Source of the DNA: a virus
Taxonomy: Duplodnaviria; Heunggongvirae; Uroviricota; Caudoviricetes
Direction: 5' to 3' (one strand)
IMG/VR virus record: IMGVR_UViG_2711768019_000014
Length of the DNA: 38,087 nt
Shown: piece by piece, positions 1-38,087 of the stretch
How positions within the stretch are numbered: the first letter of the stretch is position 1
Layout: each line of letters opens with the position of its first letter
The notes under the pieces: generated by a model
Told to the model about the DNA's origin: nothing
Databases searched by the model: none
The model's input: the letters and a program-made list of their open reading frames with translations, nothing else
Translations under genes and position numbers: made by a program

Positions 1-297
1 ACGGGCATCATCCTCCGTCATGGCACCGAGAAAATCATTCAGCGTACCGGGTCGGGAATCTTCATACACGGTGATGGTCCCGGCATGTGACGGCGGGAAT
101 CCTTCCACCAACAGAATAACGCTGTACTGACCGTACTCAACGTCCATGCTGTAACGCCCGGCTTCATCCGGATTTTCTGAGGCCAGCGTGTTCACCACCA
201 CCGTGGTGCTGTTACGTTTTGCTTTCAGCTGGATTGTGCAGTTCTGTACCGGTTTTCCTGTGCCGTCTTTCAGTACACCTGAAATCTTTACTGCCAT
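1..297 (-). CDS. stf: Side tail fibre protein, N-terminal 99 codons (3' part lies beyond the window start)
   Basis: Minus-strand ATG at 297..295 opens a frame running to position 1 without a stop (MAVKISGVLKDGTGKPVQNCTIQLKA...); position immediately after lom as in lambda; N-terminus recognised from memory as Stf-like. Confidence 0.75.
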   Translation of the reverse strand, partial: MAVKISGVLKDGTGKPVQNCTIQLKAKRNSTTVVVNTLASENPDEAGRYSMDVEYGQYSVILLVEGFPPSHAGTITVYEDSRPGTLNDFLGAMTEDDAR

Positions 298-306
298 ATT
301 CACCCC

Positions 307-335
307 ACAAAAAAGCCCGCCTGAACCGGCGGGCT
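307..335 (-). terminator. Rho-independent terminator between lom and stf
   Basis: Hairpin agcccgcc-tgaacc-ggcgggct followed on the minus strand by a T6 run. Confidence 0.5.
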
Positions 336-361
336 GTCATAACACTGTGTTACCTGGCTAA

Positions 362-961
362 TCAGAATTTATAACCGACACCCACGATGAAACCGTCAGT
401 GCGCCAGTCGCCACTGCCGGAGCCTTCATAAGCAATATCAATGGCCACGGATTCGGTCGGGTTAAACTGCACGCCAGCTCCCCACGCCAGAGACGTGTTG
501 CTGTGGCGACCGTCATCACTTCCGGTCAGCACATCGTGCGTTTTCCCCTTGTTGTCAGTTACGCGAAGATAATCCCCGGAGAAAGTCGACACACGGCTGT
601 AAGCCACACCCGCCATCGCATACGCGCTGAACCATTCATTCACGCGCACAGACGGCCCCGCCATCACGCTGAACCAGCGGTTACGCACGGAATCTTCATG
701 CCAGCGGGTATCGCTGTAACGGGTCAGCTGGCGATTCTTGTCTCCTGCATAGCTGAATGACGTCACCAGCCCCAGTGTGTCCGTAAACTCATAACGGTAT
801 TTCACGTTAATCCCGTTCAGATCATCACTGCCGGGGACGTTCGTCGAGGCATGAAGATACCCCGCGCTCAGCGTGGACTGATGTTCAGACGCCCATGCAG
901 GCGCACCGGATACGGCCAGGCAAATGGCTGCGGACAAAATGGCTGCACAAACTTTACGCAT
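362..961 (-). CDS. lom: Lom-like outer membrane protein (Ail/Lom/PagC beta-barrel family)
   Basis: 199 aa with signal peptide (AAILSAAICLAVSGAPAWA), aromatic C-terminus (GYKF), GAGAGG Shine-Dalgarno; lies directly after J as in lambda. Confidence 0.85.
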   Translation of the reverse strand: MRKVCAAILSAAICLAVSGAPAWASEHQSTLSAGYLHASTNVPGSDDLNGINVKYRYEFTDTLGLVTSFSYAGDKNRQLTRYSDTRWHEDSVRNRWFSVMAGPSVRVNEWFSAYAMAGVAYSRVSTFSGDYLRVTDNKGKTHDVLTGSDDGRHSNTSLAWGAGVQFNPTESVAIDIAYEGSGSGDWRTDGFIVGVGYKF

Positions 962-983
962 AATTACCTCTCGCTTTTCTGCA

Positions 984-1012
984 ATAAAAAAGGCGTCATT
1001 CCTGACGCCCTT
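984..1012 (-). terminator. Rho-independent terminator downstream of J
   Basis: Hairpin ggcgtca-ttcc-tgacgcc flanked by an A-run and a T-run. Confidence 0.5.
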
Positions 1013-1031
1013 TATTGGGGTTATAAATATT

Positions 1032-4000
1032 TCAACGAATACTGATGCCGGAAGCGGCTTTTTTGGTCACAATCACCGTACAGTCGGTGATATTGCCTGC
1101 CCCCTGATTGCCTTTCTGGAAAATCTTAAACTCCAGAGTGACGCTTCCCCTGCCACTCGGCATATCAATAACTGCACTGTAACTACCGGGAATGGCCCCT
1201 TTAGTTTCTCTGGATGCGATTAATACGCCGTTTTTGCGAACTTCAAAACCATAACCCGTGTATCGCGTGCCTCCTGGGTTATTTCCGCTCCCCGGATCGT
1301 CATACGCTATACCGTTAAAAATAATGGGCGGAATAATAATCTGGCGGTCAAAGTTATGATCATCGCTGATGGTGACTGTAACCGTACCGTCTGGTGTTTC
1401 CGTGTTACCCCACGTACCGACTTTTTTCGGGAAGGCTTTTGATACAGCTTTAACGAAATCTCCTCTGACCTGGGTCGCCTCCAGCATGCCCTTAATCGTA
1501 CAGTTCTGGTTAATCGTGACATTGTTGAGCGTCCCTGAATTTGCATTCACATTACCGCTGATATCCGCATTTTTAGCGGTCAGCTTTCCGTCTGGTGTCA
1601 GGGAAAATGCCGGCGGATTTCCACCGCTGGTAATGGTGGGAGCCGTCAGGCGTTTCAGGAACACGTCATTCATGAATATCTGGTTGCCCTGCGCCACAAA
1701 CATCGGCGTTTCATTCCCGTTTGCCGGGTCAATAAACGCGATACGGTTAGCGGCAACCAGAAACTGGCTCAGTTTGCCTTCCTCCGTGTCCTCCATGCTG
1801 AGGCCAATACCCGCGACATAATGTTTGCCGTCTTTGGTCTGCTCAATTTTGACGCCCCACATGGCATTCCACTTATCGTTGGCGTCCTTCCACTCTTTCG
1901 AAAACTCCTCCAGTCTGCTGGCGTTATCCTCCGTCAGGTCGACTTTTTCCAGCAGCTCCTGGCCGAGATGGGATTCGGTTATCTGGCCTTTGAAAAAATC
2001 CAGGTAACCTTCCGCATCATCGCTCGCCCGACCGACAGCCTCCACGAATGCTGATTTGCCGACGGTGTTCACACTGCGGATATAAAAGTAATAATCATGG
2101 CCCGGCTTAATATTGATACTGGCGGCTATCCAGTACAGCCCCGTGCCAAGGTAGCGGGCTGTGGTTTCAACCTGCCTGATATCCGCAATCCGTTTTTCCG
2201 AGAACCAGAACTCAAACTGTACCGTCGGGTCATAAACCGCAAGATGCGGCGTGGCGGTTATCTGAAAATAGCCCGGCGTCAGCTCAATCCGCGACGGCGC
2301 TGCCGGTGCGGCAATCCGGAACGATACCGACGCCGGATCGCCCTGCTGCCCCCACGCATTTACTGCCCGGACTGTCAGCCTGTAGTTCCCCAGAGCCAGT
2401 TGTGTGAAGCGGTAAGTGGTTTCCGTCGTCCGGGCCGTGCTGACCAGCCGCTCACGGCCGTCATCCGCTGCCACGGTCAGGCGAAGCAGGAAGCTCACGC
2501 CCTTCACCACCTTCGGCGTGTCCCAGCGGGCCAGCACCTGGTATTCCCCGCTGTCTGCGGTGACTTCTGCGGTCAGGTGCTGCACCGCTGGCGGCGTGAC
2601 ACCATTTACCGTGCCGCTCTGGTCGCCGTCAAAGTGCGCCCCGTTATCCACGATGGCCTCTTTTTCCGGTACATGCTGCACGGCAGTGATGGCATACGTG
2701 CCGTCGTCGTTCTCACGGATACTCACGCAGCGGAACAGGCGCTGGCGCAGCGTCGGCAGCTTCAGCCCCCATACGCTGTATTCAGCAACGCCGTCAGGAA
2801 CACGGCTCACTTTCACCTTCACGCCGTCGGTGACGGACTGAACCTCCACGCTGACCGGATTGCCACTTCCGTCAACCAGGCTTATCAGCATGGTACCGGA
2901 GGATGGCAGCGTGATTTCACGGTCGAGCGTCAGCGTCCGGGTCTGGCTGTTTACCGCCAGCACGCGCCCGCCGGTGCGGATACCGGCATAGTCATCATCG
3001 CAGATTTCAATGACATCGCCCGGTACATGGCGAAGCCCTTCGGCACCCACGCTGAAGTCCACGGTCTGCGTTTCCAGCAGTTCTGTTTTAATCAGCCANN
3101 NNNNNNNNNNNNNNNNNNNNNNNNNNNNNNNNNNNNNNNNNNNNNNNCTTCGTGACGTTACGACCGTAACGGGCAATGGCCTGCGTGTCCTCCACAAGCT
3201 CTGTCGCCGTCTCCCAGCCGTTATTCGGGTCAATCCAGTTCACCTCAACGGCATTATGGCGGTCCTTCAGGGCGCTGAAGCTGTAGCGGAACGGCGCACC
3301 ATCATCCGGCATCACCACATTACTGCGGTTATAGGTCCACACCTTATCCGACGGTCGGTCCTGCACGAACGTCAGCGTCTGCCCGTTCCATACCGGCATA
3401 CAGCGCATCGCCGAGCAGAAATCACTGAGCACATCCCACGCCTTGCGCTGTGTGGTCAGGTACGCATTACAGGTGATGCGCNNNNNNNNNNNNNNNNNNN
3501 NNNNNNNNNNNNNNNNNNNNNNNNNNNNNNNNNNNNNNNNNNNNNNNNNNNNNNNNNNNNNNNNNNNNNNNNNNNNNNNNNNNNNNNNNNNNNNNNNNNN
3601 NNNNNNNNNNNNNNNNNNNNNNNNNNNNNNNNNNNNNNNNNNNNNNNNNNNNNNNNNNNNNNNNNNNNNNNNNNNNNNNNNNNNNNNNNNNNNNNNNNNN
3701 NNNNNNNNACGGCACCTGCAGAATGCGCCCGCGCAGATGATAATTACGGCTCACCTGCTGGCTGCCGAACTGCTCCGAATCCACCTGCACGCCGACCAGT
3801 GCCGTGTTCGGGTAGCACTGTTTCACATCGATGATTTCGGTGTATGACGACCAGAGCGTTTTGTTCTGCAGCTGGTCTGTGGTGCTGTCCGGCGTCATCC
3901 TGCGCATCCGTATATTGAACGGGCGCGGCGGCAGGTTACCCACCACCACCGAGGCCAGATACTGCGAGGTGGTTTTGCCCTTAATGGTGATGTCTTTTTC

Positions 4001-4447
4001 CGTCACCCAGCCACCATTACGTTGTATCTGAACCAGCAGGCGGACTTCCGACGGATTCCTGTCCCCCTTTGAGGTGGTTTCCACCAGTGCCTGCACACCG
4101 AAGGTAAAGCGCAGACGGTCAATGTTTGCCGACGTGATGGTCCGGGTGATCGGCGTGTCGTATTTCACTTCCGTACCCAGTACCGTCTCGGAACCTGATG
4201 ATTCAAATCCCTCCGGCGGTGTCTGTTCCTGCTCACCTGCCCGGAACACCACCGTGACACCAGAGATGTTGGTATTCCCCTCACTGTCCAGCACCGGTGT
4301 ACTGTTCAGCAGCACGCTTTTTAATCCATCCACCGGACCTTCAACCGGCCCTTCGCTGATGGTATCGATCACACTCAGCAACTGCGTGGACTTCAGGTTG
4401 TCCTTTGCTTCGCGCGGGGTATGCCCCTTACTGCTGCCTTTACCCAT
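1032..4447 (-). CDS. J: Host specificity protein J (central tail fibre / tip attachment protein); interrupted by two N-masked blocks
   Basis: About 1138 codons read as three frame segments (1032-3098, 3148-3481, 3709-4447); N-terminus [24 protein letters not shown]; size and position match lambda J; the total span is not a multiple of 3, so frame continuity across the masks is unverified. Confidence 0.85.
3099..3147. other. N-masked block (49 nt) inside J
   Basis: Run of n. Confidence 1.
3482..3708. other. N-masked block (227 nt) inside J
   Basis: Run of n. Confidence 1.
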
Positions 4448-4507
4448 TCCTCACGCTCCATAAACGACAAAACCGCCCGGAGGCGGTTTCACATAAAACA
4501 TTTTGCA

Positions 4508-5155
4508 TCAGCGACCAATCACCACAACCTGACCACCATCCCCTTCGTCTGCCGTGCTGATCTCCTGAGAAACCACACGTGACCCCACGCGCATTTCACC
4601 GTACAGAACAGGCAGAACATTGCCCTGGGCAACCATGTTATCCAGTGAGGAGAAATAGGTGTTCTGTTTGCCGTTATCTGTACTGGCTGCCGTGGGCGTC
4701 CTGGCTTTCGGTGCCAGCATCTGCGCCACTCCGCCCAGGATCATACTGGCCCCTGCCGCATACATGCCCGATACAGCCGCGGCCCCCAGCCAGCCCACAG
4801 GGTTCCACCATGCCACCGCAATCAGCGCCGCCCCAAGCACCACCTGAAACACACCGCCACTTTTAGCTCCCGCCAGACGCGGCACGATGTGGATCACGGC
4901 ACCATTTGCCAGCGGCTCATTAAGACGGGCAGATAATTCATTTTCGCCTGCATCACGCCCGGCAATGCGCACCTGATACCAGCCCTCATTCAGTTTCTGA
5001 CGAAACGCCGGGATCTGCATGGCCAGCGCCCGGATGGCTTCGGACCCCGTTTTCACTCGAAGGTCGATGCGGCGGCCAAATCGTTGTAAATCCCCGTAAA
5101 GGCAGATGCGTGCCATGCCCGGTGACGCCAGAGGGAGTGTGTGCGTCGCTGCCAT
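4508..5155 (-). CDS. I: Tail assembly protein I
   Basis: 215 aa; sits between K and J and overlaps K by about 100 nt, as lambda I does; ubiquitin-like N-terminal region followed by a hydrophobic segment. Confidence 0.8.
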   Translation of the reverse strand: MAATHTLPLASPGMARICLYGDLQRFGRRIDLRVKTGSEAIRALAMQIPAFRQKLNEGWYQVRIAGRDAGENELSARLNEPLANGAVIHIVPRLAGAKSGGVFQVVLGAALIAVAWWNPVGWLGAAAVSGMYAAGASMILGGVAQMLAPKARTPTAASTDNGKQNTYFSSLDNMVAQGNVLPVLYGEMRVGSRVVSQEISTADEGDGGQVVVIGR

Positions 5156-5822
5156 TTGTCGGTATACCTCTCTCGTTTGCTCAGTTGTTCAGGAATATGG
5201 TGCAGCAGCTCGCCGTCACCACAGTAAATGGCGGCATGATTCGGCACCGATGAACCAAAACAGCACAGCAGCACATCGCCCGGCTGCGCCGCTGACAACG
5301 GCACCTGATACAGCCCTGTANNNNNNNNNNNNNNNNNNNNNNNNNNNNNNNNNNNNNNNNNNNNNNNNNNNNNNNNNNNNNNNNNNNNNNNNNNNNNNNN
5401 NNNNNNNNNNNNNNNNNNNNNNNNNNNNNNNNNNNNNNNNNNNNNNNNNNNNNNNNNNNNNNNNNNNNNNNNNNNNNNNNNNNNNNNNNNNNNNNNNNNN
5501 NNNNNNNNNNNNNNNNNNNNNNNNNNNNNNNNNNNNNNNNNNNNNNNNNNNNNNNNNNNNNNNNNNNNNNNNNNNNNNNNNNNNNNNNNNNNNNNNNNNN
5601 NNNNNNNNNNNNNNNNNNNNNNNNNNNNNNNNNNNNNNNNNNNNNNNNNNNNNNNNNNNNNNNNNNNNNNNNNNNNNNNNNNNNNNNNNNNNNNNNNNNN
5701 NNNNNNNNNNNNNNNNNNNNNNNNNNNNNNNNNNNNNNNNNNNNNNNNNNNNNNNNNNNNNNNNNNNNNNNNNNNGCACATCGCCGGGCGTGCGCCAGAA
5801 TCGCTGATTCTGTCTGTGTCAT
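5053..5822 (-). CDS. K: Tail assembly protein K (NlpC/P60-type cysteine peptidase domain); interrupted by an N-masked block
   Basis: N-terminus MTQTESAILAHARRC before the mask; C-terminal part carries a Cys/His motif (VLLCCFGSSVPNHAAIYCGDGELLHH); position between L and I. Confidence 0.8.
5321..5775. other. N-masked block (455 nt) inside K
   Basis: Run of n. Confidence 1.
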
Positions 5823-5827
5823 GGGAT

Positions 5828-6573
5828 TTACTGCGAAAGTTTGTTAATGGAAAGGAAGCCGCCAAAGTTGCCGACGTTATTGCGAAACTTACAGCCGCTC
5901 AGGCATTTGCTGCATTTATCCTTCGTGATATCGGACGTCGGCTGATCATATTCATCCGCGACCGCCGGACCGTGATAACCGCACTCATCGCCGCGATAGG
6001 TCCAGGTGCAGGTGTTGGCCAGCATGATACGTCCCGGAAAAACGGCACCGTCCGTTTCCGTCNNNNNNNNNNNNNNNNNNNNNNNNNNNNNNNNNNNNNN
6101 NNNNNNNNNNNNNNNNNNNNNNNNNNNNNNNNNNNNNNNNNNNNNNNNNNNNNNNNNNNNNNNNNNNNNNNNNNNNNNNNNNNNNNNNNNNNNNNNNNNN
6201 NNNNNNNNNNNNNNNNNNNNNNNNNNNNNNNNNNNNNNNNNNNNNNNNNNNNNNNNNNNNNNNNNNNNNNNNNNNNNNNNNNNNNNNNNNNNNNNNNNNN
6301 NNNNNNNNNNNNNNNNNNNNNNNNNNNNNNNNNNNNNNNNNNNNNNNNNNNNNNNNNNNNNNNNNNNNNNNNNNNNNNNNNNNNNNNNNNNNNNNNNNNN
6401 NNNNNNNNCTGTCGCCCCTGCCAGGTGACCGGCTCACCTTTTTCGTTCTGCTCATTACAGAAAAAATAACGTTCTCCACCGACCTCTGTCAGATCGATTT
6501 CCCAGAGCACCACCTGGGCTGACTGAGTGAGGCGTGTCGTCTCATGATGTGTTTCCTGTGGAATATCCTGCAT
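5828..6573 (-). CDS. L: Minor tail protein L; interrupted by an N-masked block
   Basis: N-terminal segment MQDIPQETHHETT... and a Cys-rich C-terminal segment (CTWTYRGDECGYHGPAVADEYDQPTSDITKDKCSKCLSGC) lie in different frames either side of the mask; position between M and K. Confidence 0.8.
6063..6408. other. N-masked block (346 nt) inside L
   Basis: Run of n. Confidence 1.
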
Positions 6574-6582
6574 CAGAGACTC

Positions 6583-6912
6583 CTATGCCACGACCTGTTC
6601 AAAATCTGCCGTTATGGTTACCCACAACGCCCCCACGCTTGCCGACCATTTACGACAAACCACCCTGATCGGCTTCCAGTCATAAGGTGGCGTCCACTGA
6701 AATGCGCGGACGCCACCGTGCCGTTCCAGAAAGGCTTTTAAAGATGGGTGTTCACATTTACGAACACGTATCGTCACGCTGTAAGTCGACAACTGGTTAT
6801 TCAGTCCCGCCGCACGACGCTGTTCATAACCATCGCCCAGCTTCACTGTCACCACTTTCGGCTCTGATACCACATTCATATCCGGGCGCACTTTCCAGTG
6901 AAACGTCTCCAT
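6583..6912 (-). CDS. M: Minor tail protein M
   Basis: 109 aa (the same length as lambda M), directly downstream of H with its start abutting the H stop. Confidence 0.8.
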   Translation of the reverse strand: METFHWKVRPDMNVVSEPKVVTVKLGDGYEQRRAAGLNNQLSTYSVTIRVRKCEHPSLKAFLERHGGVRAFQWTPPYDWKPIRVVCRKWSASVGALWVTITADFEQVVA

Positions 6913-9900
6913 TACCGATATGCTCCACTTAACCGACCACCATCACGGGCCTGCTGTTGCATAAAGTCCGCTGCCGCTTTTTTCCCAAGGTCATAAACCA
7001 CCTTCAGGGCAGCCGGACCTATCTGCCCGTTCGTGCCATCGTTATTGATCTCGATGTTGTACTGCGGGGCAAACATCGCCATACCTGAACCACCAATATC
7101 CGCCACAACCCCCAGCTTACCGTCAGCACCACGACGCAGTGGCAGAATGGCTTCAGGTCCCGCTTCCCCCATCACACCCGCGCCTTTTGCAAAAGCAAAA
7201 AACGTCGGACGGTTAACCACCGTGCCACTGTAACGACTCAAATCAGCAGACTGATAAATCCCCCCATTGGCATTCAGGGAAAGGCTGCTGAGATCAAATC
7301 CCAGTACACTGCCAATCCCTTTTATCGATTTCATCATGGTTGCCTGCGCCAGGATTTTCGCCATATCTGACAGCACAGAAGAGGTGAAGGATTTGAAATT
7401 GAGTTTGCCGGTAGTGACAAAAGTTGCCAGGCCATTTCCCATGTTGCTGAAGGCTGACGAGAACACCTGTTCTGCTGTTCCTGCCGTATTATCTGCATCC
7501 ACGGTAAAATCCTGAAATGCACGCAGGACTCCGTTTTTCCAGTTACCCTGCACAACTTCAAGCTGTTGCCAGTAACGGCGATTCTCATTCAGTTGTCGGT
7601 TCAGGCTCTCCGTCAGCGCCTGCTCGGCCTTTCTGTAGTCATCCGTGTTATATGTTCCTTTCTGCTCACTATCCCGCCTCAACTGCTCCAGCTGTTGCTG
7701 GTATTTCTGGCGAAGACTCAGTTGTACCTGATATCGCTGCCGCTGCTGATCACCCATACCCACCGTGGCGATATCCAGGTCATGTTGCTGACGCTGAGCG
7801 CGCTCTTCTTCAGCCAGTTGACTGGTCAGCTGAATTGTTTTTTTCTTCAGCTCGTTGAGTGCCGTCTGTTTCTGAAGCTCCTGCTGTTTTACATCCAGCA
7901 GCGTCAGTGCCTGAATCAGTTCATCTTTACGGGCCAGCACACTCTTTTCATCTGCCGTCAGTTTTTTCCCGTCCAGGTCGCTGATGCGCTGCTGCAGAGC
8001 CAGAAGCTGTTTATGCGCTTCTGTCATCCTTTCCGTGGCAATGCCTGCTGACTGTCTGGCAGCAGCAATCTGTCCTTCCACCTGTGCCTGTTGCTGACTG
8101 TACTGCAGCAATAACCGGGTGGCCTCATCATTACGGGGTTCGCGTGTTTTTTTCTTACCGGATGCCAGGGCTTTCTCGTAACGTTCATTTTCACGTTGTA
8201 TCGCCGCATCCCTGACAGCCTGATCGGCGTACTGCATGGAATTAATACGCGCAATTTCACGCTGATGTCGTGCTGCTTCCGTTTCATTCATCCGGTTCAG
8301 TGCAGCATTTTCAGCATTACGGCGTTTCTGTTGCTCCTGATAATTCCGCTCTGCCTGCTCTTTTGCATCCTGCAAATCCTTCTGGCGTTTTTTCTCCTGA
8401 AGCTCGTTAAGACGCTGCTGATCGTACTCAACCTGAGAAGATGATGCCGTCCAGGGGAGTCTTTTCGCCCGCGACACTTTCTCCTGTAAAGCGGAAATCT
8501 GTTCATCCAGCGAGTCTTCACGACCAATATTCATGGCCGCATCCCAGAAACGACTCCATAAATCAGACAGATACTTCAGCGTACTGCCCAGCGCATTGAG
8601 GTTATTATCAATATCCGCAGTACGCCGACCGGTTTCCTCTGCCAGTGCAGACATGGCTATCCGTGCCGCATCACTGGACCGCCCCTGTTCCCCAAGGACG
8701 CGTATCTGCTCAAGCTGAGTGGCAGTAAGAAAATGCAGCTCATTGTCCAGAGCCTTCGCGGCATTTACAGGATCATCCTTCAGCCGCTTAAACTGATTTA
8801 TGGTATCGCTGACCGACTGGCCAACCGATCGCTCCATCTGTGCGGCAGCTCTCGCCACCATACCGATATCGTTTCCACGAAATGCACCACTCCCCACCAC
8901 CTGAGCCAGCGCACCGGCTGCAGCATGTTGCGTAATACCATTCCCGGAAATAGCACGACTGAGCGTCCACAGCTGCCCGGCAGTGACTCCGGCATAATGC
9001 CCCGTCAGCGACAACTGGCGGTTAAATTCTTCCCCCTCCTTCTGACCGTCATACCAGGCTTTACCCAGACCATAGACAGCCGCGGCAATACCGCCAATAA
9101 CCCCGCCCAGCATCATGCCTTTCGGTGACATCAGTGTGTCTATCCATCCGGCACGGTTAGCCAGCGTTATTCCGGACCCCCTCAGCGCCCCTAAATTGCC
9201 GCGGGCCAGTTCACCTATCAGAACGCCTATCTCCTGGCGGGCTGCTGCACTTTTCAGACCCAGCGAATGCGTGGCTTTTCCTGCCTGCTCCATTTTGCGG
9301 ATATACACTTCTGCAGCACTGCTTACCCCCAGCTGGGCAGCCTTAGCACGAAGCAACTCAGAAGATGAAAGATTCTGGCGGGTTGCCTGCTCTTTAAGCT
9401 GACGGATAAACGCCACTTTCTGTCGGGTAGCCTCTTCCTCAGCCTGTGTAAGAACACGGGTTTTCGCCGTAACCTCAGAAATCAGCGCCAGATAATCCTG
9501 CTGACCAATCCCGCCACTGTTTCTGGCCTGTCGGATCTGCTGCTGAATACGCTGTAATTCCTGCAGCCCCGCACTGGCCTGTTTCACACTGTCAATCTGA
9601 CGATAAAACGCAGCAGCCGCTTTATCCTGAGCCTCCGCCAGAGCCATGGCCTGCGCCTGTTCCTCGCGCATTTTCTGGCTCAGTGCCTCCATGCGCTGGC
9701 GGGTTTTCTCCACCTCGCGGGACATGCGTTCATGAGCCTGTGCGTTCTTCTCCACCGTCTGCGCATGGACGGATGCGGCTGTTGCAGCCGAAGAAGCCGC
9801 CTGCGTTGTCTGCCGGGCGGCCTGAGTCTGACGCTCCATAAAACGCTGCATACGGGCAGAAGACCGTTCTGCATCGCTGGCTGCACCATTCAGAAGGTTT

Positions 9901-9977
9901 TTGATACGGGGAATTTCATTTTTAAACTCTGCCGCATCAATCCCCAAATCAATGACCAGGTTGGCTATCTGGTCCAT
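6912..9977 (-). CDS. H: Tail tape measure protein H
   Basis: About 1021 aa with a long Q/E/R/A-rich coiled-coil-like middle and a Gly-rich hydrophobic segment; start at ATG 9977 with GGAGG 8 nt upstream (MDQIANLVIDLGIDAAEF); follows G-T. Confidence 0.85.
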   Translation of the reverse strand: MDQIANLVIDLGIDAAEFKNEIPRIKNLLNGAASDAERSSARMQRFMERQTQAARQTTQAASSAATAASVHAQTVEKNAQAHERMSREVEKTRQRMEALSQKMREEQAQAMALAEAQDKAAAAFYRQIDSVKQASAGLQELQRIQQQIRQARNSGGIGQQDYLALISEVTAKTRVLTQAEEEATRQKVAFIRQLKEQATRQNLSSSELLRAKAAQLGVSSAAEVYIRKMEQAGKATHSLGLKSAAARQEIGVLIGELARGNLGALRGSGITLANRAGWIDTLMSPKGMMLGGVIGGIAAAVYGLGKAWYDGQKEGEEFNRQLSLTGHYAGVTAGQLWTLSRAISGNGITQHAAAGALAQVVGSGAFRGNDIGMVARAAAQMERSVGQSVSDTINQFKRLKDDPVNAAKALDNELHFLTATQLEQIRVLGEQGRSSDAARIAMSALAEETGRRTADIDNNLNALGSTLKYLSDLWSRFWDAAMNIGREDSLDEQISALQEKVSRAKRLPWTASSSQVEYDQQRLNELQEKKRQKDLQDAKEQAERNYQEQQKRRNAENAALNRMNETEAARHQREIARINSMQYADQAVRDAAIQRENERYEKALASGKKKTREPRNDEATRLLLQYSQQQAQVEGQIAAARQSAGIATERMTEAHKQLLALQQRISDLDGKKLTADEKSVLARKDELIQALTLLDVKQQELQKQTALNELKKKTIQLTSQLAEEERAQRQQHDLDIATVGMGDQQRQRYQVQLSLRQKYQQQLEQLRRDSEQKGTYNTDDYRKAEQALTESLNRQLNENRRYWQQLEVVQGNWKNGVLRAFQDFTVDADNTAGTAEQVFSSAFSNMGNGLATFVTTGKLNFKSFTSSVLSDMAKILAQATMMKSIKGIGSVLGFDLSSLSLNANGGIYQSADLSRYSGTVVNRPTFFAFAKGAGVMGEAGPEAILPLRRGADGKLGVVADIGGSGMAMFAPQYNIEINNDGTNGQIGPAALKVVYDLGKKAAADFMQQQARDGGRLSGAYR

Positions 9978-10673
9978 AACGCACACCTCCGGAAATACCT
10001 TCCCCAAGATGCATCAGTTCTTCGTCCGTTCGCTCCGGTATCCCGTTCTCTTCCGGTAAAAGGCTGAAATCAGCCACCGCAGCATCACTGCTGCCGGACA
10101 CCATTCTCACGATCAATGCCTTCAGCGAGGCAAACTGCGCATCCATCCACACATCACTGAAGCTCTGCATCCGGAAATAATCGCCCCACTGACCAAGCTC
10201 AGTGGCCGACATTTCCGACAGCATCCGCCGCCAGTCTGCCCGCCGGAACTCCCGGGCAAGCCGCATGACAAACTGCATTTCCCGCGTCAGGACTTTTCCG
10301 GCGTCAGCCCCTCATGCTCCAAATCCCCGGCATTATCAATGGCCCCCATACCGCTCAGCGACAGAACCATCTCCGCCCCCGCACCCAGGGCATCATACGA
10401 CCATGTTGTAATAACGGATGCGTAAAGCGTCTCAACATCCTGAGACTGTTCCGCATTCCACAGTGAGCGGGAAACCAGCCAGGCATTGATATCCATCCCC
10501 ATCCGCAGAAAAGCAATCTGTCGTTCAGCCTCCGGCAGTTCTCCCTCCCCGGCATCAAACTTTGCCGTTCGCTGCTGAACAAACGTCAGATATTCAATTC
10601 TCTGCAGCCCGGACAGCTCACTGAGCACCACGGACTGTTTTTCATAATTAAACGTGTCCTGTTTCAGAAACAT
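9949..10673 (-). CDS. Tail assembly chaperone G-T produced by a programmed -1 ribosomal frameshift near the 3' end of G
   Basis: The ORF at 9949..10278 is in the -1 frame relative to G and stays open upstream through the G stop; the G frame ends ...CCG GAA AAG TCC TGA and the -1 frame reads ...GKVLTREMQFVMRL...; this is the conserved G/GT arrangement of tailed phages. Confidence 0.6.
10287..10673 (-). CDS. G: Tail assembly chaperone G
   Basis: Start MFLKQDT... with GGTGGAG upstream; acidic C-terminus; located between V and the T frame. Confidence 0.75.
   Translation of the reverse strand: MFLKQDTFNYEKQSVVLSELSGLQRIEYLTFVQQRTAKFDAGEGELPEAERQIAFLRMGMDINAWLVSRSLWNAEQSQDVETLYASVITTWSYDALGAGAEMVLSLSGMGAIDNAGDLEHEGLTPEKS
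10290..10300 (-). promoter_or_regulatory. Candidate -1 frameshift slippery site (mRNA CCGGAAAAGUC)
   Basis: A-rich GGAAAAG motif at the G/T frame junction just before the G stop codon. Confidence 0.45.
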
Positions 10674-10733
10674 CATGTTCTCCACCTGTAAAAAAGCCCC
10701 GAATAACCGGGGCAAATGATGAGTATCGTCCTG

Positions 10734-11477
10734 TTAACCTGCTGCGCTGACAGTCACCGTAGCCACTGCCACAAAATTCCCGTCAGCGGTCATGCCCACA
10801 ATGCTGACACTGCCCTGCTTCACGCCTTTCACCGTGGCCACAAGCCCGTTCAGGGTCACCGTGGCAGTCTGTGGATCTGTCGAATGCACACTGATCGCTT
10901 TGTCACTGGCTCCGTCAGGTTTTACTGTAAAGGTCAGCGTGGTGGTTGCTCCCACTTTTACACTGGCAGATGCCGGTGCCACCGTCAGCCCGGTAACGCT
11001 CACTGTTTCAGTGCCTTCCTCTGCCAGATACGGACGCCCCACACCGCTGATTTTCACTGTGCGGGTCATCACGTCTTTTGAGGCAATGGTTTTACCCAGT
11101 GAACTCAGCCAGCCACGGAAAACATCAACAGTACCGTTGGGATATTTGATACGAAACGCGCAGACTTCACCGGAGTCGAACAACTGAACCAGTTTTTTCT
11201 GCCCGCTGTCACCCGGACGCCAGGCCAGCGTCGCCGAAGTATCACCAACGGATTTCTGCCCCTGGGTTGTCGTTTTCCAGTCTGCATCTTCATCATCGAG
11301 ATAAGTGTCATCTTCTGCATCAGCGGTCATTTCGCCAGGTTGCAGATCCTTCACCATCGCAAGACGCAGCCAGTCAGTGTCCGATAAAGGGTTCGCAAAC
11401 GCATCGCCCTTGCCGGTATACATCCAGAACGTCGTTCCCGCACCTTTCGTTTTTGCCAGTGGATTTGGTGTGGTCAT
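10734..11477 (-). CDS. V: Major tail protein V with a C-terminal Ig-like domain
   Basis: Start ATG 11477 with AAGGAGG upstream (MTTPNPLAKTKGAGTTFWMY...); Thr/Val-rich Ig-like C-terminal region; position between U and G. Confidence 0.85.
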   Translation of the reverse strand: MTTPNPLAKTKGAGTTFWMYTGKGDAFANPLSDTDWLRLAMVKDLQPGEMTADAEDDTYLDDEDADWKTTTQGQKSVGDTSATLAWRPGDSGQKKLVQLFDSGEVCAFRIKYPNGTVDVFRGWLSSLGKTIASKDVMTRTVKISGVGRPYLAEEGTETVSVTGLTVAPASASVKVGATTTLTFTVKPDGASDKAISVHSTDPQTATVTLNGLVATVKGVKQGSVSIVGMTADGNFVAVATVTVSAAG

Positions 11478-11487
11478 TACCACCTCC

Positions 11488-11901
11488 TTAATTCGTGTAC
11501 GTGATCTGGTACGTGATTTCCGCCATCGCCCAGGTGGCCATCTCATTATCACGTTGATAGTTAAAACCGAGTGGGATCAGGGTGTCGATGAGTCCGGAAA
11601 GTGCTGGTACATCATTCAAGGCCGGGAAAATGGTGCTCTCCATCCACATATCCAGCTCTGAATCCGGTGCCTGTGCCCGGATGAAGACAGCAATATGCAG
11701 AACAGCCTGCCAGTCATCTTCATCCGTCATTTTTCCGGTGTACTGAGCATCACTCAGCCACACCGCCACGGCAGGCAGTTCCTGCGCATCAACAAATGCC
11801 GGAAGCCCGTCAAAAAACGTGGCGCTGTCTCCACACTGTTCCCGAAGGCGTGCCAGTACGACCTGGCGGATTTGTGTATGTCGGTTCATCGGGTCAGCCA
11901 T
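11488..11901 (-). CDS. U: Minor tail protein U (tail terminator)
   Basis: About 131-137 aa between Z and V; the true start may be the ATG at 11889, which abuts the Z stop. Confidence 0.75.
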   Translation of the reverse strand: MADPMNRHTQIRQVVLARLREQCGDSATFFDGLPAFVDAQELPAVAVWLSDAQYTGKMTDEDDWQAVLHIAVFIRAQAPDSELDMWMESTIFPALNDVPALSGLIDTLIPLGFNYQRDNEMATWAMAEITYQITYTN

Positions 11902-12464
11902 AACCTCAGTTGTTGTTTCAGTGCATACCCCAGCTGTTTCGGCATTTCCGCAGCAATGATGCGGTCGCGGGCATCTTCAAATGCCTGTGTCAGCGGTCCG
12001 GACAGCGGGATTTTCACCACATCAATGGGGTAACGATTTTTGCCATCAATACGCCGCATCACATGCCAGCGACCATTCGCCAGTTGCTGAATAAACGCAT
12101 CCCGGAAAAGATATTTACCCACCTTCAGCACACTGCCACGGTACTGCAGTTTTCCACCACGCCGGGCCAGTCTGACCCGGGCTGTCCCCAGCTTAATGGC
12201 GGGCAGATTGCCCCGGTTAACGCGGATCCTGGCCGTCATTTTTCCTGACGGACTGGCTTTAAACACCCGGACACGCTGACGTACCAGTTTCAGGGGGATC
12301 CCTTTCACCTGGTTATCTCCCGCAACGGTATTCCCGGCAACCTGCCGGGTGGCAACCGAGACCGCTTTCTGTGCCACACGGTTTATCGCCCATGCGCTGG
12401 CCTGTGGCACCATACGGGTATCAAGGCTGTTCAGATTGCGGATGGCATTCTCAAGCCCCTTCAT
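11886..12464 (-). CDS. Z: Tail completion protein Z
   Basis: 192 aa between the FII-like gene and U; basic protein; lambda-like position and size. Confidence 0.7.
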   Translation of the reverse strand: MKGLENAIRNLNSLDTRMVPQASAWAINRVAQKAVSVATRQVAGNTVAGDNQVKGIPLKLVRQRVRVFKASPSGKMTARIRVNRGNLPAIKLGTARVRLARRGGKLQYRGSVLKVGKYLFRDAFIQQLANGRWHVMRRIDGKNRYPIDVVKIPLSGPLTQAFEDARDRIIAAEMPKQLGYALKQQLRLWLTR

Positions 12465-12475
12465 CCCACACCTCT

Positions 12476-12751
12476 TTACTCAATAAAGATCATTGGCTTA
12501 CCGTTAAAGCGTTCATGCCGTGTGACCGTCCATTGTTGTCCGTCATAAACAACGCGATCCCCGCGCCGTGGGCGGTATCCCGAAGAAAACACCACCAGAG
12601 AGACCGCAGGTCCGGACAGAGCATTCAGCTCTGCCAGTGTTTCTCCCGGGATCACAGTCATATCGACATCATTAATCGAGGCTGTCTTTCCCATCTTTCT
12701 GACCGTGATCGCATCCATACGCGCTGCCAGCCGGGAAAAGGGATCAGACAT
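12476..12751 (-). CDS. Head-tail connector protein (FII-like)
   Basis: 91-aa ORF between the head genes and Z; assigned by position. Confidence 0.55.
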   Translation of the reverse strand: MSDPFSRLAARMDAITVRKMGKTASINDVDMTVIPGETLAELNALSGPAVSLVVFSSGYRPRRGDRVVYDGQQWTVTRHERFNGKPMIFIE

Positions 12752-13067
12752 TGAGTTTTACCGGCACTTCTTCTGCACTGGTTCCGGCATCTGCCCAGAC
12801 AACCCCGACCAGCGGATCAGAGCCGCTGTTAGTCAGCTGAACTTTTCCGGACTTCAGATAAACCTTCTTACCCGTTTTCATGTCATCCGTTTTCAGCTTA
12901 GGCAGCATAAACACACCTTCGGTCAGGCCGTCGCCTGTTTCACCCTGTGGAATATCGGTCAGTGCCACCGCAAAAACATCACCCACCTGCACCAGATCTC
13001 CGCTGCTGATGGCTGCACTGGCAACAATCGCCACCGTTTTTCCTTCTTCTACAAAATTCTTTGCCAT
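12744..13067 (-). CDS. Small head-associated protein (DUF2190-like candidate decoration protein)
   Basis: Start ATG 13067 with GGAG 6 nt upstream (MAKNFVEEGKTVAIVASAAISSGDLV...); immediately downstream of the capsid gene and its terminator. Confidence 0.55.
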   Translation of the reverse strand: MAKNFVEEGKTVAIVASAAISSGDLVQVGDVFAVALTDIPQGETGDGLTEGVFMLPKLKTDDMKTGKKVYLKSGKVQLTNSGSDPLVGVVWADAGTSAEEVPVKLNV

Positions 13068-13110
13068 AACTGTCTCCGCACAGCCCCGTTCAGGGGCTGA
13101 TTTCAGGTAC

Positions 13111-13130
13111 AAAAAAAGCCCTTACGGGCC
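13111..13130 (-). terminator. Rho-independent terminator downstream of the capsid gene
   Basis: Minus-strand gcccgtaagggc hairpin followed by T7. Confidence 0.5.
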
Positions 13131-13153
13131 ATCAGAGTTGTTGTCTGCGACGT

Positions 13154-15112
13154 TTACGCCGTACATTTCACCAGACCGCGGTGATCAACTGGCGCGACAC
13201 CGGCGTCAATACGCACTTTCGTTGTCACGCCATCCACACTGAAGCCCTCCATCTGATCAATATATGGCGTATCCACACCGTTGAGATAAGCCACTTCAAT
13301 CGTATCGGAGCCTTTTGACGCAGCCAGGTAGAAGGTGGTCTGGCTGTTATCATCAAGACGAGGCTCTGCAATAACGGTCGCAAAATCTTTCACCGGGTTA
13401 ATAATACCGGCGTTAATGTCGGCCCCCTTGACACTTGAGGAGCGAATGACCTGGTTAGCAACAGACTCCATCGCCGTCGGTACCAGTACGAACGCAGGAC
13501 GAATATTCAGATGACGCTCCCCCTCTTTCTGAACGCGCATCAACTGGCGGGCTTTATCCAGCGATGCCACGTCCATTGCAGCGCTATCCAGTACGTTTGC
13601 ATGTTTCGCTTTATCGAACAGACTTACATTATCTGTGGAGATTTTCGGGTTAGACGTCAGAATGGCATAAACCAGATCGGCAATAGTGGATTTCGCCGCA
13701 CGGCCCAGTTTCATCGGGACATCGGTCAGCATATTCAGATCATCATTGATAATGGCCTGACGGGTGATACTGAACAGCTCGCCATAGGTCGCCAGTGCAA
13801 TAGTGGCCTGTTTATCTCCGGTGGTGACGTATTTATATTCCGCCCCTTCACGCACCTGACGCAGAGCACTGAAGCCCCCCATACCCACACGATGGGCAAT
13901 TTTAAAATCAGACAACTGACCTTTCCGCGTCCACTGTTCATAGGTTTCAGGGGCATCTTCCCAGCCCTGCAGAATGGCTTTGTTCGCAACATCCAGCAGA
14001 ATATTACCGAAGTCAGACGTACTGTGTGTGAACGCCGCACCGACCATCTGCATCGGGTTATAACTGGAAACCCCAATACCCCGTTCAGTCAGTGACATAC
14101 GGGCATATTCACGCAGGGTCATCCCGTTGTAGACATTATCACGTTCGGTTTTTTCAAATCCGGCACGCGCCATCAGCGCCTGGCGGATCCCGTCCCCCAC
14201 AAAATTACCGTTTCCGGCATAAATATGAGCCGGGGTATTTTTATTGGATGGCGTGGACTCGCGCCCCATCTCGTTCAACAGCTTTTCGCGGGCCTGCTCC
14301 AGCGAACATTCAGGATCGGCAAGACACTGAGCCTGCAGCGTCTGATAACGCCCGCCAAACATGGCAAACAGATCATTAATACCGTTTACACGCGCTTTTT
14401 GCTCTGCCAGTACCTGCGCACGGATACTGTTTTCATCCACCACGGGTGCTGCTGCCTGCACTGGCGTCCGGGAGGCTGCAGGTTCATCATCCTGTACGCG
14501 TGGAGCACTGTTGCGTGGCGGAGTAATCATGTTTCGAATGGATTCCGGCATCTTTTTAAATTCCTCTGTACGTTTTGACTGAATACATGCCATTGCCTTA
14601 ACGGCTGGCGTCACCTGATCAGCAAATCCCTGTGCCAGACATTCGGCACCGGACATCCAGGTCTCATCCGCCAGCATGGCAGCAATTTCATCGGTGGTTT
14701 TCCCGGTTTTCTGTGCATAAGCGGGTAACAGAACCGCCTCAACCTTATCGAGCAGGTCGGCATAGGTGCGCATGTCCTCCGCATCACCGCCCGTAAAGCC
14801 AAATGGTTTATGAATCATCATGAAGGTGTTTTCCGGCATAATGACCGGGTTTCCCACCATCGCAATGACCGACGCCATTGACGCCGCCACACCGTCGACA
14901 TAAACGGTAATGGACGCACCATGTGTTTTCAGCGCATTAAAAATGGCGATGCCTTCAAAGACATCGCCACCCGGTGAATTAATATGGAGATTAATGTGGG
15001 TGATATCGCCCAGTGCATTCAGATCACTGATAAACTGCTTCGCTGTAACACCCCAGAAACCAATCTCGTCATAAATATAAATATCCGCGTCACTCTGGTG
15101 ACCAGCCTGCAT
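13154..15112 (-). CDS. ClpP-like prohead protease fused to major capsid protein
   Basis: N-terminal region carries ClpP-family motifs (HINSPGGDV..., GVAASMASVIAMVG with candidate Ser nucleophile); a large C-terminal capsid-like domain follows; start ATG 15112 chosen to avoid the portal gene. Confidence 0.8.
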   Translation of the reverse strand: MQAGHQSDADIYIYDEIGFWGVTAKQFISDLNALGDITHINLHINSPGGDVFEGIAIFNALKTHGASITVYVDGVAASMASVIAMVGNPVIMPENTFMMIHKPFGFTGGDAEDMRTYADLLDKVEAVLLPAYAQKTGKTTDEIAAMLADETWMSGAECLAQGFADQVTPAVKAMACIQSKRTEEFKKMPESIRNMITPPRNSAPRVQDDEPAASRTPVQAAAPVVDENSIRAQVLAEQKARVNGINDLFAMFGGRYQTLQAQCLADPECSLEQAREKLLNEMGRESTPSNKNTPAHIYAGNGNFVGDGIRQALMARAGFEKTERDNVYNGMTLREYARMSLTERGIGVSSYNPMQMVGAAFTHSTSDFGNILLDVANKAILQGWEDAPETYEQWTRKGQLSDFKIAHRVGMGGFSALRQVREGAEYKYVTTGDKQATIALATYGELFSITRQAIINDDLNMLTDVPMKLGRAAKSTIADLVYAILTSNPKISTDNVSLFDKAKHANVLDSAAMDVASLDKARQLMRVQKEGERHLNIRPAFVLVPTAMESVANQVIRSSSVKGADINAGIINPVKDFATVIAEPRLDDNSQTTFYLAASKGSDTIEVAYLNGVDTPYIDQMEGFSVDGVTTKVRIDAGVAPVDHRGLVKCTA

Positions 15113-15125
15113 CCTGAACCAGGAA

Positions 15126-16634
15126 TTATTCTTCGGACTGGTCGTCGGTGTGCTGCGGCTCCTGTCGTTTCGTTGCGGCACTGCTGCCTCCTTTATCACT
15201 GGCCGGATCGGTATCAAATACCAGATCCAGCTTGCGGTTTTCATCAATTTCGGCCTTGCGCCGACGTTTGACATCATCCGGATTACGACCACCTGCACGT
15301 ACCCAGTCTGATTCTGTCGCCGCTCCACCACGAATCTGGATTTTCCAGGCCTCAGCCTCCTTAACAGGGTCAATCCACGGCATCACCGGTCCGGAATACA
15401 CCGCGGTATACAGTGAAGAACGGTCAAGATCGCGGGGTAGCCTGATAACACCGGATGCCACAGCCTGTTTCAGCCATGCACGATACATCGGGCGGGTGAC
15501 GGCACCAATAAACCAGTCCTGCAGGATCAGGTAGCCATCAGTAGATTCAACCAGCTCCTGACGCTGGGCGCTGTAAGTGCCGTTATAGTTGCGCGCTGTA
15601 CTGGAAAAACTCAGACGACTGCCCGCCGCCACGGCACGCAACTGACCATTACGAAAAGTTTCAAGGTTAGGATTGGGGCGATCCGACTTCACCATTCCGA
15701 TTTCTTCGCCGGGTTTCAGATCGTCGTAAATAATGCCTGGCTGAATGGTAAGCTCGCGTTCCTTATCCTTGCTGCCATTACCATCCGGTTCATAGCTCTG
15801 CCCGTCGCCTTTGCGGATGTACATCCCCAGAGCAGCGGCGATCCTTGCTGCAGTCAGCTCATAATCTTCATAATCTTTCAGGGCACTGAGGCGGATCAGC
15901 ACACCGGACAACAAAGACGTCCCGCGCATCTGGTGCAGACGGCGAACAAATTTAAGATGCAGCATTCGCTCTGCATCCACTTCTTTGGTTTCCATCTGCC
16001 GTCCGGATACGGGACGGCTTTTATACACCAGATATTTTTCGGGACGCCCCCAGTCATCAACAAACACGCCCTGATTCAGCCTGTTGCTCTCATCACTGGT
16101 CATGGGAATAAAGTCCGGCTCGAGCGCCTCCAGCCAGAAATGAACACCGGCAGAAGGCGTCAGGCTGTTTATGCGCCCGGAAACCATCTGGGCAAACACC
16201 TCACCATCGCGCAGCCAGGTACGCAGCATCAGACGTTCCAGCATCGGACGGGTAAACTGCCCGGTGACTTCCGGGCTGACAGACCATTCACTCCATCGGG
16301 TGCGAATCTCCGCAGCCAGGTCACGGGCAATGGCCCCATTGCGTAATACCGGATGTGGCTCGACAATAATCCCGTTTTTCCCCACCACCCGTTCTTCCAG
16401 CTTGTCAAATACACCAATAACCAGATCGTGGTTGTTATCAAGGTAACGGGCCTGCTCACGTAACGACACGGCCCCGTACTGGCTTAACTGGTCGGCAGTT
16501 CGGTTTTCCCGCCGGCCTTTGTGTGTCCGCGTCGTTTTTACGGCCTCATAAGCCTGGATCACCGCACGGGAACGCAGCCTTGCCGCTTTCCATCCTGGTG
16601 AAAAAACGCCAATCACATCATCAAGAATTGCCAT
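15126..16634 (-). CDS. Portal protein
   Basis: About 502 aa between W-like and the protease-capsid gene; start ATG overlaps the W stop (TGATG); acidic C-terminal tail. Confidence 0.8.
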   Translation of the reverse strand: MAILDDVIGVFSPGWKAARLRSRAVIQAYEAVKTTRTHKGRRENRTADQLSQYGAVSLREQARYLDNNHDLVIGVFDKLEERVVGKNGIIVEPHPVLRNGAIARDLAAEIRTRWSEWSVSPEVTGQFTRPMLERLMLRTWLRDGEVFAQMVSGRINSLTPSAGVHFWLEALEPDFIPMTSDESNRLNQGVFVDDWGRPEKYLVYKSRPVSGRQMETKEVDAERMLHLKFVRRLHQMRGTSLLSGVLIRLSALKDYEDYELTAARIAAALGMYIRKGDGQSYEPDGNGSKDKERELTIQPGIIYDDLKPGEEIGMVKSDRPNPNLETFRNGQLRAVAAGSRLSFSSTARNYNGTYSAQRQELVESTDGYLILQDWFIGAVTRPMYRAWLKQAVASGVIRLPRDLDRSSLYTAVYSGPVMPWIDPVKEAEAWKIQIRGGAATESDWVRAGGRNPDDVKRRRKAEIDENRKLDLVFDTDPASDKGGSSAATKRQEPQHTDDQSEE

Positions 16635-16846
16635 CAGAACCTCGCCAGCCGGTACCCGGGATGCCCCCGTCGTCGTGTAATCAGAGCCGCAAGGCGGCGC
16701 TCCCACTCCTGCCGTCCCTGCCGGATCTCAGATAAGTTTTCCATGGTCATCTGCTGACCATTAAAGGTGACGGATTTTCCGTCCAGCACCGCCATTTCAG
16801 CTTCCGTATAACGCTGAATCATGGCTTCAATATCATTCTGGTTCAT
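16634..16846 (-). CDS. Head-tail joining protein (gpW-like)
   Basis: About 70 aa; ATGA overlap with the terminase large subunit stop; GGAGG upstream; lies between terminase and portal like lambda W. Confidence 0.6.
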   Translation of the reverse strand: MNQNDIEAMIQRYTEAEMAVLDGKSVTFNGQQMTMENLSEIRQGRQEWERRLAALITRRRGHPGYRLARF

Positions 16847-18945
16847 AACCATCCTCCGGAAGTCAGCCAGGGGTTAACATCGTCAGTTACTGTTTTCTTC
16901 CGTTTTTGTTTTTTAACAGGCGTGGATACCGGTTCCGGTGAGGGTGACGGTTCGGTACTGTCCGGGACACACTCCAGCCAGGTTTCCCGGCTCGCCCACT
17001 CCGGTGCATCCGGCCAGCGGATCTTTTCGTATCCATGCAGAATGACCAGAGCCTCGGCATACACCATCAGGTCAAAAGCTTCGTTGGCACCGCGACCCGG
17101 CTTACTCCATTTCCCGTCACTGCTCCGCTCTTCATACGTCAGTTCGTCGTAAAACCAGCTCCCCAGCCAGTCAGGGAAATGCACATAGCCGGGACCTGGC
17201 GAGTCACGCCATAACGCGTTATTCACCCGGTCTTTCAGTGCATCCGTCTGAAGAAGCCAGAGCGGCACATCACCTGCGGCCTGCGCCCGTCGGCCCGTTC
17301 GTCCGGTGTTATCAGGGAATGTACGGGTGATCAGTTTTGCGCGCCGGATGCTGTCGCCCTTAAACAGGTAAATACGTTTACCAAGGCCATCACGACGGCA
17401 ACGACGCCAGAATTTATAGGCATTATCAGTGACCCCGTCTTCACCGCCGGAGTCCACCGCCATTGCCATCAGTCGCATTTGTTGAGAAGGATCGGAGGCC
17501 AGCGGCCAGCTTTTATGAAAAACATCCGTCAGCAGGACATCCCAGTCTTCCGGATAGCTGGCCGGATCAATTCGCTGGCTCTCCCCGTCGCTGTCACCGC
17601 GCAATGACTGCGTGATGTTGTAACGATCAATAATCCAGCGTTCGCCACGGCTGCCATAGCCCGTTACCTGAACCACAAAACGGCGATGACGTCCCGCCTG
17701 CACATCCACTGTCGCCACAAGGAAATTAACGCCATCCGGCACACTGCGGGAAGGAACTGGCTCTGCCCGCTGCTCAAGCAGTTCACTTTTTCGTTGCTCC
17801 ATGCTGGCGCGGGGAAGATAAGGTAATCCCCAGTCGGTATTGATAACCGTCTTGAGTGTTTCTTCACTTCCGGTTGTCTCGTATTCCTGTTCTGCAGTAA
17901 GCAGTTTGTAAACGAGTTGCGAGAGTGTCTGGTAAGCAGCTGCCGGACCCTCCATCCAGAATGACGCAATACGTGAGCGTCGGGGATCACCATAACGACT
18001 GCCATCCGCATTGATGGATTCACCATCCCGCAACCAGACCCCACGTCCGTTCAGCTCACGTTTGTGTTCAGGCATAATCCGTCCTGAACAGGAAGGACAC
18101 TGAATATAAGCCGCCTCACTTGCCAGCACGGGATCGGCAATATCACGGAAACCAGCAACCACATCGCCGCAGGGCTGAAAATACTCACCACAGTGTGGAC
18201 AGGGCCAGTACCAGCGACGGCGATCGCCACGGTTATAGAGCGACAGTATCCCCGTGGTTGGTGGAGCCTCATGCGGTGAAGTCCGTCGCCATTTCACATC
18301 CTTCACATCCCTGCCGGGGGAACTCTCCACAAGCGTCATACCACTGGACATAAATGTTGTGGTACGTTTTGAGGCAAGAGAGAAAGCATCCCCCTCGCCA
18401 TCAATATCTTCCGGAAAACGGTCATAATCCGTCAGCGCGACGCATTTATAATCTGATGAGGACATGATATTGACTGACGGCCAGCCGATTTTCAGGTAGT
18501 TACCAGCAAGGAATGTTCTGTCATAAACGTTGTTGTCATTTTTGTTCGGACTCAGGCGACTGACCACTTCCGGGCTGACGCGAAACGTTCTGGCGAGTCG
18601 TTTTTTGGAGTGTTCGCGGGCTTTTTCCTCCGTCATCTGAATGATCAGCATATCAGCAGGATCGCAAATCACGTTGTAAATCACCCAGCCGTCAATCAGG
18701 CCGATAGTCTTGCCGGTTCGTGCCGGGCCAACAAATATCACTGCGTCGTATTCACGCGAGGCCAGGCAGTTCATCGGCTCAATAACATACGGTGCCACCA
18801 GCGGATCCCACGGGACTGAGTTCCCTGCCCCCATGGGCACCCGCATATACTGAGCAACGGCATCAGCAACCCGCATTCGTCTCGGTGCGCGAAGGATATA
18901 ACCTGAATCGGTTCGTGCTGCCTTTGCGGTTTCCTGATTCAGCAT
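16843..18945 (-). CDS. Terminase large subunit (lambda gpA family)
   Basis: 700 aa; Walker A-like FVGPARTGKT; Cys motif CPHCGEYFQPCGD; follows the small subunit with a 1-nt overlap. Confidence 0.85.
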   Translation of the reverse strand: MLNQETAKAARTDSGYILRAPRRMRVADAVAQYMRVPMGAGNSVPWDPLVAPYVIEPMNCLASREYDAVIFVGPARTGKTIGLIDGWVIYNVICDPADMLIIQMTEEKAREHSKKRLARTFRVSPEVVSRLSPNKNDNNVYDRTFLAGNYLKIGWPSVNIMSSSDYKCVALTDYDRFPEDIDGEGDAFSLASKRTTTFMSSGMTLVESSPGRDVKDVKWRRTSPHEAPPTTGILSLYNRGDRRRWYWPCPHCGEYFQPCGDVVAGFRDIADPVLASEAAYIQCPSCSGRIMPEHKRELNGRGVWLRDGESINADGSRYGDPRRSRIASFWMEGPAAAYQTLSQLVYKLLTAEQEYETTGSEETLKTVINTDWGLPYLPRASMEQRKSELLEQRAEPVPSRSVPDGVNFLVATVDVQAGRHRRFVVQVTGYGSRGERWIIDRYNITQSLRGDSDGESQRIDPASYPEDWDVLLTDVFHKSWPLASDPSQQMRLMAMAVDSGGEDGVTDNAYKFWRRCRRDGLGKRIYLFKGDSIRRAKLITRTFPDNTGRTGRRAQAAGDVPLWLLQTDALKDRVNNALWRDSPGPGYVHFPDWLGSWFYDELTYEERSSDGKWSKPGRGANEAFDLMVYAEALVILHGYEKIRWPDAPEWASRETWLECVPDSTEPSPSPEPVSTPVKKQKRKKTVTDDVNPWLTSGGWL

Positions 18946-19439
18946 TACTCCTCCTGCTGTAATTCCTCCTCATCATCCGCACCTGCTTCAGTCACCCGCA
19001 GGGCTATCTGATCGCGCAGATCATCAATAATGGACTGAACACGGCTCACAGCGGCAGGCTGCAGACCGCAGTCACGTTCCAGAATATCCGGTAATGTCTC
19101 CAGCACCTGCACGACCGCTTTTGCCCAGATGGCAAACTCCCGTCTGACATCACTGGCCGGAATGAGTTGTGCCGTTTCCTGTTCGAACTTAAGACGCTCA
19201 CGTTCAGACTGATACCAGGCTTTGCGCTCATGCGCGTCCATTTCGCCTTCTGCAACCGGCGGTGGCAATGCCAGAAATGCCGACACAATATCAACCACCC
19301 GATAAAGCTTGAGGTTGCTTTCATGCCCCCCTGCAACGGGTAGATTTTGCAGCCTTGCCGCAGCAGTCTGGCGATGTACACCTGACAGTGCCGCCAGTTG
19401 ACTGATATTCAGCGTCAGATTTTTTAACTCTCGATCCAT
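18945..19439 (-). CDS. Terminase small subunit (Nu1-like, N-terminal helix-turn-helix)
   Basis: 164 aa; N-terminal HTH (LTLNISQLAALSGVHRQTAAARL), acidic C-terminus; directly upstream of the large subunit and downstream of the cos-like site. Confidence 0.75.
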   Translation of the reverse strand: MDRELKNLTLNISQLAALSGVHRQTAAARLQNLPVAGGHESNLKLYRVVDIVSAFLALPPPVAEGEMDAHERKAWYQSERERLKFEQETAQLIPASDVRREFAIWAKAVVQVLETLPDILERDCGLQPAAVSRVQSIIDDLRDQIALRVTEAGADDEEELQQEE

Positions 19440-19543
19440 ACCCGCTCCAGAATGTTTTAAACATGCATCTCGCGAACAACTTTAGGCAAACGGTGTTAGT
19501 GATGAACAAAAAACAATCAAAATCGACACCATAAAAACAAAAC

Positions 19544-19571
19544 CACTGTAATATCAATCTATTACAGTGGT
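19544..19571. repeat. Perfect 10-bp inverted repeat CCACTGTAAT-N8-ATTACAGTGG between cos and the terminase genes (candidate cosB-type binding site)
   Basis: Read directly from the sequence. Confidence 0.5.
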
Positions 19572-19600
19572 GGTGATGACGAATGAAATTTCAAAAACTA

Positions 19601-19630
19601 GCCTTTTTCCGCGACGCTCCCGCCCCGTGG
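19601..19630 (-). other. Candidate cos site (cosN-like)
   Basis: Minus strand reads ACGGGGCGGGAGCGTCGCGGAAAAAGGC, which resembles the lambda cosN region as I recall it (GGGCGGCGACCTCGCGGGTTTTCGC); lies about 170 nt upstream of the small terminase start. Confidence 0.45.
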
Positions 19631-20254
19631 CAGGCCACTCCACCGGGAGGACCCGTCAGCCTGACAGACATGACGAACGTCTGATACAGCGCCTTGCATG
19701 AATGGCATCGGGATAATCCAGAAAGGAATAGCATCGTGCCCACAAGAATCTGTGTGAGTATCCTGTTTCTTCCACCCCCGCACAGGACTGGCGAGCATGA
19801 GGGACAAACCCGCGAACCATAAACGCGGTAAAAACCCGGTGTGCATCGTTTTTGATTATTCCCGCACACTCTCGCAGAAGGAGTTCCCCGTCGGGCTACG
19901 GTCTCTGTTAATACGGGAATACGGCGACGATACAGCGCATGATGTGTCAGGCTTGAATACCTTTATCCGTTAAAAGGGATATCAGTTAAGTTATCCCGTG
20001 TAGGGTATAAGCCATTATCAAAGCCACTCTGTAGGGAGTGGCTTTTGTAATGGCAATAAAAAGCCCCGCGAATGCGAGGCTAAATCCAGGTATTTTTAAT
20101 GACTGGCTCTTATTTCAACGCAGCCCCTTACCGCGCGCCAGATGCTCAACTTCAAGCATCAGCAATGAGATGTTTAATCTGGATTCACTCCAGAAGTGAT
20201 CACCACCCTGTCTACAGAGCCAAATGTGAAGGATGATGAGTAAAATTATCGCTA

Positions 20255-20722
20255 TCATCGAAGGCATTGCGTCCTGATATATTCCTGAAGCGTTCTCAGT
20301 GCTGTCTGGTCTCTGATGATTCCGTCCCGGATACCGAGAACGTTTCGTCCAGCAACTGGAGAGAGTTCGACGGTGGCATCATTGCCCATGCCGGAGGCGC
20401 TGGAGGTTTCGGCTGAGGATGGCACAGGGCATTTTCCTTTGACGAGCACCCGACCACCATTATCAAGCTTGCGCCGAAGAGCATCATTTTCAGCTTTCGC
20501 ATCAGCCAACTCCTTCGTGTATTTAGCATCGAGTACATCAGCAGCACGCTGGCGTTGCTGCATGTCAGTAATGGTGGCGGTCGCCTGCTTCAGCTCACTG
20601 ACTTTTTTATCACGCTGTTCTTTGTAGGCGATGGCGTTATCACGGTAATGATTGACCGCCCACGACAGGCAGACGATGATGCAGATAACCAGAGCATAAA
20701 TAATCGCGGCGACTCTGCTCAC
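20255..20722 (-). CDS. Rz: Rz i-spanin
   Basis: N-terminal transmembrane segment ([19 protein letters not shown]), coiled-coil middle; likely GTG start overlapping the lysozyme stop. Confidence 0.8.
20296..20502 (-). CDS. Rz1: Rz1 o-spanin lipoprotein, embedded out of frame inside Rz
   Basis: [21 protein letters not shown] lipobox followed by a Pro-rich region ([11 protein letters not shown]); entirely within Rz. Confidence 0.75.
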
Positions 20723-21252
20723 TGATCTATCCCCCAACAGGCTAATGCGCTTTCCTGGTCACGACGAATAACCTGTCCATAGCAGTTATTTGAACGTATG
20801 CGGCAATCGCGCCCACCATCTTTTATCCACCAGCGAATCGCCTCGCATGCACCTTTACGATCACCAGCATTCAGCCGCTTATAAAACGTCGACGGAAAAC
20901 ACTTACCGGGGCCAATGTTATAGGGACAAAATGACGCGATACCCGCTTTTTGTGGCTCGGTCAGTGGTACTTTAATATTGCGCTCCACCCATGCCAGCGC
21001 CTTATCACGCTCAATGGCGTTGACCTGGTCGCATTTTTCCTTCGACAGTTTCATACCGGGAAAAACGGGTTTTCCATCCACCATCGTGGCACCCCGACAG
21101 ATGGTCCAGATGCCGGACCCATCGCGGTATGCCGTTGTGTGGTTACCTTCTTTTTCATCCAGAAACTGGTCGAGAATATCAGGCGCGGGCGCACCGACGG
21201 CAATCAGTGCCAGAACGGCAGCCGACAGGCCGTATCTGATTTTTGCGTTCAT
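20719..21252 (-). CDS. Endolysin, T4-type lysozyme with an N-terminal SAR-like hydrophobic segment
   Basis: N-terminal [18 protein letters not shown]; catalytic-triad-like spacing E..D..T in [24 protein letters not shown]; lies between holin and Rz. Confidence 0.85.
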
Positions 21253-21385
21253 GGATATTTATCAGGATTTATCGGTTTCTGCCCACGGACAGGTTTATCT
21301 GTTCCGGTCAGTGACTTAAGGTTGTGATTCCGGAGGAGTCTTCAGAGAACCAGTAATTCTTCCTGGTAGCTTTCCTTTGTAGGTT

Positions 21386-21776
21386 NNNNNNNNNNNNNNN
21401 NNNNNNNNNNNNNNNNNNNNNNNNNNNNNNNNNNNNNNNNNNNNNNNNNNNNNNNNNNNNNNNNNNNNNNNNNNNNNNNNNNNNNNNNNNNNNNNNNNNN
21501 NNNNNNNNNNNNNNNNNNNNNNNNNNNNNNNNNNNNNNNNNNNNNNNNNNNNNNNNNNNNNNNNNNNNNNNNNNNNNNNNNNNNNNNNNNNNNNNNNNNN
21601 NNNNNNNNNNNNNNNNNNNNNNNNNNNNNNNNNNNNNNNNNNNNNNNNNNNNNNNNNNNNNNNNNNNNNNNNNNNNNNNNNNNNNNNNNNNNNNNNNNNN
21701 NNNNNNNNNNNNNNNNNNNNNNNNNNNNNNNNNNNNNNNNNNNNNNNNNNNNNNNNNNNNNNNNNNNNNNNNNNNN
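21386..21776. other. N-masked block (391 nt) covering most of the holin and the holin-lysozyme junction
   Basis: Run of n. Confidence 1.
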
Positions 21777-21848
21777 AAACCAGTACCCGGCACTACCTGC
21801 TGAGGTGCCATAGGCGACACCCGTTGTTAACTTATCCATGGATTTCAT
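21633..21848 (-). CDS. Class II pinholin (phage 21 S-like); the 3' two-thirds is N-masked and the end coordinate is estimated
   Basis: [24 protein letters not shown] with the Met1-Lys-Ser-Met4 dual-start motif and a GGTGGGG Shine-Dalgarno; directly upstream of the endolysin. Confidence 0.65.
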
Positions 21849-21915
21849 AACCCCACCTCGCAGATGCGGGTGCTGTGTAATGGAAATAAAAAGGCCACCT
21901 GACGTGGCCACCAGA

Positions 21916-22968
21916 TTATTTCCCCACCAGCTCGTTTATCTCTTTCACTGTCTGATTAAACCGCTCTGACTCAAGCTCAACACCTAAGGCCCGACGCCCC
22001 AGCGCCATTGCTGCTTTTATTGTGGAACCGGATCCCATAAAAAAATCAGCAACCAGATCACCTGGTCGACTACTGGCATTGATTATTTGCCTGAGCATAT
22101 CCGCCGGTTTCTCACACGGATGTTTCCCCGGGTAGAACTGAACGGGTTTATGCATCCAGACATCGGTATAAGGCACGGAGACTGATACGGAGAAATAGCG
22201 CCGGAGAGATTTAAACTCATCCAGCAATTCAGAATATTTACGATTCAGTGAATCATAAGATGCCACCAGCTGGTGGTGTGGTTGTTCCAGTTGTTGTTCC
22301 TGAAACTTCTCTGCCGCTATACGGGAAAACAGTGCCTGTAACTTCCGATAGTCAGCCTCATTCGGCAACTGCCACTGACTGGCACCAAACCAGTGGGAAA
22401 CCATATTTTTCTTACCTGTGGCTTCGGCAATTTGTTTTGCCGTTATACCCAGTTCGGCACGAGCATCCCTGAAATACGATATCAGCGGTGCCATTATGTG
22501 CTGTTTGAGTTCCCTTTCTTTTGCCGCATAGCCGTCACTTTTGCCGCGATATGGCCCCTGGTAATGTTCAGCAAACAGAACGCGCTCTGTGGCAGGAAAA
22601 TATGCGCGCAGACTTTCTTTATTACACCCATTCCAACGTCCGGACGGCTTCGCCCAGATGATATGGTTAAGCACGTTGAAACGTTCACGCATCATGATCT
22701 CAATATCAGATGCCAGGCGATGCCCACAGAACAGGTAAAGGCTTCCGGCAGGTTTCAACACCCGCCAGAACTGGGCCAGACAGTGGTCCAGCCACTTAAG
22801 GTAATCTTCGTCCCCTTTCCACTGATTGTCCCAACCGTTGGGTTTCACCTTGAAGTAAGGCGGATCGGTAACAATCAGGTCAATGGAATCATCAGGCAGG
22901 GACTGAATAAAATGCAGGCAATCAGCGTTGATTAAATCAACACTGTTTATTTTTACAGTATTTTTCAT
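21916..22968 (-). CDS. DNA methyltransferase (N6-adenine/N4-cytosine class, DPPY motif)
   Basis: 350 aa; motif [10 protein letters not shown] near the N-terminus and a C-terminal AdoMet-binding-like FFMGSGST; located in the late operon upstream of the holin. Confidence 0.8.
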
Positions 22969-23118
22969 GGATCAGTAAGCGTAACTCTGGTAGGCTCACT
23001 CTGCTTTTGCGCTAAAGCAGTGGGCCGTGGTTCGCTTGTGACCAGTAAGCATGAGCGAATGGCTGGCAGGTGCTACCAACACCCACCAGCCGCCCATTTT
23101 CACAGCAGGAAACCGCCA

Positions 23119-23346
23119 TTACTGGCAGCGTCTGAATTTATTCCCGTACCCGCCGTTATCCTTCGCCAGACCCGCCAGAACTAACTGAGTCAGTATTAAC
23201 TGGCACCGGGCTTCGCTTACTCCGGTAGTTCTCGTCATCATGCGTGGCGTTACCCACTTGTCAGCAGGTAAGAAATGAAGGACTGCGGCGGCGGTTTCTG
23301 TCATATCTTGCTGTTTTAGCATGTCTTTTTCCCTTCTGGTTAACAT
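23119..23346 (-). CDS. Hypothetical small protein (75 aa)
   Basis: ORF only; sits between the lipoprotein moron and the methyltransferase. Confidence 0.4.
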   Translation of the reverse strand: MLTRREKDMLKQQDMTETAAAVLHFLPADKWVTPRMMTRTTGVSEARCQLILTQLVLAGLAKDNGGYGNKFRRCQ

Positions 23347-23444
23347 GACATACCAATAACTCTTGTCTAAAAAGCCAGCAAGATAAAAAGTCAGTATTCA
23401 CGACCACCAGCGTGTTTACTGTACTGCACCAAGTTTACGGGTAC

Positions 23445-23468
23445 AAAAAACCCGCTCAGTGGCGGGTT
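23445..23468 (-). terminator. Rho-independent terminator downstream of the lipoprotein moron
   Basis: Minus strand aacccgcc-actgag-cgggtt followed by T6; near-identical copy of the terminator at 24119-24148. Confidence 0.6.
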
Positions 23469-23545
23469 GCTATCACAGCTATATATTTACTTATTATGCC
23501 GTTACTAACATTTATCTTCGACATATAATCGAAAACAAGGTTTGC

Positions 23546-23971
23546 TTAAAACTCTGCTTTCATTTTATCCGGGAATTTTTTATTTGCAGCATAATAACTA
23601 CCAAGTACATAAGCGTTCATTTGCTGCTCTACATCAACCCGACATGCCGCACTAGAACAAGCTCCACTGATAAGCCCAAAAGAACTCCCTTTAGCAGAGA
23701 GATCAGCTTTGATTTCCTCTACAGTGTTTTTCCCCATAGCAACTACACACCCTGTCACAATATATCTAGCTTTCACATCATCCATGCTAAGGATAGTAGT
23801 TTTCGCAATTTTGCTGTATCCATCATTTTTATAAACATCCATGGCAAACGCACGGCAATCTGTATAATACGGACTTGCTTTAACTTGCGAATACTCAGGT
23901 AATTTCATACCTGCACAACCAACTAAACAAAAACCTATCGCTGCTATTAATACCTTTTTCATTACAGTCAT
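23546..23971 (-). CDS. Lipoprotein of unknown function (AT-rich moron)
   Basis: Signal peptide with lipobox (MKKVLIAAIGFCLVGCAG); marked GC drop relative to flanking phage genes; flanked by two terminators. Confidence 0.7.
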   Translation of the reverse strand: MTVMKKVLIAAIGFCLVGCAGMKLPEYSQVKASPYYTDCRAFAMDVYKNDGYSKIAKTTILSMDDVKARYIVTGCVVAMGKNTVEEIKADLSAKGSSFGLISGACSSAACRVDVEQQMNAYVLGSYYAANKKFPDKMKAEF

Positions 23972-24118
23972 AACCTAGAAGCATCATTGAAACTAATTTA
24001 TTAAATAACCATCGAGTTTCTGGAATACAGACGTTAACCATCTCTCCAAAATCTAAAAGATAATAAGAAAAAATGTTTAACGCACCAATCCATTTCATAG
24101 TTTCATGAGACATCAGGC

Positions 24119-24148
24119 ACAAAAAACCCGCTCAGCGGCGGGTTTTTG
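24119..24148 (-). terminator. tR'-like terminator immediately downstream of the late promoter (bidirectional hairpin)
   Basis: aaaaaacccgc-tcagcg-gcgggttttt, about 40-60 nt downstream of the candidate promoter on the minus strand. Confidence 0.65.
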
Positions 24149-24182
24149 ACATTTACCAACGGTAGACATACAAGGCCCATCG

Positions 24183-24220
24183 TTGAGAAAATCTTATCCA
24201 TATTTTTTGAAAAATGCAAG
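24183..24220 (-). promoter_or_regulatory. Candidate late promoter pR' (with qut region)
   Basis: Minus strand TTGCAT-N17-TAAGAT located between the Q-like gene stop and the terminator. Confidence 0.45.
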
Positions 24221-24250
24221 TATCACGTCGACATCTTCGGCGAAAATTAT

Positions 24251-25003
24251 CTATCTTGTCACTTTTCTCAATTGCGATTCAGCATACGCTTCTTCCTGCC
24301 AGCACTTTGTAACCAGTTTATTAATAACGTCTGCATATCCTTTGTACCACTGATAATCCGTCAGGTCCGGTACCAGTTTCTGGACATGATGCCGCGCCAG
24401 TGTGGTTGGTAAACGGCTAAACCGGTTGCCATTGCAACGCCCACAAATCTTATAAACAGGCACACCATGAAGCCGGGTTCTTTTTTCATCCAGGACAATA
24501 CCTTTACCCTTACACCCTCTGCACGCTGTGCTGACTTCTCCCTTACCATGGCAATGCTGACATAGTTCCTTCACCCACTCTTCCTTGATAACAGATTCCC
24601 CGCTTCTGGAGTGTTTCACCACTTCGCGCAATACATTATGAAATCCAGTACCAGCACAATGCTCACAGCGAGCCTTACTTGCCGCAGACCTGGAATAATC
24701 AGCAAAGGCAAAATTCACAAGGTAAGGGATGATCTGTAACCGGGTTTCTTCACTCAATTTGTTCAATGTCGGGTTATCCAGTGCCATCGCGTAATTGAGC
24801 AGACCTTCAATCGCAAATTGAGGATCCTGAACACCAACTTTTGCCAGGAATAAGGCAAACCCAAGCGGTGCTTTCGACTGCACCATCCCCTGCGCAGCCA
24901 TCACATCCGTAATCGTTAAACCACCTGAGCCTGTCGCCGGTGCGTCATCGCTCAATTTTGGAGATTTTGGGGAGTAATATTTTGGTAAGGCTTCAAGGTT
25001 CAT
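24251..25003 (-). CDS. Late-gene antiterminator Q-like protein with four CxxC zinc-binding motifs
   Basis: 250 aa; CEHCAGTG, CQHCHGKG, CRGCKGKG, CGRCNGNR; assigned mainly from its position directly upstream of the promoter-terminator pair; GGAG Shine-Dalgarno. Confidence 0.55.
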   Translation of the reverse strand: MNLEALPKYYSPKSPKLSDDAPATGSGGLTITDVMAAQGMVQSKAPLGFALFLAKVGVQDPQFAIEGLLNYAMALDNPTLNKLSEETRLQIIPYLVNFAFADYSRSAASKARCEHCAGTGFHNVLREVVKHSRSGESVIKEEWVKELCQHCHGKGEVSTACRGCKGKGIVLDEKRTRLHGVPVYKICGRCNGNRFSRLPTTLARHHVQKLVPDLTDYQWYKGYADVINKLVTKCWQEEAYAESQLRKVTR

Positions 25004-25016
25004 GCTCGTTCTCCAC

Positions 25017-26012
25017 TTACGCCAATACGCCAATTGCCAGCGCACGATCGATAAAACGAAATATCAGCTCCAGCTGGGAGCCATACTTCTCTTCAAATGC
25101 CACGGTATCCGCATGCAGCTCGTCGTGATGCTTTCTGCACAAAGGCAACACAAAGAGGTCATGCGCTTTTGTACCCATTCCACCCTGACCGTGGCCTATC
25201 AGGTGGTGGGGATCATCAGCAGGCTTTCCACAACATGCACACGGCTGTGTCTTAACCCAGCGCGTGTACTTTTCATTAACCCAGCGGCGGCGTTTTGGGC
25301 GTAACATAAAAGACTCCGGCGACTCCGGATCCACTTTCAGCGCCAGCACCTTTTTTGCCTTATCCTGGATGATGCTGGTGGCAGGAACCGAAGGCACAAG
25401 GTCACTTTCCCGGGTGACAGACGGCACAACAGGCTTTGGTAATCTCAGTGCCTTACGGGCTGCACTTTCCGGTAAGGCATCCGCCAGGTCATTACGAATC
25501 AGCCACCAGCACAGTTCCGGCATTGTCACAACGTGACTATCATCAAAACCGAGATCCCGACGCACAACAGACAACACCCAGCGGGCACAGTTATCCGTTG
25601 CCATTGATTCCAGCCGTTCCGTGAACTGATCGCGCAGCTGGTTATCGCAGTGCCAGCACAGACGGATTGCGCCCGGAGCGTGTCGCATTGTGGTCATGTT
25701 CTCGCTGTGCCAGTCGGAATGAGGCCACTGGCAGCCTTTTTCACGAAGTAACCAGCTTTCAAGACATTCCACGCCACCAGCACGACGGATCACTGCCTCA
25801 TTGCGGAACACGGCCCGAACGGCAGGATCATCCGCCAGCGGTTGTGATGCCGCCGGAACGGCACCACTGGCGAAAGATGAATAACGTTCCGGCTCAGGCT
25901 CCAGCAGAACACGCCCCTGCATAAACAGGGGCATCAGCTCTGAACCTGGCCTGAACAATACGATCCCCATACGCGGGGCAATTTCAGGGGTCAGTAGTGC
26001 TCTCACGGTCAC
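25017..26012 (-). CDS. DUF968-like prophage protein (YdfU-like) with a C-terminal Cys/His motif
   Basis: 331 aa; C-terminal CACCGKPADDPHHLIGHGQGGMGTKAHDLFVLPLCRKHHDELH; family assignment is from memory. Confidence 0.55.
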   Translation of the reverse strand: MTVRALLTPEIAPRMGIVLFRPGSELMPLFMQGRVLLEPEPERYSSFASGAVPAASQPLADDPAVRAVFRNEAVIRRAGGVECLESWLLREKGCQWPHSDWHSENMTTMRHAPGAIRLCWHCDNQLRDQFTERLESMATDNCARWVLSVVRRDLGFDDSHVVTMPELCWWLIRNDLADALPESAARKALRLPKPVVPSVTRESDLVPSVPATSIIQDKAKKVLALKVDPESPESFMLRPKRRRWVNEKYTRWVKTQPCACCGKPADDPHHLIGHGQGGMGTKAHDLFVLPLCRKHHDELHADTVAFEEKYGSQLELIFRFIDRALAIGVLA

Positions 26013-26013
26013 C

Positions 26014-26823
26014 TCAATGAACGGTATCGAGCAGCTTTAACAGCTCAGGGAATCGGGATTCGAAGAAATGCGGCTGCGTCTCGCGCGGATTTGCAGGACT
26101 GGTGATGTTCTTGCCGAACATGCAGCCTTTCGCCGTCAGCGACCAGAATTTTTTGATGTTGTTAATCGCGGTACGGCTGTATCGTTCGCGTTGTTCAACG
26201 ATCCCCAGCTTCACCATCTGGTGATATGCCTGATTAGCCGTCAGGCGGATACCATACTGCTTCAGCAGTGCACTCAGCGACAGCGTGGGGCGACTTGAGC
26301 CATCAGGCGCGTCAGCAGGAGCATCAATGGCATAGCGCGGTGCCAGATTCGGTAAGCCAACAGCCTCCTGAAGCTTCTGACAGGCTCCAAGCACTGATGA
26401 GTTAGACAGATTTAATTCCCGGCGCATAAAGTCCAGCAGGATCACGCCAGCCTGCATCTTGTCAGCAGCCTGTCCGGATAATTTTTCCGGTGCGCTGGTT
26501 ACCATGTCGAAAGTACGGATCACCTTCAGATGGAATGACGGGCTGATCCACATTGCATAGGCATACACCAGTTCTTTGCAGACATACGTCCCCTGGTTAT
26601 TTCCGCCATTAATGACGCTAACTGGTTGATTTTGTTCCAGAGGCGGAATTCCACCCTCGGTGAAAAGTTGTTCAATCAATTCACAGGTTTGCTTATTGGA
26701 GAGCCAGTATTTCGGGCGGTTTTTTTGTTCTCCCCCGGCTGCCCTGTGCAGATCGTTCAGGCTGTAACGCCCATAAGCATCACGACGAACTTCAATACCA
26801 TCAATGACCATCAGATTATTCAT
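26014..26823 (-). CDS. KilA-N domain protein
   Basis: N-terminal region (MVIDGIEVRRDAYGRYSLNDLHRAAGG...KYWLSNKQTCELIEQL...TYVCKELVYAYAMWISPSF) matches KilA-N features; GGAG Shine-Dalgarno. Confidence 0.65.
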   Translation of the reverse strand: MNNLMVIDGIEVRRDAYGRYSLNDLHRAAGGEQKNRPKYWLSNKQTCELIEQLFTEGGIPPLEQNQPVSVINGGNNQGTYVCKELVYAYAMWISPSFHLKVIRTFDMVTSAPEKLSGQAADKMQAGVILLDFMRRELNLSNSSVLGACQKLQEAVGLPNLAPRYAIDAPADAPDGSSRPTLSLSALLKQYGIRLTANQAYHQMVKLGIVEQRERYSRTAINNIKKFWSLTAKGCMFGKNITSPANPRETQPHFFESRFPELLKLLDTVH

Positions 26824-26842
26824 ACTTCGTTTCTCCTCTTGA

Positions 26843-27232
26843 TCAGGCGGCTGCACCCGCCGGTTTCTCATACTTACTGATAGTGATCTCGACCTTCCCT
26901 TTCTGGATAACCGGTCCCCACTCCACCAGCATTCTTTTCACCTGGCTGTCGTCTTCCCACACCCCCGCGTGGGTCAGGGCGTCAAACAGCGCCTTGTTAT
27001 AGTTGTCCAGATCGCGGATCCGGTTATCCGGAGGAAACAACACGATCTCCACTGAAGCAGGTGCCGACGTTGGTTTTGGCAGACGACGTAACTGCTCAAC
27101 TATTGCTGCGCACGCCGCGCTCTGAAATTTTCGCCCCGCCGCGCTTATCAGGCTCTTACCAGCAAATGCCCCTTTGTTGGGGTGTCGCCAGTACGTGTTC
27201 ACGCTGGGCGGGAAAGGCAGGATCAGCTTCAT
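26843..27232 (-). CDS. rusA: Holliday junction resolvase RusA
   Basis: 129 aa; LPFPPSVNTYWRH and RDLDNYNKALFDALTHAGVWEDDSQV motifs typical of RusA. Confidence 0.85.
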   Translation of the reverse strand: MKLILPFPPSVNTYWRHPNKGAFAGKSLISAAGRKFQSAACAAIVEQLRRLPKPTSAPASVEIVLFPPDNRIRDLDNYNKALFDALTHAGVWEDDSQVKRMLVEWGPVIQKGKVEITISKYEKPAGAAA

Positions 27233-27555
27233 ACTTTCAGGCCTCTCTCATGTAACCAGTGGGTTGCACGCAGCCTGGCGTTTTCCTCACCGGCAAGCAG
27301 TGAGCGGATAATCCCGACCGCCTCGCTGTCGTCGTCCTTCACCGCGGTATGAAGAGTGATACCCCGGGCCATGCCACGCTTTATCGTGATGACGCCTTTT
27401 TTCTCCAGTGCGCGAAGATGTTCCACCGCTGCATTCACTGAACGGTATCCCAGCATGGTTGCCACCTCCTGATTGGTTGGCGGGAAGCCACGTTCTTTCT
27501 GGTAAGAAATCAGCATATCCAGCACCTGCTGCTGGCATTGAGTTAACGTCGTCAT
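27229..27555 (-). CDS. LexA N-terminal DNA-binding-domain protein lacking the S24 peptidase domain
   Basis: 108 aa; LTQCQQQVLDMLISYQKERGFPPTNQEVATMLGYRSVNAAVEHLRALEKKGVITI closely resembles the LexA winged-helix domain; no Ser-Lys catalytic region. Confidence 0.75.
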   Translation of the reverse strand: MTTLTQCQQQVLDMLISYQKERGFPPTNQEVATMLGYRSVNAAVEHLRALEKKGVITIKRGMARGITLHTAVKDDDSEAVGIIRSLLAGEENARLRATHWLHERGLKV

Positions 27556-28205
27556 GCCGCCATCTCCCTGACCAGTTTTTCCGCCTGCTGGCGAACCTGC
27601 GCCAGAAACGCCTCACCACATGCCTCAAGTTCATCGCGCCCGATGTAGCTGATTGCCGGTCCCTTCCAGGTCTTGTCGAAAACAGCAATAGCACCAGCGA
27701 AGAAAGCGCCTGTCGGCACCTGCTTCTCGTCCTTCGGGATAAACCAGGCAGGCAGTTCAAAACCAATACGCCCGCGAATAAAAGCAATATGATCTGCATC
27801 TTCCGGCCACCACACTTCGCTGGTGGCAGCTTTGATCAGGAAAACATAGCGTCCGCCCTTATCACGCATGGCACTGGCATGTTTCATGATGTAACGCATG
27901 CCGGTGATGTATTGCCCTTCATGCTGACTGGCGCGGCTGTACGGGGGATTACCAAAGGCAGCACCTTTAAGCTCCGCAAGACGTTCAGACCAGTCATGCG
28001 CCAGCGCGTTGTCTTCCGCAGTGTAATAAGCGGCACATTTGGCGTTATCACCATCAGTGAACAGATCCAGAACAAACGGGCCAAACAGGGTGTTAATTCC
28101 CCAGAAAATGTTATCCGGCGTGCGCCACTGATCGCCCACTTCCTTCAGTTCATGGGCTGGTTTGTTCCGCAGCTCCACCAGCGCCTGGCAATATTTATTA
28201 CTCAT
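27552..28205 (-). CDS. Phage-type DNA N6-adenine methyltransferase (Dam-like)
   Basis: About 217 aa with NPPY motif (AAFGNPPYS); start ATG overlaps the upstream stop. Confidence 0.75.
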   Translation of the reverse strand: MSNKYCQALVELRNKPAHELKEVGDQWRTPDNIFWGINTLFGPFVLDLFTDGDNAKCAAYYTAEDNALAHDWSERLAELKGAAFGNPPYSRASQHEGQYITGMRYIMKHASAMRDKGGRYVFLIKAATSEVWWPEDADHIAFIRGRIGFELPAWFIPKDEKQVPTGAFFAGAIAVFDKTWKGPAISYIGRDELEACGEAFLAQVRQQAEKLVREMAA

Positions 28206-28699
28206 TAAGCCCCCACGTAATTCCCTGACAGATACCACTCTTCACCCGATGCAGCGCGCTTGCTGCTTTTCCGTAAGCACCGCTCACGACGCGCCAGAAA
28301 ATTGTTTCGTTCTGGCTGGGAGTGGCTTTCACGGAATGCCGCCATCCACACCGTTGCAGCACGACGGTATAAGCCCCTGGACTCCAGTTCTTCCGCCTGG
28401 CGGGTCAGGCACAAAATCACCCGGGGATCGTTAGTGCCGACATAGAAATTGCGCACAGGTCTGGTTTCACGAACTGGTTGTGGTTCCGGCTCCTGCGCTC
28501 TCTCAGTCAGGCGTGGGAAATGTCTGCGTGTATCTCCTTCATAACGGTGAGCCACACGCCCACTCTGACGTAACTTGCTTGCTGACTGCAGAACGCGCTG
28601 CCGTGAGTAACCTGCAAAAGCATCCGCAATGTCTCCGGAAGTACACCCCGGATGGGCTTCAATGAATTTCTGAACTTCATTCAAAAGACTCATGATCAC
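28205..28699 (-). CDS. PerC-like regulatory protein (candidate)
   Basis: 164 aa; C-terminal ELESRGLYRRAATVWMAAF resembles the PerC-family signature as I recall it; ATGA overlap with the upstream gene. Confidence 0.45.
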   Translation of the reverse strand: MIMSLLNEVQKFIEAHPGCTSGDIADAFAGYSRQRVLQSASKLRQSGRVAHRYEGDTRRHFPRLTERAQEPEPQPVRETRPVRNFYVGTNDPRVILCLTRQAEELESRGLYRRAATVWMAAFRESHSQPERNNFLARRERCLRKSSKRAASGEEWYLSGNYVGA

Positions 28700-29514
28700 C
28701 CCCTGAATCCTGCCGGGATCTGGCTGTAGTCCACGTTGTCGTAACTGGCTTTGAAGTACGGGTCCTCGCGTCTGGCTGCAGATACCGCAGGAACTTCCCA
28801 GAATTCTTCGAAATGACGATCCGGACCAAAGAACGTGACAGCCTGTTTCACAAATTGTGTGCCGCTGTTACCCATCGCAGATACCCATCCCGCGTAGCGT
28901 TTCACACCTTCCAGCATGGTTTCGGGGTTTACTCCCTCATTCAAACGGGCTTTCCAGGCTTTGAAGGCTGCAGATTTTGAATTGCCACCAGCACGTTTGG
29001 GATATGCCAGCCATGCCTGCTCAAACTCCGGAGAGTATTCCGGTCGGTTTGAACGAACTCGCACGGACTCATCAACTGATGCACCAACAGCTATTGGTTC
29101 ATTGACTGGTTCTTTGACTGGTTCAAAAGAGTGACTGGTTCTGGGTGAATCTCCTGCACTACCCCCTGGTGCAACTCCTGCACTACCTGGTGAATTTGCT
29201 GCACCAGATAGTGAATTATTTGCACTACCCCCTAGTGAATCTCCTGCACCATCCAGATGAAGGAGATAGATATTACTTGAGTTACCTTTTTCACCTTTCC
29301 GGGTGACTTTTTTTACCAGCCCGGACTCACAAAGGGCCGCAATATGATTCATCACAGAACGTTTGCTAATTTCGCACTGGTCAGCAATATGCTGGTAGCT
29401 GGGCCAGCACTCACCCTGATCGCTGGCATTATCAGCCAGCTTGATCAGAACCAGTTTTCGCAATGGATTACCCACTCGAATTTTCATCGCTTTAACCATC
29501 AGCTCCATACTCAT
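28696..29514 (-). CDS. Replication initiation protein (O-like; N-terminal HTH domain, repeat-encoded Gly/Ser/Pro linker)
   Basis: 272 aa; N-terminal HTH-like region (KLVLIKLADNASDQGECWPSYQHIADQCEISKRSVMNHIAALCESGLV); tandem DNA repeats lie inside the gene as in lambda O. Confidence 0.6.
   Translation of the reverse strand: MSMELMVKAMKIRVGNPLRKLVLIKLADNASDQGECWPSYQHIADQCEISKRSVMNHIAALCESGLVKKVTRKGEKGNSSNIYLLHLDGAGDSLGGSANNSLSGAANSPGSAGVAPGGSAGDSPRTSHSFEPVKEPVNEPIAVGASVDESVRVRSNRPEYSPEFEQAWLAYPKRAGGNSKSAAFKAWKARLNEGVNPETMLEGVKRYAGWVSAMGNSGTQFVKQAVTFFGPDRHFEEFWEVPAVSAARREDPYFKASYDNVDYSQIPAGFRG
29103..29141. repeat. Three direct copies of TGACTGGTTC (starting at 29103, 29115, 29132) inside the replication gene
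   Basis: Read directly; these encode EPV repeats in the protein. Confidence 0.6.
29144..29254. repeat. Five tandem 21-24-bp repeats (GGTGAATCTCCTGCACTACCCCCT and variants): candidate origin iterons
   Basis: Read directly; they lie within the linker-coding part of the replication gene, analogous to lambda ori in O. Confidence 0.55.
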
Positions 29515-29747
29515 GCTGCACCTCCGAGATGCTTCATGTTTTTTCCGGAGCGAAAGGCTATAAGCGGCATACTGACGCGGTAATTACGGCCCAGCGGTTC
29601 ACAAATCACCTTCTGGCATTCACGGTCAACCAGGCTAACACGTAGAACATGCCCTGCAGGCGTGGTGTACCACTGCCCAACTGTAGGAATTGATATTTTT
29701 TTACGCTGAAGCAAACGGCAAATATTGAGGATCAACGGATTAAGCAT
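29511..29747 (-). CDS. Hypothetical protein (78 aa)
   Basis: ORF with 4-nt overlaps to both neighbours, suggesting translational coupling within the early-right operon. Confidence 0.4.
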   Translation of the reverse strand: MLNPLILNICRLLQRKKISIPTVGQWYTTPAGHVLRVSLVDRECQKVICEPLGRNYRVSMPLIAFRSGKNMKHLGGAA

Positions 29748-30576
29748 GACGATGCCCTCCGCTGATATTCAGGAGACGGTGAATATGAAAATTAGCCTTA
29801 TCCGCCAGACGAATACGTTCAGCTTGCAAGTTAAGAAGGGTTTCTACCAGAACCTGATGTGCCTGCGGATCCGAAAGAGTTACCTTGCGCAGAGCACGTA
29901 GTGCAGTTGTTACATAACTGAGTTTATGTAAGTCTTCATCATTCAGACGAGTGAGGGCTGGGACAGTAGCCATGATGGCAGCCTCCTTGATCGGTGAAAT
30001 ACTTCCACCACCGGAAACGCCAATTTCGCTGGTGGTGAACTGAACGGGGTTGGCGTAACCGGTGATCAAGGAAACCGGCGCATCTTTCGATGCCCCCGCC
30101 CAGCCCACCATAACTTTGATGTGAGCAAATGCGGACGATAAAAAAGACGCTGGCGCGTCATATATCGCCTTGATCAATTCCAGGACGCCAATCCCGGCAC
30201 CCGCTTTATAAGGTGCCTGAACAGTGTAACGTCCCGGAATGGCAGAATCAATGTGCTGGTGGTCCTTCACACTCAACAAAATCACGCCTGAATTTCCACA
30301 AAGGACTAAAGCACTCATGCGGGTAGTCTTTGCGAAGATAGATAACGCGCTGTGTTTCTGGCTCCCAACGAATAACATGAACATAAAGTCCTCTTCCGTC
30401 ACGAAACCAGCGGTTAAGTTCCTGCACAACTCGCCCCCCACAGTCAGGTAAAGTTCTCTGTGGTTACTTACAGCCAGGTGATTTGGTAATCTGCATTCAT
30501 GCCGTAACAACAGGTGTTCAGCGACGCTGACCACCAGCTGTTGCGACAAACGGTTATTTGCCGTTAAACTGTTCAT
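29740..30576 (-). CDS. Hypothetical early protein (278 aa)
   Basis: Long ORF coupled to its neighbours; no motif recognised. Confidence 0.5.
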   Translation of the reverse strand: MNSLTANNRLSQQLVVSVAEHLLLRHECRLPNHLAVSNHRELYLTVGGELCRNLTAGFVTEEDFMFMLFVGSQKHSALSIFAKTTRMSALVLCGNSGVILLSVKDHQHIDSAIPGRYTVQAPYKAGAGIGVLELIKAIYDAPASFLSSAFAHIKVMVGWAGASKDAPVSLITGYANPVQFTTSEIGVSGGGSISPIKEAAIMATVPALTRLNDEDLHKLSYVTTALRALRKVTLSDPQAHQVLVETLLNLQAERIRLADKANFHIHRLLNISGGHRHA

Positions 30577-31136
30577 GCGTTAGTTTCTCCACAGACACAA
30601 AACGCCACGACGCCCGGAGCTGCACACTCGCGGGCGTCACTCTTTTCTGGAGCGCAAAAGATTTTGTAGACCAGTGCTGCATGCTCCTGGAGCTTCGAAA
30701 TTGACAGATACAACTCATCATTAATTGCTGTCTGCTCGTGTGGCTCCACTACCCCATCTTCGATTGCCGAACGAATCTGCTTTGAGTAACTCCCGATCTG
30801 TTCGATGACTTCCAGCAGGCGCTGGTTTATATCGGCGTTCTCTACTTCCTCAATTTCAGGAAGCGATACAAACACCCCACCAGCAGACTGTGCGACAGCA
30901 TCCGCAATGTAGTGAGTGCCAGCCGCGCGCTGTAAAATCATTGCCCATCCCAGCGGGAAAATCTGATCGCCATCTGCACGAAGGCGGTTGAATAAAGCGT
31001 TCTCTGTTACATCCAGCCACTCAGCAGCTTCAGCGTAACCCCCCGGCAACGCCGCGATAGTTTTTCTGACAGCTTTCACGTACCACTCAGGCTGTTTTTC
31101 TACTTTCCAGTGATGCTTACCCACGGTTAGCCTCAT
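30573..31136 (-). CDS. Hypothetical early regulatory protein in the cII position
   Basis: 187-aa ORF immediately downstream of the cro-like gene; function assigned only by position. Confidence 0.45.
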   Translation of the reverse strand: MRLTVGKHHWKVEKQPEWYVKAVRKTIAALPGGYAEAAEWLDVTENALFNRLRADGDQIFPLGWAMILQRAAGTHYIADAVAQSAGGVFVSLPEIEEVENADINQRLLEVIEQIGSYSKQIRSAIEDGVVEPHEQTAINDELYLSISKLQEHAALVYKIFCAPEKSDARECAAPGVVAFCVCGETNA

Positions 31137-31167
31137 CGTTCTGTGGTTAAAAATTGAAGGTGTTCTG

Positions 31168-31368
31168 TTAATCTTTCGGATAGATATCCGGTCTTAAGTC
31201 AGATTTCGTAATTGCACCTGACGTGCATTGCTCAAGTTTTTTAGCCAGCACAAAACTGGCTTTTTTATAACCATTGAAAACCAGCCGTAAGTAGCCTGGT
31301 GTTGAGCCAACTTTTCCGGCCAACTCACCCTGCTGTTCTTTGGTTAAAGAGTCCCAATACGCTTTCAT
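31168..31368 (-). CDS. Cro-like HTH regulator (YdaS/Cro family)
   Basis: 66 aa (MKAYWDSLTKEQQGELAGKVGSTPGYLRLVFNGYKK...); GGAGG 10 nt upstream; divergent from the repressor gene. Confidence 0.7.
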   Translation of the reverse strand: MKAYWDSLTKEQQGELAGKVGSTPGYLRLVFNGYKKASFVLAKKLEQCTSGAITKSDLRPDIYPKD

Positions 31369-31458
31369 ACAATATGTACCTCCGGTATACATATTACATG
31401 ATTGAGATGAACCTTCAAGATACTTGTACCTTATCGGTACAAAGGTTTTAATTTCTTT
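31369..31458. promoter_or_regulatory. Immunity switch region with operator palindromes and divergent promoters (pR-like for cro, pRM-like for the repressor)
   Basis: ATGTACC-tccg-GTATACAT (31374-31392) and TTGTACC-ttatc-GGTACAA (31424-31442); minus-strand TTGAAG-N16-TAATAT; the repressor ATG has no Shine-Dalgarno, consistent with a leaderless transcript. Confidence 0.55.
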
Positions 31459-32133
31459 ATGAAAACAGTCCATGACATCCGGCGGTCTAACGCCAGAAAA
31501 CTGAGAGATGGTGTTGGCGGGAATTCTTCCTTTGCCACCATGATTGATCGCGAGCCAACCCAGACCAGCAGGTTTATGGGAGATGGTGCAACTAAAAATA
31601 TCGGTGACAGCATGGCACGGCACATCGAAAAATGTTTCGACCTGCCTGTCGGATGGCTTGATCAAGAACACCAGACAACGAACATCACAAAAAAACCTGA
31701 CGTTTCAATCACTAACAAACAAATAACGTTAGTCCCTGTCATATCATGGGTACAGGCCGGAGCATGGAAAGAAGTTGGCTATTCTGAGGTTGATTTGAGC
31801 ACAGCAGAAACTTATCCCTGCCCTGTACCCTGTGGCGAAATGACTTATATCTTGCGGGTGATTGGTGATTCAATGATTGATGAGTACCGCCCGGGAGACA
31901 TGATTTTTGTTGATCCTGAAGTCCCTGCCTGCCACGGTGACGACGTTATTGCATTGATGCACGATACAGGCGAAACCACCTTCAAGCGGTTGATAGAAGA
32001 TGGAACACAGCGTTATCTCAAAGCATTAAACCCAAACTGGCCTGAGCCTTACATTAAGATTAACGGTAATTGCTCTATAATTGGTACAGTGATTTTCTCA
32101 GGAAAACCAAGAAGATACATAATAAAGGCCTAA
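31459..32133 (+). CDS. CI-type prophage repressor with S24 (LexA-like) autopeptidase domain
   Basis: 224 aa; N-terminal HTH region; Ala-Gly cleavage site (VQAGAW); Ser nucleophile in VIGDSM and downstream Lys (TFKRL). Confidence 0.85.
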   Translation: MKTVHDIRRSNARKLRDGVGGNSSFATMIDREPTQTSRFMGDGATKNIGDSMARHIEKCFDLPVGWLDQEHQTTNITKKPDVSITNKQITLVPVISWVQAGAWKEVGYSEVDLSTAETYPCPVPCGEMTYILRVIGDSMIDEYRPGDMIFVDPEVPACHGDDVIALMHDTGETTFKRLIEDGTQRYLKALNPNWPEPYIKINGNCSIIGTVIFSGKPRRYIIKA

Positions 32134-32145
32134 TCAATATTTATA

Positions 32146-32167
32146 ACCTGCTTCGGCAGGTTTTTTT
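32146..32167 (+). terminator. Rho-independent terminator after the repressor gene
   Basis: acctgc-ttcg-gcaggt followed by T7. Confidence 0.6.
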
Positions 32168-32171
32168 ATAC

Positions 32172-32200
32172 TTGACAATGTACCTTTGGGATACATAATG
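32172..32200 (+). promoter_or_regulatory. Strong sigma70-like promoter (pL-like) overlapped by an operator-like palindrome
   Basis: TTGACA-N16-CATAAT; the spacer contains TGTACC-tttg-GGATACA, matching the operator motif in the cro/repressor intergenic region. Confidence 0.55.
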
Positions 32201-32682
32201 TATCTAAAAGAAACACAGCACAGGCAAGATTAAACAAAATTTGGTTGTAACACGGCGTATGGCACATGCGTCGTTAGCGGTCTGGGGACGTTAAAGGGGA
32301 CAATCCACTCCTTGCTCGGGCAAACAAACCAGGTAGCCGGAATGTGCAAGTCAATGATGATGCTGATAAGACGCCTAACCAGCGTGGCGATTCGGTTTGA
32401 CGCCTGGGAAGAGACCAGGGTGCAACGATGAGGACATTTATGGAACCGCGACAAAGTGTGGTGCCGTAACTGGCTAAGTGCTCTCAGCGTTGTGGTGAAT
32501 GCGCAGGCTGATGCGCGAAAGACATTGCAGCTAATGCGGAAAAGAGCTGTTCGGCGGGGCAATTAAACGCCCGTGAGAGTCTGAAATAACCGCAAGCCGG
32601 AGATCAGCACCGGTCACCACAACAGCCACTGCTTTGGCGGTACCAGTTTGTACACTTGCTTCCGGCTGGTACCGCTCTTTTT
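32201..32682 (+). ncRNA. Candidate noncoding leader RNA or regulatory leader (no credible ORF), ending at a terminator-like hairpin
   Basis: About 480 nt between the promoter and a GCGGTACCAG-N19-CTGGTACCGC hairpin followed by TCTTTTT; only very short ORFs without Shine-Dalgarno sequences. Confidence 0.3.
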
Positions 32683-32771
32683 ACAAAACAGAGAAGAGCA
32701 TCACCGGACGACGGGCTCATAACCAAATCCATCCGGGCGGCTGCCACCGCAGGTGTTCTTCTCTGTTTTGT
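32683..32771 (+). promoter_or_regulatory. Long perfect hairpin in the leader (15-bp stem ACAAAACAGAGAAGA / TCTTCTCTGTTTTGT, about 59-nt loop)
   Basis: Read directly; about 45 nt upstream of the first plus-strand gene; overlaps a boxA-like CGCTCTTTTTACAA. Confidence 0.5.
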
Positions 32772-32819
32772 GGAGAAACCAACCGACCTTGCAGGGTCGA
32801 TATGATTAGGAGCAGCAAA

Positions 32820-33182
32820 ATGGCTAGCGAACGCAGTACTGATGTGCAGGCATTTATTGGGGAGCTGGACGGCGGCGTATTTGAAACCAAAATCGGCGCA
32901 GTTCTCAGTGAAGTCGCTTCCGGTGTGATGAACACGAAAACCAAAGGTAAGGTCTCACTCAACCTGGAAATCGAACCATTTGATGAGAACCGTGTGAAAA
33001 TCAAACACAAACTCTCATATGTTCGCCCGACTAACCGCGGGAAAATTTCCGAAGAAGACACCACCGAAACGCCGATGTATGTCAATCGCGGTGGTCGCCT
33101 GACTATTCTGCAGGAAGACCAGGGACAATTACTGACTCTTGCCGGTGAACCTGACGGAAAACTCCGCGCAGCAGGTCATTAA
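32820..33182 (+). CDS. YfdP-like prophage protein (120 aa)
   Basis: AGGAG 8 nt upstream of the ATG; recognised from memory as resembling CPS-53 YfdP. Confidence 0.6.
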   Translation: MASERSTDVQAFIGELDGGVFETKIGAVLSEVASGVMNTKTKGKVSLNLEIEPFDENRVKIKHKLSYVRPTNRGKISEEDTTETPMYVNRGGRLTILQEDQGQLLTLAGEPDGKLRAAGH

Positions 33183-33247
33183 TATCGTTCTTAATTAACC
33201 GATTATTTATCTCATCACTGAATATCTTTATATAGTGAGGACTTATT

Positions 33248-34072
33248 ATGTCTCAGAACTTAGACGCAACCGCAATTAATCAAATCCATGCCCTTATTTC
33301 TGCTCAGGGTGTTAATGAAATTATCAGTAAGATTGGTGCCGATGCTGTGGCATTGCCTGAGAATTTCCGCATTCATGATCTGGAAAAATTAAATTTAAAT
33401 CGTTTCCGTTTCCGTGGTGCGCTTTCCACTGCCAGCATCGATGACTTTACTCGTTATTCTAAAGATCTTGCAGATGAAGGCACCCGCTGCTTTATCGATG
33501 CTGATAATATGCGTGCCGTCAGTGTTCTTAACCTGGGTACTATTGATGAACCAGGTCACGCAGATAACACCGCCACTCTCAAACTGAAAAAGACAGCTCC
33601 GTTCTCTGCTCTGTTGTCTGTTAATGGCGAGCGTAACTCCCAGAAGTCACTGGCAGAATGGATTGAAGACTGGGCCGACTACCTTGTGGGCTTTGATGCT
33701 AATGGTGACGCCATTCAGGCAACCAAAGCGGCTGCGGCGATCCGTAAAATCACAATTGAAGCGAACCAGACCGCTGATTTTGAAGATAATGACTTCAGCG
33801 GCAAACGCTCCCTGATGGAGTCTGTCGAAGCGAAGACCAAAGACATTATGCCAGTGGCATTTGAATTTAAATGCGTTCCGTTTGAAGGTCTGAAAGAACG
33901 TCCGTTTAAATTACGCCTCAGCATTATCACTGGCGATCGTCCTGTACTGGTTCTGCGCATTATTCAGCTGGAAGCGGTACAGGAAGAAATGGCTAACGAA
34001 TTTCGTGATCTGCTTGTTGAGAAATTCAAAGACAGCAAAGTAGAAACCTTTATTGGTACTTTCACCGCCTGA
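33248..34072 (+). CDS. YfdQ-like prophage protein (DUF2303-like, 274 aa)
   Basis: GAGGA Shine-Dalgarno; size and sequence recalled as YfdQ-like. Confidence 0.65.
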
Positions 34073-34248
34073 TTTCATTACTGCAAATGCCCCTGCGGGG
34101 GCATTTACGGAAGCGATAATTTTAACTATTGCCGCCCCTATAAAGAACCATTAAACAATAACGTGACGTAGCTATTGATAGTAAATGAAGCACTTGCAAA
34201 ATAATTGCATTGCGTATATATACACACATGTGTTGTATTACAGCGATA

Positions 34249-35043
34249 ATGGTAAAGCAAATGATTAACTCTGAAGCAATTGAGCAACTAATGTGGCTAT
34301 GGTCCTTATTTGACATTAAATTCTTATCTATTCTTGCCGCTGCCTTCACTATATATTTTGGCGTGCAAAAAATATCAAAAAAGGTGACAGTGTCGTATTC
34401 AGCAAATGCAAGTAGAATATATGACATGCATATATCAACCATAATCCTGAATAATAAAAGAGATAATGCAATTGCTATATCTTCAATCAATATGGAGGTT
34501 GAAGGTAAAGGGATACTACAAGTTATTAAATTTGACTCCCCTCTTCTTTTAAAGAACTATGATTCTTTAAAAGTTGAACCACCAAAATTTAGCAGCCTTT
34601 ACAATAATGATGGCGTAGTTAAGTTAGATATTTCTGATAAGTTTCATTTTTATATAATCACGACATCTGGAGATGAAATTAAATGTATTTCTGAAAATAA
34701 ATATGTAGCACCAAACATGGAAAACAAAATAGCTACAGACATAAGAAAATTTAATGGCATTGTCTTAACAAACAGAATGTCTTATATTTTTTTCTATGCA
34801 AATGACAACGGAGAGAAATACTGCATAATAGATGTTTCATTGTTCATAAATGGTGACAACCCATTTCATTTTAATTTTTTAAAAGAAGATGAATTAAGAG
34901 ATTTTTCTAGCATCCTTATTAGTTACGGATATCACCAACAGTTTAAAAGTTATGCATTGTTTAAAATAGACAACCATCTTGCTCCTTCTTTGGTTTTAAA
35001 TAAATCAATGATAGAAAATAATATTATTGAAATGAATAAGTAA
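34249..35043 (+). CDS. AT-rich membrane-anchored protein of unknown function (start uncertain; ORF opens at 34210)
   Basis: N-terminal transmembrane helix (FLSILAAAFTIYFGV) and a soluble domain of about 220 aa rich in N/K/I; own promoter-like TTGCAA-N17-TATATA at 34194-34222; very low GC. Confidence 0.6.
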   Translation: MVKQMINSEAIEQLMWLWSLFDIKFLSILAAAFTIYFGVQKISKKVTVSYSANASRIYDMHISTIILNNKRDNAIAISSINMEVEGKGILQVIKFDSPLLLKNYDSLKVEPPKFSSLYNNDGVVKLDISDKFHFYIITTSGDEIKCISENKYVAPNMENKIATDIRKFNGIVLTNRMSYIFFYANDNGEKYCIIDVSLFINGDNPFHFNFLKEDELRDFSSILISYGYHQQFKSYALFKIDNHLAPSLVLNKSMIENNIIEMNK

Positions 35044-35079
35044 CTCACCGGGTGCAGCCGGTTATGATGGAGAAATGAT

Positions 35080-35361
35080 ATGAATACCTTGTTTTTACTG
35101 ATGGCTGAATTCAATACCCCAAACATTGAACTCTCAGCAGTTAGTCAAAAATACTTTGGTATGAGTCCAGCCACAGCAGAAGCAAAAGCAAACGCTTGTA
35201 AGTTGCCTGTACCTACATATCGCATCGGTACATCACAAAAAGCAAAACGTTGCATCAATATTCAGGATCTTGCGGAATACATAGACAAAAGACGAGAAGA
35301 AGGACGTATCGAGTGGGAACAGGTCAGAACAGGCAAACAGAAGGGCAAAGAACATCACTAA
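35080..35361 (+). CDS. PrtN-like small DNA-binding protein (excisionase/activator-like)
   Basis: 93 aa; GGAG Shine-Dalgarno; central region KLPVPTYRIGTSQKAKRCINIQDLAEYID resembles PrtN/AlpA-type HTH proteins as I recall them. Confidence 0.55.
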   Translation: MNTLFLLMAEFNTPNIELSAVSQKYFGMSPATAEAKANACKLPVPTYRIGTSQKAKRCINIQDLAEYIDKRREEGRIEWEQVRTGKQKGKEHH

Positions 35362-35396
35362 AGAAAAAACCCGCCTAAAGGCGGGTTTTCAAAAAG
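35362..35396. terminator. Bidirectional rho-independent terminator shared by the convergent plus- and minus-strand operons
   Basis: gaaaaaacccgcc-taaa-ggcgggttttcaaaaa. Confidence 0.65.
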
Positions 35397-35408
35397 CACC
35401 AGCTATGA

Positions 35409-35582
35409 TCATGCTGCTTTGCGACGACGAAGCTTACCCTGCTGCTCTTTACCAGAGACAGTAGCGTGAGTGAACGCATTAGGAGCAGCCTTCATCAGAA
35501 CTTCAACAGCAGCACCCATACCTGCGAATGCTTTCATTGTGTCGAACTTAACCTGTGGCTTGGTTGCTTTTTGATCTTCCAT
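35409..35582 (-). CDS. Small basic protein (57 aa), last gene of the minus-strand operon; absent from the ORF track, which lists only ORFs of 60 aa or more
   Basis: Hand translation MEDQKATKPQVKFDTMKAFAGMGAAVEVLMKAAPNAFTHATVSGKEQQGKLRRRKAA; GGAG 7 nt upstream; ends just before the bidirectional terminator. Confidence 0.45.
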   Translation of the reverse strand: MEDQKATKPQVKFDTMKAFAGMGAAVEVLMKAAPNAFTHATVSGKEQQGKLRRRKAA

Positions 35583-35621
35583 AGAAAACTCCAGAAGCTA
35601 TACCGAAACAATTCCTGTTGT

Positions 35622-36041
35622 TTACTCATCATCAATAGATGATACGCAATATTTATTTTTAAATTTAAGGTTCTTTGGCGTAACTTCATCAGATATATCA
35701 AAACCGTCCAGAATTCTATTGAATGTAGCTTCTGGCATATCATCATGAACGGAAATCTCACCCGATCGCTGCTTTCTAACCATGTTATCCACTCGCCAAA
35801 TTATAGCTTCAGCGTAAACAACATAACTTGGATGCTTGATAAAGCGATGATCACCAGAATTCAAGACGCAAGACGGATCGTGGGGGACACCATCCTTGAT
35901 ACTAGAAATATTAACAACTAAAACACAATAACAATCGTTAACGGGGTAATAAACAGGATCATTACAAATCACATGAAGATGATTGCATGGCCCAGTTGGG
36001 GCAAGCACAGTTCCTTTCCTGTATGGCTGATAATCCGTCAT
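35622..36041 (-). CDS. Hypothetical protein (139 aa), candidate toxin/effector partner of the Panacea-like gene
   Basis: ATGA start/stop overlap with the upstream 66-aa gene; Cys/His-rich N-terminal half; loose resemblance to MazF/PemK-like toxins is a guess only. Confidence 0.55.
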   Translation of the reverse strand: MTDYQPYRKGTVLAPTGPCNHLHVICNDPVYYPVNDCYCVLVVNISSIKDGVPHDPSCVLNSGDHRFIKHPSYVVYAEAIIWRVDNMVRKQRSGEISVHDDMPEATFNRILDGFDISDEVTPKNLKFKNKYCVSSIDDE

Positions 36042-36238
36042 GATAATTGCAAAGAAAATTCCTTAAGTTTCTGAGATTCTTCCATTTTGCCAATTATACG
36101 ATTAGCCTCATCCTCGCTTTTACCCTCACTGATCAGCATTTCTTTCAGGTCTATAGGCTTACGAGAATTGCCAGGATTGTGCCACTCTGGACAAACGCTT
36201 TCTAAATGCGTCATGTTTGCGAGATCAAATCGGTTCAT
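36038..36238 (-). CDS. Hypothetical small protein (66 aa) within the Panacea-like operon
   Basis: Start overlaps the 3' end of the Panacea-like gene; stop overlaps the next start (ATGA). Confidence 0.5.
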   Translation of the reverse strand: MNRFDLANMTHLESVCPEWHNPGNSRKPIDLKEMLISEGKSEDEANRIIGKMEESQKLKEFSLQLS

Positions 36239-36659
36239 ATGCCCATACAGAGAATAGATNNNNNNNNNNNNNNNNNNNNNNNNNNNNNNNNNNNNNNNNN
36301 NNNNNNNNNNNNNNNNNNNNNNNNNNNNNNNNNNNNNNNNNNNNNNNNNNNNNNNNNNNNNNNNNNNNNNNNNNNNNNNNNNNNNNNNNNNNNNNNNNNN
36401 NNNNNNNNNNNNNNNNNNNNNNNNNNNNNNNNNNNNNNNNNNNNNNNNNNNNNNNNNNNNNNNNNNNNNNNNNNNNNNNNNNNNNNNNNNNNNNNNNNNN
36501 NNNNNNNNNNNNNNNNNNNNNNNNNNNNNNNNNNNNNNNNNNNNNNNNNNNGCGGTTAGACAGATAGAGCAGCTTCATCAATTTCAGATATGCCATGCGC
36601 CCACCTCGCTTAAGAAGTAGGTATGCAGCCATTTGAGCTACTTTTTCTTCGCAAAACAT
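36225..36659 (-). CDS. Panacea (DUF4065, SocA-like) domain protein, candidate antitoxin; the middle is N-masked
   Basis: N-terminus MFCEEKVAQMAAYLLLKRGGRMAYLKLMKLLYLSNR matches the Panacea signature (...LKLQKLLY...) as I recall it; GAGG Shine-Dalgarno 8 nt upstream. Confidence 0.6.
   Translation of the reverse strand: MFCEEKVAQMAAYLLLKRGGRMAYLKLMKLLYLSNRXXXXXXXXXXXXXXXXXXXXXXXXXXXXXXXXXXXXXXXXXXXXXXXXXXXXXXXXXXXXXXXXXXXXXXXXXXXXXXXXXXXXXXXXXXXXXXXXXXLFSVWAYEPI
36260..36551. other. N-masked block (292 nt) inside the Panacea-like gene
   Basis: Run of n. Confidence 1.
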
Positions 36660-36751
36660 ATAAGAAACCTCAAAGATAGTGAACTTTGTAATTATTCTCG
36701 ATACTTCATGGGTTGCTTCATCACCAACATGAGCTTCTTATGGTGTGCCCA

Positions 36752-36763
36752 CTTAGGCCTAAG
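36752..36763. repeat. 12-bp perfect palindrome CTTAGGCCTAAG upstream of the Panacea-like operon (candidate operator)
   Basis: Read directly; about 95 nt upstream of the operon's first start codon. Confidence 0.35.
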
Positions 36764-37312
36764 CAACTAGTTACCTTGTTTGTCAAGTTTATAGCTGGCT
36801 TTAATCATGGTCAATTGAAGTGATGAGCAAATGATGCTTTCTAAGAATAACAGGTTCCCAATAGGCTCCCACAAAGTGTATAACTAGTTGTTTTTCAAAA
36901 ACGGTACATCCTATCGAGCATTGGTGCAACGCTAAACCGACCACTCCAGTGAACGTCAGTTTTTTCAGGCATTGCGCTGGTTTGGTTGATTTTTTGCATT
37001 TCAGAATTACCGTGCATTTTCAAATGTAGAGATTATTTTATCGATATATCATGGGGTTATGTTATTCAGCATCACTATTCAGGAGGCTCAATAGCGGGGT
37101 ACTATACCATAACAACAGGAAGCGCCTGTCTCATTGCAAAAGAAAATTGAGATCCTCTCAAGGCATGAAGCTCTCACGAAGTGATGGAAATAATCTTATT
37201 AGCCGTTAACTTTGTTAAGGCCAATGATAAACAATCCAGGTTCGACGATAAATAAAAAATCACACATTAAACTCTGGTGATATATCTCCCTGCTAATAGC
37301 ATTGATAGAGAA

Positions 37313-37345
37313 AAAAGAACCCAATAAATATTGGGTCCTTTTATA
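37313..37345 (-). terminator. Rho-independent terminator downstream of the 37380..38087 gene
   Basis: acccaat-aaat-attgggt hairpin followed on the minus strand by a T-run. Confidence 0.55.
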
Positions 37346-37379
37346 TAATGCCTTCCATACTATCGAAGAACTTCACATA

Positions 37380-38087
37380 TTATTTCTCCGATTTAACCCC
37401 GAACAAATCATAAATTAATTTAGAAGTGTCTGTAAGTATTTTAATCTCTTCCTTTGAGGTTGGGTCAAACGACTTCGCGAAGCTAATTAATTGTGGTGCA
37501 GCATCTCGCATTTTGCTTAAAATATCAGGATCGAGCGTTCCTTCATTCACCAGATGTGACATCTTATCCAGATAGCCATCAAAATTCATTTCTCCCCCAT
37601 CAGCCAGACGCTTCATCTCTCCCAGGTACTTCTTCATATCACGTTGAGATAATTTTTCAAACTGAGCTTTCAGGTAGCTCTCATTATTTTCATTAATATA
37701 CACTGTTTCTGATAAATCTGCGTAGGCACTAGAATATGAAAGTGAAATTAACAGTGAAGCAAATAATTTTAAGCTGTTGTCATCATGTTCCTGGCAGGCA
37801 TTAACAAACGTTAAAAAACCAGAACCTATTGCTTGAAAATGTATATTCGCTAAAGGTTCATTATCCTTAGATTCCTCATAAAATAGCTGAACCGTGGAGG
37901 GAAGGCCATTCTTAGTTTCTACATCAAAAGTACATTGTTCAATGGGAGTCGCATCTTTATTATCCCCAGGATTACATATACTATTAATCGCGAAATGAAA
38001 AATAGCCCGGTCAACAACTGATGCAATAAAGTCACGATCGTTTAAATCCTCATCAGTGCAATCGTCAATATACTTATTGACCCACAT
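37380..38087 (-). CDS. Hypothetical AT-rich protein (235 aa or more; 5' end at or beyond the window edge)
   Basis: Long minus-strand ORF running to the last base of the window; low GC; no motif recognised. Confidence 0.55.
   Translation of the reverse strand: MWVNKYIDDCTDEDLNDRDFIASVVDRAIFHFAINSICNPGDNKDATPIEQCTFDVETKNGLPSTVQLFYEESKDNEPLANIHFQAIGSGFLTFVNACQEHDDNSLKLFASLLISLSYSSAYADLSETVYINENNESYLKAQFEKLSQRDMKKYLGEMKRLADGGEMNFDGYLDKMSHLVNEGTLDPDILSKMRDAAPQLISFAKSFDPTSKEEIKILTDTSKLIYDLFGVKSEK

Follow-up and report, generated by a model that had tools for sequence, protein, structure and literature searches.

Lambdoid prophages carry toxins and other host-altering cargo at the locus between the late antiterminator gene Q and the lysis genes. 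In a 38,087-nt stretch of tailed-phage DNA (IMG/VR record IMGVR_UViG_2711768019_000014), a lambda-like E. coli prophage referred to here as the window, this locus holds a small lipoprotein gene with a nearly identical terminator hairpin on either side, which raises the question of how one gene came to lie between two copies of one terminator and what such an arrangement would do. A first-pass annotation, made from the letters of the window only, had described the gene as a moron whose insertion duplicated the late terminator. Morons are independent transcription units spread by horizontal transfer (PMC3594210). The reading preferred here, to which a probability of roughly 0.6 is given, is that a moron cassette of ~650 bp sits directly after the tR' terminator of a Q-pR' module of the lambda/82 type and is enclosed by two copies of a hairpin that is shared among a group of lambdoid phages. 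The features on which the argument draws are the following.

25017-26012, minus strand: DUF968 gene, first in late-gene order, before Q.
24251-25003, minus strand: Q late antiterminator, 250 aa from MNLEAL... (Pfam PF03589 Antiterm, E=6.9e-54; phrog_127); the longest ORF reaches 25045.
24191-24219, minus strand: candidate pR', TTGCAT (24219-24214), 17-nt spacer, TAAGAT (24196-24191), with +1 inferred near 24184.
24116-24147, minus strand: hairpin copy 2, the predicted tR', AACCCGC-CGCTGA-GCGGGTT plus U6 (U-tract 24126-24121).
24060-24088, minus strand: candidate sigma-70 promoter of the cargo gene (a prediction), TTGGTG, 17-nt spacer, TATTAT.
23895-24122, minus strand: 75-aa ORF with a TTG start, probably no gene (phrog_37626).
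23546-23971, minus strand: lipoprotein gene, 141 aa, with an alternative start at 23962 (phrog_4748, full length, E=7.5e-91).
23440-23468, minus strand: hairpin copy 1, downstream of the lipoprotein gene, AACCCGC-CACTGA-GCGGGTT plus U6.
23469-24144: 676-bp unit comprising the cassette and one copy of the repeat; some related prophages have it and others lack it.
23119-23346, minus strand: orf47-like small protein, 75 aa, first gene of the downstream methyltransferase module (phrog_331).
21916-22968, minus strand: N6/N4 DNA methyltransferase (PF01555, E=2.2e-42; PADLOC MTase_II, E=3.3e-152).
21883-21909, minus strand: third, unrelated terminator-like hairpin in the gap between methyltransferase and holin, found by pattern scan; Ayreon and SfV have an annotated terminator at the corresponding position.

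The late genes are read from the minus strand in the order DUF968, Q, an intergenic region of ~100 nt, copy 2, an AT-rich segment of 145 bp, and the lipoprotein gene, followed by copy 1, the orf47-like gene, the methyltransferase gene, the third hairpin, and the holin, lysozyme and Rz/Rz1 genes. The first-pass placement of the lipoprotein gene in the Q-to-holin cargo locus, between two terminator copies, is thus borne out, with coordinates that were off by 1-3 nt. The cassette differs from its neighbours in base composition, which is foreign: its GC fraction is 0.357, as against 0.479 for the methyltransferase gene, 0.473 for Q and 0.506 for the whole window. The orf47-like protein is annotated as a TrmB-family regulator in a Stx2k phage, and its gene accompanies the methyltransferase gene behind other Q types as well. 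Six runs of N are masked in the window (3099-3147, 3482-3708, 5321-5775, 6063-6408, 21386-21776, and 36260-36551), one of which (21386-21776) covers the greater part of the holin gene, which closely follows the methyltransferase gene.

Which of the two hairpins is the late terminator can be approached from the Q side. The Q product matches the lambda Q structures 7UBM and 4MO1 (E=2.9e-37), and a pR' candidate can be read off the minus strand as TTGCAT-17 nt-TAAGAT (24219-24191), followed by TTTCTCAACGATGGGCC. Its -10 hexamer and the CTCAACGATGGG element, the early-transcribed pause element of lambda, line up with lambda pR' (Q-S interval, NC_001416). Copy 2 lies beside Q, ~40-63 nt past the inferred +1, that is, at the short distance after pR' at which a tR' is found. 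Because the Q protein is of the lambda type, the -10 and CTCAACGATGGG elements align with those of lambda, and copy 2 follows directly downstream, the Q-proximal copy is most readily identified as tR'; from a start near 24184, the pR' transcript would reach copy 2 after ~40 nt and would therefore yield a predicted RNA of ~63 nt. The earlier suggestion that one of the pair is the late terminator accordingly agrees with both the Q family and the promoter alignment, and the Q-proximal copy is the one concerned.

A search of Rfam at the locus returned no family for the predicted ~63-nt pR' RNA, and only sub-threshold, hairpin-driven matches were obtained. Elsewhere in the window, two adjacent minus-strand matches exceed the Rfam gathering score, a C4 antisense RNA (82.3 bits) and the Hfq-binding RNA isrK (64.2 bits), at 30028-30115 and 30140-30216; this pairing may mark a P1/P7-type antirepressor control region. 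A published small RNA of an mEp460-like prophage, sRNA-17, which is ArcA-modulated and 193 nt long in E. coli K1 RS218 (PMC7719688), was considered as the pR'-tR' RNA and rejected, as its primers and Northern probe match exactly at 32550-32675 on the minus strand; the full 193 nt would run somewhat past these matches. The window prophage therefore carries sRNA-17, far from the cassette.

The two hairpins form a direct repeat of 29 nt, GGTACAAAAAACCCGCTCAGTGGCGGGTT at 23440-23468 and GGCACAAAAAACCCGCTCAGCGGCGGGTT at 24116-24144, with 27/29 identical positions and a start-to-start spacing of 676, as is plain once the two copies are aligned in the way the first-pass annotation had advised. In the minus-strand RNA, each copy has a GC-rich stem of 7 bp (AACCCGC/GCGGGUU), a 6-nt loop and a U6 tract, with predicted folding energies of -13.3 and -16.5 kcal/mol for the two. 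A terminator pattern scan listed copy 1, and copy 2 was absent from its list; we take this to be due to the A-tract, which presumably lengthens the stem of copy 2 into the U-tract. Both hairpins are annotated as terminators in the Ayreon record, and the tR' hairpin is so annotated in SfV also. Copy 1 is a predicted intrinsic terminator downstream of the cargo gene, as is characteristic of a moron.

An A-tract, a CCCGC stem and a U-tract make up a generic design for strong intrinsic terminators, and two independent terminators might on that account have come to resemble each other by chance, or by convergence on an optimal shape. However, the 27/29 identity covers the loop as well as 5 nt past the A-tract, the 24-nt core of the repeat occurs exactly twice in the window against 0.00 occurrences expected (100 shuffles), and the identical loop recurs in many phages. 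Chance or convergence is effectively refuted by these observations. Outside the repeat, the flanks of the two copies align locally no better than shuffled sequences do; a larger, since degraded, original duplication around the hairpins was rejected for this reason.

The cassette is well represented in sequenced phages and bacteria. The 1.5 kb from the end of Q to the start of the methylase gene is 97.9% identical in mEp460 (JQ182728 / NC_019716) and Ayreon (MF807953), the same layout with the same 97.9% identity is present in 15 Stx2c-converting phages (LC727876-LC727890), and E. coli A14 is 100% identical to the window locus. In the mEp460, Ayreon and Stx2c-phage records, the lipoprotein gene is listed as a 'hypothetical protein'. 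Among complete E. coli genomes, 215 of 5426 (~4%) carry the cassette, always in the chromosome, and up to 362 genomes have the empty junction, without the cassette. In one genome (E. coli NZ_OZ501612.1, 4148013-4149435), the cassette is broken by an IS1 element.

Comparison with insert-free relatives, which had been proposed as a check on the insertion, gives a simple result. In E. coli CP8-3_Sichuan and phage SfV, a single hairpin separates Q from orf47 and the methylase gene, and the interval is exactly 676 bp shorter than in the window. Two further empty sites, in the IMG/VR contigs L033 and L046, are near-isogenic to the window. In 700-nt flanks, L033 is 100% identical to it toward Q and 99.3% identical toward orf47, and its single hairpin combines the left flank of copy 1 with the body and right flank of copy 2; L046 is of the reciprocal type, with the body of copy 1 and the right flank of copy 2. 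Judging from these junctions, L033, L046 or both must have arisen by recombination at the hairpin, whether of one copy with the other or of two phages. Each event may have been a gain or a loss, and L033 may represent an ancestral empty site instead of the outcome of a deletion. With CP8-3_Sichuan, SfV and L033 all empty, the cassette is present in some and absent from other close relatives, which is how a moron is expected to be distributed.

A single insertion that placed the lipoprotein gene in or beside tR', duplicating the terminator like a long target-site duplication, is the origin that the first-pass annotation had proposed. The empty sites are in keeping with it, since they keep one hairpin and differ from the window by exactly one repeat period of 676 bp, L033 is both near-isogenic and empty, and the homology of the two copies is limited to 29 nt. 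On the other hand, neither the ORF list nor a repeat search revealed a transposase, an integrase or inverted repeats within the 676 bp, and 29 nt is far above the typical length of a target duplication. Among the ORFs of 30 aa or more in this interval, two have family support, namely the lipoprotein gene and a questionable ORF that overlaps it; the others are short overlapping frames, none of them transposase-like. A transposon-type insertion, with its transposase or terminal inverted repeats and a short duplication, thus does not describe this locus.

The same site can also be filled differently. In E. coli EC21Z-144 (contig L004, 2095-2625, minus strand), a different gene of 176 aa, which has no Pfam or PADLOC match, lies between tR' and orf47, and the terminator of this cargo is distinct (AAAAAACCGCG-AGAA-CGCGGT). 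Duplication of the hairpin is therefore no obligatory by-product of insertion at this site, and the fact that the alternative cargo also brings a terminator supports a functional need over mechanical duplication. Further evidence comes from an ortholog in Salmonella enterica (contig L010; dS ~1.8), where the lipoprotein gene again lies between two hairpins behind a Q of the PF06530 type. The hairpin on the Q side is the same as in the window, whereas the one beyond the gene is related to it but differs in its loop; a methyltransferase remnant and the holin gene come next. That remnant, at ~4480-4810, comprises approximately the C-terminal third of the methyltransferase (residues 241-350, 72% identical) and is the product of a deletion. 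Because an ortholog at dS ~1.8 keeps the same order, with both hairpins, behind a different Q family, the hairpin-gene-hairpin-methylase arrangement is old, and the presence of both hairpins there also tells against duplication by a single insertion.

Duplication by insertion is also opposed by the occurrence of the hairpin elsewhere. Its exact 23-nt core is found in at least 120 viral contigs. Among the matches listed, 129 occurrences have full flanks; these form 43 clusters of left flanks and 41 of right flanks, which combine in 51 ways, several of them re-assortments of the same flanks. At least five distinct Q alleles or types have this hairpin a short way downstream. In at least eight flank combinations, it follows by ~85-190 nt a PF03589-type Q that is 36-100% identical to the window Q, and these combinations represent at least four distinct Q alleles; in PhiR40_1, it lies ~650 nt after a 121-aa PF06530-type Q, with an opposite-strand ORF in between; and in several other combinations, DUF968 is upstream and there is no Q homologous to that of the window. 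As the 23-nt hairpin occurs in many flank contexts and behind several Qs, the two copies in the window are two instances of a shared terminator, and the second copy needs no local duplication. The insertion account thus keeps the 676-bp presence/absence and the single hairpin of the empty sites, and it gives way on the origin of the second copy, given a hairpin shared across more than 40 unrelated flank contexts and at least five Q alleles or types; as an explanation of the repeat it is judged quite improbable. The preferred reading is of a cassette lying between two copies of a common hairpin, where recombination adds and removes it.

The hairpin also marks the points at which modules are joined. 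In a prophage of O157:H7 FRIK944, the match to the window is confined to the part beginning with the copy 1 A-tract and gives way to a tRNA module, whose flank matches the one seen downstream of the hairpin where the preceding Q is 40% identical to that of the window. In PhiR47_1, the cassette is joined to a tRNA array. PhiR40_1 matches the window up to the last base of the hairpin, beyond which another Q type is found; between its PF06530-type Q and the same hairpin/orf47/methylase module lies another lipoprotein-like gene (MNKMTVLLLSATIISGCTSS...; 3194-3640), oriented opposite to late transcription. The homology breakpoints coincide with the edges of the hairpin. In an unrelated locus of the IMG/VR contig L103, two exact 23-nt copies (5672-5694 and 7100-7122) lie 1428 bp apart. 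They enclose one gene of 332 aa and another of 118 aa whose product has a signal peptide and a lipobox-like LTSC motif.

Since the same hairpin of 23-29 nt occupies the tR' position behind several Q alleles, it constitutes a short patch of homology, and recombination at this patch may add or remove the cassette and re-join it to other downstream modules (the methyltransferase, tRNA arrays, or stx); the breakpoints are observed, and the pathway is what they suggest. A broader proposal can be built on this, in which the hairpin AAAAACCCGCTCAGYGGCGGGTT is the common tR' of many lambdoid phages with unrelated Qs and serves as a portable recombination linker, and in which the lipoprotein founds a new family of envelope-acting conversion proteins. 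This proposal is tentative, and its odds are put somewhat below even. If true, recombination over short homologies could insert or remove cargo between two copies and exchange it among phages, and this would be a general route by which the cargo locus from Q to the lysis genes is reshuffled, with the stretch upstream of stx included.

How the cargo gene is expressed is a separate matter. A standard consensus scan found no promoter upstream of the lipoprotein gene, and a relaxed scan found the candidate TTGGTG-17-TATTAT (24088-24060), with 8/12 consensus matches. With a candidate of this quality, the lipoprotein may be made only by Q read-through: the gene would then be the first late gene, transcribed when Q carries polymerase past tR', and the second hairpin would be an extra attenuator that silences the lysis genes. 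The gene is co-oriented with the late operon and starts ~150 nt past tR', and the third terminator before the holin gene would make serial terminators typical of this operon. Expression as a late gene alone is nevertheless judged rather unlikely. The AT-rich upstream segment keeps a promoter-like element, TTGGT(G/A)-N17/18-TAT(T/C)AT, in the diverged Salmonella cassette (where it reads TTGGTA-N18-TATCAT) despite a dS of ~1.8, and the composition of the cassette is foreign to the operon. Rac-like prophages carry orthologs of the lipoprotein gene in their early region, and others are found on plasmids of ~110 kb and in a chromosome; in these non-late contexts, they must have promoters of their own. 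In the contig L133 (Logan ERR14146536), a 70%-identical homolog at 3001-3420 has a non-phage, chromosomal setting, with a lipocalin (Blc-like) gene on one side and a cluster for type II secretion (pilotin/prepilin peptidase) on the other, which hints at a host origin of the family.

Under the preferred reading of a moron cassette placed after tR', expression may be envisaged as follows. In Stx-phage lysogens, pR' is constitutively active and its transcript is stopped at tR' (PMC7547250). By homology to lambda pR' and by analogy with these phages, the constitutive pR' transcript of the window prophage would end at copy 2 as the ~63-nt RNA, and the lipoprotein gene would be transcribed from its own weak sigma-70 promoter, for which the element in the AT-rich 145 bp is the candidate. 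Copy 1 would end this cargo transcript, restoring the block that tR' gave, and there would therefore be no read-through from the cargo promoter into orf47, the methyltransferase gene and the holin/lysis genes. Upon induction, Q-modified polymerase would pass copy 2, copy 1 and the third terminator, and the lipoprotein would be made together with the late products.

The lipoprotein itself begins MTVMKKVLIAAIGFCLVGC-AG..., with a positively charged N-region, a hydrophobic core and a canonical lipobox of the form [LVI][ASTVI][GAS]C (L16-V17-G18-C19), followed by an alanine at +2. Under the +2 rule, alanine at this position leads to outer-membrane sorting, and the protein is probably anchored in the outer membrane. 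Its orthologs are 54-77% identical with the frame kept, the Gly-Cys of the lipobox and four further cysteines are invariant in nine family members, and dN/dS is 0.08-0.18 at a dS of 1.2-1.8 (orthologs versus the window). Because of this low dN/dS and the invariant lipobox and cysteines, the 141-aa ORF is a genuine gene under strong purifying selection. The family is very small: 5.8 billion proteins yielded 11 clusters, and a set of 1.84 billion yielded 8 representatives. Its named members are all from Enterobacteriaceae, labelled 'hypothetical' or, automatically, 'Lipoprotein'. Searches of Pfam, NCBIfam and PADLOC gave no match, a PHROG of unknown function being the only assignment, and a literature search found no paper that names the accessions or the PHROG. 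AlphaFold2 models a helical domain with good confidence (pLDDT 83.6, rising above 90 in most of the mature protein), for which a fold search returned generic helical-bundle matches only. The product would thus be exported, lipidated at Cys19 and sorted to the outer membrane, presenting a helical periplasmic domain of ~120 aa with the four invariant cysteines. A role in lysogenic conversion or exclusion at the level of the envelope appears most likely. Identity as a spanin component was rejected, Rz/Rz1 being encoded elsewhere (20255-20737).

The first-pass annotation had counted a small ORF as further cargo. The frame at 23895-24122 starts inside copy 2 and overlaps the start of the lipoprotein gene by 77 nt, and in the Salmonella ortholog region it is broken by stops. 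Its match to phrog_37626 arises because near-identical phages have already been so annotated. With no conserved ORF in Salmonella, it was rejected as a second cargo gene and is probably spurious.

The window contains no toxin gene, and it had been supposed that the lipoprotein gene and the methyltransferase gene are carried instead of stx. This does not hold: Stx2c phages have the order Q-lipoprotein-orf47-MTase-stx2cA-stx2cB, and a Stx2k phage has Q, the lipoprotein gene, an orf47-like gene, an HTH gene, tRNAs and stx2k. The cassette co-exists with the toxin genes, upstream of them, and is no replacement for stx. As it lies between pR' and stx2c or stx2k, its two terminators and the lipoprotein gene are in the path of the transcript that controls toxin release.

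The locus is a clean natural case, filled, empty and alternatively filled, of how cargo is packaged without unlocking the lysis genes, and it points to a short shared terminator as a site of module exchange. The points of modest interest are this widely shared hairpin as a module junction, and an orphan lipoprotein family that is uncharacterised although abundant, being present in ~4% of complete E. coli genomes and in many Salmonella.

Phage-encoded outer-membrane lipoproteins include Cor (phi80/N15/mEp167), Llp (T5) and Bor (lambda). The cassette lipoprotein is likewise small, made by a prophage and plausibly envelope-acting, and the analogy is functional only. No sequence or fold relation to the Bor, Cor and Llp families or to defence proteins was found; the cassette lipoprotein is predicted to be helical, and its gene is Q-linked rather than tail- or receptor-linked. 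This tie to the Q module argues against a Cor-like, receptor-specific exclusion.

The lambdoid morons (lambda bor/lom, and those of HK97/HK022) offer a closer comparison. Like these, the cassette is missing in close relatives, has an atypical composition and a downstream terminator, and lies between conserved modules. It differs from them in that its promoter is only predicted and in that its downstream terminator is not private, but a second copy of the tR' hairpin of the group.

The Q-pR'-tR'-cargo arrangement of Stx phages, including the short pR' RNA StxS, likewise has its cargo between tR' and the lysis genes, where it is expressed on antitermination by Q (PMC7547250). The window differs in that it lacks a toxin and in that no Rfam family covers its predicted pR' RNA. 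In the Stx2c and Stx2k phages, the cassette itself lies in this interval. Finally, mEp460, Ayreon and the Stx2c phages carry the same cassette with no structural difference from that of the window, and the locus is a known kind of element, already present in sequenced phages, in which the lipoprotein gene is a fairly ordinary add-on gene.

What the first reader, a model, noticed from the sequence alone, without database searches (positions are those of the whole stretch)
32172..32819. Strong promoter followed by a roughly 620-nt ORF-free, highly structured leader (candidate ncRNA or antitermination element)
A near-consensus promoter (TTGACA-N16-CATAAT) is followed by about 620 nt with no credible ORF, unusual in a compact phage genome. 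The leader contains a terminator-like hairpin (GCGGTACCAG-N19-CTGGTACCGC plus TCTTTTT) that would release a roughly 480-nt RNA, then a 15-bp perfect stem with a 59-nt loop. The sequence CGCTCTTTTTACAA between the two resembles boxA of nut and rrn antitermination sites. No N-like antiterminator gene is evident in the window, so this could be a put-like or nut-like RNA element, an RNase III-regulated leader, or a prophage sRNA.
Basis: partly seen in the sequence, partly recalled or inferred. Interest (0 to 1): 0.55.

Follow-up and report, generated by a model that had tools for sequence, protein, structure and literature searches.

The report
Modular noncoding RNA leader of prophage
The 620-base gene-free stretch after the prophage's early-left promoter is a chain of conserved folded RNA modules, including a previously undescribed RNA scaffold that sits where tRNA genes sit in many unrelated phages and is nearly invariant across bacterial classes.

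Summary
A near-consensus promoter (32172-32199) carrying an operator-like palindrome is followed by about 615 nt with no conserved ORF, up to the yfdP start at 32820. Both hairpins are real and covary in related phages.

The leader is a mosaic of RNA modules that recur in other phages:
- Module A, 32243-32424.
- A "clamp" hairpin, 32422-32493.
- Motif B, 32489-32626.
- A hairpin plus U5, 32637-32682.
- A second clamp of 23 bp, 32680-32774.

Motif B is a closing helix around two hairpins with complementary loops and a hypervariable insert. It is absent from Rfam 15. I found 140 distinct versions; the insert falls into 87 unrelated clusters. Its exact 25-mer occurs in 50 species genomes, from Enterobacterales to Betaproteobacteria. 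Motif B lies in pL leaders, in Q-to-lysis late leaders, and in tRNA arrays, always on the same strand as the tRNAs. In one phage family a real tRNA-Arg occupies its slot.

The boxA resemblance is not conserved. No N gene is present and there is no similarity to put.

Best reading: a stable-RNA (tRNA-type) cassette placed between pL and yfdP, ended by a leaky terminator. Its function is inferred, not shown.

The parts
32145..32169 (+). Intrinsic terminator ending the repressor gene (hairpin 32145-32162 plus a T run)
   Evidence: 7-bp stem, 4-nt loop, T run. Annotated as a terminator in phage Ayreon.
32172..32199 (+). Early-left (pL-type) sigma-70 promoter, TTGACA-16-CATAAT. Inferred transcription start about 32206.
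   Evidence: 11 of 12 positions. Annotated as a promoter in Ayreon. Lies downstream of the repressor gene and on its strand, as pL does in lambda (inference).
32179..32204 (.). Operator-like palindromes: TGTACCTTTGGGATACA (32179-32195) and GATACATAATGTATC (32190-32204), overlapping the spacer, the -10 and the start site
   Evidence: the TGTACC-N5-GGTACA pattern occurs only here and twice in the repressor/cro intergenic region (31375, 31425). The second palindrome was read from the sequence. Repressor binding is inferred.
32243..32424 (+). Module A: conserved non-coding block. It is shared with the P1 ban operon, directly after tRNA-Ile, and with O157 typing phage 9, upstream of tRNA-Arg.
   Evidence: at least 120 IMG/VR contigs carry its exact 24-mer; two hairpins covary. 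Folding energy is not exceptional (z = -0.17). ORFs are not conserved.
32422..32493 (+). Clamp hairpin 1: 5' arm GCAACGAUGAGGAC, 3' arm GUGCUCUCAGCGUUGU, enclosing a 37-nt cargo
   Evidence: The MFE picks this stem (z = -2.4). The same arms enclose different cargos in other contigs. The consensus CACAACAGGUAAGRGCA...UGCUCUUUCCGUUGUG is seen.
32489..32626 (+). Motif B. Closing helix 32490-32497 / 32615-32622. Hairpin 1 at 32501-32516 (loop GGCUGA). Variable cargo at 32517-32595. Hairpin 2 at 32596-32614 (loop AGAUCAGCA). The two loops are complementary.
   Evidence: Covariance model R1 scores 75.9 bits, E = 6e-17. On 27 diverse copies 96.8% of cells pair, against at most 54.5% when slid, and 5 pairs change on both sides. 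140 distinct copies. Not in Rfam.
32637..32682 (+). Conserved hairpin (32637-32675) plus U tract (32676-32682): intrinsic-terminator-like, probably leaky
   Evidence: 5 of 10 stem pairs are compensatory across five phages, and CUUUUUACA is invariant. z = -4.4. The same hairpin plus CUUUUUACA follows the real tRNA-Arg in L005. The loop is 19 nt, longer than in canonical terminators.
32680..32774 (+). Clamp hairpin 2: a 23-bp stem (32680-32702 / 32752-32774) enclosing a conserved 49-nt interior
   Evidence: -49.8 kcal/mol, z = -7.4. 94.8% of cells paired with 3 compensatory pairs, and the G-U pairs fit only the + strand RNA.
32784..32819 (+). Small hairpin (32784-32799), then the Shine-Dalgarno GGAG (32809-32812) of yfdP
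   Evidence: fold. The hairpin is kept with a different sequence in ST64B, phiNP and Kp4866-6.
32820..33182 (+). yfdP, the first gene of the early-left operon, followed by the DUF2303 gene yfdQ at 33248-34072

Best explanation
The region is the untranslated leader of the repressor-controlled early-left operon of an SfV/cdtI/mEp460-type lambdoid prophage. It is a stable-RNA cassette rather than a simple 5' UTR.

Transcription from 32172-32199 produces, in order:
1. Module A.
2. A clamp hairpin.
3. Motif B, a closing helix stacked on a hairpin, with a second hairpin docked to it by a loop-loop helix and a replaceable insert between the two.
4. A conserved hairpin plus U5.
5. A second, 23-bp clamp directly before the yfdP ribosome-binding site.

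Motif B occupies the slot that a real tRNA occupies in homologous cassettes. It is also a member of phage tRNA arrays.

I infer three things from this:
- The first 480 nt or so are made and matured like a tRNA-operon transcript. The 3' end would form at the hairpin/U5, and the clamp and B boundaries would be cut by host tRNA/rRNA-type nucleases such as RNase P, RNase E or RNase III. The products would be nuclease-resistant small RNAs whose scaffold is constant and whose cargo varies.
- The hairpin/U5 is leaky.
- Read-through transcripts carry clamp 2 as the 5' structure of the yfdP mRNA.

Shown: the non-coding status, the module boundaries, the conserved secondary structures, the distribution and the tRNA-slot equivalence.

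Inferred: processing, stability, termination efficiency and any trans function.
For: Non-coding status:
- PGAP annotates nothing in the leader.
- No ORF survives in homologues.

Structure:
- Whole leader z = -4.66.
- Motif B covaries.
- The hairpin/U5 and clamp 2 covary.
- The single substitutions in B's closing helix are G-U-preserving transitions on the + strand.

Modularity:
- Separate BLAST blocks match P1, typing phage 9, T1-like, Ackermannviridae and SfV/ST64B phages.
- The interior of B is swapped for an unrelated element between identical flanks in Ayreon-type phages.

tRNA link:
- In L005 the order is module A, clamp, real tRNA-Arg, trailer GAAUCACG, then hairpin plus CUUUUUACA. The window has B in the tRNA position.
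- 31 of 31 tRNAs near B are on its strand, in 18 of 172 loci.
- In Massilia a tRNA-Gly ends 1 nt before B.
- Some B cargos contain a tRNA-like cloverleaf.

Constraint:
- The 3' half, which was not used for retrieval, is 92% identical to consensus across 140 copies.
- The cargos form 87 unrelated clusters with GC from 25 to 64%.
- The exact 25-mer occurs in 50 species genomes across several proteobacterial orders.

Context:
- B lies in ORF-free gaps with a median length of 736 nt and is co-oriented with neighbouring genes about 3 to 1.
- It lies in pL leaders and in Q-to-lysis leaders.
- Related phages (SfV, ST64B, phiNP, Kp4866-6, Ayreon) all keep a B-like element directly upstream of the hairpin/U5 and clamp 2.
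Against: - No transcript or processing data are available, and K-12 lacks the leader.
- B is not recognised as a tRNA by ARAGORN or the Rfam tRNA model.
- B lacks T-loop and D-loop consensus sequences.
- Its closing helix is often 8 to 9 bp, and only 10 of 99 copies have NCCA after it. Recognition by RNase P is therefore far from assured.
- The loop-loop helix has no double compensatory change, because loop 1 is invariant.
- Module A folds no better than shuffled sequence.
- The hairpin/U5 has a 19-nt loop, so its strength as a terminator is unknown.
- Only about 10% of B copies are near tRNAs.
Confidence: 0.45

Rival explanations
1. Cis-acting processive antitermination. The nascent leader RNA (B and/or module A) binds the elongating RNA polymerase or recruits Nus factors. 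This would let transcription pass the hairpin/U5 and Rho-dependent sites in a phage that has no N, as HK022 put or rrn boxA elements do.
For: - The element sits just downstream of pL and directly upstream of a conserved terminator-like hairpin in five related phages.
- No N gene is present.
- SfV carries a further annotated terminator in the same leader.
- Near-invariance across bacterial classes fits binding to a universally conserved machine such as RNA polymerase.
- Minimal B is about 67 nt, close to the size of put.
- The clamp 3' arm carries UGCUCUUU, the core of rrn boxA (the boxA consensus is from my own knowledge).
Against: - There is no sequence or architectural similarity to put. Put is a V-shaped pair of stem-loops with no closing helix.
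- No copy lies downstream of pR.
- Most B copies lie downstream of tR' in Q-dependent late leaders, where Q already provides antitermination.
- B also lies inside tRNA arrays of lytic phages.
- In typing phage 9 the same hairpin/U5 follows a plain tRNA.
Confidence: 0.15
2. Trans-acting decoy or regulator. B is a nuclease-resistant display scaffold, and the variable cargo (79 nt here) acts on host or defence RNAs or proteins as a sponge, mimic or antisense RNA.
For: - The scaffold is constant while the cargo is hypervariable (87 clusters).
- One cargo family copies 40 nt of 16S rRNA at 85% identity, and others contain tRNA-like cloverleaves.
- Terminators often follow B within 13 to 66 nt, as they do for sRNA genes.
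- Prophage late leaders are known to encode anti-sRNAs and sRNAs (Pas sRNA preprint).
Against: - No target was identified for the window's cargo.
- rRNA resemblance is limited to one cargo family.
- pL is presumably repressed in lysogens, so any effect would be limited to infection or induction.
- No Hfq or ProQ features were examined.
Confidence: 0.2
3. An ordinary regulatory 5' UTR. The clamps are RNase III sites, as in the lambda N leader, that tune the stability or translation of yfdP. The other modules are passengers with no function of their own.
For: - Clamp 2 is a 23 to 25-bp duplex 45 nt upstream of the yfdP start and is conserved with covariation.
- Heavy structure would also protect 615 nt of untranslated RNA from Rho (inference).
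Against: - This does not explain the sequence-level invariance of B and module A across unrelated phages and bacterial classes.
- It does not explain their occurrence away from any yfdP gene.
Confidence: 0.12
4. DNA-level elements. The conserved arms (GTTGTG/CACAAC words and hairpins) are recombination linkers or ends of a small mobile element, and the RNA folds are incidental.
For: - The interiors are exchanged between identical flanks.
- Every module boundary carries a GUUGUG or CACAAC word.
- The mosaic distribution is very wide.
Against: - Substitutions preserve G-U pairs that would be A-C mismatches on the other strand.
- Orientation follows transcription: 31 of 31 tRNAs and about 3 to 1 for genes.
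- The core is identical although cargo GC content is adapted to hosts from 25 to 64% GC.
- No transposase or target duplication was seen.
Confidence: 0.06
5. The region encodes one or more small proteins.
For: - Phage annotators called 2 or 3 hypothetical ORFs here in mEp460, Ayreon and cdtI.
- The frame upstream of yfdP is open from 32634.
Against: - The ORFs called differ between annotators, and PGAP calls none.
- All six candidate ORFs are broken by frameshifting indels or stops in real homologues.
- The conserved positions follow base-pairing, not codons.
Confidence: 0.02

Closest known systems
HK022 putL/putR antiterminator RNAs
   Same: A cis-encoded RNA of about 70 nt directly downstream of pL, in a lambdoid phage lacking N and upstream of terminators. 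Put needs no phage protein (PMC9378689).
   Different: - Put is two stem-loops in a V shape with a triplex and no closing helix or loop-loop helix.
- No sequence similarity was found.
- B has no copy after pR.
- B is also found in late leaders and tRNA arrays.
Lambda nutL (boxA/boxB) and the RNase III site of the N leader
   Same: The position between pL and the first early-left gene. A long duplex lies just upstream of the first gene's ribosome-binding site (my own knowledge of lambda).
   Different: - There is no N gene.
- The boxA-like string is not conserved.
- There is no boxB-type 15-nt hairpin.
- The clamps enclose variable cargo and recur in many phages.
tRNA genes and phage tRNA arrays
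   Same: - B sits in the same slot as tRNA-Arg in a homologous cassette.
- It is co-oriented with tRNAs and can abut them.
- Its layout is a closing helix stacked on a 5-bp hairpin, a short linker to a second hairpin, and interaction between the two loops.
   Different: - B is not detected by ARAGORN or Rfam RF00005.
- It has no anticodon arm and no T-loop or D-loop consensus.
- The loop contact is Watson-Crick.
- NCCA follows only 10% of copies.
T4 stable RNAs species 1 and 2 (rnaC, rnaD)
   Same: Small stable RNAs of unknown function encoded at the end of a phage tRNA cluster (annotation).
   Different: Model R1 finds no match. T4 rnaC has a canonical T arm and B does not.
Purine-riboswitch-type three-way junction
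   Same: A closing helix plus two hairpins held by a loop-loop helix, often followed by a terminator-like hairpin.
   Different: - The junction is poorly conserved and tolerates inserts of 12 to more than 160 nt.
- B occurs inside tRNA arrays.
- No riboswitch family matches it in Rfam.
P1/P7 C4 and P4 CI RNAs (RNase P-processed phage RNAs)
   Same: Phage regulatory RNAs cut out of longer early transcripts by a tRNA-processing enzyme (my own knowledge). A C4 homologue is present elsewhere in this window.
   Different: C4 is a different family, located at 30028-30115 on the minus strand. Processing of B has not been shown.

Membership tests
HK022 put RNA | Two-stem-loop RNA of about 70 nt with put-like sequence, present downstream of both pL and pR | tested here: not met
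   The HK022 pL-pR region contains no B-like motif. Model R1 finds one copy in the window, after pL only. The architecture differs from that described in PMC9378689.
HK022 put RNA | Makes RNA polymerase terminator-resistant through the beta' zinc-binding domain | not testable with these tools
   This needs read-through assays in rpoC mutants.
nut site / boxA-dependent antitermination | Conserved boxA (CGCUCUUUA / UGCUCUUUAACAA) in single-stranded RNA | tested here: not met
   The window's CGCUCUUUUUACAA reads GCCCUUUUU, GACCUUUUU or GUCCUUUUU in relatives. The UGCUCUUU of the clamp arms is base-paired.
nut site / boxA-dependent antitermination | boxB hairpin plus an N-family protein gene downstream | tested here: not met
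   The early-left genes are yfdP, a DUF2303 gene, an unknown gene and a PrtN-like gene. No N family matched.
tRNA (RF00005) | Cloverleaf recognised by tRNA models, with T-loop and D-loop consensus | tested here: not met
   ARAGORN finds 0 genes in the window. No tRNA hit at E up to 10 in 31900-33100.
tRNA (RF00005) | Position and orientation in tRNA arrays; equivalence to a tRNA slot | tested here: met
   31 of 31 neighbouring tRNAs are on the same strand. tRNA-Arg replaces B between the same flanks in L005.
tRNA (RF00005) | Discriminator base plus CCA after the acceptor helix | tested here: inconclusive
   NCCA follows 10 of 99 copies, against about 1.5 expected by chance. The window has ACAG.
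Intrinsic terminator | G+C-rich hairpin immediately followed by a U tract | tested here: inconclusive
   The 10 to 13-bp stem covaries and U5 is invariant. The loop is 19 nt here and up to 41 nt in ST64B, so the consensus scan does not call it. Efficiency is unknown.
RNase III processing stem | About two turns of double-stranded RNA | tested here: met
   Clamp 2 has 23 consecutive pairs, at -49.8 kcal/mol.
RNase III processing stem | Cleavage by RNase III | not testable with these tools
   This needs an rnc mutant or an in vitro assay.
Any Rfam 15 family | Match at the gathering score, or a suggestive E-value | tested here: not met
   Searches found only C4 and IsrK elsewhere in the window, and tRNAs plus int-alpA in related loci.
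T4 rnaC/rnaD stable RNAs | Homology to T4 species 1 or species 2 RNA | tested here: not met
   R1 with filters off finds nothing in the T4 tRNA region.

The most novel reading that the evidence does not exclude
Motif B may be a new class of phage RNA: a universal, nuclease-resistant scaffold read by a host machine conserved across Proteobacteria, such as RNase P or another tRNA-handling enzyme, or RNA polymerase. Phages of many families would use it to fold, protect or deliver interchangeable RNA cargos, including rRNA- and tRNA-like decoys. That would make it a natural counterpart of the engineered tRNA scaffold. The clamp hairpins would act as the punctuation of such non-coding RNA operons.
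Probability: 0.3. Interest if true: 0.85.

Novelty: new variant of a known kind. Interest (0 to 1): 0.7.

Why it matters
About half of complete E. coli genomes carry at least part of this leader. Its central motif recurs in temperate and lytic phages and in prophages of several bacterial orders, yet it is unannotated and absent from Rfam.

If the modules are processed stable RNAs, phage early and late leaders are non-coding RNA operons rather than spacers. That would add a layer to phage-host interaction through decoys, sponges and processing signals.

If instead B acts on RNA polymerase, it would be a second, far more widespread protein-independent antitermination RNA after put.

Either way, the invariant scaffold with a free insert is a ready-made design for expressing stable RNAs in bacteria. 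It is also a marker for annotating phage regulatory regions.

Tried and rejected
- **Rfam.** I searched the whole window at gathering score, the region at E up to 10, and 17 related loci. Nothing matched the leader.
- **tRNA or tmRNA in the window.** None found.
- **HK022 put.** No similar motif.
- **phi80 M3 RNA as a possible old name for B.** M3 is the oop homologue, and the phi80 late leader lacks B.
- **T4 rnaC/rnaD.** No homology.
- **rRNA mimicry as a general explanation.** Only three short matches to 23S appeared (best a 13-mer, E = 0.04), plus one cargo family resembling 16S.
- **K-12 CPS-53 as a source of published transcript data.** The leader is deleted there.
- **Literature.** String searches for the motif gave 0 papers. 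Searches on yfdP, ST64B sRNAs, the P1 ban operon, and tRNA-like or lambdoid terms gave nothing relevant. The Pas sRNA preprint concerns other late-region sRNAs. One 2026 preprint on mining non-coding elements could not be opened.
- **Regex census of clamp hairpins.** The pattern was too strict and matched both strands, so I did not use it.
- **Fuzzy-regex scan for divergent B copies.** It timed out and I replaced it with the covariance model.
- **Weak R1 hit at window 65-201 on the minus strand.** It lies in coding sequence and is spurious.
- **Hammerhead and riboswitch readings of B.** Rejected because the junction strands lack conserved core sequence, inserts are tolerated, and Rfam gives no match.
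Full report
**Setting.** The window is an SfV/cdtI/mEp460-type lambdoid prophage of E. coli. The 701 bases around the finding are 100% identical in many E. coli chromosomes, and part of the stretch matches in 2664 of 5426 complete genomes.

The local gene order is as follows:
- A LexA-family S24 repressor at 31459-32133 on the + strand.
- cro, a cII-like gene, an Ash-family gene and replication genes on the minus strand.
- A Q antiterminator at 24251-25045 on the minus strand.
- On the + strand after the repressor: a terminator (32145-32162), the promoter, the gene-free stretch, then yfdP (32820-33182), a DUF2303 gene (yfdQ), an unknown gene and a PrtN-like gene.

This is the position of pL and the early-left operon in lambda. 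No N-like gene is present.

**Checking the observation.** The promoter TTGACA-16-CATAAT (32172-32199) is the best sigma-70 match in 3 kb. Its spacer carries TGTACCTTTGGGATACA. This palindrome type is otherwise found only twice, both in the repressor/cro intergenic region. A perfect palindrome, GATACATAATGTATC, overlaps the -10 element. The promoter is therefore very probably repressor-controlled.

RefSeq annotates no gene between 32134 and 32819. Phage annotators placed inconsistent small ORFs there. All six ORFs of 36 to 110 codons are interrupted by frameshifting indels or stops in real homologues.

The leader folds better than all shuffles (z = -4.66). The terminator-like hairpin is at 32637-32675 with UCUUUUU after it (z = -4.4). 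The second stem extends to 23 consecutive pairs at 32680-32702 / 32752-32774 (z = -7.4).

**The leader is a mosaic.** BLAST against phage genomes splits the region into blocks with different relatives.

*Module A (32243-32424).* It is 79-82% identical to two other sequences:
- Non-coding DNA in the C1-repressed ban operon of P1, starting directly after tRNA-Ile.
- DNA directly upstream of a tRNA-Arg in O157 typing phage 9.

Its exact 24-mer is in at least 120 IMG/VR contigs. Three sequence families exist. Two of its hairpins covary, but its overall folding energy is unremarkable (z = -0.17).

*Clamp hairpin 1 (32422-32493).* Its arms follow a consensus seen in many phages: CACAAC-AGGUAAGRGCA ... 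UGCUCUUUCC-GUUGUG. These arms enclose unrelated cargos.

*Motif B (32489-32626).* Described below.

*Module C (from 32635).* This block is shared with SfV, SfIV, SfII, ST64B, phiNP and a Klebsiella phage. It consists of three parts:
- The hairpin plus an invariant CUUUUUACA.
- A second clamp.
- A small hairpin before the Shine-Dalgarno sequence.

On the five-phage alignment, 92.5% of cells pair, against at most 55% with slid partners. Eight pairs change on both sides, and several G-U pairs fit only the + strand RNA. All these phages keep 700 to 1000 nt of ORF-poor sequence between the repressor gene and the yfdP homologue.

**Motif B.** Its layout, 5' to 3', is:
- 5' strand of the closing helix, uGUGGUG.
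- Linker AAU.
- Hairpin 1: GCGCA-GGCUGA-UGCGC.
- The insert.
- Hairpin 2: GCCGG-AGAUCAGCA-CCGGC.
- 3' strand of the closing helix, CACCACa, with no linker before it.

Loop 1 (GCUGAU) is complementary to loop 2 (AUCAGC).

An exact-25-mer scan returned at least 120 viral contigs. On 27 diverse copies, 96.8% of cells pair, against at most 54.5% when slid. Hairpin 2 has three compensatory pairs: GUCGG/CCGAC, GCAGG/CCUGC and GUUGG/CCAAC. Single changes in the closing helix are transitions that keep G-U pairs.

The loop-loop helix is 99% pairable. It has no double change, because loop 1 is invariant, so it remains an inference.

Across 140 distinct copies:
- The 3' half, which was not used for retrieval, is 92% identical to consensus.
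- The insert ranges from 12 to 162 nt.
- The inserts fall into 87 unrelated clusters.
- Insert GC content spans 25 to 64%.

The covariance model finds exactly one copy in the window (75.9 bits). It also finds a divergent sister family directly upstream of module C in ST64B, SfV, Kp4866-6 and Ayreon, and in P1. The P1 copy has a compensated closing helix, GUUGCGGUG/CACCGCAAC.

The exact 25-mer occurs in 50 species-representative genomes. These include many Enterobacterales, plus Aeromonas, Marinobacterium, Moraxellaceae, Lysobacterales, and Betaproteobacteria (Janthinobacterium, Massilia, Undibacterium, Xenophilus). In these genomes the 3' half is conserved too, and the neighbouring genes where identifiable look like prophage genes.

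Nothing in Rfam 15 matches. A literature string search for the motif found no paper.

**Context of B.**
- About 60 loci place it between a Q antiterminator gene and the lysis cassette, downstream of the first late terminator.
- About 20 loci, including the window, place it between the repressor gene and yfdP.
- In 18 of 172 loci it lies within tRNA arrays, and all 31 tRNAs are on its strand. Some abut it.

In typing phage 9 the same module A and clamp are followed by a real tRNA-Arg where the window has B. After that tRNA come a GAAUCACG trailer and a hairpin plus CUUUUUACA, just as after B. B is therefore interchangeable with a tRNA inside one conserved cassette.

B is nevertheless not a tRNA by any model. 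NCCA follows it in only 10 of 99 copies.

**Interpretation.** The data show a non-coding, RNA-level, modular cassette. How it works is inferred.

I favour (0.45) a stable-RNA operon reading. In this reading, pL transcripts are matured like tRNA-operon transcripts. They end partly at the hairpin/U5 and are cut at clamp and B boundaries. B acts as a stable scaffold for its cargo, and clamp 2 forms the 5' structure of the read-through yfdP mRNA.

The rivals are:
- A put-like or Nus-like cis antiterminator (0.15). It is attractive because there is no N gene and a conserved terminator-like hairpin follows B. It is weakened by B's frequent location in Q-served late leaders and tRNA arrays, and by the lack of any likeness to put.
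- A trans-acting decoy or sponge (0.2). This overlaps with the favoured model.
- An ordinary RNase III-tuned 5' UTR (0.12).
- DNA-level recombination or mobile-element arms (0.06).
- Small proteins (0.02).

**Novelty.** Long structured phage leaders, phage stable RNAs in tRNA clusters (T4 species 1 and 2) and RNase P-processed phage RNAs are known kinds. The specific modules are not described in the libraries I could search. This applies above all to motif B, with its cross-class invariance and free insert. I therefore file the finding as a new variant of a known kind. There is a substantial chance (0.3) that B is a new class of scaffold RNA.

Noticed in passing
window 30028-30216 (minus strand): Rfam C4 antisense RNA (30028-30115, 82 bits) and IsrK (30140-30216, 64 bits) lie just upstream of the Ash-family gene at 29740-30576. 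This looks like a P1/P7 immI-like RNA control module inside the early-right operon.
   Followed up: partly
L085, L066, L075, L088 (motif B cargo): One family of motif-B inserts is 85% identical over 40 nt to E. coli 16S rRNA at about positions 243-282. It could be an rRNA-fragment mimic carried in the scaffold.
   Followed up: partly
L113 and L253 (cargo); L242 around position 4560: Some B inserts contain a complete tRNA-like cloverleaf. In a Massilia genome a tRNA-Gly ends 1 nt before B, and a tRNA-Pro follows about 60 nt after it.
   Followed up: partly
window 32459-32471: The cargo of clamp 1 contains UGGUGCCGUAACU, identical to a 13-mer of 23S rRNA (about 1680-1692). Two further short matches fall in the same 160-nt part of 23S. 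With E between 0.04 and 2.7 these may be chance.
   Followed up: partly
window 24250-23440 (minus strand): The late leader after Q contains a PR'-like promoter, a tR'-like terminator (about 24146-24120), a lipoprotein-like moron ORF (23971-23546) and a second terminator (about 23470-23440). It contains no B or clamp module.
   Followed up: partly
window 32244, 32424, 32489, 32615, 32683, 32765: Every module boundary in the leader carries a GUUGUG or CACAAC word, or a close variant. In arrays elsewhere, the 3' strand of one B can serve as the 5' arm of the next clamp, so alternative pairings are possible.
   Followed up: no
clamp 3' arms, e.g. L007-L010 around position 1501; window 32478-32485: The clamp 3' arm usually reads UGCUCUUU, the core of the rrn boxA. 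The window has UGCUCUCA. The arm is base-paired, so the meaning of this resemblance is unclear.
   Followed up: no
L240 (E. coli K-12 CPS-53, yfdO-yfdP intergenic region): K-12 keeps yfdP but only 20 nt of the leader. The upstream sequence is replaced by unrelated DNA with short GAC/TTTTGA-type repeats.
   Followed up: no
L238 (SfV) 629-653 and 1236-1268: SfV has an extra ORF (orf33) and a further annotated terminator between the repressor gene and its B-like element. Early-left transcription there must pass at least two or three terminator-like sites.
   Followed up: no
L051 264-330 (minus strand): An Rfam int-alpA RNA hit (43.7 bits) occurs in one of the viral contigs that carries B.
   Followed up: no

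What the first reader, a model, noticed from the sequence alone, without database searches (positions are those of the whole stretch)
34100..35043. AT-rich membrane-anchored single-gene moron in the immunity region
A protein of about 265 aa with one N-terminal transmembrane helix and a soluble domain with no recognisable motifs lies in a sharp GC trough. It has its own promoter-like element (TTGCAA-N17-TATATA) and poor Shine-Dalgarno sequences at all candidate starts. It sits on the repressor-side operon, which is the position where lambdoid phages carry superinfection-exclusion or abortive-infection genes such as rexAB or sieB. The composition indicates separate horizontal acquisition.
Basis: partly seen in the sequence, partly recalled or inferred. 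Interest (0 to 1): 0.55.

Follow-up and report, generated by a model that had tools for sequence, protein, structure and literature searches.

The report
AT-rich membrane-anchored prophage cargo gene
A real, horizontally swapped, very AT-rich prophage gene encodes a membrane-anchored protein of an unnamed family that repeatedly sits in known anti-phage "hotspots" of other mobile elements, so it is a reasonable but untested candidate for a new phage-exclusion gene.

Summary
The ORF is real: window 34261-35043 (+), 260 aa, 29% GC against 50.5% for the window, the lowest-GC stretch of its size. It lies on a 932-bp cassette (34116-35047). This cassette replaces the ~3-kb yfdR...exonuclease block found between yfdQ and the PrtN-type excisionase gene in sibling dusA-integrated lambdoid prophages.

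It is not in the immunity region. A terminator, a strong promoter-like site and two genes separate it from cI. It lies directly upstream of xis, 1.9 kb from attR.

The claimed promoter exists literally but is a weak 8/12 match, no better than chance. There is no terminator of its own.

The protein has one N-terminal membrane helix, with a predicted N-out/C-in topology. An Ig-like beta-sandwich follows, then a confidently modelled C-terminal domain with no PDB fold match. It matches only phrog_14996 (function unknown); Pfam, NCBIfam and PADLOC give nothing.

The family has about 221 clusters in Gammaproteobacteria and is always AT-rich. Members sit in the P2 gpA-gpQ defence hotspot, next to DRT2, near HNH/MazEF/RnlAB genes, or beside xis-int.

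dN/dS is 0.24-0.36, so the gene is functional but fast-evolving. The best reading is a new membrane-tethered phage-exclusion or abortive-infection protein (confidence 0.45). Function is untested.

The parts
34116..35047 (.). AT-rich cassette (932 bp). It comprises a 145-nt upstream non-coding region, the CDS and 4 nt after the stop. It replaces the ~3-kb yfdR...exonuclease block of sibling prophages.
   Evidence: Homology to K-12 CPS-53 and O157 prophages ends at 34115 and resumes at 35048. The GC trough has the same edges.
34261..35043 (+). CDS of the 260-aa protein (E. coli WP_047654657.1, 'hypothetical protein'). It is a full-length member of phrog_14996.
   Evidence: The start is conserved across genera. 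dN/dS is 0.24-0.36. The antisense ORF 34122-34490 is not conserved in homologues.
34297..34365 (+). N-terminal transmembrane helix (residues ~13-35). An acidic, Trp-rich segment precedes it and K37/K40/K41 follow it. Predicted topology is N-out/C-in.
   Evidence: Hydrophobicity and family-wide charge bias: K/R 0.56 on the N side against 2.55 on the C side, with C>N in 88% of 127 members. AF2 helix at 4-38.
34387..34683 (+). Ig-like beta-sandwich domain (residues 43-141). It carries the family's N-K-[KR]-D-[NK] motif (65-69) and the conserved residues P94, K98, S111 and C142.
34717..35040 (+). C-terminal alpha/beta domain (residues 153-260). It is the more variable half of the protein and has no recognisable fold relative.
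34194..34222 (+). It matches 8/12 positions and has no T at the last -10 position.
   Evidence: Sequence. Not reported by the scan. Partly conserved in the Citrobacter cassette.
34221..34250 (+). Alternative promoter-like match, TACACA-N18-GATAAT (9/12). It would give a near-leaderless mRNA. A third match, TTGATA-N16-CAAAAT, lies at 34175-34202.
   Evidence: None exceeds chance expectation.
34085..34105 (+). GC-rich hairpin (9-bp stem, 3-nt loop, no T-run) just after yfdQ. It belongs to the conserved backbone, not to the cassette.
   Evidence: Sequence. Conserved in K-12 and O157 prophages that lack the cassette.
33248..34072 (+). Left flank: yfdQ (DUF2303), a conserved early-left gene.
   Evidence: Pfam E 7.9e-93. 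Annotation. dN/dS 0.026.
35080..35361 (+). Right flank: PrtN-family / phrog_1300 excisionase gene with a good Shine-Dalgarno (GGAGA at 35069-35073). It lies 36 nt after the cassette CDS with no terminator between. A bidirectional terminator follows at 35365-35390.
31459..32199 (+). cI-like repressor (ymfK type, 31459-32133), its terminator (32145-32162) and a strong pL-like promoter match (32172-32199, 11/12). These separate the repressor transcript from the operon that holds the cassette.
36895..37023 (-). Duplicated 5' fragment of dusA that marks the attR end of the prophage. The cassette lies about 1.9 kb inside this end.
   Evidence: ORF translation MKMHGNSEMQKINQTSAMPEKTDVHWSGRFSVAPMLD.... 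The equivalent 'tRNA-dihydrouridine synthase, incomplete' features appear in sibling genomes. The integrase lies next to intact dusA at the other end.

Best explanation
The gene is mobile accessory cargo of a dusA-integrated lambdoid prophage. It encodes a new type of membrane-tethered phage-exclusion or abortive-infection protein.

Proposed working, with all steps beyond anatomy inferred:
1. A single N-terminal helix anchors the protein in the inner membrane.
2. The short acidic N-terminus faces outside. The conserved Lys-rich juxtamembrane segment, the Ig-like sandwich and the C-terminal domain lie on the cytoplasmic face.
3. No catalytic motif is present, so the protein most likely acts by binding rather than by catalysis.
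4. The variable C-terminal domain would recognise a phage component or an inner-membrane entry factor.
5. The conserved membrane-proximal core would then block genome entry or an early step, or perturb the membrane to abort infection.

Expression is unresolved. The gene may use a weak promoter inside its own AT-rich leader, which is probably H-NS-sensitive. Alternatively it may be read from the early-left (pL-type) transcript, which continues into xis.
For: SHOWN: a real, selected coding gene.
- Length and architecture are conserved from E. coli to Pseudomonas and Acinetobacter. There are 221 clusters with E<=1e-3, mostly ~240-260 aa.
- dN/dS is 0.24-0.36, against 0.03-0.04 for the flanking genes.

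SHOWN: swapped cargo.
- Clean breakpoints and a 29% GC cassette.
- Only 99 of 741 genomes with the same prtN flank carry it.

SHOWN: topology signal.
- Family-wide positive-inside bias.

SHOWN: defence-type neighbourhoods of independent homologues.
- Three P2-like prophages carry it between portal gpQ and replication gpA. Rousset et al. 2022 validated this locus as an anti-phage hotspot (PMC9122126).
- In two of those it directly follows an AAA_16/NB-ARC NTPase, and RnlAB lies nearby in one.
- In a Pseudomonas island it lies 375 nt from a DRT2 reverse transcriptase, PADLOC E 1.8e-155.
- In another it is separated by one 139-aa gene from an HNH nuclease matching PDC-M68A and CBASS-HNH effectors.
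- On an 11-kb Acinetobacter plasmid it sits with MazEF and an HNH_5 protein.
- In this window a Panacea-antitoxin module lies 0.6 kb away.

SHOWN: retention in decayed elements.
- It is kept with xis-int in decayed prophage remnants in Citrobacter and in a truncated E. coli prophage.

SHOWN: unequal conservation.
- The C-terminal domain is the more variable part. This fits a specificity domain.
Against: - No experiment or paper links this family to any phenotype.
- It has no hit to any of the 5027 PADLOC models, including candidate families.
- Association was seen in about 10 hand-inspected contexts. It was not tested statistically over the family.
- In Enterobacteriaceae several copies sit among ordinary early genes, in the nin-like region or after replication genes, with no defence neighbour.
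- There is no terminator before xis, and no promoter above chance. Constitutive lysogen expression, usual for exclusion genes, is therefore unproven. Expression only during lytic growth is equally compatible.
- The membrane helix is only moderately hydrophobic and contains D18 and K20.
- It is absent from 50,697 sequenced phage isolates. The carriers may therefore be mostly defective prophages.
Confidence: 0.45

Rival explanations
1. It is an early-lytic accessory gene of the phage: host takeover, counter-defence, or exclusion of secondary infection during lytic growth as with T4 Imm/Sp. It would be transcribed with the pL-type early-left operon, not as a lysogen-expressed protective gene.
For: - It lies co-directionally inside the early-left gene string, downstream of a strong pL-like promoter. 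It runs into xis with 36 nt and no terminator.
- The same X>xis(>int) arrangement, with 24-36-nt gaps, recurs in three other backbones.
- It replaces ordinary early genes such as yfdR, Ea22-like and exonuclease.
- No promoter above chance.
Against: - Distant homologues sit in non-phage islands and a small plasmid, where no lytic programme exists.
- Copies are retained in decayed prophages that have lost early promoters.
- Cassettes carry 180-340 nt of their own AT-rich upstream DNA in many contexts.
- Membrane anchoring is unusual for known anti-defence proteins (general knowledge).
Confidence: 0.2
2. It is a lysogenic-conversion factor unrelated to phages. A membrane protein would alter envelope physiology, stress tolerance or host colonisation.
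For: - Membrane anchor and Ig-like domain.
- AT-rich cargo near a prophage end, as for many conversion genes.
- Carried by human and animal isolates, including an O25b:H4 strain.
Against: - The globular domains are predicted to be cytoplasmic.
- No similarity to any virulence or envelope family.
- Neighbours in other elements are defence or toxin-antitoxin genes, not virulence genes.
Confidence: 0.12
3. It is a selfish or silent passenger: an H-NS-silenced gene with no current role for host or phage, or a membrane toxin acting as an addiction or kil-like function.
For: - Extreme AT content is typical of H-NS-silenced DNA (general knowledge).
- Poor Shine-Dalgarno.
- One E. coli genome has an IS1 in the region.
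- dN/dS is ten times higher than in the neighbours.
- TA modules are adjacent.
Against: - dN/dS well below 1 and intact full-length ORFs across 221 clusters down to 25% identity argue for maintained function.
- No cognate small partner gene is conserved next to it.
Confidence: 0.1

Closest known systems
phrog_14996 (PHROGs v4, function unknown)
   Same: Full-length match: residues 18-277 of the long ORF against profile positions 1-260 of 260, E 2.9e-178. This is the same family.
   Different: The PHROG carries no annotation, so membership gives no function.
Cargo of the P2 gpA-gpQ (old/tin) anti-phage hotspot (Rousset et al. 2022, PMC9122126)
   Same: Three distant family members (25-30% identity) occupy exactly this locus in P2-like prophages. 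They are AT-rich and swappable, and some sit beside NTPase or membrane-protein genes.
   Different: The window's copy is in a lambdoid prophage next to xis, not in P2. The family matches none of the PADLOC models scanned, including its candidate families.
Lactococcal prophage Sie2009-type superinfection-exclusion proteins (McGrath 2002, Mahony 2008; recalled from memory, not checked in the paper library)
   Same: A single prophage gene in the lysogeny-side module between repressor and integrase or excisionase. The protein is anchored by one N-terminal membrane helix. The gene is AT-rich accessory cargo.
   Different: No detectable sequence similarity (only phrog_14996 hit). The host is Gram-negative. 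The domains are predicted cytoplasmic. Lysogen expression and a DNA-injection block are untested.
Lambda RexAB and lambda/P22 SieB
   Same: Lambdoid prophage genes on the repressor or early-left side that exclude other phages and involve the inner membrane.
   Different: No homology. RexAB is a two-gene system inside the cI transcript, with a multi-pass RexB. Here there is one gene with one helix, beyond the cI terminator and two further genes.
Lactococcus AbiP (membrane-anchored, nucleic-acid-binding abortive-infection protein; recalled from memory)
   Same: A protein of roughly similar size with one N-terminal anchor, a cytoplasmic globular part and no enzymatic motif. This is the architecture predicted here.
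   Different: No sequence relation detected. Nucleic-acid binding was not testable here. Different host and element.
Inner-membrane DNA-entry blockers: HK97 gp15, P22 SieA, T4 Imm (recalled from memory)
   Same: Small or medium phage-encoded inner-membrane proteins carried as accessory genes that stop genome entry.
   Different: From memory, those proteins are smaller or multi-pass, and HK97 gp15 faces the periplasm. This protein has 220 residues of globular domains predicted on the cytoplasmic side.

Membership tests
phrog_14996 | Full-length profile match | tested here: met
   E 2.9e-178, profile positions 1-260 of 260.
Moron (Hendrix/Juhala definition, recalled) | Nucleotide composition different from the surrounding phage genes | tested here: met
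   29% GC against 41-50% for neighbours. Lowest stretch in the window, z -3.7.
Moron (Hendrix/Juhala definition, recalled) | Inserted between two genes that are adjacent in related phages | tested here: not met
   In all sibling prophages inspected, yfdQ and prtN/torI are separated by a ~1.5-3-kb block (yfdR...exonuclease, or yfdRST). The cassette replaces that block.
Moron (Hendrix/Juhala definition, recalled) | Own promoter | tested here: inconclusive
   Only 8-9/12 sigma-70 matches, not above shuffled expectation. Partial conservation of one block with the Citrobacter copy.
Moron (Hendrix/Juhala definition, recalled) | Own terminator | tested here: not met
   36 nt between the stop codon and the prtN start. 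No terminator-like site was found there. The short CCGG hairpin belongs to the backbone.
Lambda RexAB | Sequence homology to RexA or RexB; two-gene system; multi-pass RexB | tested here: not met
   No Pfam, PHROG or PADLOC hit other than phrog_14996. Single gene with one hydrophobic helix.
Lambda RexAB | Co-transcribed with cI in the immunity region | tested here: not met
   Terminator at 32145-32162, a promoter-like site, yfdP and yfdQ all lie between cI and the gene.
SieB (lambda/P22) | Sequence homology to the SieB family | tested here: not met
   No Pfam or PHROG match at E<=0.1.
Known or candidate anti-phage systems in PADLOC-DB v2.0.0 | Match to any of 5027 models | tested here: not met
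   No hits for the window protein or for the three distant homologues scanned (the L029 copy, P0165, P0089). Databases newer than 2023 could not be queried.
Defence-island / hotspot cargo (guilt by association) | Recurrent location next to known defence genes or in validated hotspots, in independent elements | tested here: inconclusive
   Met in about 7 of 12 inspected contexts: P2 hotspot three times, DRT2, HNH/PDC-M68A, MazEF+HNH, Panacea TA. Not met in nin-like or replication-region copies. No family-wide statistic was computed.
Superinfection-exclusion / abortive-infection proteins (functional class) | Expression in the lysogen and protection against phage challenge | not testable with these tools
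   Needs RNA-seq or 5'-RACE and plaque assays.
Single-pass inner-membrane protein, N-out/C-in | One hydrophobic helix, no signal peptide, positive-inside charge bias | tested here: met
   Kyte-Doolittle 1.68 (19-mer) and 2.09 (15-mer). Acidic N-flank and Lys-rich C-flank, with 88% of 127 members biased the same way. This is a prediction only.

The most novel reading that the evidence does not exclude
The protein is the E. coli representative of an unrecognised single-gene anti-phage defence family. The family has about 221 50%-identity clusters in Gammaproteobacterial prophages, islands and plasmids. Its architecture is new: an N-out membrane anchor, a cytoplasmic Ig-like sandwich and a C-terminal domain with no known fold relative. 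It would act at the inner face of the membrane, with the fast-evolving C-terminal domain as the specificity determinant. Its extreme AT content might also make H-NS the switch that keeps it quiet until infection.
Probability: 0.35. Interest if true: 0.6.

Novelty: new variant of a known kind. Interest (0 to 1): 0.42.

Why it matters
If the family does exclude phages, it adds a compact 0.9-kb single-gene system with no relation to catalogued defence families. Current defence-annotation tools would miss it.

It is present in about 2% of complete E. coli genomes, including an O25b:H4 clinical strain. That bears on predicting phage susceptibility for therapy.

It also shows that the stretch just upstream of xis in dusA-type lambdoid prophages is a swap site. 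The adjacent xis-attR stretch is a second variable slot, filled with toxin-antitoxin modules.

If the gene has no such role, the finding is simply one more uncharacterised AT-rich prophage accessory gene.

Tried and rejected
**Family and homology searches that gave nothing**
- Pfam, NCBIfam and PADLOC scans of the protein gave nothing usable. The only Pfam hit was a sub-threshold Ig_TMEM131L_3 match, E 0.011-0.013.
- A Pfam scan of 80 family members also gave nothing usable.
- A PDB sequence-profile search gave only noise, best E 0.08.
- Megablast and tblastn against 50,697 phage genomes gave no match.

**Structure searches**
- Foldseek against BFVD viral structures gave nothing at E<=1e-3.
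- The afdb50 library was not available.

**Searches that failed technically**
- The search for related loci failed with the broad alignment on both collections. With the intermediate alignment it failed on genome contigs, because no stretch was conserved enough. GTDB genomes were therefore never scanned.

**An obligate two-gene system: rejected**
- The upstream partners differ between contexts: a STAND-like NTPase in Pseudomonas, an HNH_5 protein in Acinetobacter, and a 361-aa membrane protein in L029.
- The two partners compared directly, the Pseudomonas NTPase and the Acinetobacter HNH_5 protein, are unrelated. The L029 partner is unrelated to the family.
- Enterobacterial copies are solitary.

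**The antisense ORF 34122-34490 as the real gene: rejected**
- It is not conserved in homologues.

**Candidate papers**
- GiPD474 (PMC12724215) is an ATPase and is unrelated.
- svsR (PMC12803456) is an sRNA at the 3' end of cI. It is not this gene.
- Literature searches by accession and by keywords found no study of this protein.
Full report
**1. The observation**

The region holds one long ORF on the + strand, opening at TTG 34210 and ending at 35043.
- Homologues from Citrobacter, Klebsiella, Raoultella and metagenomes all begin at the position of the ATG at 34261 (MINxK...), giving 260 aa.
- PHROGs aligns residues 18-277 of the long ORF to all 260 positions of phrog_14996, E 2.9e-178.

The GC trough is real and extreme.
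- The CDS is 29.0% GC (GC3 26%). The window is 50.5% and flanking genes are 41-50%.
- It is the lowest of all 783-nt stretches in the window, z = -3.7.

The Shine-Dalgarno is poor at all three candidate starts. The next gene has a good GGAGA.

The promoter-like string TTGCAA-N17-TATATA exists at 34194-34222, but it is weak.
- It matches 8 of 12 positions and lacks the conserved last T of the -10 hexamer.
- The scan tool did not report it. Promoter-like sites in 32100-35700 are not enriched (7 against 9.4 +/- 3.0 in shuffles).
- The AT-rich leaders of all homologues give similar 8-9/12 matches at non-equivalent places.
- Its only support is partial conservation of the TTGYAA...TATA block in the Citrobacter cassette.

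**2. Where it sits**

The window covers most of a lambdoid prophage integrated in dusA.
- The integrase lies next to intact dusA at the far end in a 100%-identical sibling.
- A duplicated dusA 5' fragment at 36895-37023 (-) marks attR.

The order on the + strand is as follows.
- cI-like ymfK (31459-32133)
- an intrinsic terminator (32145-32162)
- an 11/12 sigma-70 match (32172-32199)
- yfdP, then yfdQ (DUF2303)
- the gene
- a PrtN-family / phrog_1300 excisionase gene (35080-35361)
- a bidirectional terminator

This mirrors lambda's layout of cI, terminator and pL operon running to xis. The gene is therefore in the early-left operon region next to xis, not in the immunity region or the cI transcript. 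Only 36 nt and no terminator separate it from the excisionase gene.

**3. It is a swapped cassette**
- Homology to other yfdQ prophages stops at 34115 and resumes at 35048. This delimits a 932-bp cassette whose edges match the GC trough.
- Of 5426 complete E. coli genomes, 741 have this prtN flank and 2763 match the query that spans yfdQ. Only 99 have the cassette, always in this slot and always chromosomal.
- Sibling prophages at the same site carry yfdR, hypotheticals, Ea22-like, methyltransferase or DUF551 genes and a 3'-5' exonuclease between yfdQ and prtN. K-12 CPS-53 has yfdR-yfdS-yfdT-torI.
- The cassette therefore replaces about 3 kb of ordinary early genes. It was not inserted between adjacent genes, and it has no terminator. 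It meets only the composition criterion of a classical moron.

**4. The protein**
- AlphaFold2 with 11 homologues gave pLDDT 80.4 and pTM 0.66. The model has a long helix at residues 4-38, a beta-sandwich at 43-141, a low-confidence linker and an alpha/beta domain at 153-260.
- The helix is moderately hydrophobic: Kyte-Doolittle 1.68 for residues 13-31 and 2.09 for the 15-residue core. It is the only hydrophobic segment.
- Across 127 family members the 15 residues before the helix carry 0.56 K/R and 1.48 D/E. The 15 after it carry 2.55 K/R and 0.41 D/E, and 88% of members are biased this way.
- By the positive-inside rule the globular part is cytoplasmic (N-out/C-in). There is no signal-peptide-like N-region.
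- No Pfam, NCBIfam, PADLOC or PDB-sequence relation exists for the protein or for 80 relatives.
- Conserved positions cluster in the juxtamembrane segment and the sandwich: Y32, K37, the N65-K-[KR]-D68 motif, P94, K98, S111 and C142. Y179, G194 and N205 are conserved in the C-domain, which is otherwise more variable.
- Nothing resembles a catalytic site.

**5. Selection**
- Between E. coli alleles (96-99.5% nucleotide identity) dN/dS is 0.24-0.36. The same genome pair gives 0.026 for yfdQ and 0.041 for prtN.
- The gene is under purifying selection but evolves about ten times faster at the protein level than its neighbours.
- 12 of the 18 substitutions fall in the linker and C-terminal domain (residues 148-227).
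- The 122-aa antisense ORF is not conserved elsewhere.

**6. The family and its neighbourhoods**

A profile search of 1.84 billion representatives found 221 clusters at E<=1e-3, mostly of about 240-260 aa and, in the 127 members of near full length (225-290 aa), with an N-terminal hydrophobic helix. All named members are Gammaproteobacteria. The nine divergent copies measured in viral contigs are 25-33% GC in loci of 42-51%.

Contexts inspected:
- a. Directly upstream of xis-int in three other prophage backbones, and in decayed Citrobacter remnants.
- b. A nin-like or replication region in Klebsiella and Raoultella prophages.
- c. Three P2-like prophages, between portal gpQ and replication gpA. 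This is the cos-proximal locus that holds old/tin in P2 and was validated as a defence hotspot (PMC9122126). In the two Pseudomonas cases the gene follows a 455-aa AAA_16/NB-ARC NTPase by 41-49 nt. RnlAB lies nearby in one.
- d. A Pseudomonas integrative island, 375 nt downstream of a DRT2 reverse transcriptase, PADLOC E 1.8e-155.
- e. A Pseudomonas islet beside a Dus gene, one 139-aa gene away from an HNH nuclease that matches PDC-M68A and CBASS HNH effectors.
- f. An 11-kb Acinetobacter plasmid, with MazEF and an HNH_5 protein.
- g. Beside a 2481-aa polyvalent protein in Salinicola.

The partners differ and, where compared, are unrelated. The gene therefore behaves as an independent module that co-locates with defence and toxin-antitoxin cargo, not as part of a fixed operon. 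In this window a Panacea-antitoxin module lies between prtN and attR. That slot is itself variable: siblings hold a different Panacea pair or a YafO toxin pair there.

**7. Interpretation**

The best-supported reading is prophage-borne accessory cargo encoding a new membrane-tethered phage-exclusion or abortive-infection protein. It would act by binding at the cytoplasmic face of the inner membrane.
- Shown: coding status, cassette nature, architecture, predicted topology and neighbourhoods.
- Inferred: the defence function, the binder mode of action and the role of the C-terminal domain.
- I put 0.45 on the defence class as a whole. I cannot separate entry block from abortive infection.

The main rival (0.2) is an early-lytic function.
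- The gene is embedded in the early-left operon and reads into xis, and no promoter stands out.
- Against it, relatives occur in islands and a plasmid with no lytic programme, and in decayed prophages.

Lysogenic conversion unrelated to phages (0.12) and a silent or addictive passenger (0.1) are less likely.

**8. Comparison with known systems and novelty**
- By function the protein would resemble Sie2009-type lactococcal exclusion proteins, AbiP, SieA/SieB, HK97 gp15 or T4 Imm. These resemblances are recalled from memory.
- It is not a member of any of them. No homology was detected, and the RexAB and SieB defining features that could be tested were not met.
- It is a member of phrog_14996, which has no assigned function.
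- I found no paper on it.
- I rate it a new variant of a known kind: prophage accessory membrane proteins likely used in phage-phage conflict.
- Interest is moderate. An uncharacterised AT-rich prophage gene is unsurprising, but the recurrent hotspot placement, the unmatched C-terminal fold and the small size make it a cheap, testable candidate.

**9. Limits**
- There are no expression data.
- The association evidence comes from about 12 hand-inspected contexts.
- The AFDB fold library was unavailable and GTDB genomes were never scanned.
- Defence databases newer than PADLOC v2 (2023) could not be queried.

Noticed in passing
window 35409-36659 (-): Four minus-strand ORFs lie between the excisionase gene and attR: a Panacea-domain (antitoxin-type) gene at 36225-36659, interrupted by the N-run 36260-36551, then ORFs of 66, 139 (phrog_19071) and 57 aa. 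They look like a PanA-type toxin-antitoxin module. Sibling prophages hold a different Panacea pair, a YafO-toxin pair or a single hypothetical in the same slot, so this is a second variable cargo site. No PADLOC hit for the 139- or 66-aa proteins.
   Followed up: partly
window 30028-30216 (-): Rfam finds a C4 antisense RNA (82 bits, E 1.6e-15) and an isrK Hfq-binding RNA (64 bits, E 2.6e-12) side by side, both above gathering score. This is a P1/P7-type antisense control element inside the early-right region of this lambdoid prophage.
   Followed up: no
window 32134-32819: There is a ~690-nt stretch with no intact gene between cI and yfdP. It holds a clean terminator (32145-32162), immediately followed by the best sigma-70 match of the region (TTGACA-16-CATAAT, 32172-32199), and then 54% GC sequence. 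Sibling genomes annotate a frameshifted hypothetical just upstream of yfdP. It probably contains the pL-equivalent promoter and leader.
   Followed up: partly
window ~32060-32165 (+), 3' end of the ymfK-like cI gene: A 2026 paper reports a protective sRNA (svsR, co293-like) encoded at the 3' end of cI in a lambdoid prophage, and a related sRNA in e14, whose repressor is ymfK (PMC12803456). This window's repressor is ymfK-like and ends in a strong hairpin, so a homologous sRNA may be present. Not tested.
   Followed up: no
window 36895-37023 (-): A short ORF translates to the N-terminus of DusA. It is the duplicated target fragment that marks attR of a dusA-integrating prophage. DUF2713 (37380-38087) and zur follow, as in sibling genomes.
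   Followed up: yes
window 3099-3147, 3482-3708, 5321-5775, 6063-6408, 21386-21776, 36260-36551: Six runs of N (1760 bases in all) mask parts of the window. One of them removes most of the Panacea-domain gene.
   Followed up: no
L040 (NZ_CP015085.1 3208707-3210606), sibling prophage outside the window: In the O25b:H4 sibling, a reverse-transcriptase gene and a SLATT-domain gene sit between the tail-fibre genes and the integrase. The attL end of this prophage type therefore also carries defence-like cargo.
   Followed up: no
NZ_CP121157.1 4392524-4394279 (hit H1): In E. coli strain E89 the 980-nt cassette region is split by an IS1X2 insertion. This is the only one of the 15 listed hits matched in two pieces.
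   Followed up: no
L030 8589-9959 and L031 8584-9951: Two Pseudomonas P2-like prophages carry a ~455-aa AAA_16/NB-ARC (STAND-like) NTPase with no obvious effector domain, 41-49 nt upstream of the family member, in the gpA-gpQ hotspot. It hits the PADLOC candidate PDC-S59 only weakly (E 1e-6 to 1e-7). It could form a two-gene system in that branch.
   Followed up: partly
L034/L035 16352-16612: The Klebsiella prophage that carries a family member also encodes an Acb2/Tad1-hairpin protein (an anti-CBASS/Thoeris sponge family) among its head genes.
   Followed up: no

Follow-up and report, generated by a model that had tools for sequence, protein, structure and literature searches.

The minus-strand locus analyzed within the window (the whole 38,087-nucleotide stretch of viral DNA presented above) is best explained as a bicistronic type II toxin–antitoxin cassette of the PanAT class, in which panA encodes a Panacea-domain antitoxin and panT encodes a putative toxin with a MazF/Kid fold belonging to cluster T6 of Kurata et al. 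(2022); a probability of approximately 0.75 is given to this reading. The first-pass annotation had proposed toxin–antitoxin-type cargo in a prophage, arranged as a four-gene module in which a Panacea gene is joined by three partners. Such a cargo module is supported by a match to PF13274, by the assignment of PanT to T6 and by the conserved pairing of the two genes, and it consists of two genes, panA and panT, instead of four. The underlying minus-strand open reading frames (ORFs) were all found, at positions 36225–36659, 36038–36238, 35622–36041 and 35409–35582.

The panA gene occupies positions 36038–36659 on the minus strand and contains a run of 292 N, which covers positions 36260–36551. 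A separate 144-aa gene followed by a translationally coupled 66-aa gene had previously been read here; both are halves of a single 190-aa PanA that is split by the mask. In a 100%-identical relative, 243 bp (81 codons) separate the flanks of the mask and preserve the frame, so that a single ORF of 190 aa results, named by PGAP as one 'Panacea domain-containing protein', and near-identical E. coli relatives have 243 bp in place of the 292 N. The gene is thus 573 bp long in the relatives and 49 nt longer in the window owing to the mask. Other N-runs of the window are also unequal in length to the relative, for example 227 versus 223. Since the mask lengths are not faithful, reading frames across the masks are unreadable, and the artefact corrected here illustrates how masks of unfaithful length produce false gene splits. 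Furthermore, the 573 bp gene aligns as one piece, with at least 80% coverage, in every one of the 208 E. coli genomes with panA. The 66-aa ORF corresponds to PanA residues 125–190 and includes the most conserved motif of the protein, TH..CPEW.DP.GSS.PI; this C-terminal part is continuous and conserved across 18 homologues.

The full-length 190-aa PanA of the 100%-identical relative matches the Pfam family SocA_Panacea (PF13274) with an E-value of 1.8e-18 (67.9 bits, cutoff 25.7), which bears out the initial recognition of the gene as Panacea/DUF4065. In the window, the N-mask hides the core of the domain, and a Pfam search with the visible, unmasked PanA fragments gave no match. PanA is composed of a stand-alone Panacea domain and a conserved C-terminal tail of approximately 50 residues. 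Its score against the SocA equivalog model NCBIfam NF047745 was 13.5 bits, below the cutoff of 190, and the NCBIfam search of PanA, PanT and the 57-aa protein encoded next to them gave no meaningful match.

The panT gene (35622–36041, minus strand) encodes the 139-aa putative toxin. The ATGA coupling reported for this gene is real, as its ATG overlaps the upstream TGA stop codon of panA. PGAP places the start at a GTG and the ORF list at the ATG, the latter of which is preferred because the N-terminus MTxYxPYRKGT is kept in homologues. The structure of PanT was predicted with a pLDDT of 91.2 and a pTM of 0.85, and the top 50 Foldseek matches of the model were all MazF/Kid proteins, with probabilities of 0.95–1.00; by fold comparison of the predicted model, PanT has a MazF/CcdB-type fold. 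In contrast to this agreement in structure, PanT has no significant sequence or profile similarity to MazF, Kid (PemK) or ChpB (PF02452). The PanT query did not match PF02452, which was found in one of 103 representatives of the PanT family, at an E-value of 0.11; alignment of the family with E. coli MazF and ChpB using hhalign gave a probability of 0.08%, and a profile search of PDB sequences with the family returned no MazF match. PanT is tied to MazF/PemK by fold comparison only, not by sequence. His21 is invariant in the PanT family, and Asp55, Cys58, His65, Ser72 and Tyr76 are conserved at 90% or more. Since these residues appear to differ from the Arg29/Thr52 pair of E. coli MazF, the chemistry may also differ. 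In the predicted model PanT is longer than MazF, Kid and ChpB, with two extra C-terminal helices.

The 139-aa protein had been regarded as unplaceable, a view that does not hold in light of its homologues as well as its fold. Two homologues of PanT, WP_101821906.1 (57% identity) and WP_025672779.1 (49% identity), are listed in Dataset S1 of Kurata et al. (2022; PMC8832971) as T6 toxins beside PanA, where the antitoxin gene precedes the toxin gene and the overlap is -4, -1 or +1. The validated T6 pair is that of Pseudomonas moraviensis (PanA, WP_083354365.1; PanT, WP_083201923.1), the toxin of which is toxic, is neutralized by and found in complex with its PanA, and is MazF-like according to HHpred (Kurata et al., 2022, PNAS; PMC8832971). 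It inhibits protein synthesis, specifically the incorporation of 35S-methionine and not that of thymidine (Kurata et al., 2022; PMC8832971). The cluster of PanT therefore includes an experimentally validated toxin through the two T6 accessions, the link to P. moraviensis PanT being made via the published cluster assignment of these two other proteins and not by direct alignment. No Pseudomonas was named among the best 120 of the 484 matches listed in the third homologue search, which used a broadened profile. The T6 PanT family comprises approximately 2700 clusters at 50% identity and has no Pfam model.

The pairing of the two genes is conserved. A PanA ORF lies directly 5' of panT in 24 of 25 species-representative loci from Alpha-, Beta- and Gammaproteobacteria, with a gap of -4 to +77 nt between the end of PanA and panT as counted to the start of the tblastn match, which omits up to ten N-terminal PanT residues in distant loci. 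The pair was also found in a Shewanella integrative island, a Vibrio P2-like prophage, a Pantoea lambdoid prophage and an E. coli phage-like element, and the 'hypothetical protein' encoded by panT also occurs in temperate phages that have been sequenced, SKA5 and Lys8385Vzw among them. Among 5426 complete E. coli genomes, panT is present in 208 (∼4%). It is truncated in five of these, while panA is full-length in all 208. Such an asymmetry, in which only panT is ever truncated, is expected if cells cannot survive losing the antitoxin alone, although the difference (five versus none) is small and the E. coli genomes are related to each other.

By homology with the P. moraviensis pair, we infer that PanT is toxic and that PanA neutralizes it by binding. 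Translation of panT would be coupled to that of panA, and PanA would bind PanT directly and keep it inactive; free PanT would block translation and lead to growth arrest, most likely as an endoribonuclease. The biological role of the pair may be prophage maintenance or phage exclusion. Transcription would probably start from a promoter of the cassette itself and run through the 57-aa backbone gene to the shared terminator. The cassette is low-GC cargo of a lambdoid prophage and fills an exchangeable slot, bounded by the dusA attachment site on one side and the excisionase end on the other.

The limits of this slot are visible in the alignments. Homology with prophages carrying alternative cargo stops at ∼36853 and resumes at ∼35592 (8–9 nt into the query), so that the panAT cassette extends approximately from 35595 to 36852 (minus strand), outside the DNA common to prophages with another gene, of 177 aa. 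The panAT pair and this unrelated 177-aa gene alternate in the slot, which is flanked by the dusA attachment site and the excisionase gene. The cassette is ∼1.2 kb in size, with a GC content of 38–41%. The attachment site bordering it is marked by a displaced 5' dusA fragment at 36913–37017 (minus strand; PGAP pseudogene 'tRNA-dihydrouridine synthase, missing C-terminus'), and the other prophage end carries the integrase and an intact dusA. On the opposite side of the cassette, a PrtN-family excisionase-like gene (35080–35361, plus strand; PF11112 at an E-value of 3.1e-23) ends the convergent early-left operon, and its counterpart in phage mEp460 is annotated as an excisionase.

A bidirectional terminator had been proposed between the convergent operons. 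A stem-loop is indeed present at 35390–35365, between the 57-aa gene and the PrtN-type gene, and was flagged as a terminator on the minus strand only: the intrinsic terminator at 35365–35390 has an 11-bp stem with six GC pairs followed by a T-run and closes the panA–panT–57-aa transcript, whereas on the plus strand just four T's follow the stem. Upstream of panA, in cassette-specific DNA, a weak candidate sigma-70 promoter (TTGACC-17-TAAACT, nine of 12 matches) lies at 36786–36814 on the minus strand; three promoter-like sites were observed in this region versus 5.8 expected in shuffles. A perfect 12-bp palindrome, CTTAGGCCTAAG, is present at 36752–36763, 92 nt upstream of the panA ATG and likewise cassette-specific. 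Its proposed role as an operator was rejected: the window contains seven perfect 12-bp palindromes, an equal or longer inverted repeat occurred in the 200-nt region upstream of panA in 26 of 100 shuffles, the palindrome is absent from the closest non-E. coli cassettes (Kosakonia and Pluralibacter), and no consistent inverted repeat was found across 28 loci.

Several other explanations were weighed against the PanAT reading. The remaining ORF encodes a 57-aa basic protein (35409–35582, minus strand; phrog_2741, function unknown) and is preceded, as previously noted, by a Shine–Dalgarno sequence, a GGAG in the 39-nt spacer after panT. Since no terminator separates the two genes and one lies behind the 57-aa gene, the latter is probably co-transcribed with panAT. 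This arrangement would favor a multi-component operon, with the 57-aa protein and/or the '66-aa protein' partnering PanA as a second toxin, chaperone or regulator. However, the 66-aa ORF belongs to panA, and the 57-aa gene is present in 562 E. coli genomes as opposed to 208 for panT, with ∼63% of the genomes that carry it having no PanAT. It adjoins a different upstream gene in phage mEp460 and other dusA prophages, and it was not found downstream of panT in any other background examined, namely those of Shewanella, Vibrio, Pantoea and the E. coli phage-like element. The suggestion that it is a partner of the Panacea gene is consequently unsupported, and a multi-component operon is highly improbable, being already largely refuted by this distribution; on the same grounds, the 57-aa gene belongs to the conserved backbone of prophages that integrate at dusA and lies outside the conserved module. 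The 57-aa protein was also considered as a membrane toxin like those of cluster T3 and was rejected on its distribution and sequence character, as its central segment has charged residues and, judged from the sequence, appears unlike a membrane helix. A different doubt concerns the 139-aa protein, which might be a non-toxic, PanA-associated phage protein in a pair with another function, as in cluster T1. The T1 partners of E. coli MOD1_EC5558 and Salmonella phage Emek are scored as 'not toxic' in Dataset S1 (PMC8832971), so that adjacency to PanA alone is no proof of toxicity, and sequence searches with PanT revealed no catalytic motif belonging to a known toxin family. Nevertheless, this is quite unlikely, given that the protein falls in T6 and not in T1, that both toxicity and neutralization were seen for the T6 member tested, that the fold is that of the MazF/Kid/CcdB toxins, and that truncations in E. 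coli affect panT only. Action in the manner of CcdB (a gyrase poison) or on another non-RNA target, instead of as a MazF-type endoribonuclease, is less likely still: CcdB shares the general fold, but all of the higher-ranking fold matches are RNases, and the tested T6 member specifically inhibited the incorporation of 35S-methionine and not that of thymidine.

The pair may act mainly against phages, through abortive infection or superinfection exclusion, which would be layered on the toxin–antitoxin mechanism and is not a strict alternative to it. On sensing an infection cue, the Panacea domain would set PanT free, and PanT would shut down translation before the invader finishes its cycle. This suggestion is less likely than not. 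In its favor, the low-GC cargo lies in an exchangeable att-adjacent slot alternating with an unrelated gene, and P2-like prophages, lambdoid prophages and an integrative island have the pair in moron positions. Against it, PanA and PanT match no PADLOC model (PADLOC-DB 2.0, searched together with the 57-aa protein, gave no match at E ≤ 1), the searchable literature holds no paper on phage protection by a stand-alone PanAT pair, and the trigger is not identifiable from the sequence. A more speculative combination, to which rather low odds are given, is that T6 PanT is a distinct offshoot of the MazF fold, with His21, Asp55, Cys58 and His65 forming a two-histidine or metal-dependent site or serving another target, and that in E. 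coli dusA prophages the pair is an exchangeable, Panacea-sensed abortive-infection module, with the 177-aa gene as its alternative at a defence hotspot next to att.

Under the preferred reading, a PanAT toxin–antitoxin pair, a 'hypothetical protein' of ∼4% of complete E. coli genomes would gain a function class as the T6 toxin of the pair, and the att-adjacent slot of dusA-integrating prophages is an exchangeable cargo position worth screening for phage exclusion. The family, its pairing with Panacea proteins and its MazF-like fold were already published in 2022, and no new category is opened; the E. coli prophage pair is an ordinary further PanAT case that is absent from the table of Kurata et al. 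(2022).

Among known systems, MazF is served by an antitoxin that is a DNA-binding protein of the MazE/PemI type, whereas the antitoxin of PanT is a Panacea protein. The antitoxin of the type VI system SocAB of Caulobacter has the same Pfam domain (PF13274) as PanA, whereas the partner of PanA is a MazF-fold protein and not SocB. The Panacea Pfam family is named after SocA, which acts through ClpXP-adaptor-mediated degradation. Stand-alone PanAs, on the other hand, neutralize by binding (Kurata et al., 2022; PMC8832971). Another PanA-based pair in E. coli, PanAT of STEC O31, belongs to cluster T3, with a small transmembrane, membrane-depolarizing peptide as its toxin (Kurata et al., 2022; PMC8832971), and neither the 139-aa nor the 57-aa protein falls in that cluster. 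The closest likeness is to the T6 pairs of Kurata et al. (2022), in which a toxin of ∼130 aa, unmatched in CDD and Pfam, likewise comes after a stand-alone ('noNTD') Panacea antitoxin; the MazF/PemK-like predicted structure of the toxin and the antitoxin–toxin order, with an overlap of -4 or -1, are also shared. The P. moraviensis T6 pair is scored 'NotPhage', unlike the prophage-borne E. coli pair; the N-terminus of PanA, MFCEEKVAQ, resembles that of P. moraviensis PanA as restored by the authors, MIFSEQKVAQ.

On sequence grounds, the minus-strand genes panA (36038-36659), encoding a Panacea-domain antitoxin, and panT (35622-36041), encoding a 139-aa putative toxin, form a new Escherichia coli prophage member of the published PanAT kind whose toxins belong to cluster T6 of Kurata et al. 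(2022; PMC8832971). The first-pass annotation had described a Panacea-like gene with three unplaced partners of 66, 139 and 57 aa, and all four minus-strand ORFs were present where it had put them in an ORF scan of the window. However, the partners are reduced to one, PanT, as the 66-aa ORF appears to be part of panA and the 57-aa gene to be prophage backbone.

The 66-aa ORF lies beside a mask of 292 N (36260-36551). Outside this mask, many E. coli chromosomes match the region at 100% identity, with a match length of 1452 bp against a 1501-bp query in all 15 records listed. In NZ_CP029741 the flanks of the mask are separated by 243 bp (81 codons, in frame), which fuses the '144-aa' and '66-aa' ORFs into a single 190-aa protein that is labeled by PGAP as one 'Panacea domain-containing protein' (WP_000458583.1). 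The 573-bp panA was aligned in one piece, at a coverage of at least 80%, in each of the 208 complete E. coli genomes with panA. Furthermore, PanA homologues from 17 other loci (184-191 aa) run unbroken across the '66-aa' part, and the invariant motif TH..CPEW.DP.GSS.PI falls within this supposed gene. The N-runs of the window (3099-3147, 3482-3708, 5321-5775, 6063-6408, 21386-21776 and 36260-36551) are unlike the replaced sequence of relatives in length; the mismatch with near-identical relatives is 292 versus 243 and 227 versus 223, the rest being inferred from alignment blocks. Since mask lengths are unfaithful, ORFs read through masks gain false frameshifts, and since this extends to the other N-runs, reading frames across masks are not usable. 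Because relatives have one continuous panA and mask lengths are unfaithful, the translationally coupled 66-aa gene is best read as an artefact, unless this strain has a real 49-bp insertion.

The assignment of the first gene to Panacea was borne out by the full-length relative, which matched Pfam SocA_Panacea over residues 27-137 (67.9 bits, cutoff 25.7; E = 1.8e-18), whereas the fragments visible in the window alone gave no Pfam match. PanA is not a SocA equivalog (13.5 bits versus a cutoff of 190) and has no HTH domain.

The panT ATG overlaps the preceding TGA as ATGA, as had been noted. PGAP/RefSeq instead starts the gene at an internal GTG, giving a 128-aa 'hypothetical protein' (6744-7130 in the relative L001); the ATG is preferred because the N-terminus MTxYxPYRKGT is common to PanT homologues. 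PanT was thought to belong to no known family, but its homologues P0104 from Chimaeribacter coloradensis 2016-Iso4 (WP_101821906.1; 57% identity) and P0151 from Salinivibrio (WP_025672779.1; 49% identity) appear under these very accessions as T6 toxins in the Dataset S1 that accompanies Kurata et al. (PMC8832971), so that the family had already been described in 2022. In that data set, T6 toxins adjoin stand-alone PanA genes in the order antitoxin-toxin with overlaps of -4 or -1, and the members include Proteus, Pluralibacter, Pantoea septica LMG 5345, 'Yersiniaceae bacterium 2016Iso4', Salinivibrio socompensis, Methylococcales, Beggiatoa, Sphingomonadales and Rhizobiales, among others. The Pseudomonas moraviensis PanT, also a T6 member, is toxic, is neutralized by and co-purifies with its own PanA, and specifically inhibits protein synthesis (PMC8832971); it is linked to the window PanT via the cluster assignment. 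The pairing of a Panacea gene with a T6-cluster partner supports the proposed toxin-antitoxin-type character of the locus, although the cluster T1 partner of another E. coli phage PanA was non-toxic when tested (PMC8832971).

No match to PanT was found in Pfam, NCBIfam or PADLOC, and its sole profile match was phrog_19071 (function unknown). An AlphaFold2 model (35 homologues in the alignment; pLDDT 91.2, pTM 0.85) was searched with Foldseek, and the best 50 matches were all MazF/Kid chains (best E-value 1.1e-3; probability 0.95-1.00; target-normalized TM-score ∼0.65). This likeness is one of predicted fold without a sequence-level link: PF02452 appeared in one of 103 family representatives (E = 0.11), hhalign against E. 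coli MazF and ChpB gave a probability of 0.08%, and a family profile search of PDB sequences found nothing. The P. moraviensis PanT was likewise predicted by HHpred to be EndoA/PemK/MazF-like without a CDD match (PMC8832971), the two predictions having been reached independently. An exhaustive profile search returned 2,702 family representatives (clustered at 50% identity) at E ≤ 1e-3, 926 of them with E ≤ 1e-10; lengths were mostly ∼130 aa among the 150 listed. H21 is invariant, and D55, C58, H65, S72 and Y76 occur in at least 90% of sequences.

Beyond the domain, fold, family, pairing and cassette boundaries, which were observed, we infer by analogy with the validated T6 member and with Ernits et al. 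(2023; PMC10440598) that PanA would bind PanT directly, possibly via the Panacea core or the conserved C-terminal tail (residues 138-190), and that free PanT would block translation, most likely as an RNase.

The pairing is conserved in 24 of 25 species-representative genomes with a homologue, drawn from Gamma-, Beta- and Alphaproteobacteria, where a PanA-like ORF ends at -4 to +77 nt from the PanT tblastn match, the start of which leaves out up to 10 N-terminal residues in distant loci; the exception has just 235 nt of upstream sequence. The pair was also found in four other mobile-element settings: a Shewanella integrase/AlpA island, a Vibrio P2-like prophage, a lambdoid prophage of Pantoea, where it lies between the repressor and N gene, and a phage-like element of E. 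coli that encodes a giant MuF/LPD polyvalent protein. In E. coli panA is intact in 208/208 genomes and panT is truncated in 5/208 (small numbers, related genomes), an asymmetry expected if loss of the antitoxin alone is lethal, which is weak support. One 90%-identity protein cluster (cluster 3) mixes 190-aa PanA and 128-aa PanT sequences and holds a 232-aa 'DUF4065 domain-containing protein' from E. coli O121:H19, suggesting a differently called or fused ORF over the panA-panT junction in some assemblies.

The 57-aa ORF (35409-35582, minus strand), which matches phrog_2741, is preceded by a 39-nt spacer with GGAG. It is probably co-transcribed with panAT, since a terminator is missing before it; the terminator proposed between this operon and the convergent one was located as a strong stem-loop with a T-run at 35390-35365, before the PrtN-type gene (35080-35361). 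As a third partner it fared poorly: among 5426 complete E. coli genomes, 562 have it and 208 have panT, no homologue follows the pair in any of the four further backgrounds, and in mEp460 and other dusA prophages it is preceded not by panT but by a 177-aa hypothetical gene (WP_000956557.1, mEp460 gp23; 1784-2317 in L041, which is phage mEp460, and 2281-2814 in the dusA prophage L044). The 57-aa gene is thus assigned, from sequence comparison, to the prophage backbone. Most dusA-integrating E. coli prophages carry the unrelated 177-aa gene, the product of which had no Pfam or PADLOC match, where panAT sits here. This alternation makes the att-adjacent position a cargo site that is exchangeable and has two or more alleles. 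Homology to the 177-aa-gene prophages stops at ∼36853 and restarts at ∼35592, delimiting a cassette of ∼1.2 kb with panA, panT and the upstream region only.

This cassette contains a weak candidate promoter, TTGACC-17-TAAACT (36814-36786), although such sites are fewer in the region than in shuffled sequence. Downstream of it, the palindrome CTTAGGCCTAAG (36752-36763) is indeed perfect and is one of seven perfect 12-bp palindromes in the window. The suggested operator role did not hold up: an equal or longer inverted repeat was found in 26/100 shuffles of the 200-nt upstream region, the closest cassettes of Kosakonia and Pluralibacter lack the palindrome, and a comparison of 28 loci showed no inverted repeat that recurs consistently. 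This PanA lacks an HTH, and Ernits et al. (2023; PMC10440598) argue that autoregulation by Panacea itself is improbable.

A ∼43-kb lambdoid prophage integrated in dusA is collinear with the window; its integrase lies at the far end beside intact dusA. The module is prophage cargo as proposed, but att-adjacent rather than in the early region proper, because the cassette follows the displaced dusA 5' fragment (36913-37017), is convergent with the early-left operon at its excisionase (PrtN-family) end and has a low GC content (38-41%). From this location a phage-exclusion role for panAT is plausible; a PADLOC search gave no match, and no report of phage protection by a stand-alone PanAT pair was found in the literature open to searching. 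The remaining scientific interest lies in T6 toxin chemistry (a MazF fold with a His/Asp/Cys constellation) and in the att-adjacent swappable slot.

In addition, a plus-strand 277-aa ORF (34210-35043; region 34150-35050) occupies an island of 27-33% GC flanked by yfdQ (DUF2303) and the PrtN-type excisionase gene; in its place, the related prophage has exonuclease, DUF551, yfdS and yfdR genes. Its product has a hydrophobic N-terminal segment and no Pfam or PADLOC match. Of 5426 E. coli genomes, 100 carry this ORF, a candidate second cargo or defence gene.
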